Source of the DNA: a virus
Lineage: Duplodnaviria; Caudoviricetes
DNA length: 27,984 nucleotides
Virus record (IMG/VR): IMGVR_UViG_3300043414_000575
Coordinates: 1 to 27,984 of that record
Strand: one strand, 5' to 3'
The notes beneath the pieces were generated by a model, which saw only the letters and a program-made list of their open reading frames with translations, did no database searches and was not told the DNA's origin. Both the position numbers and the translations under genes were made by a program. Numbering within the stretch: the first letter of the stretch is position 1; each line of letters begins with the position of its first letter. This document shows, in pieces, positions 1 to 27,984 of this stretch.

Positions 1-2
1 AA

Positions 3-797
3 GAAGGTATTCCCCGTAACTACCACGAAGAACCAGTCCTTTATGGATTTGGTGCCGCACCTCAATTGCCTGATGGAACACCTGTGTCCTATCAGCAAGG
101 TGGTGTTCTCTTCTTGCAACGCTATGTGTATAACGTGTATGGTTTAGCCTTCGCGTTGACCAAAGTGTTGGTTGAAGATGGCGACCATATCCGTATCGGT
201 CAGGTTTATGCTCGTCACTTGGCTCAGTCTTTGATTGAGACTAAGGAGACATTGAGTGCTAATGTGCTTAATCGCGCATTCAACTCAAGCTATCCCGGCG
301 GTGACGGCGTGTCTCTGAGCAATTCAGCACACCCCATTGTGAATGGCACATTCAGCAATTTGCTGACTACTGCCGCTAACTTGTCACAGACTTCTCTTGA
401 GCAGATGTTGATCCAAATCCGTCAGGCTGTGGACAACAATGGTAAGAAGATTCGTTTGGTTCCACGTCAATTGATCGTGGCTCCCGGCAATGTCTTCCAA
501 GCCGAAGTTCTGTTGAAGTCTGTCCTGCGCTCAGGCACTGGCAATAATGACATCAACCCTGTTAAATCCATCGGCCTTTTGGACGAAGGTGCAGCAGTGT
601 TGTCTCGTTTGACTAGTTCCACGGCATTCTGGGTTCAGACTGATGCTCCTGAAGGCATGAAGTTGCTGATGCGTCGCAAACTTGAGAAAACCATGGAAGG
701 TGATTTTGAGACCGACTCTATGCGCTACAAGGCTACAGAGCGTTACCAAGTGGGCTTTACTGATCCACGCGCCGTTTACGGCACACCCGGCATCTAA
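3..797 (+). CDS. Major capsid protein, Mu gpT-like/HK97 fold (5' truncated)
   Basis: Frame is open from nt 3 (EGIPRNYHEEPVLYGFGAAPQLPDG...), so the track's TTG at 66 is not the start. Motifs PRQLIVAPG, GDFETDSMRYKATERY and FTDPRAVYGTPG resemble this MCP class; a strong terminator follows. Confidence 0.85.
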   Translation, partial: EGIPRNYHEEPVLYGFGAAPQLPDGTPVSYQQGGVLFLQRYVYNVYGLAFALTKVLVEDGDHIRIGQVYARHLAQSLIETKETLSANVLNRAFNSSYPGGDGVSLSNSAHPIVNGTFSNLLTTAANLSQTSLEQMLIQIRQAVDNNGKKIRLVPRQLIVAPGNVFQAEVLLKSVLRSGTGNNDINPVKSIGLLDEGAAVLSRLTSSTAFWVQTDAPEGMKLLMRRKLEKTMEGDFETDSMRYKATERYQVGFTDPRAVYGTPGI

Positions 798-803
798 AGT
801 GCC

Positions 804-836
804 AAGGGGGTTGGGATAAAACCCAGCCCCTTTTTT
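804..836 (+). terminator. Rho-independent terminator after the capsid gene
   Basis: GGGGTTGGG (807-815) pairs with CCCAGCCCC (822-830) with one G-U; loop ATAAAA; followed by T6. Confidence 0.85.
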
Positions 837-874
837 GTTAATTTGTATTTGTCAAACTTTTCAAGGAGAAGACA

Positions 875-1846
875 ATGCCCCAATATTCAGACGACCTATT
901 TCTAGGCCCAGCCCAAACCTACATGGGTACGGGTCTGCGCCCCTACACCTCAACTTTTACTGGCTCGATTGCTACTACGACATTGACCGTAACTGCAATG
1001 TTGACTGGTTCGCCAATCGTGCTAGGTATGTACATCGACGGCACTAGCGTGACCGACGGTACTTACATCACTGCTTTTGGTACTGGCTCTGGCGGTATAG
1101 GTACTTACACGGTTAACCAATCGGTAACTGCTTCTAGTACCACAATTACCGCACACACCAATGTGCCTCTTGATAACCCTTCTCCTATGGATTTGGGTGT
1201 TGGCCCCTTGGGTCGCATCTACGTTTGGGACATCGTTCCTCAAGCACTGGTTGCAAGCAATATTGCCGCTGTACAAACAACTTCTTCTTCAATTGCGTTG
1301 ACCGCTGGTACTTCAGTTAAATCTGTTACTACCGCTGGTGGCGTGACTGTGTTGCAGTTGGATTGCCCTCGCGCAGTGAGCATTGTGTCTGGTACTGGCA
1401 CATTGACCAACCGCAACGTGACCATCACTGGTTATGACTACTACGGTCAGTTGATGAGCGAAGTGATTGCAACTGGTACTGTCCAGTCAACTACTGTTGC
1501 TGGCAAGAAAGCATTCTTCCAAATCTCTTCTGCATCAATTTCTGGTGCATTGGGTGCGACGATTGCTGTCGGTACTACTGACATCCTTGGTATCCCAGTT
1601 CGCGTGTTCAACGTGTCATACGTTGCCAGCGTCAAGAGCAACAACGCACTCGCACAAGATGCTGGTACGTTTGTAGCCGCAGACACTGCAACAGCCACAA
1701 CCACTACTGGTGACGTTCGCGGTACATACACCCCTGCCACTGCATCGAACGGTATCGTTCGTACAACGATGGGAATTTTGTTGCCTGCAATCGCTGTCGG
1801 CCCTAACGCTACTCGCGTTGGCGCTCTCGGTGTAACTCAAGCCTAA
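875..1846 (+). CDS. Virion structural protein, probably capsid decoration/cement (323 aa)
   Basis: AAGGAG SD; Thr/Gly/Ala/Val-rich beta composition; directly downstream of the MCP gene. Confidence 0.6.
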
Positions 1847-1857
1847 AGGAGAGTGAC

Positions 1858-3081
1858 ATGGGACAATTTAAACCAATGGTCAAAATGATGACCACAGAGC
1901 CTTCAGTTGAGTTAAAACTCAAAAAAGGCGGCGCAGTCAAGATGAAAAAAGGCGGCATGGCTGAAGGCGGTCACAAGAAGATGGCTATGGGCGGTGGTGC
2001 TATGGACATGATGGCTGGCACTCCCGCTTTGATTGGTCGCCCTGCTGTGAATGCTCCCGTTCGCGCCCCCGGCAAGCCTTCTATGGCTATGCGTCGCAAG
2101 GCAATGATGGCGAAACCCGCTGTCACTCCTTCTGGCCCATCTATGCCTACACCTATGATGAAAAAAGGTGGTAAGGCTGAAGGCGGCAAGATGGACGAGG
2201 CTCAAGACAAAGCCATGATCAAAAAGGCTTTCAAGCAGCATGATGCCCAAGAGCATAAAGGCGACAAAGGCACTTCTTTGAAACTGAAGAAGGGCGGCAA
2301 GTACGCTACTGGTGGTGTTACCAATGGTCAAGGCGGCTACAAAAAAGGCGGAAACGTCAAGAAGTTTGCCAAGGGTGGTGTGGCCGGTGATGGCATCATC
2401 AATACTGAAGACCAAGGTGGCAAGTACCGCGACACTCTGATGCACACTGCTGAGTATACTGGCAAGTCTAGTGGCGTAACAGGTGGCGTGAAGAATGGTA
2501 ATGGTGGTGGCTACAAGACTGGCGGCGTTGCTTTAGGTAATGGCGGTGGCTACAAAATGGGAGGGAAAGCCTCAAAAAAAGCCTACGCGACGGGGGAAAC
2601 TGTTGATTCAGGCAAACCCGTCGCGATGACCCAAGGTCGCAAGCCAGTACCTGCACCAGTAGAGATCAGCCGTTTGGCTGGTACTTACAAGAATGGTGGT
2701 CGAGCAACTCCTGCTGAAGCACGCTTGTTGAAAAACAATGCGGCTGAAAACAAGACTGCCATGCGTGAAGCCAAAACCGACAGCAATCTGAAGTATGGGT
2801 CTCCCAAACGAATGAATGGTGGCGGTACAACTTCTGGTCAGGGTTCAATCACTGATAGCGAACGCAAGACTGTTCAGGACTTGTCCAAGGGTGCTTACGA
2901 TAAAACTGGTAAGTACAACCGTGAACTTGAGGATGCTTTGAATCCTCTGAGCATGATGAAAGAACTTGCTAGTAAAGCAAAAGATTACTTCATGCCCAAG
3001 GGTTCTGAGAGTGTTACCAAGACTAAAGAGTCTGTAACGGTTTCACCTGCAAGTAAAAAGCGTGGCGGTATGGCTTGTTGA
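1858..3081 (+). CDS. Basic Lys/Gly/Met-rich low-complexity protein with ~15 xxxGG motifs (putative internal head protein); contains a -1 frameshift signal
   Basis: AAGGAG SD at 1846-1851; repeated LKKGG/MAEGG/YATGG/FAKGG/YKTGG; the only Cys is the last residue. Confidence 0.75.
   Translation: MGQFKPMVKMMTTEPSVELKLKKGGAVKMKKGGMAEGGHKKMAMGGGAMDMMAGTPALIGRPAVNAPVRAPGKPSMAMRRKAMMAKPAVTPSGPSMPTPMMKKGGKAEGGKMDEAQDKAMIKKAFKQHDAQEHKGDKGTSLKLKKGGKYATGGVTNGQGGYKKGGNVKKFAKGGVAGDGIINTEDQGGKYRDTLMHTAEYTGKSSGVTGGVKNGNGGGYKTGGVALGNGGGYKMGGKASKKAYATGETVDSGKPVAMTQGRKPVPAPVEISRLAGTYKNGGRATPAEARLLKNNAAENKTAMREAKTDSNLKYGSPKRMNGGGTTSGQGSITDSERKTVQDLSKGAYDKTGKYNRELEDALNPLSMMKELASKAKDYFMPKGSESVTKTKESVTVSPASKKRGGMAC
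2559..2625 (+). other. Programmed -1 ribosomal frameshift cassette; predicted 249-aa product ending at TGA 2604-2606
   Basis: GGAGG at 2560-2564; in-frame heptamer A_AAA_AAA at 2574-2580; 5-nt spacer; perfect 9-bp stem CGCGACGGG (2586-2594)/CCCGTCGCG (2617-2625). Confidence 0.75.
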
Positions 3082-3084
3082 AAT

Positions 3085-3115
3085 AAGGTAGGGGCTTCGG
3101 CCCCTGCTTTTAATT
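3085..3115 (+). terminator. Rho-independent terminator with cUUCGg tetraloop
   Basis: GTAGGGGC-TTCG-GCCCCTGC followed by TTTTAATT, just after the stop at 3081. Confidence 0.8.
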
Positions 3116-3125
3116 GGAGAAATAA

Positions 3126-3407
3126 ATGGCAACATTGACGAATGTATTCTCGAAACACGCAAATGGTACGGGAACAATTTACGCTGGTGCGACAAACCTT
3201 GGCGGGTATCAGATCAAGCCCGGTGGCACTGCTGGCACCATAGAATTACGCGATGGTGGTGCAAGTGGCACACTGTTGCTTGAGTTAGACATCACAGTTA
3301 ACACGGCTGTTATTGCGACGCTGTTGCCCGGCAATGGTATCCGATTCACCACAGACATCCATGTGACCTTGCCTGCAAGTGCGGCAATCACTATTTTCTG
3401 CGGTTAA
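3126..3407 (+). CDS. Small beta-rich virion protein (93 aa), possible head spike/decoration
   Basis: GGAG SD; alternating hydrophobic strand pattern; lies in the structural cluster. Confidence 0.6.
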   Translation: MATLTNVFSKHANGTGTIYAGATNLGGYQIKPGGTAGTIELRDGGASGTLLLELDITVNTAVIATLLPGNGIRFTTDIHVTLPASAAITIFCG

Positions 3408-3409
3408 TC

Positions 3410-3934
3410 ATGCCAAGCAAATCACCATCCCAACATCGTTTGATGGAAGCGGTCGCACATAACCCTGCGTTTGCCAAAAAGGTTGGTATTCCCACAAAGG
3501 TCGGCAAAGAGTTTGCAAAGGCTGATGAGGGCAAGAAATTTAAGGGAGGCGGCTTGTATGACAATATCAATGCAAAGCGTGAAAGAATCGCTGAAGGCTC
3601 TGGGGAAAAAATGCGCAGAGTTGGTAGCGAGGGTGCGCCAACGGCTAAAGCCTTCAGAGAATCAGCAAAAACCGCCAAATTAAAAGATGGCGGCCCAAAT
3701 TTATCTGTTGGGCGTGGCGAAAAATTATCCGTAGAAAAGGGCGCAGGTCTTACGGAAAAAGGGCGAGCCAAGTACAATAGAGAGACAGGATCGAACCTAA
3801 AAGCACCACAACCTCAAGGCGGTGCCCGCAAGGATTCATTTTGCGCCAGAATGAGTGGTATGCCCGGGCCAATGAAAGATGAAAAGGGCAATCCAACTCG
3901 CAAGGCGGCTGCTTTAAACAGATGGAAATGCTGA
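3410..3934 (+). CDS. Basic tripartite protein (174 aa); C-terminal module resembles DUF6321-type small phage proteins
   Basis: Modules MPSKS..VGKEF / GLYDNINAKR..SAKTAK / GLTEKGRAKYN..SFCARM..RWKC, joined by FKGGG and LKDGG. Family name is from memory. Confidence 0.7.
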   Translation: MPSKSPSQHRLMEAVAHNPAFAKKVGIPTKVGKEFAKADEGKKFKGGGLYDNINAKRERIAEGSGEKMRRVGSEGAPTAKAFRESAKTAKLKDGGPNLSVGRGEKLSVEKGAGLTEKGRAKYNRETGSNLKAPQPQGGARKDSFCARMSGMPGPMKDEKGNPTRKAAALNRWKC

Positions 3935-3935
3935 T

Positions 3936-5009
3936 ATGGCTTACTCAGGAACCGTAGGAACGACCGTTATCAATGTCCAAACATTGATAGATCACGGCGC
4001 TCGTCGGTGTGGTAAGTTGGCTGAGGAGTTGACCTCTGAGCAGGTTTTATCCTCACGCCAGTCACTTTTCTTCCTTTTGTCTAATCTTGCCAATCGAGGC
4101 ATTAACTATTGGGCAATCAGCAAAAAAGTGTTTGGTTTGAATGCTGACCAATACATTTACTCCATGCCATTGGGTTGTATTGATGTTTTGAATGTGCTTT
4201 ACCGCACAATGAACCGCCCAAATGGTGCATATACCACCTCCGCGGGTGGTGTAGTGGCAAATTTGTATGACAATGATGTTGATACATACTGCCAACAAAC
4301 CTCTGCAAATGGCAATTTTTCTGTCAATTTTGGCTCTACAAACCCCATTTATATCGGTTCTATTGGCTTTTTACCCTTTGTGACTGGCGGTGGGTCGGCT
4401 ACTTGGTCAATTGCCTTGGAATACTCCACAGATGGCTCAACATGGGTAATGCTCAAGGATTTGGGGACTATTGTGGTGTCCAACAATGAGTGGGTGTGGA
4501 CAGACATTGATCCCGGTGAATCAGTCATTTATTACCGAATTCGTGCTTATAACGGCACTACTTTGGCTTTGCGTGAGTTGTATTTCGGTAATAACTCCCG
4601 TGAGATTCAAATGTCACGCCTTAACCGCGATGACTACACAAACTTGCCAAACAAGAACTTTACGGCCAATCAGCCCTTTCAGTTCTGGTTTGACCGCACA
4701 ATTCCTCAGCCAACGGTGTATTTATGGCCCACCCCCAGTGATCCGTTTGTTCAGATGACTGTTTGGTATCAGCGCCAAATCATGGATGTTGGTGCTTTGA
4801 CTGATGAGTTAGAAGTCCCACAGCGTTGGTATGAGGCTGTGGTGATGATGTTGGCTCATAGAATGAGTCTTGAGTTACCACAGGTTGGAATGGATCGAGT
4901 TGGCTATCTTGAGAAGATGGCTGAAAAATATCTGTTTGAAGCGGAGCAAGAAGAGCGTGACAAGTCACCAATCTACTTTGCTCCTAACATTAGCGTGTAC
5001 ACAAGATAA
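3936..5009 (+). CDS. Head-tail adaptor-like protein with inserted discoidin (F5/8 type C)-like domain
   Basis: Helical N-terminus (ARRCG..NLANRGINYW) and C-terminal LWPTP..VPQRWYEA resemble podoviral adaptors; insert has LYDNDVDT, LEYSTDGSTW, YYRIR and LRELYF. Confidence 0.65.
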   Translation: MAYSGTVGTTVINVQTLIDHGARRCGKLAEELTSEQVLSSRQSLFFLLSNLANRGINYWAISKKVFGLNADQYIYSMPLGCIDVLNVLYRTMNRPNGAYTTSAGGVVANLYDNDVDTYCQQTSANGNFSVNFGSTNPIYIGSIGFLPFVTGGGSATWSIALEYSTDGSTWVMLKDLGTIVVSNNEWVWTDIDPGESVIYYRIRAYNGTTLALRELYFGNNSREIQMSRLNRDDYTNLPNKNFTANQPFQFWFDRTIPQPTVYLWPTPSDPFVQMTVWYQRQIMDVGALTDELEVPQRWYEAVVMMLAHRMSLELPQVGMDRVGYLEKMAEKYLFEAEQEERDKSPIYFAPNISVYTR

Positions 5010-5386
5010 TGGCTATTTTCCTTGACACTGAGGGGCTGACATCACTTGCCATCGCGGTATGCGATAGGTGCAAGATGAAAGTGCCTTTTGTGACATTGGT
5101 CGCTGATGGAAACTCACCCGGGTTACGTGTATGTGCTGAACGTGGATGCAAAGATGTGCTTGATCCCTATCGATTACCCGCAAGAAAAACCGAAAGGATT
5201 AACCTTCGGTTTCCACGCCCTGATGTCAGCGTTGCAGCAAATGACAACTTCTTGATGACAGGAAGTCAAAACCTTGATGGTTCAAGCCAATTTCAAATTT
5301 CCACGGAGCAGAACACTCAGACTCCCACAAGCACTGGAAATAAAGATACGATTGCCCCAAACCCTCCAGACAATACGAGTACATAA
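5009..5386 (+). CDS. Cys4 (putative Zn-binding) phage protein (125 aa)
   Basis: CDRC...CAERGC then DPY..PRPD; TAATG coupling to the upstream gene. Confidence 0.7.
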   Translation: MAIFLDTEGLTSLAIAVCDRCKMKVPFVTLVADGNSPGLRVCAERGCKDVLDPYRLPARKTERINLRFPRPDVSVAANDNFLMTGSQNLDGSSQFQISTEQNTQTPTSTGNKDTIAPNPPDNTST

Positions 5387-7795
5387 ATGTCCGCACAAGT
5401 CGTCATTACCCAACTCCCAGCCGCTGGCGCTTTAACTGGTGCTGAAGCGGTTCCTATCGTCCAAAATGGAGTGACGGTTCAGACCACTACGGGTGCGATT
5501 TCTACTCAGCCTACTCAAACGCAGACGTTCTTAACGGCTACGCAACAACCTTCCTTACCTAATAGTCGATACGTTACAGCCAGCACTGGTTTGTCTATCA
5601 CTGATGGTGGAGCAGGTTCATTCTTCAGAGTCAATCTTACAGATGCCGCTTTAAGCCTCGATAACGCCGCTGGTGGTATTATTGTGAAGGACTCCGCTAC
5701 CACGGTAGCCTCACGCTCAATTGCCGTTTCTGGGGCTGGTTTAAGCGTTTCTAACGCCAATGGTACTGGTGGTAACCCAACGCTGGCTTTAAGTGGATTG
5801 CCTGCTACGTTGGCTGGTCTTTCTGGTTCTGGAATGCTTGCGCTTGTTAGCGGTACCAGCATCAACCCTCGTACCATTACTGGTACATCTAATCAGATTA
5901 GCGTTACCAATGGAGATGGTCAGTCAGGCAATCCTACGTTTGCGCTGGCAGATAACGCGGTGTTGCCCGGCACTGGGGCGATGACCGTTCCAGTTGGTTC
6001 AACTGCCCAACAACCTATTGGTGCTAATGGTCAGATTCGGTATAACAACGAAACTAATGCTTTTTATGGTTACGCAGGTGGCAATTGGAATGCTTTTACC
6101 TTAGCTGGCGGTGTTTCTTCTTTTAGCGCAGGAACAACAGGTTTTACACCGTCCTCAGCACAATCTGGAGCGGTGGTTCTTGGCGGTGTATTAAATGTAA
6201 CCAACGGCGGCACTGGCGTTAACTCATTGACTGGTTATGTATATGGCAATGGCACTTCAGCCATGACAGCCAGCACAACCATTCCAAATACAGCAATTAC
6301 TGGTTTGGGAACAATGTCCACCCAAAATGCAAGCAGTGTTGCAATTACAGGTGGAACGGTTACTGGTGTAACTATCAACAGTTCTGTGATTGGTGGTGCT
6401 ACTCCTGCGGCTGGTACGTTTACCAGTGTAGCAATGACATCTGGCACGATTACAAATGCGCCAGTCAATGACTTTGACATTGTCAACAAACTGTACGCTG
6501 ATGCGCTTGTATCTGGTATCAATTTTCACCCTGCTTGTAACTATGCAACTACCGCAGACCTTGGCACCGTAATTTACAACAACGGCGCGTCTGGTGTCGG
6601 TGCAACTTTGACAAAAACCGTACCACTTTCTGGGCTGTCAATTGATGGATTTACGCCAGCAGTTGGTAACCGTATTTTGGTTAAAAATGAGACCAATGGC
6701 GCTTATAACGGCATTTACACGGTAACTGTTGTAGGTTCTGGTGCTACTGCTTGGGTGCTGACTCGCGCAACTGATTACGACACTACTGGAACTGGAACCA
6801 ATGAGATTGATCAAGGCGACTACGTTTTGATACTTTCTGGAACCGTCAACGCCAACACATCATGGGTTCAGCAGACTGCTTTGCCAATTGTGATTGGCAC
6901 AACTCCCATCGTTTGGCTTCAGTTTGGCGCGGCAAGTGTCTACACCGCTGGAACTGGCTTAACGCTTGCAGGTAACCAATTTAGCATTACCAACACAACG
7001 GTAACTGCGGCAACCTATGGTTCTGCTTCCCAAGTTCCTGTTTTGACAGTAAATGCACAGGGTCAACTGACTGGCGTTACAAATACCTCAATTGCCATTG
7101 CCGCAGGTGCTGTATCAGGTCTTGCCGCTTCTGCCACTACCGACACTACCAATGCCTCCAACATCACCTCTGGAACGCTTCCTACAGGTCGTATAAGCGG
7201 TTCCTACACTGGTATTACTGGTGTTGGTACGCTGACTGCTGGAACATGGAACGGTACGGCTATTGGTTTTGCTTACGGTGGTACGGGACTTACGGCTACT
7301 CCAACCAATGGTCAATTGGCTATTGGTAATGGTGCTGGATACTCCTTATCAACTTTGACTGCTGGTACAAACGTCAGCATCTCTAATACTGCTGGCGGCA
7401 TCACAATCTCTGCCACCCCAGCGGCTGGCGGTACGGTGACTTCAGTCGCTATGACTGTGCCATCATTCTTGTCGGTGACAGGTTCTCCAATTACTACAAG
7501 TGGTACTTTGGCGGTATCCCTGTCTGGGACAGCCCTACCAGTAGCAAACGGCGGAACTGGAGCCACAACACTGACTGGTTATGTGTACGGAAATGGTACA
7601 AGCGCCATGTCTGCTTCTACCACAATTCCTAACACGGCAATCACTGGTCTTGGTACAATGTCAACGCAAAATGCTGGCTCTGTGGCAATTACTGGCGGAA
7701 CAATTAACGGCACAACAATTGGTGCAACAACTGCGGCAAATGGCACCTTTACTACGGTGACTGCCACTACTGGCATCTTTGGAGGAACTTTCTAA
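5387..7795 (+). CDS. Long tail fibre protein (802 aa)
   Basis: Gly/Thr/Ser-rich; VxNGGTG repeats; GQIRYN and RILVKNET..NGIY..LTRATD fibre-type modules; ends GGTF. Confidence 0.8.
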   Translation: MSAQVVITQLPAAGALTGAEAVPIVQNGVTVQTTTGAISTQPTQTQTFLTATQQPSLPNSRYVTASTGLSITDGGAGSFFRVNLTDAALSLDNAAGGIIVKDSATTVASRSIAVSGAGLSVSNANGTGGNPTLALSGLPATLAGLSGSGMLALVSGTSINPRTITGTSNQISVTNGDGQSGNPTFALADNAVLPGTGAMTVPVGSTAQQPIGANGQIRYNNETNAFYGYAGGNWNAFTLAGGVSSFSAGTTGFTPSSAQSGAVVLGGVLNVTNGGTGVNSLTGYVYGNGTSAMTASTTIPNTAITGLGTMSTQNASSVAITGGTVTGVTINSSVIGGATPAAGTFTSVAMTSGTITNAPVNDFDIVNKLYADALVSGINFHPACNYATTADLGTVIYNNGASGVGATLTKTVPLSGLSIDGFTPAVGNRILVKNETNGAYNGIYTVTVVGSGATAWVLTRATDYDTTGTGTNEIDQGDYVLILSGTVNANTSWVQQTALPIVIGTTPIVWLQFGAASVYTAGTGLTLAGNQFSITNTTVTAATYGSASQVPVLTVNAQGQLTGVTNTSIAIAAGAVSGLAASATTDTTNASNITSGTLPTGRISGSYTGITGVGTLTAGTWNGTAIGFAYGGTGLTATPTNGQLAIGNGAGYSLSTLTAGTNVSISNTAGGITISATPAAGGTVTSVAMTVPSFLSVTGSPITTSGTLAVSLSGTALPVANGGTGATTLTGYVYGNGTSAMSASTTIPNTAITGLGTMSTQNAGSVAITGGTINGTTIGATTAANGTFTTVTATTGIFGGTF
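6230..7699 (+). repeat. Dispersed 42-codon duplication in the fibre gene (6230-6355 and 7574-7699)
   Basis: TGYVYGNGTSAM[TS]ASTTIPNTAITGLGTMSTQNA[SG]SVAITGG; 40/42 aa identical. Confidence 0.9.
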
Positions 7796-8562
7796 TGGCG
7801 GCATCAGGCTTCACCCCAATTTCGTTGTATTACAGCGCAACGGCTTCGGCTGTTCCTGTTAACACAAACCTTGCAAACGGCGAGTTAGGTTTAAACATTG
7901 CCGACATGAAACTGTACGCCAAGAACAGTGCTGGCGTAGTTACTTTGCTTGCTTCCTCTGGTAGCACATCAGCTACTGTGCAATCTGTTTCTGTGGTGTC
8001 TGCAAATGGTTTGGCGGGTACAGTTGCAAACGCGACCACAACCCCCGCCATCACACTATCAACAACCATTATAGGTGTTTTAAAAGGTAATGGAACGGCA
8101 ATCTCTGCCGCTGTTTCTGGAACAGACTACGCACCAGCTACAAGCGGTACATCAATCCTGTATGGCAATGGTTCAGGCGGTTTTAGCAATGTAACCATTG
8201 GAACTGGTGTTAGCTTCGCTGGCGGCACATTATCTGCAACTGGTGCAGGCGGTACAGTAACTTCTGTTGCTGTATCAGGTGGTACTACTGGGTTGACCAC
8301 AAGCGGTGGCCCAATCACTGGCTCAGGCACTATCACGCTGGCTGGCACCCTTGCAGTAGCTAATGGTGGTACAGGGCAGACATCCTATACTGATGGTCAA
8401 TTGCTGATTGGTAACTCTTCAGGCAACACGTTGACTAAAGCCACACTTACTGCTGGTACTGGTATCTCAATCACTAATGCTGGTGGTTCTATCACTATCA
8501 CCGCAAGTGGTGGTACATCAGCTAGTATTCCATTCGTTTACTTTTGTAGCAGTTTCAATTAA
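7795..8562 (+). CDS. Distal tail fibre segment (255 aa)
   Basis: N-terminal LANGELGLNIADMKLYAK fibre-attachment-type domain; VANGGTG and LTAGTGISI motifs resemble the upstream fibre. Confidence 0.75.
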   Translation: MAASGFTPISLYYSATASAVPVNTNLANGELGLNIADMKLYAKNSAGVVTLLASSGSTSATVQSVSVVSANGLAGTVANATTTPAITLSTTIIGVLKGNGTAISAAVSGTDYAPATSGTSILYGNGSGGFSNVTIGTGVSFAGGTLSATGAGGTVTSVAVSGGTTGLTTSGGPITGSGTITLAGTLAVANGGTGQTSYTDGQLLIGNSSGNTLTKATLTAGTGISITNAGGSITITASGGTSASIPFVYFCSSFN

Positions 8563-8571
8563 GGAACAATC

Positions 8572-8883
8572 ATGGCATCTGGAATTTTAGGGCAATCTGC
8601 CCCTTCAGCATCAACAAACACTACAGTGTACACAGTTCCGAGTTCGACCACAGCGACGTTCAATGTGAGTTTCTGCAATACTGGAACTGCACCTGCAAAC
8701 GTGAGATTGGCTGTGTGTGCCTCTGGTACTCCGTCAACATCTGAGTACCTAGAGTACGACTACAACCTATTGGCTGGTAGTGTTTTAGAAAGAAGTGGAA
8801 TAGTTGCGCAAGCGGCTAAACTTGTTGTTGTTTATACAGACACTGCTACTGTTGCGGTTTCTGTTTATGGATATGAGGCTTAA
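8572..8883 (+). CDS. Small beta-sandwich fibre-tip adaptor (103 aa)
   Basis: AAGGA SD; TTVYTVP..CN..RLAV..VYGYE pattern; located between fibre and receptor-binding genes. Confidence 0.55.
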   Translation: MASGILGQSAPSASTNTTVYTVPSSTTATFNVSFCNTGTAPANVRLAVCASGTPSTSEYLEYDYNLLAGSVLERSGIVAQAAKLVVVYTDTATVAVSVYGYEA

Positions 8884-8885
8884 TC

Positions 8886-10610
8886 ATGGGACGTAATACA
8901 AATCCACAAATTGAACCAGTTGTACCTGTCAATGGGGCTATATATCGTAATAATTCTTCTAATGGGTTGATTATTGACGCTACTGGTGCGCAATACCTTC
9001 CGTCAAGCGCGACTTGTTTACTTTCAAATACAAACTATGCAAAGTATGTTTCGCTTAATACTCAAACTTCAAGTGTGCAAAACCAGACTATAAGTGGAAA
9101 TGCGCAAAAGAATTTTGGAACTGTTGTTCCCTCTGTAACATCACTCAACCTAAGTGTATATTTACCTTACTTTGGCGGTTTTGTGCCAGCCGCAGGTTAC
9201 CCTTTTACAAGCAGAACTGGTAAGTATAGATACATGGGCATGGGTGCTACAAATGGCACGAATTCTTTAGGTACGCAAAACCCGCCCGGCTACAAACAAG
9301 CAACAGGTAATGCGCAAACCGTTCCTGTTTATAACGCAACAACAGGCGCGTATGTTGGAAGCCCAACTGTATACCCAATAGCATCTTGGTATGATTCATC
9401 AACCAGTCTTTTTAGAGTCATCGCAAGTCCATCCAGTGTAGGTTCAACTTCTCCTGCGCTTTTGTACACATCTTCAACTGGGGCTACTTGGACAGTTACA
9501 ACGCCTAGTATGGTTTCTCAAGTAAGCGCCTTTGATTCCCGCGCATTTGGTGGCCCGTCTTACTACAATGTAGGAGCAAGCGCAGTAAATCAAAAAGCAT
9601 TTTTTGGTATGACAGACACTAATGGTAGTAGCCAATACACGTTTTTTAGAACAACTAATGGTGGCGCAACAATTACTGAAGTTACTACGGCAATAACTGG
9701 ATCCGCCGCTTATTACACCCCTGCTGGCAGTTCTGCATGTAGGTTCAACCAAAACTATGATGGTACAACCGTGTTTGTTCCAGCTAACGCTAGGTGGGCA
9801 TACTCAACAGACGATGGCACTACTTTTTCTGCTACAACATTTACTGGAGTAGTTTCAGTTCAAGATCAAAGTGTAGTGGGTGCGTTTTCTGCGGGAAACA
9901 ACTCCAGTACGTTTATGATGATTTACAACTCACGGGTTTCAAGCAATCGTGTATTTGTCACTACCAATGGTGGTCAGTCGTTTGTCACCTACAGTTGGAC
10001 TCCTGCCGGAACTTTAAACAGCTCGTACTACCAATGCCCCGGAGACTACGACTCCGCAAACACTCGGTGGTGTTTTGTTTATGGCACAACGGCTGGATGG
10101 TATGCCGCTGTTTCTACAAACAACGGCGCTACTTGGACACACAATCAAATTCAATCAGCCGCCTCAGATGATCCCCAAATGAACATTGTCTTTTTAGGTA
10201 ATGTTTGGTATGTCTTTGGGTCAATTGGTATTTGGAAATCTACCGATGCCGCTACTTGGACTAATATTTCAACAGTCAACACTAATGTTCAATATACGCA
10301 ACCTTATCTAGAACTTACTGACTATGTAATGATTGGCACTGTTGTAATTAAAAAATCAGATTTTTCTACTACTGTATTTAACGCAGACGCAATTATTTCA
10401 AATCAAAGTGGGTACTCAAAAGGGCTTTCAATGTATTTAGGTTCAGACGCTATTATGCAAGTCCAAACGCAGTACACGACTTTCCCATTACTTGTAACGT
10501 CAGCTACGGCAAGTACAGCAAACCTTTATAGCCCATACCCATACACAACACAACAAACTGGTAGTAGCGGTACATATCCAAATACCATTGAATATTGGAG
10601 AATCAAATGA
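8886..10610 (+). CDS. Receptor-binding protein with BNR/Asp-box beta-propeller (574 aa)
   Basis: Six Asp-box-like motifs: TSSTGATW, TTNGGATI, STDDGTTF, TTNGGQSF, STNNGATW, STDAATW; rich in aromatic, Ser, Thr and Asn residues. Confidence 0.7.
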   Translation: MGRNTNPQIEPVVPVNGAIYRNNSSNGLIIDATGAQYLPSSATCLLSNTNYAKYVSLNTQTSSVQNQTISGNAQKNFGTVVPSVTSLNLSVYLPYFGGFVPAAGYPFTSRTGKYRYMGMGATNGTNSLGTQNPPGYKQATGNAQTVPVYNATTGAYVGSPTVYPIASWYDSSTSLFRVIASPSSVGSTSPALLYTSSTGATWTVTTPSMVSQVSAFDSRAFGGPSYYNVGASAVNQKAFFGMTDTNGSSQYTFFRTTNGGATITEVTTAITGSAAYYTPAGSSACRFNQNYDGTTVFVPANARWAYSTDDGTTFSATTFTGVVSVQDQSVVGAFSAGNNSSTFMMIYNSRVSSNRVFVTTNGGQSFVTYSWTPAGTLNSSYYQCPGDYDSANTRWCFVYGTTAGWYAAVSTNNGATWTHNQIQSAASDDPQMNIVFLGNVWYVFGSIGIWKSTDAATWTNISTVNTNVQYTQPYLELTDYVMIGTVVIKKSDFSTTVFNADAIISNQSGYSKGLSMYLGSDAIMQVQTQYTTFPLLVTSATASTANLYSPYPYTTQQTGSSGTYPNTIEYWRIK

Positions 10611-10843
10611 CAATTCAAATTGCATCGTCGTCTTTTATTGTTGATAGTAGCAAGTTCCCCCCAGCCGCAACACCAGAAGCGGCTCAGACACTGCTTACAA
10701 AGTTTACTGCTGACATTGCGGCAGATAAGTTTGACCAAGCAGACGAATCGTTTGATGGGTATGAACTTTACGTCAAAGAAGTAATTAGGACAAACAGGAA
10801 TCACCCACCGTTTCCTGTTTATCCAAAATATAAAACGGTTTAA
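10607..10843 (+). CDS. Hypothetical protein (78 aa), possible RBP assembly chaperone
   Basis: ATGA overlap with the RBP stop and GGAG at 10597-10600 favour the ATG at 10607. Confidence 0.6.
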   Translation: MTIQIASSSFIVDSSKFPPAATPEAAQTLLTKFTADIAADKFDQADESFDGYELYVKEVIRTNRNHPPFPVYPKYKTV

Positions 10844-10846
10844 AGC

Positions 10847-11002
10847 ATGAAGTTACATCTAGACATTGAGGTTGTAAACCAAGTTCTTGGTTACCTTGGA
10901 ACACGCCCCTACCAAGAGGTGTATGCATTGATCCAAGCAATTCAAGAAGCGGCTAAACCACCAGAGGTTCCAAAGGTTGAAGATGGAACAAACGGAGACT
11001 AA
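10847..11002 (+). CDS. Small hypothetical protein (51 aa), below the ORF-track cutoff
   Basis: MKLHLDIEVVNQVLGYLGTRPYQEVYALIQAIQEAAKPPEVPKVEDGTNGD; fills the gap between neighbouring genes. Confidence 0.7.
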   Translation: MKLHLDIEVVNQVLGYLGTRPYQEVYALIQAIQEAAKPPEVPKVEDGTNGD

Positions 11003-11177
11003 ACTTGCCGTGCATGAAGCTGTCTGCCTTGAACGATACAACAGCATAGATCGTTCTTTGCGCGAGGGAGACAAGCGCATGACGAAGATCGAGTACCTGC
11101 TGTATGTAGTGATCTTGGCTGTGCTGTTAGGCCCCGGCGTGGCGGCGGAAGTCTTCAAAAAACTATTTGGTATGTGA
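10983..11177 (+). CDS. Coiled-coil plus C-terminal TM protein (XhlA/holin-like, 64 aa)
   Basis: HEAVCLERY coiled coil followed by hydrophobic YLLYVVILAVLLG; first gene of the lysis cluster. Confidence 0.65.
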   Translation: MEQTETKLAVHEAVCLERYNSIDRSLREGDKRMTKIEYLLYVVILAVLLGPGVAAEVFKKLFGM

Positions 11178-11189
11178 GATCGGACATGA

Positions 11190-11477
11190 ATGCGTTGGCT
11201 CATTCTGTTACTGCTGTTAGGGCTAGTTGGAGCCGTAGCCAAGAATGGCTGTCACGTCCGAGAATTTTATGGGATAGGTTATACCGTCCACGATCCAACA
11301 GAACGACACAAACAAATGATGGCGTGGCTGGATCAGAACGCCAACCATTGCAAGTCAACAGAATACGTGGTGATCTGGAACAATCTGGCAGAGTGGTCAG
11401 GTTCCGCAGATTCCACATGGCTTAGAGCTAAAGTTGTTCATGGATACAAGGATGCACTTGAACGGGAGAAAAAATGA
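11190..11477 (+). CDS. Secreted/periplasmic protein (95 aa), candidate antiholin
   Basis: Signal peptide MRWLILLLLLGLVGAVA with AxA site; two Cys; no lipobox. Confidence 0.65.
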   Translation: MRWLILLLLLGLVGAVAKNGCHVREFYGIGYTVHDPTERHKQMMAWLDQNANHCKSTEYVVIWNNLAEWSGSADSTWLRAKVVHGYKDALEREKK

Positions 11478-11563
11478 TTGATGTATTGGAAATACTGCTT
11501 TGGTTGGCAGTTCCTATAAATTACATCTATTGGATTTTTATCCACAATGATCGACACTATTAA
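11474..11563 (+). CDS. 29-aa hydrophobic membrane peptide, not in the ORF track
   Basis: MIDVLEILLWLAVPINYIYWIFIHNDRHY; ATGA overlap with the upstream stop; GGGAG at 11464-11468. Confidence 0.55.
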   Translation: MIDVLEILLWLAVPINYIYWIFIHNDRHY

Positions 11564-11783
11564 GTTATTTCCGACCGTTCAGCCGTCTGGGTATCCAGAC
11601 AAGCATGACCTTGCCCAAAAAAAATTAGAAAAACAGCATGAAATGAACAAGGCAAATGAATTAGCCAAACAACAGCAAACTCAGTTGCAAGACATAGGAT
11701 TTGAGATTTACTGTAAAAAGTCAGTGCAAGACCGACTTCGCATGGAAATATTCACAAACCGTAAATTGGACATATACGCATAA
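11547..11783 (+). CDS. Hypothetical soluble helical protein (78 aa)
   Basis: TAATG coupling to the next gene; Gln/Lys/Glu-rich helix; ends KLDIYA. Confidence 0.65.
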   Translation: MIDTIKLFPTVQPSGYPDKHDLAQKKLEKQHEMNKANELAKQQQTQLQDIGFEIYCKKSVQDRLRMEIFTNRKLDIYA

Positions 11784-12505
11784 TGGTTACAAAGAAACCT
11801 CCAGCCAAGGTAGCGCCTGTCAAAAGGCGTACACCTAAACCCAAAACGGAACAGATAATCAATGTATCTATTTCTGAGCCAGCCCCTGCCAAGCCTGAGT
11901 CCAAAAAAGACGACAGCACTGTTGGTAAAGTGATCGGTTTGATTGAGTGGGTGGACAATCCTTTTAAGCTGTTTACGGTCATCCTGCTGTCGTTCTTGTT
12001 CTTTGCTGGGTACTTTGCGTGGGATTCCCGCACCGTTATCTTGAATGCCATCACAAGTTCAAGCCACCAACCCCAGCTTAAAGAGATCAAGGTGTTGGAG
12101 CACATAGCTGAAAGACTAAAAAAGGACTTGGAAGCTGAGACTGTTTTGGTTCACAAGGTAGCGCTTGTTGTGAACAGTAGGGTTACGTTGCTTGCGTATG
12201 GATCAAAAGGTCGGGAAACCATACTTGATGGGTACAACTCCACCTTGTTTGGCAAAGATGCCGCACGTAACTCGGCAGTCATTGCGATGATGAACGGAGA
12301 AGTTTATTGCGACAAGCTGGTAGCCACTGGTAAAACCTCAGAATGGGAAGAAAAACAAGGCGTAGGCTTTATTTGTCGTGGTTCTATTCCTCCTGAGATG
12401 GGTGCATTTGAAGGCTATATTTCTGTTGGGTTTACCAAAGAACCGCAAGACCTTGGTGCTGTTAAAACTCGTATCAATCTAGCCGCCACTGAGATGGCTA
12501 AATAA
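11783..12505 (+). CDS. Single-pass membrane protein with GAF-like C-terminal domain; T4 T-like holin candidate (240 aa)
   Basis: Basic N-terminus, one TM (LFTVILLSFLFFAGYFAW), ~160-aa alpha/beta domain ending strand-strand-helix (FICRGSI..EGYISVGF..RINLAATEMAK); located in the lysis cassette. Confidence 0.55.
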   Translation: MVTKKPPAKVAPVKRRTPKPKTEQIINVSISEPAPAKPESKKDDSTVGKVIGLIEWVDNPFKLFTVILLSFLFFAGYFAWDSRTVILNAITSSSHQPQLKEIKVLEHIAERLKKDLEAETVLVHKVALVVNSRVTLLAYGSKGRETILDGYNSTLFGKDAARNSAVIAMMNGEVYCDKLVATGKTSEWEEKQGVGFICRGSIPPEMGAFEGYISVGFTKEPQDLGAVKTRINLAATEMAK

Positions 12506-12514
12506 GGAGTAACT

Positions 12515-13009
12515 ATGTTTGAAATGTTATCTGGGGGTTTGCTAGGTTCCATCTTTGGCGGAATTTTTAGGATGGCGCCGGAGGTGCTCAAGTGGCTCGA
12601 TAAGAAGAACGAGCGCCAACACGAACTGAATATGTTCAAGTTTCAGTGCGACCTTGAAGCACAACGTGGTCAGCAGAAACTGGCTGAGATTGGTGCTCAA
12701 AGAGAAGCCGCTATTGATGTAGGTGTTATGGATGCCTTCAACAATGCAATTACACAGCAGGCAGAGATGGTTAAAGCGGCTGGTGGATGGGTAGCCTCAC
12801 TTTCTGCTTCTGTGCGTCCTGTGGTGACATACTGGGTTTTGTTTGTTTGGTCATTTATTCACGTTTGGTTTGCATGGAACGCATGGTTGGCTGGCGCTCC
12901 TGCCGTTGAAGTGTTCAAAACCATGATGACACCAGACTTTTCAGCCCTTCTTTCTGGAACAATTAACTATTGGTTCCTTGATAGAACTCTTGCCAAGCGT
13001 GGCATATGA
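12515..13009 (+). CDS. Holin of the 3TM (GTA_holin_3TM-like) family
   Basis: AAGGAG SD; SVRPVVTY and YWFLDR motifs with TM segments; overlaps the endolysin start. Confidence 0.7.
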   Translation: MFEMLSGGLLGSIFGGIFRMAPEVLKWLDKKNERQHELNMFKFQCDLEAQRGQQKLAEIGAQREAAIDVGVMDAFNNAITQQAEMVKAAGGWVASLSASVRPVVTYWVLFVWSFIHVWFAWNAWLAGAPAVEVFKTMMTPDFSALLSGTINYWFLDRTLAKRGI

Positions 13010-13446
13010 ACTTAGAACTAGCCGCCGCTTTATGCCGTCAATTTGAGGGCTATAAATCACGTCCGTACCTATGTCCAGCTAATGTTGCCACGATTGGGTA
13101 CGGGTCTACCTACTACCATGATGGGCGTAAGGTAACACTTGAGGACGCTCCGATGGACGAGCCGACGGCTAGGGCGCTTTTGATGATTGAGTTGGAGCAC
13201 ACCTATTTGCCCGGCGTCCTTCGCCATTGCCCCATCCTTGCGACTGATGAGCGCAAGTGCAACGGAGCCGTGGATTTTGTTTACAACCTCGGCATTGGGC
13301 GTTTACAGACATCTACTTTGAAGCGAAAAATCAATGCCCAAGACTGGGAAGGGGCAAAGGAGCAGTTGATGCTTTGGAACAAGGGTGGTGGTAAGGTTTT
13401 GGCTGGTTTGACCAAACGCAGAATGGCTGAGTGCGCCTTGTTTTAA
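13006..13446 (+). CDS. Endolysin, GH24 lysozyme (146 aa)
   Basis: FEGYKSRPYLCPANVATIGYG (E-X8-C-X5-T), DFVYNLG, GLTKRRMAE; no SAR segment. Confidence 0.92.
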   Translation: MNLELAAALCRQFEGYKSRPYLCPANVATIGYGSTYYHDGRKVTLEDAPMDEPTARALLMIELEHTYLPGVLRHCPILATDERKCNGAVDFVYNLGIGRLQTSTLKRKINAQDWEGAKEQLMLWNKGGGKVLAGLTKRRMAECALF

Positions 13447-13466
13447 TTCAAAAGGCAGACTAAAAT
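13438..13466 (+). promoter_or_regulatory. Possible sigma70-type promoter for the downstream tail/ejection block
   Basis: TTGTTT (13438-13443), 17-bp spacer, TAAAAT (13461-13466); GAGGT SD follows before ATG 13494. Confidence 0.35.
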
Positions 13467-13493
13467 GTTTCAACGAATCTACGAGGTAATTGC

Positions 13494-14132
13494 ATGACTA
13501 CAGCCGTTGTAATGACTTATGACTCCTTAGTCAGCAACATCCAGACTTACATCGAGCGTAATGATGCTACTACAGTTGCCTACATCCCAACTTTTATTAT
13601 GTTGGCAGAGCAGGTTATTGCGGCTGAAATCAAGTTCCTTGGAAACCTGACTGTAGCTAATAGCACAATGGTAACGGGTAATGCGGTGATCGATAAACCT
13701 GCTCGTTGGCACAAAACGGTGTCTATGAATGTAACAGATACCACTGGAAACAAACAACCAATTTTGCTTCGTACTTACGAGTATTGCCGCGAGTATTGGC
13801 CTAAGCCCACGGAAACGTCGTTACCTATCTACTTTTCAGATTACGACTACACGCACTGGTTGGTAGCCCCCACACCCGCTACAACTTACGCTTATGAGGT
13901 TTTGTACTACGAACGAGTGCAACCCTTGGATAGCACAAACCAAACCAATTGGTTCACGATTTATGCCCCCCAAGCCTTGCTTTATGGTTCTCTCTTGCAA
14001 GCAATGCCATACCTCAAGAATGATGAGCGTATGGGAATGTGGCAGGCTCAATACTCTGCAATCATCAATACTTTAAAAACTGAAAACACTCAGCGTATTG
14101 GTGACCGCCAAGCAACGGTACTTGACACATGA
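13494..14132 (+). CDS. Second adaptor/connector-like tail protein (212 aa)
   Basis: MTYDSL..IPTFIMLAE..APTP..TNW....PQALLYGSL..AMPYLK pattern of podoviral adaptor proteins. Confidence 0.7.
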   Translation: MTTAVVMTYDSLVSNIQTYIERNDATTVAYIPTFIMLAEQVIAAEIKFLGNLTVANSTMVTGNAVIDKPARWHKTVSMNVTDTTGNKQPILLRTYEYCREYWPKPTETSLPIYFSDYDYTHWLVAPTPATTYAYEVLYYERVQPLDSTNQTNWFTIYAPQALLYGSLLQAMPYLKNDERMGMWQAQYSAIINTLKTENTQRIGDRQATVLDT

Positions 14133-15412
14133 GTTTTACCTCCCCCTTCACTGGTGATGTCATCCAACCGACGGATGTCAGCTATGCCTCATACAACCTG
14201 ACGGCTAACCTTCAGTTGCAATGGCCCTCCAACACCAATGGGTTGCAGTACCCTGCGGCTCGGATCATGGACGTCTATCAGAATGCATCATGGACAATTA
14301 AGATGCCAGATGCCACTCAGGTATCGGTAGGTCAAGATGCACTGATCCGCAACATTAGCGGAGCCTCGGTAAGCATATTGAACTTTGCAGGTAGCGCAAT
14401 TTGCACCATAACTGCTGGTCAATCACAGTATATCTACTTAACGTCCAACTCTACTGCTGGTGGAAATTGGGGTGTCATTGCTTTTGGCTCAACCACTTCA
14501 TCTGCAAATGCGACTGACCTTGCTGGTCTTGGATTGGTGGCAATTACCACTACGCTTAACCAAAGCCACCCAGTTGCATCAATTGCCAACGGGTATACCT
14601 TCGTAGCCGCAGATCGTGCTCAAACAAAACTTTGGTCTTCTGGCGCTGGTACGTTTACATTGCCATTGGCATCTACGCTTGGAAACAATTGGTTCACCAT
14701 CTTTAAAAATAATGGAACTGGATCAATCAATATTGCCACAACAAGCAGTCAATTGATTGATGGAAATCTGACAAAGACATTCCTTCCAAGCGAGTCTGCA
14801 TTCATTATTTGTGATGGCACTTCTTACTACACAATTGGATACGGTCAAAGCAACACGTTCTTTTTTACTGCATTGGTTTACCCAGTTACGGGTGGTTCGT
14901 ACTTACTTACCAGTGCAGACATTAAAAGTACGATTCAAGAGTATGTTGGCATATTGGCATCCAATGTGACGATAACATACCCGCAGGTTGTAAACTTGTA
15001 TGTGGTGTCAAACCAAACGACAGACAATGGGTACACGCTTACGCTGACTACTGGTGTTGGTGGAAGCGCGAGTGCAATTATTCCGCCCGGTCAACAAGCC
15101 ACTCTTATCTGCGATGGAACCAACTTCTTTAACGCTAACACCGTTCAGGCTGGCGCTACAACATTGAGTTTGATCAATGGAACAGTTACAACACCAGCCA
15201 TCAATTTTGCGGCAGAAACAAACACTGGTTTGTGGCGCTCTGGATATGGGAAGTTTGATATTTCCATTTTGGGTGTTAATCGTTTTGAGTTAGATGCAAC
15301 GGGACTTAGCGTAGTTGGAAAAGTTGCCGCAACAGGAAACGTAACTGGTGTAAACATAAGCGGAACTGGTACTGGTAACTTTGTCGGTGGTGTTTTAGGA
15401 GGAACCTTCTAA
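14129..15412 (+). CDS. Tail spike/fibre-base protein (427 aa)
   Basis: Repeated beta domains (TFTLP, IICDGTSYY, LICDGTNFF); PAINFAAETNTGLWR fibre motif; ends GGTF. Confidence 0.65.
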   Translation: MSFTSPFTGDVIQPTDVSYASYNLTANLQLQWPSNTNGLQYPAARIMDVYQNASWTIKMPDATQVSVGQDALIRNISGASVSILNFAGSAICTITAGQSQYIYLTSNSTAGGNWGVIAFGSTTSSANATDLAGLGLVAITTTLNQSHPVASIANGYTFVAADRAQTKLWSSGAGTFTLPLASTLGNNWFTIFKNNGTGSINIATTSSQLIDGNLTKTFLPSESAFIICDGTSYYTIGYGQSNTFFFTALVYPVTGGSYLLTSADIKSTIQEYVGILASNVTITYPQVVNLYVVSNQTTDNGYTLTLTTGVGGSASAIIPPGQQATLICDGTNFFNANTVQAGATTLSLINGTVTTPAINFAAETNTGLWRSGYGKFDISILGVNRFELDATGLSVVGKVAATGNVTGVNISGTGTGNFVGGVLGGTF

Positions 15413-17412
15413 TGACAACCAAAGTTTTTGCCATTGATACAGAAGCAGGTATACAGCGCGACGGTACTGTTTTTGATCGCAACTATTATCAAGATGGTCG
15501 TTGGGTAAGGTTTCAACGTGGTCGCCCACGCAAGATTCTTGGGTATAGACAAATTATTGCAAACTTGGCTGGCCCTTCTCGCGGAATTTACGTCAACCCA
15601 CAGAATGCGTTTTCTTACGTTTATAGCGGGTACTCTGACGGATTGCAGGTTCTTCCAATTGACAACAATGGTGTTGGATCGGCATTGCAGAATTTCACAC
15701 TAACTGGCTTTACAGCAAACGCAAATAACTTGTGGCAGTTTGACTCTTTGTTTGATTCACAAGGAAGCGGAAACGAGTTGTTGTTGGCACACGCTGGTCG
15801 CAACCTTGCGGACATCAACAACAGCGTTAACACCCCAGTTTTGAGTGGTTCAATAACAAGCACCACCATGTCCCCAATTGGGATTTTTACAGCCACTGCA
15901 ACAACTGTAAACACCAATGCAACAATTACCTTGTCTGCGGCAAACCCATTAGTGGGTGCTGGTCAAACCATTACTGGAACTGGTATTCCAGCCAGCACAA
16001 CGGTTGTATCGGTTGTTGGTACAAGTGTCGTTATGTCTAACCCAGCCACGGCAAGCGGTACGGTAACCCTTACCTTTGACAATAATGTTTCCGTATCTGG
16101 CGGTGTTGTGGTTTTGCACCCATATGTTTTTGTATATGGGAACAACGGACTGATTAAAAACAGTTCCGCAGGTAATCCATCTGATTGGGTGTCTGCTGAT
16201 GCTAACGAGACTAACGTAGCCTCTACTAAGGTAGTGCAGGGCTTGCCTGTTCGAGGCGGTTCTAACGCTCCGTCAGGATTGTTTTGGACTTTGGATTCTT
16301 TGGTGCGCGTTTCTTACACACCAACGACTGTATCTACTGGCGGTGTATCTTCTACGTTCTACTGGCGCTATGACATCATTTCCAGCCAATCATCTATTCT
16401 GTCTTCTCAGTGTGTGATTGAGTATGACGGTATCTACTATTGGTGTGGTGTTGATCGTTTCCTGCTCTACAACGGTACAGTCAAAGAAATTCCAAACACG
16501 TTCAATCAAAACTACTTTTTTGATAACTTGAACTATGCACAGCGTTCTAAGGTTTATGTGACCAAGGTTCCTCGTTATGGTGAGATTTGGTGGTTCTACC
16601 CCTCTGGTACATCTACCGAGTGTAATGATTGCGTCATCTATAACATCCGCGAAAACTGTTGGTACGATGCTGGAACTGCCCTTGGTGCTCGTCGCTCTGC
16701 TGGTTACTTTTCTCAAGTATTTCATTACCCAATCAATGCAGGGTGGGAGCCAAACTCAACTGGTGCAATCAATGTAGTTACGATTTCTTCTGGTGGGTCT
16801 GGATACACCAACGGAACATACACAAGCCAAGCCCTAACTGGTGGTGCTGGAACTGGTGCTTTGGCAACCATTGTGGTTGCTGGTGGAGTAGTCACCACAG
16901 TAACAATCACAACTCGTGGTGTTAATTATGTAGTTGGAAATTCATTGTCTGCGGCATTACCTGCTGGTGCTGGATTTGTTTTGGCAGTAACGTCAGTGAT
17001 GACTTTGGTGTCTTTATGGCAACACGAGACAGGTGTTGATGCTGTCAAAGGTGCAAACGTAGAAGCCATCGAAAGTTATTTTGAGACTAGCGACTTAGGT
17101 ATTGTGGCGGGAGGCCCGTCCCAGCCCTCAATGGTCGGTGAAAACAAATGGCTTCGCGTTGATCGTATTGAACCCGACTTTGTGCAAAACGGACAAATGT
17201 CTGTACAAGTCACTGGCAGACCGTTTGCTCAAGCAAATGATGTGACTTCTGATCCATATTACTTTGACCCAAGCACTGGCAAAGTAGATATGAGGGAACA
17301 GCGCAGGGAAATTCGTTTGATTTTTACTAGCAACGTACAGGGTGGTGACTATCAATTGGGTCGCCTTTTGCTTAACGCTGAGTTGGGTGATACACGCCCA
17401 TACGGAAGTTAA
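15412..17412 (+). CDS. Tail nozzle/hub (P22 gp10-like beta-propeller) with two inserted beta domains
   Basis: VRFQRGRPRKI, YYWCGVDRFLLYNGTVKEIP and GEIWWFYPS..CN..VIYN..E..WY motifs; 666 aa; precedes the ejection genes. Confidence 0.7.
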   Translation: MTTKVFAIDTEAGIQRDGTVFDRNYYQDGRWVRFQRGRPRKILGYRQIIANLAGPSRGIYVNPQNAFSYVYSGYSDGLQVLPIDNNGVGSALQNFTLTGFTANANNLWQFDSLFDSQGSGNELLLAHAGRNLADINNSVNTPVLSGSITSTTMSPIGIFTATATTVNTNATITLSAANPLVGAGQTITGTGIPASTTVVSVVGTSVVMSNPATASGTVTLTFDNNVSVSGGVVVLHPYVFVYGNNGLIKNSSAGNPSDWVSADANETNVASTKVVQGLPVRGGSNAPSGLFWTLDSLVRVSYTPTTVSTGGVSSTFYWRYDIISSQSSILSSQCVIEYDGIYYWCGVDRFLLYNGTVKEIPNTFNQNYFFDNLNYAQRSKVYVTKVPRYGEIWWFYPSGTSTECNDCVIYNIRENCWYDAGTALGARRSAGYFSQVFHYPINAGWEPNSTGAINVVTISSGGSGYTNGTYTSQALTGGAGTGALATIVVAGGVVTTVTITTRGVNYVVGNSLSAALPAGAGFVLAVTSVMTLVSLWQHETGVDAVKGANVEAIESYFETSDLGIVAGGPSQPSMVGENKWLRVDRIEPDFVQNGQMSVQVTGRPFAQANDVTSDPYYFDPSTGKVDMREQRREIRLIFTSNVQGGDYQLGRLLLNAELGDTRPYGS

Positions 17413-17413
17413 T

Positions 17414-17662
17414 ATGGCACTTGCTCTTGTCTACGATCCTCGCTACCACGATTTTCAGTCATGGGCATCGCTCATGTGCGAGGCGTATGCTGGTCAACAG
17501 TTATCAGTTCCCAATGATCAAACAGATTGGAAAGAGTGGGGCATGGGTTTAAAAGCAATCGATACCTTTACAAATGAAGGTATTCCTAGCCCAGACATTT
17601 TTGAAGATTGGCACGATTGGGCGGCGGCTTTAGTCGGTGCAATTAACCAAAGGGTTGAATAA
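17414..17662 (+). CDS. Trp-rich small virion protein (82 aa)
   Basis: ATG 1 nt after the nozzle stop (MALALVYDPR...); TAATG coupling to the next gene; track start at 17342 is probably too early. Confidence 0.65.
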   Translation: MALALVYDPRYHDFQSWASLMCEAYAGQQLSVPNDQTDWKEWGMGLKAIDTFTNEGIPSPDIFEDWHDWAAALVGAINQRVE

Positions 17663-19866
17663 TGAATTCCAGCGATTCATATGATGGCGCTTATGAAGAC
17701 ACTGCACCTGAAGTTGTAGCTGCTTCTGCACCCCCATCAGATGAGCAAATCCTAGCATTTGTTCAGGCCAACATTGACAATCCTGCACTGATTGCTGAGA
17801 CTGCTGCACAGTATGGTGTGTCTATTTCTGATTTATCTCGCGCTACTGGTTTTGGTCAAGATGCAGTTGTAAGTTACTTTCAGCAACATGATGTTGCTCC
17901 GCCAACATATACACCATCCGAAACAAAACAGGTAGAAATTTCAAAACCTACTGAGATTGTTGAGACTACCCCTCCGCTAGAGAGACCTGTTGAGGAGCCT
18001 CCGCGTCGTCCAGATGAGCCACCTGTAAAGGAAGAACCTCCTAGACCAGAAGAGCCAAGAGTAATCTATGAACCAAAACCTGTAGATTTAGGTGATGGCA
18101 CATTCAGAACACCCGGCGGCACCATTATTGATAGAGATGGTCGTCCAGTTACTACAACTGTTGATACAACTGCCGCAACCACTACTGCAACCACTACTGC
18201 AACGCCTACTGCAACTACACCAGCCGCAACAACTACTGCAACAACATTGCCAACAGTTACCGACTATCAAGGTCATCAGTATGACAGTGCTCAGTTGCTA
18301 ACACTTGCTCAACAGATTGCACAAAACGCAGGAACCATGACTGGTGGTGCATTTCAAACCAAAGGCAAGAGCATTGGTTTTGATGCAAGTGAAGCAAACA
18401 AGTTGCTAGGTAGAACTGCCACGGCATCTGAGCAAGTTCTGTTGGATATGGCACGTCAGTTTATGCAAACTGGCATAACCGACTTGAGTCAGTTAAAAAC
18501 CCAAGACATTACAGGCAGTGCCAGTGTCAGTATTGATCCAGATACTGGCGAATATTACGCACTTGTTCAAGACTCAAATGGTGAGTCAGCTACACGCAAA
18601 AACTTGACCCCTGATCAAGTTGCCAAGATTAAGACCAAAGAGGTCATTGATGATAACGGTACATCTGTTAGCAGAACAATTGATGACCTAATAACTGGAA
18701 AAGGATTGTTTGCCAATGGCAAGTTGTTATCCAAAGCGGATGCAATGAACAATCCAATTGAGTACACCATTGGTAACACCTACACAGGTGGCGGCGGTAC
18801 AAGTTATCAGCTAAAGATTGACCAAAAGACTGGCAAACCTGTGGTTTCTGCAAGTGGTTTCACAACCAGTGATGCAGACTCAATCATGCCAATCATTATG
18901 GTTGCGTCCAACTTTTTGTTGCCCGGTGTTGGCTCCATGCTTGCTAGCACATTTGCTGAAGCTGGCATGAGTGAGATTGTGTCTCAGGTTGTTTCAAAGG
19001 CTGTCATCAATGGCGTGACAAGCGGCATCATGGCAGAGGCATCTGGCGGACAGTTTGGGGATGGATTCTTAAAGGGTGCTGTTACTGGCGCTATTTCTGC
19101 TGGTGTGGCTCCAATGATTTCTACGGCATTGCCATCAGACCTTTCGCCTGCTATGTCAACCGCCCTAACAAAGGCTGGCACAGCGGCTATAACAGCCTTG
19201 GCCACTGGACAAGATGTCAGTAAAGCCGTTGGAACTACATTGCTGAATTCAGTTACTAATACAGGTCTTGGTGTTTTAAGTAGTGAAATGGGATTGTCAA
19301 CAGCAGATGCAAAATTGCTCACCAGTGTTTTGGCTCCAGTTGTAACTCAATTGGTTACCAATGGTAATGTCAACGATGCAACTTTAATGAATGCGGTTTT
19401 GTTGGCTGGCTCTACCGTTCTTGCAAATACAGGTTCTATTACCAATACTACGGATGTAACTACTGGTGACGATACCAGCACTGGTGGATTAAACTTGCTT
19501 GCACGAGATGCGGCTAGTACACTTGGAACTGGATTGGCGGCGGCTTCTACAGCTACTGGGTTACTGAACAAAGCAACATCTTTAACTCAACCAGTAACCA
19601 AAGTTAATAAGACAAAAGCCAATTTGGTTGGTGCTTTGAAGACAAATACACCGACAACCAAAGTAGCGGCGGTTAAACCTTCGGCTTTAAGTACATTAAA
19701 TACAGCCAAAACAGTTGTAAAGCCTCCAACCCAAGTCAATGTGGCAAATTTAACCCCAATTAAGACAACTTCTGCCCCAAAAAAGGTAGATGTAAGTACA
19801 CTTAAACGATTGACAAATGTCTCTGGACTAACCGCATTGAAACAAACCCCCATTGGTAAGGGATAA
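17662..19866 (+). CDS. Internal virion/ejection protein with membrane-insertion-like segment (734 aa)
   Basis: Acidic N-terminus, Pro/Glu and Thr/Ala linkers, long Gly/Ala hydrophobic block (IMPIIMV..ITALATG), basic tail; post-nozzle position. Confidence 0.6.
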   Translation: MNSSDSYDGAYEDTAPEVVAASAPPSDEQILAFVQANIDNPALIAETAAQYGVSISDLSRATGFGQDAVVSYFQQHDVAPPTYTPSETKQVEISKPTEIVETTPPLERPVEEPPRRPDEPPVKEEPPRPEEPRVIYEPKPVDLGDGTFRTPGGTIIDRDGRPVTTTVDTTAATTTATTTATPTATTPAATTTATTLPTVTDYQGHQYDSAQLLTLAQQIAQNAGTMTGGAFQTKGKSIGFDASEANKLLGRTATASEQVLLDMARQFMQTGITDLSQLKTQDITGSASVSIDPDTGEYYALVQDSNGESATRKNLTPDQVAKIKTKEVIDDNGTSVSRTIDDLITGKGLFANGKLLSKADAMNNPIEYTIGNTYTGGGGTSYQLKIDQKTGKPVVSASGFTTSDADSIMPIIMVASNFLLPGVGSMLASTFAEAGMSEIVSQVVSKAVINGVTSGIMAEASGGQFGDGFLKGAVTGAISAGVAPMISTALPSDLSPAMSTALTKAGTAAITALATGQDVSKAVGTTLLNSVTNTGLGVLSSEMGLSTADAKLLTSVLAPVVTQLVTNGNVNDATLMNAVLLAGSTVLANTGSITNTTDVTTGDDTSTGGLNLLARDAASTLGTGLAAASTATGLLNKATSLTQPVTKVNKTKANLVGALKTNTPTTKVAAVKPSALSTLNTAKTVVKPPTQVNVANLTPIKTTSAPKKVDVSTLKRLTNVSGLTALKQTPIGKG

Positions 19867-19869
19867 AAA

Positions 19870-22785
19870 ATGGCAATATTGAATAAACGCAAGTCAACTA
19901 GCGAACTGCCGCAACTTCAACAACGCTCAATTTATGAGCCATTTGTAAATTTGGAGGCGGGTGAGCGAGGCCGTGAAATCCTAAGACCTAATGGTGTTCG
20001 TGATCGAGGCAACTTATCCACAGGACGCCCTGTAACCTCTGTTGTTCGAGGTGATGGCTCTTCTTTCGCTGGTGACAACTTAGGTGGACAATCATCTATT
20101 GGCGGGGGTAGATTGCCATCCCTTGGCGGCGTTACATCTCGCCCCATTACATCAACAACCTCTGGTGCATTGGCTCCACGCACAAGCATTGGTGGCCCTC
20201 GTGCAGGCATTACATCAAACCCTATAGGGATGAAGCCTGCGGCAACCGCACCAAAGCCCTCTGTTACATCTAAAACTGCCGCGGCAAAGCCTGCTTTAGC
20301 CGCCAAAAAACCTGCAGTTACTACGGCAAAACCTGCGGTTTCCACAAAGCCTACACTCACATCAAAGACAACTGCGGCAACAAAGCCAGCAATATCTAAG
20401 ACCCCTACTACGCCTGCAACCAAGACATCGGTTACGCCTACAGCAAAGCCAGTGGTTACAAAGTCTACTGGCACGACAAGCAAGTTGGGTACGGCTTTGA
20501 CTGGTGCTGCTTTAGGTGCGGCCACAAAGGCAGTCATTGACAAGATTACAGGAACTCCAAAGACTCCTGTTTCCAAATTGCCAACTTCCCCAGTTACTTC
20601 TGTTGTTAAGCCAGTAGGAACAGCAGTAAAACCTGCGGGTATTCCAACTGCGGGTGGCGTGGGGTTGAAGCCCGGCACGGGCGGCCCCTCATTAAAGCCT
20701 CCAACAGGCGGTGGTAAGCCCCCTGTTGTTCCTAAAGGCTCCACAGCTACAAAAGCGGCAACAACAGGTGCAACTGGTGCATTGACTGAAGATCAAATTC
20801 AAGCCGAGTTAGATCGAGTTAAAGCTGACGAAGAGGCAAATGTTGTTCCTGAAGGCGCCGTAACAAATGAAGATGGCTCTTACTCAGTTACTGAAGATGG
20901 AATGGTCACAACCTATGACAAAGATGGAAACATCATTGGCATGGAAGCGGTTACTGACACTACTGTAGGTAGTGATGGTACAGATACTATTGTTGCTGGA
21001 GATGGTACAGATACTACAACTGGTTTGACTAGAAGCCTTACTGGTGCAGGAGGTGCAGACACTATTGTTGCAGGAACTGGCACAGACACTTCCACCATGA
21101 CCGATCTTGGTGAAGGTTACTTCCAAGATGATAGTGGCAACATCTATGGTGCTGATGGTAACCTGATGTACACCCTTGGTGCTGATGGGGAATATGTTGA
21201 TGCCAATGATACAACTGGTACAACTGGTACAACCGATACATCAGAGGATATAACAACCTATACAGACCCAGATACAGGTTTTACATGGAATCTTGGTGCT
21301 GATGGTGAGTGGACTCAAGAAGGTTTTGATGACACTACATATGATGACACATTGGGTGATGACACCGACTATTCTCTTGAAGATGATACCGATTACTCCC
21401 TTGATTCAGGTGATGACGGTGAAATGAAGCGTGGTGGTTTAGCAGCGGCTTTGATGAAGCATGGCGGTAATGTCAAACACTTTATTGATGGTGGCCCTAC
21501 CACTTTAGGCTATGGTGATGATGAAGGCTACTCTGACACTACTGAAGAAGTTCAACCTTTCCAAAATGTTGACTACAACTATGGTGAGTTTGATGATCCA
21601 AAAATGTTTGCTGGCGACACTTCCCCATATGCTGGTAGCATGGCAAAAAACACTTACTTGCGTTCAGCATTGCCAGAAATTAGTGAAGGTCAAGGCACAG
21701 GACTAAATTTCACACCAGAGGGTTGGCCTGATGGCTATGAGGATAATGGCGATGGCACAGCTACTCGTATTGAAGAGGACGGTAGCACAATAACTATTGA
21801 TGCTGATAGCAATATTGTTTACACAACCGATCCTGATGGCAATCCTACTGATCCAAGCAGTGTAGATAGAACACCATCTACAGGCATTACAAGCACAGGT
21901 AGCACTGGCGGTCAAAGATACCGCACAGACCCTACAGAACAGCCTACAGGGGGCTTGCCTAACAACTCAGGGATACTTGACACCATCAAAAACTCTTTAG
22001 GTACTTATGCTGGGTCAGCTGCTGCTGGTGCATTGTTGGCTTCATTGCTTGAGGGTGCAAATAGTGGCGATGGTGGGGGTGGAAACTCAAGTGGTATTGA
22101 TATGTCTCAAGTAGGCGTTTTAAACCCGCGCACCACAGACTTTGGCATTGGCCCAGCACGCTATGTTGGCTATGATGAATATGGCTCTCAGGATGAAATG
22201 CCTGAAATGTATGGCAATGAGTTGTACAAGAACTTGAACGCCCCCGGCTTCAACCCCGTGAATGAAGGCGACTACGCTGATCCTGAAGAAGTTCAAAGCG
22301 GCGATGGTGCTGACTATGGCGATGAAGAAGAGATGGTTGACAACCCTGAAGAGGAATCAACTGAGATGGCTGACGGCGGTATGGCTCACCAAACTCACTA
22401 CACCTTTGGCAAGTACATTGATCCTTTGGTCAATCTTGGCCTTAAGAGTGGTCAGCCAATGAAGTCTGGTGGTTTGTCTCATGGGGGTTTACCCGCATTT
22501 TCAAATGTGCCTATTACTCAAGGTCGCTTAAACTTTAGGCAAGGTGCGGCTGTTCATGGCCCCGGTGATGGTCAGTCTGATGACATCCCAGCCATGCTTG
22601 CTGATGGTGAGTATGTGATTGATGCTGAGACTGTGGCTCAAATTGGCAATGGCTCAACTAAGGCTGGCGCACACGCTTTAGACAAATTTAGAGAAAATAT
22701 TAGATCGCACAAGCGGTCTGCATCTATTGATAAAATACCGCCTAAGACTAAGGCGCTTACATCCTACTTAAAGGGAGCAAGATAA
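19870..22785 (+). CDS. Large charge-segregated ejection protein (971 aa) with C-terminal GPGxGxSDxI domain
   Basis: K/T/P/A-rich N-third, D/G/T-rich middle, xxxGG motifs, GPGDGQSDDIPAMLADGEYV. Confidence 0.65.
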   Translation: MAILNKRKSTSELPQLQQRSIYEPFVNLEAGERGREILRPNGVRDRGNLSTGRPVTSVVRGDGSSFAGDNLGGQSSIGGGRLPSLGGVTSRPITSTTSGALAPRTSIGGPRAGITSNPIGMKPAATAPKPSVTSKTAAAKPALAAKKPAVTTAKPAVSTKPTLTSKTTAATKPAISKTPTTPATKTSVTPTAKPVVTKSTGTTSKLGTALTGAALGAATKAVIDKITGTPKTPVSKLPTSPVTSVVKPVGTAVKPAGIPTAGGVGLKPGTGGPSLKPPTGGGKPPVVPKGSTATKAATTGATGALTEDQIQAELDRVKADEEANVVPEGAVTNEDGSYSVTEDGMVTTYDKDGNIIGMEAVTDTTVGSDGTDTIVAGDGTDTTTGLTRSLTGAGGADTIVAGTGTDTSTMTDLGEGYFQDDSGNIYGADGNLMYTLGADGEYVDANDTTGTTGTTDTSEDITTYTDPDTGFTWNLGADGEWTQEGFDDTTYDDTLGDDTDYSLEDDTDYSLDSGDDGEMKRGGLAAALMKHGGNVKHFIDGGPTTLGYGDDEGYSDTTEEVQPFQNVDYNYGEFDDPKMFAGDTSPYAGSMAKNTYLRSALPEISEGQGTGLNFTPEGWPDGYEDNGDGTATRIEEDGSTITIDADSNIVYTTDPDGNPTDPSSVDRTPSTGITSTGSTGGQRYRTDPTEQPTGGLPNNSGILDTIKNSLGTYAGSAAAGALLASLLEGANSGDGGGGNSSGIDMSQVGVLNPRTTDFGIGPARYVGYDEYGSQDEMPEMYGNELYKNLNAPGFNPVNEGDYADPEEVQSGDGADYGDEEEMVDNPEEESTEMADGGMAHQTHYTFGKYIDPLVNLGLKSGQPMKSGGLSHGGLPAFSNVPITQGRLNFRQGAAVHGPGDGQSDDIPAMLADGEYVIDAETVAQIGNGSTKAGAHALDKFRENIRSHKRSASIDKIPPKTKALTSYLKGAR
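21358..21405 (+). repeat. 24-nt tandem repeat x2 encoding DDTDYSL[ED]
   Basis: gatgacaccgactattctcttgaa / gatgataccgattactcccttgat. Confidence 0.8.
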
Positions 22786-23723
22786 TGGCTGGTTTATTCC
22801 AAGGTGATCAGTTACCAGATGTAACAAAGACGACCGAGACGCAACAGACTGCGCCTGAGTTCTATACCAATTACCTGCAAGACATTGCAAATCTTGGTCA
22901 AAATGCCGTAGAGCAAGGCGGTGTTGCTGGGTTTAGCCCACTGCAACAGCAAGCCTTTCAAATGGCCCCAGATATTGCTTTTTCTGGTGCTGGGTCTTTG
23001 GGTGCCGCATCCCAATTAATGGGCGAGGCTGGCTCTACAACGGTTCCTGATGTCATTGCCGACTACATGAACCCATACACTAGTGGTGTGGTAGGAGAGA
23101 TGGGTCGCCTGCAGCAACGCAACATTCAAGAAAATGTATTGCCCAATTTGGGTGCAGCGGCTACAGGCTCTGGTCAGTTTGGCTCACGCCGCCAATCACA
23201 AATTACTGGTCAAACTTTGCGAGATATGCAATCTGACTTAGTTGGTCGCCAAATGGGTGCATTACAACAAGGTTATGGTCAGGCTGGTGCATTGGCTCAG
23301 GGTGACTTAACCCGGGCTTTACAAGTGGGTCAAGGCTTTACCCAATTAGGGCAAGAGCAACAACAGTTGGGCCTGGGAGGTCTGAAGTCTATGTATGACT
23401 ATGGCACCCAACAACAGGCTCAAGGTCAAAAAATGTTGGATTATCCAATGTTTCAAGCACAACAGTATGCTAACTTGCTCAAAGGCCAAAACATCCCAAC
23501 GGGTCAAGTTCAGCAGTACACTGGCCCTGATGCTGGCTCATATGCAAATAGCCCTCTGTCTCAGATTGCTGGCTTGTTGACTGGTTTGGGTTCATTCTTT
23601 AGAACACCAACAGCAAAAGATGGCGGCATTATGGAAAAAGCAGATGGCGGCTCAGTTGGTGCGCCTGCTTACCATGATGGAAATGGTAATTTGTATGATG
23701 CAAACGGTTATTTGGTGGAGTAA
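22785..23723 (+). CDS. Gln/Gly-rich pilot/ejection protein (312 aa)
   Basis: GGGAG SD with TAATG coupling; FSPLQQQA, YMNPYT and GQFGSRR motifs; hydrophobic IAGLLTGLGSFF. Confidence 0.65.
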   Translation: MAGLFQGDQLPDVTKTTETQQTAPEFYTNYLQDIANLGQNAVEQGGVAGFSPLQQQAFQMAPDIAFSGAGSLGAASQLMGEAGSTTVPDVIADYMNPYTSGVVGEMGRLQQRNIQENVLPNLGAAATGSGQFGSRRQSQITGQTLRDMQSDLVGRQMGALQQGYGQAGALAQGDLTRALQVGQGFTQLGQEQQQLGLGGLKSMYDYGTQQQAQGQKMLDYPMFQAQQYANLLKGQNIPTGQVQQYTGPDAGSYANSPLSQIAGLLTGLGSFFRTPTAKDGGIMEKADGGSVGAPAYHDGNGNLYDANGYLVE

Positions 23724-23726
23724 AAG

Positions 23727-25556
23727 ATGGCACTACAACCACAAGGCGGATTAGGTCAAGCATCTGCACCTCAGCAGGCACCTCAACAAAAAGCCCTACC
23801 CTCTCAGCAAGCGGCTGGGAATATTAATGTTGGCGCTCGTGCCTCTAGCATGGAGCAAGAGGAAGTCAGTCCAGTATCTGACTACATCACTAAGACGATG
23901 GAGGACATTGACTCTACACGAGAGACAATGAACCAAGTCATACAACGCTTGAGGGCCGGTTTAGATAATAGAAAAAATCAACTATTTGATCCAGTAACAA
24001 TGGCCGCAGCAAGTGGTTTTTTAAAGCCTACTCGTACTGGCTCATTTGGTGAATCAGTAGGATATGCGGGTGAGGGTGCTAGTTTGGCGGCTGATAAAGA
24101 AATGCAGCGCCAAAAAGAAAATCAAAAGTTAGAAGTTGAGTTGCTTGGCCAAGAAATGGAAATGAAAAAGCAATTGGCTGGTGATGCAATTATGAAGAGC
24201 ATCCTACCCGGTGGTGCTATGGGCAAGCCCGCGGTTGGTATGCCAGCAGTTGGTGGCGCTCCTATCAATGCCAATGCATCTGCCCCTGCTATTGGCACAC
24301 CTCCTGTGCCATCTCAAGGTGTGCAAGTAGCATCTAATGTTACTGGTCTGCCCTTAACCCCATCACAAAGAATACTGCAAGCCGCCCAAAGCGGTATGCC
24401 CATAACTGATGAGTTGTTGTGGGCGGCTAAACGGATTGGTGACAAGAATTTGATTTCAATTCTTGATAGCATGAAAAAGAATCAAATAGAAGAAGCAAAA
24501 CTTGGCATTGAGGCTGAGAAGACTGACATTCAACGTCAACAATTTGGTTTGCAAACTCGTGATGTTTATGTTGGGGACTTGCGTGAAACCATTAAGATGG
24601 ATGCAAAAGACTATGAAGCCTACAAAAATGCTCGTGCGGAATACCAACGCACTGGTGACTATCAGGCGCTCTTTAAGTTTTATGATAACCAAGGCTACTT
24701 ACGCCCTGAGTCACGCCCTACGACCGCACCAACAGGAACTCCTCCCCCAGGACCCGCAGGCGTTCCTGCCGCTGGCGGTGTTCCACAGCCACTTGTAAAG
24801 CCAGTCTTTACACCTCCAAAGTCTCCTGAGCAAATAGAAGTTGAGAAGCAAGAAGAGATTACTCGAAGGGCTGAACAACGTAAAGCAGATCAGGCACAAG
24901 TTGACAGACTGCAATTGTCCCGTGATACTGCTCAGGAGCGAACTATTGCTGCTGACTCTATTTATGGCTTGGCTGAGAGCAAAGATACAGGTCGTGTGTT
25001 TGAGTTCTTTACAAAGCCAACGATTCGTAACATCATTGCTACGGCTATTGAAGGAAAGCAAGGGGTTCGCACGCCTCTTGGAACCCTTGAGATTCAGAAC
25101 ATCAAGAAAGCCATGCAACTTGCTGGCGCTACAGGTGCAGAGTTGAGCGCTGCTCAAATGATTTTGCGTAATAGCACAATGCTGAACTTACAGGACACAA
25201 TTTCATTGATGCCTAAACAGGGTGCAATTACTGAGGGTGAGCGCGTATTGATTGCCAATTTAAATCCCAATGTGTGGGAAGACACAAGAGACTCTGCTAT
25301 GGCTAAGTCTCAGTTGGTCAAGGCTCGTGCTGAGTATGATCAAGATATATCAAAGATATACAGTGATTGGAAGAAGAAAAACCCAACAGGCTTAATGGAT
25401 GACTTCAAGCAGTCATCTGAGTTGTCACAGCGTTATGATCAATATGGGCAAGTCACCAAACAGATTGCCAACAAGTATTTCCCCAACATCAAGCCAGCAC
25501 CAAGCACCCGGGTTCAACCCTCTGGTGGTGGTTCGCTTGAGTCACAAATTCGTTGA
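23727..25556 (+). CDS. Helical ejection/internal virion protein (609 aa)
   Basis: GGAG SD; coiled-coil segments, Pro-rich linkers, GAITEGER motif; position in the ejection block. Confidence 0.6.
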   Translation: MALQPQGGLGQASAPQQAPQQKALPSQQAAGNINVGARASSMEQEEVSPVSDYITKTMEDIDSTRETMNQVIQRLRAGLDNRKNQLFDPVTMAAASGFLKPTRTGSFGESVGYAGEGASLAADKEMQRQKENQKLEVELLGQEMEMKKQLAGDAIMKSILPGGAMGKPAVGMPAVGGAPINANASAPAIGTPPVPSQGVQVASNVTGLPLTPSQRILQAAQSGMPITDELLWAAKRIGDKNLISILDSMKKNQIEEAKLGIEAEKTDIQRQQFGLQTRDVYVGDLRETIKMDAKDYEAYKNARAEYQRTGDYQALFKFYDNQGYLRPESRPTTAPTGTPPPGPAGVPAAGGVPQPLVKPVFTPPKSPEQIEVEKQEEITRRAEQRKADQAQVDRLQLSRDTAQERTIAADSIYGLAESKDTGRVFEFFTKPTIRNIIATAIEGKQGVRTPLGTLEIQNIKKAMQLAGATGAELSAAQMILRNSTMLNLQDTISLMPKQGAITEGERVLIANLNPNVWEDTRDSAMAKSQLVKARAEYDQDISKIYSDWKKKNPTGLMDDFKQSSELSQRYDQYGQVTKQIANKYFPNIKPAPSTRVQPSGGGSLESQIR

Positions 25557-25564
25557 GGTAAAAC

Positions 25565-26863
25565 ATGGACTTTGGCAAACTTACAGAAGATCAAAAAGTC
25601 ACGGCTCGCATGATTGCGGACGAGGCGCGAGCCAATAATGTTGACCCTGAGTTGGCATTGGCTATTGGCTTTCGAGAGAATAGGTTTCTAAACAGGGTTA
25701 ACCCTGATAGTGGTGCTATGGGTGTGATGCAAGTAATGCCTGCCAATGCCCAGCCACTAGGGATGAAAATTGAGGATTTAAATGATCCTCATATGAATAT
25801 TATTGCTGGCGTGCGCATCCTAAAAGAAAACTTAGATCGCTACAAAGGTGATGCCAAGTTATCAACTATTGCTTACAACTCTAGACCCATAGTGGCTGAC
25901 CGCTATGCCAAGCATGGTGATGACACCCTCTTACCCAAAGAGACTCAAAACTATTGGCGTGATGTAAATAATTTTAGAGACCTTAGCATCAATGGTTACT
26001 TGCCTGCGCAAGCAGAGGCTCAACAACAAGGTGGTGTTGATCTTGGTGGTAAACCACAGCCCTTAGATAACCCATTACAGCAATCAAACATTGGCAATAA
26101 GTATGATGCAGTTAGGTATGCTATTTCAGACCCAGAGGGCGGTGTAGACAAGCCCTTGATGACCCTTGGCGGTGCTGGGGTTGGTGTACTTGCTGGGGCA
26201 GCAGATGTCGGCAACCGCACACTTAATAAGATTACTAATGCTTTTGAAGCAAGCACAGAGGCGGCTAAAGCCAATCAATTGGCGGCTGAAGCAAGTCAAG
26301 CGGCATCTGCACATACCATAGGTGATCCAAACTCTGCTGGTCAAAAGTGGAAAAAAACAACTGGTTTTGGTTATGGTAAAGGTACAACCGTTCAAGAGGT
26401 TGATTCTGCTTATAAGCGTGCAAAAGGCCAAGGGCAAGTATCTTCACGTTTGTCTAATCTATATGGCATTCCAGAAAAAGGTGAATCAATCTTAGACATG
26501 ATGATTCGCAAGAAAAAAGAAGCCGAAATACTTTCCCAAGATGCCCTCAAACAAGAAAAAGCGGCGGCACAAGCAGCAAAACGAGCCAACATGGTCAGCA
26601 AGACTGGCGCCTTGGCTCGCATTCCAATCATTGGCCCAGCCATTGCTGGCGGCTCGATGGGCTACGACATTGCTGACCTCATTGAACGATATGAGCAAGG
26701 CGATACAAGCGGTGCAGTCATCCAAGGCATCGGTGCTTTAGGCTCAGGTCTTTCTATGATTCCCCATCCTATGACACGTGCGGTTGGCACAGTCATGGGT
26801 GCAGGAGCCATCCCCGCGGTAATGCTAAACGATTACCTCAAAAGCCGAGGCTCAAAGGAGTAG
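25565..26863 (+). CDS. Virion-associated lytic transglycosylase (SLT domain) with C-terminal hydrophobic segments
   Basis: GAGGT SD; LALAIGFREN (catalytic Glu), GAMGVMQVMP, NIIAGVRIL, AYN, ETQNY. Confidence 0.85.
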   Translation: MDFGKLTEDQKVTARMIADEARANNVDPELALAIGFRENRFLNRVNPDSGAMGVMQVMPANAQPLGMKIEDLNDPHMNIIAGVRILKENLDRYKGDAKLSTIAYNSRPIVADRYAKHGDDTLLPKETQNYWRDVNNFRDLSINGYLPAQAEAQQQGGVDLGGKPQPLDNPLQQSNIGNKYDAVRYAISDPEGGVDKPLMTLGGAGVGVLAGAADVGNRTLNKITNAFEASTEAAKANQLAAEASQAASAHTIGDPNSAGQKWKKTTGFGYGKGTTVQEVDSAYKRAKGQGQVSSRLSNLYGIPEKGESILDMMIRKKKEAEILSQDALKQEKAAAQAAKRANMVSKTGALARIPIIGPAIAGGSMGYDIADLIERYEQGDTSGAVIQGIGALGSGLSMIPHPMTRAVGTVMGAGAIPAVMLNDYLKSRGSKE

Positions 26864-26898
26864 AATGCCATTGAGGAGCAGTTGCCACTCTCCTTCTT

Positions 26899-26924
26899 AG
26901 CCCCCTTCATTGGGGGCTTTTTTT
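26899..26924 (+). terminator. Rho-independent terminator ending the late operon at the convergence point
   Basis: AGCCCCC-TTCATT-GGGGGCT followed by T6. Confidence 0.85.
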
Positions 26925-27105
26925 ATGCTGATCCACCAGTATGAGAGAGCAACATTTGGGTCTGAAAGAAACTCTCACGAGCCTCCTCAAACCCATCGTC
27001 ATAGCCCCTCTCATAGGCTTCTCTAAGAGCCTTTTCTATTTCGGTTTCTGGTTGTTTAGAGAATTCGCCACTTCCCGGTTCATGTTGCTGACAATTTCTA
27101 CGCAT
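26923..27105 (-). CDS. Small hypothetical protein (start uncertain)
   Basis: C-terminal IEKALREAYERGYDDGFEEA..HTGGSA looks coding; the ATG start overlaps the upstream gene by 70 nt. Confidence 0.45.
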   Translation of the reverse strand: MRRNCQQHEPGSGEFSKQPETEIEKALREAYERGYDDGFEEARESFFQTQMLLSHTGGSA

Positions 27106-27260
27106 CTTTGATGTTCCTTTGCAGCAATCATTGGTTCAACGTAAGCCGCAATCTTATGGGCAAATTGAACAATGTCCACTTCATCTGCAATAAGAGCATT
27201 GGGTTCATGCTGATCACAGTAGAAAAAGATTTGCTTAACGGTTTCTTCACTCAATTGCAT
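27036..27260 (-). CDS. Hypothetical protein (74 aa)
   Basis: Tightly packed in the - strand operon; plausible helical protein. Confidence 0.7.
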   Translation of the reverse strand: MQLSEETVKQIFFYCDQHEPNALIADEVDIVQFAHKIAAYVEPMIAAKEHQRCVEIVSNMNREVANSLNNQKPK

Positions 27261-27462
27261 TTTTTACTTTCCAAAGTTCCCAGTTGATAACAGTTGTACG
27301 AGCAATAGATCGTGAGGTCATTGCTTTGTATTGGTTTAGTTCGCTGTCGAGAAAATCTTCAACGATTATGTTTTTTTCAAGAAACATTTCATGTCTCTCT
27401 GCTTGAATGGCATTGTCAAAGAGAGTGCCATCAGTAGTTTTATATGCTTGTATTTTTTCCAT
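27247..27462 (-). CDS. Hypothetical protein (71 aa)
   Basis: Starts 2 nt after the nuclease stop; AYKTTDGTLF..AERHE motif. Confidence 0.7.
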   Translation of the reverse strand: MEKIQAYKTTDGTLFDNAIQAERHEMFLEKNIIVEDFLDSELNQYKAMTSRSIARTTVINWELWKVKNAIE

Positions 27463-27464
27463 GA

Positions 27465-27983
27465 TCAGAATTGATTTTTAAGTTGCCAAAATTCAAGAAG
27501 GGAAAGGAACATCTTCCATCCGCGAACGAGGTCTTCCTCACTCCACTCCTTGACCACTACTAAGTTAGGCACATTTCTGCTCACAAAAACATTGGCACAT
27601 CGAGCATTTGGAATGCCCAGGCCCACTCGGTAAGCCGCCAACTGCATCAGATGCTCATCATACCCCTCAACTTTTTTGGTGTCGGTGAATTCCTTGGTTT
27701 TAATATCAACGACAGCATTGAGGGTGCCAGTGCAAAATAGATCGCACTTACCGCCAAAACCGAACTCATGTGAGAATGATCTTTCGGAAATCCAAATGGC
27801 GTCTCCAAAGTGTTCGGTGATTGCTTTGGTACAGGCATCAACACTCTCTTGGTGTTTTCCTGTTGGTCTATCTTCATAATGTCCTTGAATTGATGCATGG
27901 ATAGCAGTTCCCGCATCCGCCGCAGACCGACCCTGTTCTTTGGAATCGCTGATGATTCGCTCGATGTATTCCTTTTCAGGTTC
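27465..27983 (-). CDS. PD-(D/E)xK (RecB/Cas4-like) exonuclease, 5' truncated
   Basis: Manual translation gives one open frame: EPEKEY..AGTAIH..ISERSF..GGKCDL..VVDIKTK..LMQLAAY..KNQF*. The track shows only its last 60 aa. Confidence 0.88.
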   Translation of the reverse strand, partial: EPEKEYIERIISDSKEQGRSAADAGTAIHASIQGHYEDRPTGKHQESVDACTKAITEHFGDAIWISERSFSHEFGFGGKCDLFCTGTLNAVVDIKTKEFTDTKKVEGYDEHLMQLAAYRVGLGIPNARCANVFVSRNVPNLVVVKEWSEEDLVRGWKMFLSLLEFWQLKNQF

Positions 27984-27984
27984 G

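Follow-up and report, generated by a model that had tools for sequence, protein, structure and literature searches.

The window, that is, the whole 27,984-nucleotide stretch of DNA analysed here, is the late-gene arm of a tailed phage. It contains a major capsid gene, a 323-aa gene, the gene of interest (hereafter the frameshift gene), a small gene, and a DUF6321 gene, and further genes encode SU10-type adaptors, fibres, a lysozyme, and large products matching an ejection protein and a transglycosylase. The first-pass annotation had proposed a -1 frameshift cassette within the frameshift gene, and every coordinate it gave for the ORF, the GGAGG, the heptamer, the spacer, the stem, and the -1 stop holds. 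Its -1 reading, SLRDGGNC followed by a stop, which gives 249 aa versus 407 aa, was also found to be correct. The features are listed below.

3 to 797, + strand: major capsid gene, truncated 5' by the window edge and lying two genes upstream of the frameshift gene
1858 to 3081, + strand: frameshift host gene, an ORF of 407 aa with a basic, Gly/Lys-rich product
1858 to 1932, + strand: near-invariant N-terminal 25-residue motif (alignment columns 1-25), common to both predicted isoforms
2560 to 2564, + strand: SD-like GGAGG ending 9 nt before the heptamer, an optional stimulator
2574 to 2580, + strand: slippery heptamer A_AAA_AAA (Lys-Lys; TCA AAA AAA), in-frame; a heptamer of the X_XXY_YYZ type occupies this site in 111/117 clusters and 239/246 unique complete genes
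2574 to 2606, + strand: -1 tail KKSLRDGGNC, terminated by TGA (2604-2606); the predicted isoform has 249 aa, ~25 kDa, and a Cys end
2586 to 2625, + strand: 3' stimulatory stem-loop with a 9-bp outer stem (2586-2594/2617-2625), a 3-bp inner helix, and a 5-nt spacer from the heptamer
2602 to 2700, + strand: conserved module found only in the long form, V-x-x-G-x-x-V-x-M-P ... G-T-x-K-x-G-G, immediately 3' of the shift site
3055 to 3081, + strand: long-isoform C-terminus K-K-R-G-G-x-A-C, Cys-ended in 120/120 closest homologues and 84/111 clusters

The 407-aa product has a net charge of +40, a pI of ~10, and a composition of 17% Gly and 15% Lys, and its sole Cys is the final residue. It carries 12 copies of the repeat [MFYL][AK]xGG. 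This repeat also occurs twice in the DUF6321 protein (3410-3934) and four times in a 971-aa acidic late protein (19870-22785), and the other 22 window ORFs checked hold one copy, in a tail-fibre gene. No matches to the host protein were found in PHROG, Pfam, or PDB, and an ESM Atlas search returned only unnamed viral clusters; the gene family comprises at least 5,232 protein clusters. AlphaFold2 predicted a mostly unstructured protein with low confidence (mean pLDDT 57, pTM 0.24), in which most of residues 1-250 have no secondary structure and the helices lie mainly in residues 285-378, a region exclusive to the long form. Within the long-form-only module, G252, M257, P258, G275, T276, K278, G280, and G281 are invariant or nearly so. 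A search for fusions of the post-shift module into a longer protein found none, which is weak evidence, and a predicted complex of two capsid copies with host-protein residues 1-40 scored 0.00, which speaks neither for nor against an interaction. Terminator-like hairpins lie at 804-833, after the capsid gene, and at 3090-3105, after the frameshift gene.

Homologous loci were drawn from viral, metagenome, and genome collections. The 489 sequences were reduced to 415 with the gene start, 352 complete genes, and 246 unique, N-free genes, which fell into 117 clusters at 70% identity. The slip site was anchored in 114/117 clusters by a protein-only HMM with a tolerance of one codon; this was used instead of regex anchoring, which missed 26/117 clusters. 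The 889 other KK dipeptides within the same genes served as control sites. Cluster counts are not independent events: the clusters are kin, and their gene tree is a mosaic of poor resolution.

An in-frame X_XXY_YYZ heptamer occupied the homologous site in 111 of the 117 clusters, compared to 39/889 control dipeptides and to the 9.3+/-2.8 sites that codon usage alone predicts. It was also found in 56/58 genes sampled through the N-terminus alone, and the signal was retained down to 22-35% protein identity. Because the cassette is conserved across homologues, it is not a chance occurrence. The heptamers were A_AAA_AAA in 58 clusters, A_AAA_AAG in 52, and C_CCA_AAA in one. Unusual codons had been noted around the site, and this was borne out: the cassette holds three of the six GGA/GGG codons in the gene (68 Gly), two of four GCG (42 Ala), and one of two ACG (29 Thr). 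Among the in-frame heptamers of 25 window ORFs, this one has the most stable downstream fold, at -26.8 kcal/mol, with the runner-up at -19.4.

The exceptions were inspected one by one. L294 has no heptamer, in L323 and L448 the downstream module is missing, and L487 looks broken; L210, a further miss, is described below. Two of the three anchored misses have a heptamer and stem farther upstream: at codon 383 in L449 and codon 284 in L484, ~35-60 codons before the site next to the module, where the heptamer has been lost. The cassette has apparently been relocated in these two. Some genes have a second A_AAA_AAG with a -1 KKVC-stop, as in L310 (codons 222 and 306) and, ~43-45 codons past the first site, in L282, L430, L433, L438, L441, L458, and L478; such a site could yield a third isoform. 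L430-L462 form a divergent clade, with 33-48% identity to the L273 query and His-rich insertions, that has kept the cassette, and in most members read the Cys end is confined to the -1 form. The A-run is off by one in L196 (longer) and L326 (shorter, and also holding an N), and the long frame is broken in both; these changes are probably assembly errors.

A short form could also arise by transcriptional slippage on the A-run rather than by ribosomal frameshifting. The window's run is an A7, and E. coli genes contain fewer AAAAAAA runs than expected, possibly via slippage (PMC4066793). However, the run is broken by a G in the 52/111 clusters with A_AAA_AAG and is C_CCA_AAA in one. Its length is 7 in 173/174 distinct contexts of the main class, short of the ~9 A or T in the T. 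thermophilus dnaX-type slippage described in excerpts of PMC5009743. The spacings, 5-6 nt to the stem and 9 nt from the SD, also suit ribosome geometry. No A-run indels are listed among public contigs; one RNA-library contig covers 2505-2679 gap-free, which bears on neither expression nor the absence of slippage. We consider transcriptional slippage to be barely credible here. It is very likely that ribosomal -1 frameshifting occurs at a useful rate.

The 9-bp stem of the first-pass annotation was confirmed, but its 22-nt loop proved to hold a further 3-bp helix (CUG/CAG). The window's stem has an MFE z-score of -2.75, and 2/200 shuffles fold equally well. The median downstream MFE was -24.4 kcal/mol at the sites and -14.2 kcal/mol at the control KK sites, and the helix begins 5-6 nt past the heptamer in 79/111 clusters. 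Some lineages have weak stems, at ~-13 to -15 kcal/mol, and the share of sites that outperform 95% of their own synonymous shuffles is only 68%.

Synonymous changes that break the heptamer or stem had been suggested as a check on the proposal; compensatory changes were found instead. Third positions of the Ala and Val codons, which are synonymous, can pair in 79 of the 97 rows that have both residues (G-C 37, C-G 20, U-A 17, A-U 2, wobble 3), and window positions 2589 and 2622 form such a compensatory pair. GCT/GTC, the combination of the KK[FY]AD class, accounts for 11 of the 18 unpaired rows, and the stem of this class appears to be shifted by one base. At column pair 16:55, both sides changed in 50 of 109 distinct rows. 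The covariation score was reached by 0/500 shuffles; sliding the partners by -2 gave equal covariation (0.175 vs 0.176), but pairing in only 45% versus 72%. RNAalifold recovered a 7-bp stem from the 55-sequence main class and no consensus structure from all 111 cassettes, a result that probably reflects the different registers of the classes.

A stable, G-C rich stem with a near-invariant ATG (Met257) directly 3' of it could instead be another RNA or DNA signal, such as a terminator, an RNase site, a pause or re-initiation control, or part of an antisense gene, with the heptamer merely encoding Lys-Lys. An intrinsic terminator was rejected, as the hairpin has no U-tract and no terminator was called at the site. 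There was also no Rfam match at the site, and the antisense frames are open in only 54, 14, and 16 of the 111 clusters. Such a signal would leave unexplained the A before Lys-Lys, the choice of AAA codons, the fixed -1 stop, and the Cys described below. We therefore regard this explanation as very unlikely.

The SD was the part of the proposed dnaX-type cassette that fared differently from the rest. The heptamer and stem stood, whereas selection for the SD was seen in 30/111 clusters only and is not family-wide. These 30 clusters, the window included, have Gly-Gly at the 9-nt register, three codons ahead of the Lys pair, and the first Gly is GGA or GGG in 29/30, versus 132/2082 other GG pairs and 1/36 other GGxxxKK contexts. 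This 9-nt distance is inside the 9-14 nt SD-to-heptamer spacing reported for -1 stimulation (PMC5009743, in part). In another 80 clusters Gly-Gly lies one codon closer; there was no SD enrichment among these (3/80), and the second Gly is GGT in 69/80 versus 26/85 controls. A_AAA_AAA was found in 24/30 SD-class clusters compared to 34/80 of the others. In E. coli, A_AAA_AAA is far less shift-prone than A_AAA_AAG (PMC5009743), and the phage host may behave differently. This suggests that the SD may compensate for the weaker heptamer, a pattern that is confounded by kinship.

The -1 frame reaches a stop 4-11 codons after the shift in 111/111 clusters, where 56 would be expected. In 96/111 the tail ends in Cys, with lengths of 4, 5, 7, or 10 residues and from differing zero-frame codons; Cys-ended -1 tails occur at 95/889 control KK sites. 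Internal Cys is rare, at 41 of 44,182 residues (~0.1%). Both forms end in Cys in 74 clusters, the short form only in 22, the long form only in 10, and neither in 5, so that terminal Cys is missing from 15/111 tails and 27/111 long forms. The predicted -1 tail thus restores the Cys end of the long form, a point missing from the earlier reading. Randomization gave 18 expected Cys-ended tails when synonymous codons were free to vary and 53+/-3.7 when the stem-paired bases were fixed; about half of the Cys signal could therefore be due to stem pairing. Together, the homologues show the anatomy of the cassette, selection on the heptamer, the stem, and the nearby -1 stop, and an excess of terminal Cys.

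ClpX degrons of the C-motif-2 class combine basic residues with a small terminal residue. Tails such as KKVC, KKAC, and KKSC resemble basic C-terminal degrons of this kind. A real frameshift might thus merely tune down the long protein, with the short product being waste or tagged for degradation and the Cys a by-product of the stem and zero-frame motifs. The 53 of 96 terminal Cys expected from pairing and the 15 tails that lack one would fit such a by-product. On the other hand, the 96 observed tails exceed that expectation, Cys is reached through tails of four different lengths from different zero-frame codons, it mirrors the end of the long form and is confined to the short form in 22 clusters, and some relatives encode just a short Cys-ended form. 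We consider the waste or degron explanation unlikely. Selection probably acts on the short form's Cys end itself, and this Cys pattern would make the short product a working one that requires an end like that of the long form.

Natural short homologues of 150-216 aa (P0148, P0210-P0213, P0226, L448, and L294) have kept the N-terminal motif, with Cys or Cys-Lys at the C-terminus. L448 and P0226 lack the long module and encode the short form only, with an in-frame GG-x-C end. L448 and L294, the short homologues with DNA, have no cassette. As assembled, L210:3202-3540 has the reverse polarity: zero-frame translation runs for 237 aa to a stop at KKC, the stem is kept, and the -1 frame adds a 113-aa extension with a Cys end. 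L210 may encode the short form, with its Cys end, in frame and make the long form by a -1 shift. It may also reflect an A-run assembly error, as it is a single contig with normal nearest relatives; no second contig was found to show the reversed polarity.

Taken together, the cassette is likely a conserved truncating -1 frameshift, similar to those of dnaX and csoS2, that sets the ratio of short to long forms of a basic, disordered protein. Ribosomes would pause at the stem while tRNA-Lys occupies both heptamer codons, the SD would assist slippage in the window's lineage, and a share of ribosomes would slip -1 at Lys240-Lys241. Termination at 2604-2606, ten codons on, would give products of 407 aa and 249 aa, both Cys-ended. 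If the protein lies inside the virion, the abundant short form would carry the N-terminal motif and the repeats for DNA condensation or lining, the isoform ratio would restrict the amount of the long form, which adds a module and helices, and chains may be cross-linked or docked through their Cys ends. It is a weaker inference that the head contains both forms, drawn from the location of the gene, the charge and disorder of its product, and the [MFYL][AK]xGG motif common to the DUF6321 and 971-aa acidic proteins. We place the host protein among basic, disordered proteins of the virion interior at even chances.

E. coli dnaX (tau/gamma) has a 5' SD, an A-rich Lys-Lys heptamer, and a 3' stem-loop, and its shift truncates the product (PMC5009743 and PMC6787027, accessible parts). 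The window's cassette shares with dnaX, as well as with IS911-type cassettes, an SD, an A-rich Lys-Lys heptamer, and a stem-loop, and like the dnaX shift it would truncate the product. The likeness to dnaX that had been claimed is one of design: the heptamer of dnaX is A_AAA_AAG, which relatives of the window often have, and the window's own is the weaker A_AAA_AAA. There is no homology; the window's gene is a phage late gene, and only some one in four of the phage lineages carries the SD. The phage tail runs for 4-11 codons and is apparently selected to end in Cys, while in dnaX the stop comes a single codon past the shift.

In Halothiobacillus neapolitanus, csoS2 (CsoS2A/CsoS2B) undergoes a truncating -1 shift whose isoform ratio sets carboxysome shell size (bioRxiv 2023.07.07.548173, accessible text). 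This alpha-carboxysome scaffold is truncated about two-thirds of the way in, at 570 of 869 aa, compared to 249 of 407 in the window. Both proteins are repeat-rich and disordered (the window's by prediction), with a conserved C-terminal part in the long form only. The likeness is one of outcome, with no link in sequence seen, and the shell here would be the phage head. Unlike the window's gene, csoS2 apparently has no SD, and the window's short form regains the terminal residue of the long form.

Known -1 shifts in phage morphogenesis genes, such as lambda G/GT, T7/T3 gene 10, and the phage A2 capsid, set product ratios (PMC5009743, in excerpt), but they extend the product while the window's cassette truncates it. 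Tail chaperones of the G/GT group were rejected because of this truncation, the position of the gene two genes past the major capsid, and the absence of a chaperone family match. The capsid-extension group (T7 10B, T3, A2) was also rejected, since the part of the capsid ORF at 3-797 has no in-frame heptamer and the cassette lies in another gene. The earlier claim of a truncating, dnaX-like programmed frameshift has strong comparative support; its further proposals, an internal head protein and a fixed isoform ratio, are conjectural. The -1 shift in cro of Lactobacillus phage A2 yields a regulator 12 aa shorter and is apparently irrelevant to infection, according to the accessible text of PMC5009743. 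Both shifts shorten a phage product, but the window's removes ~40% of the protein.

The repeated rebuilding of Cys in the -1 frame points to a C-terminal signal in these phage proteins. It is conceivable, though somewhat doubtful, that the alternative frame rebuilds such a Cys signal so that both forms of a disordered, GG-motif head protein are tagged to cross-link or dock and their ratio tunes the contents or size of the head, much as CsoS2A/B acts on carboxysomes. The adenovirus peptide pVIc has a C-terminal origin and a near-terminal Cys. This small basic peptide binds DNA and slides along it in nascent virions (PMC4740752). It is an analogy only; pVIc belongs to a eukaryotic virus and is released by proteolysis. 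No protease was found among the annotated genes of the complete relative MW202545.

Most of the phage frameshifts known so far lengthen tail chaperones or capsids; the window's is a strongly conserved truncating one. The gene is annotated as one hypothetical ORF, and so an entire predicted isoform is missing from databases. The compact cassette and its natural allelic series (AAA/AAG heptamer, with or without SD, and varied stems) offer a ready test of stimulator trade-offs. In the open literature, including PMC10885494 and bioRxiv 2025.10.02.679949, no paper on the gene or cassette was found; a description could still exist behind a subscription or in supplementary material, for instance in a table of predicted-frameshift genes.

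The frameshift gene comes from uncultured freshwater phages. The nearest named capsids belong to a spring-water metagenomic phage (88.6%), which has an orthologue of the frameshift gene at the same position, and to Caulobacter phage RW and its kin (79.5%). The frameshift gene is absent beside the capsid gene in pelagiphage HTVC023P and, despite its 79.5% identical capsid, from the matching place in RW, so the gene is dispensable for some such heads; no cultured phage with the gene was found. Searching annotated phages by tblastn gave zero matches to the frameshift protein, although MW202545 carries an orthologue, located via its capsid. The six genome-collection matches (five betaproteobacterial bins and one Hyphomicrobium) may be mis-binned phage contigs, and therefore they do not fix the host. 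The basic DUF6321 protein ends in Cys (R-W-K-C) in both the window (3410-3934) and HTVC023P (L283:8127-8444). In L001:1026-1937 and relatives, capsids are 90-99% identical while the frameshift-gene products diverge far more. Directly after its capsid gene, RW (L281:6965-8470) has an inserted 501-aa gene of divergent sequence, which gives the impression of a homing-endonuclease-type gene.
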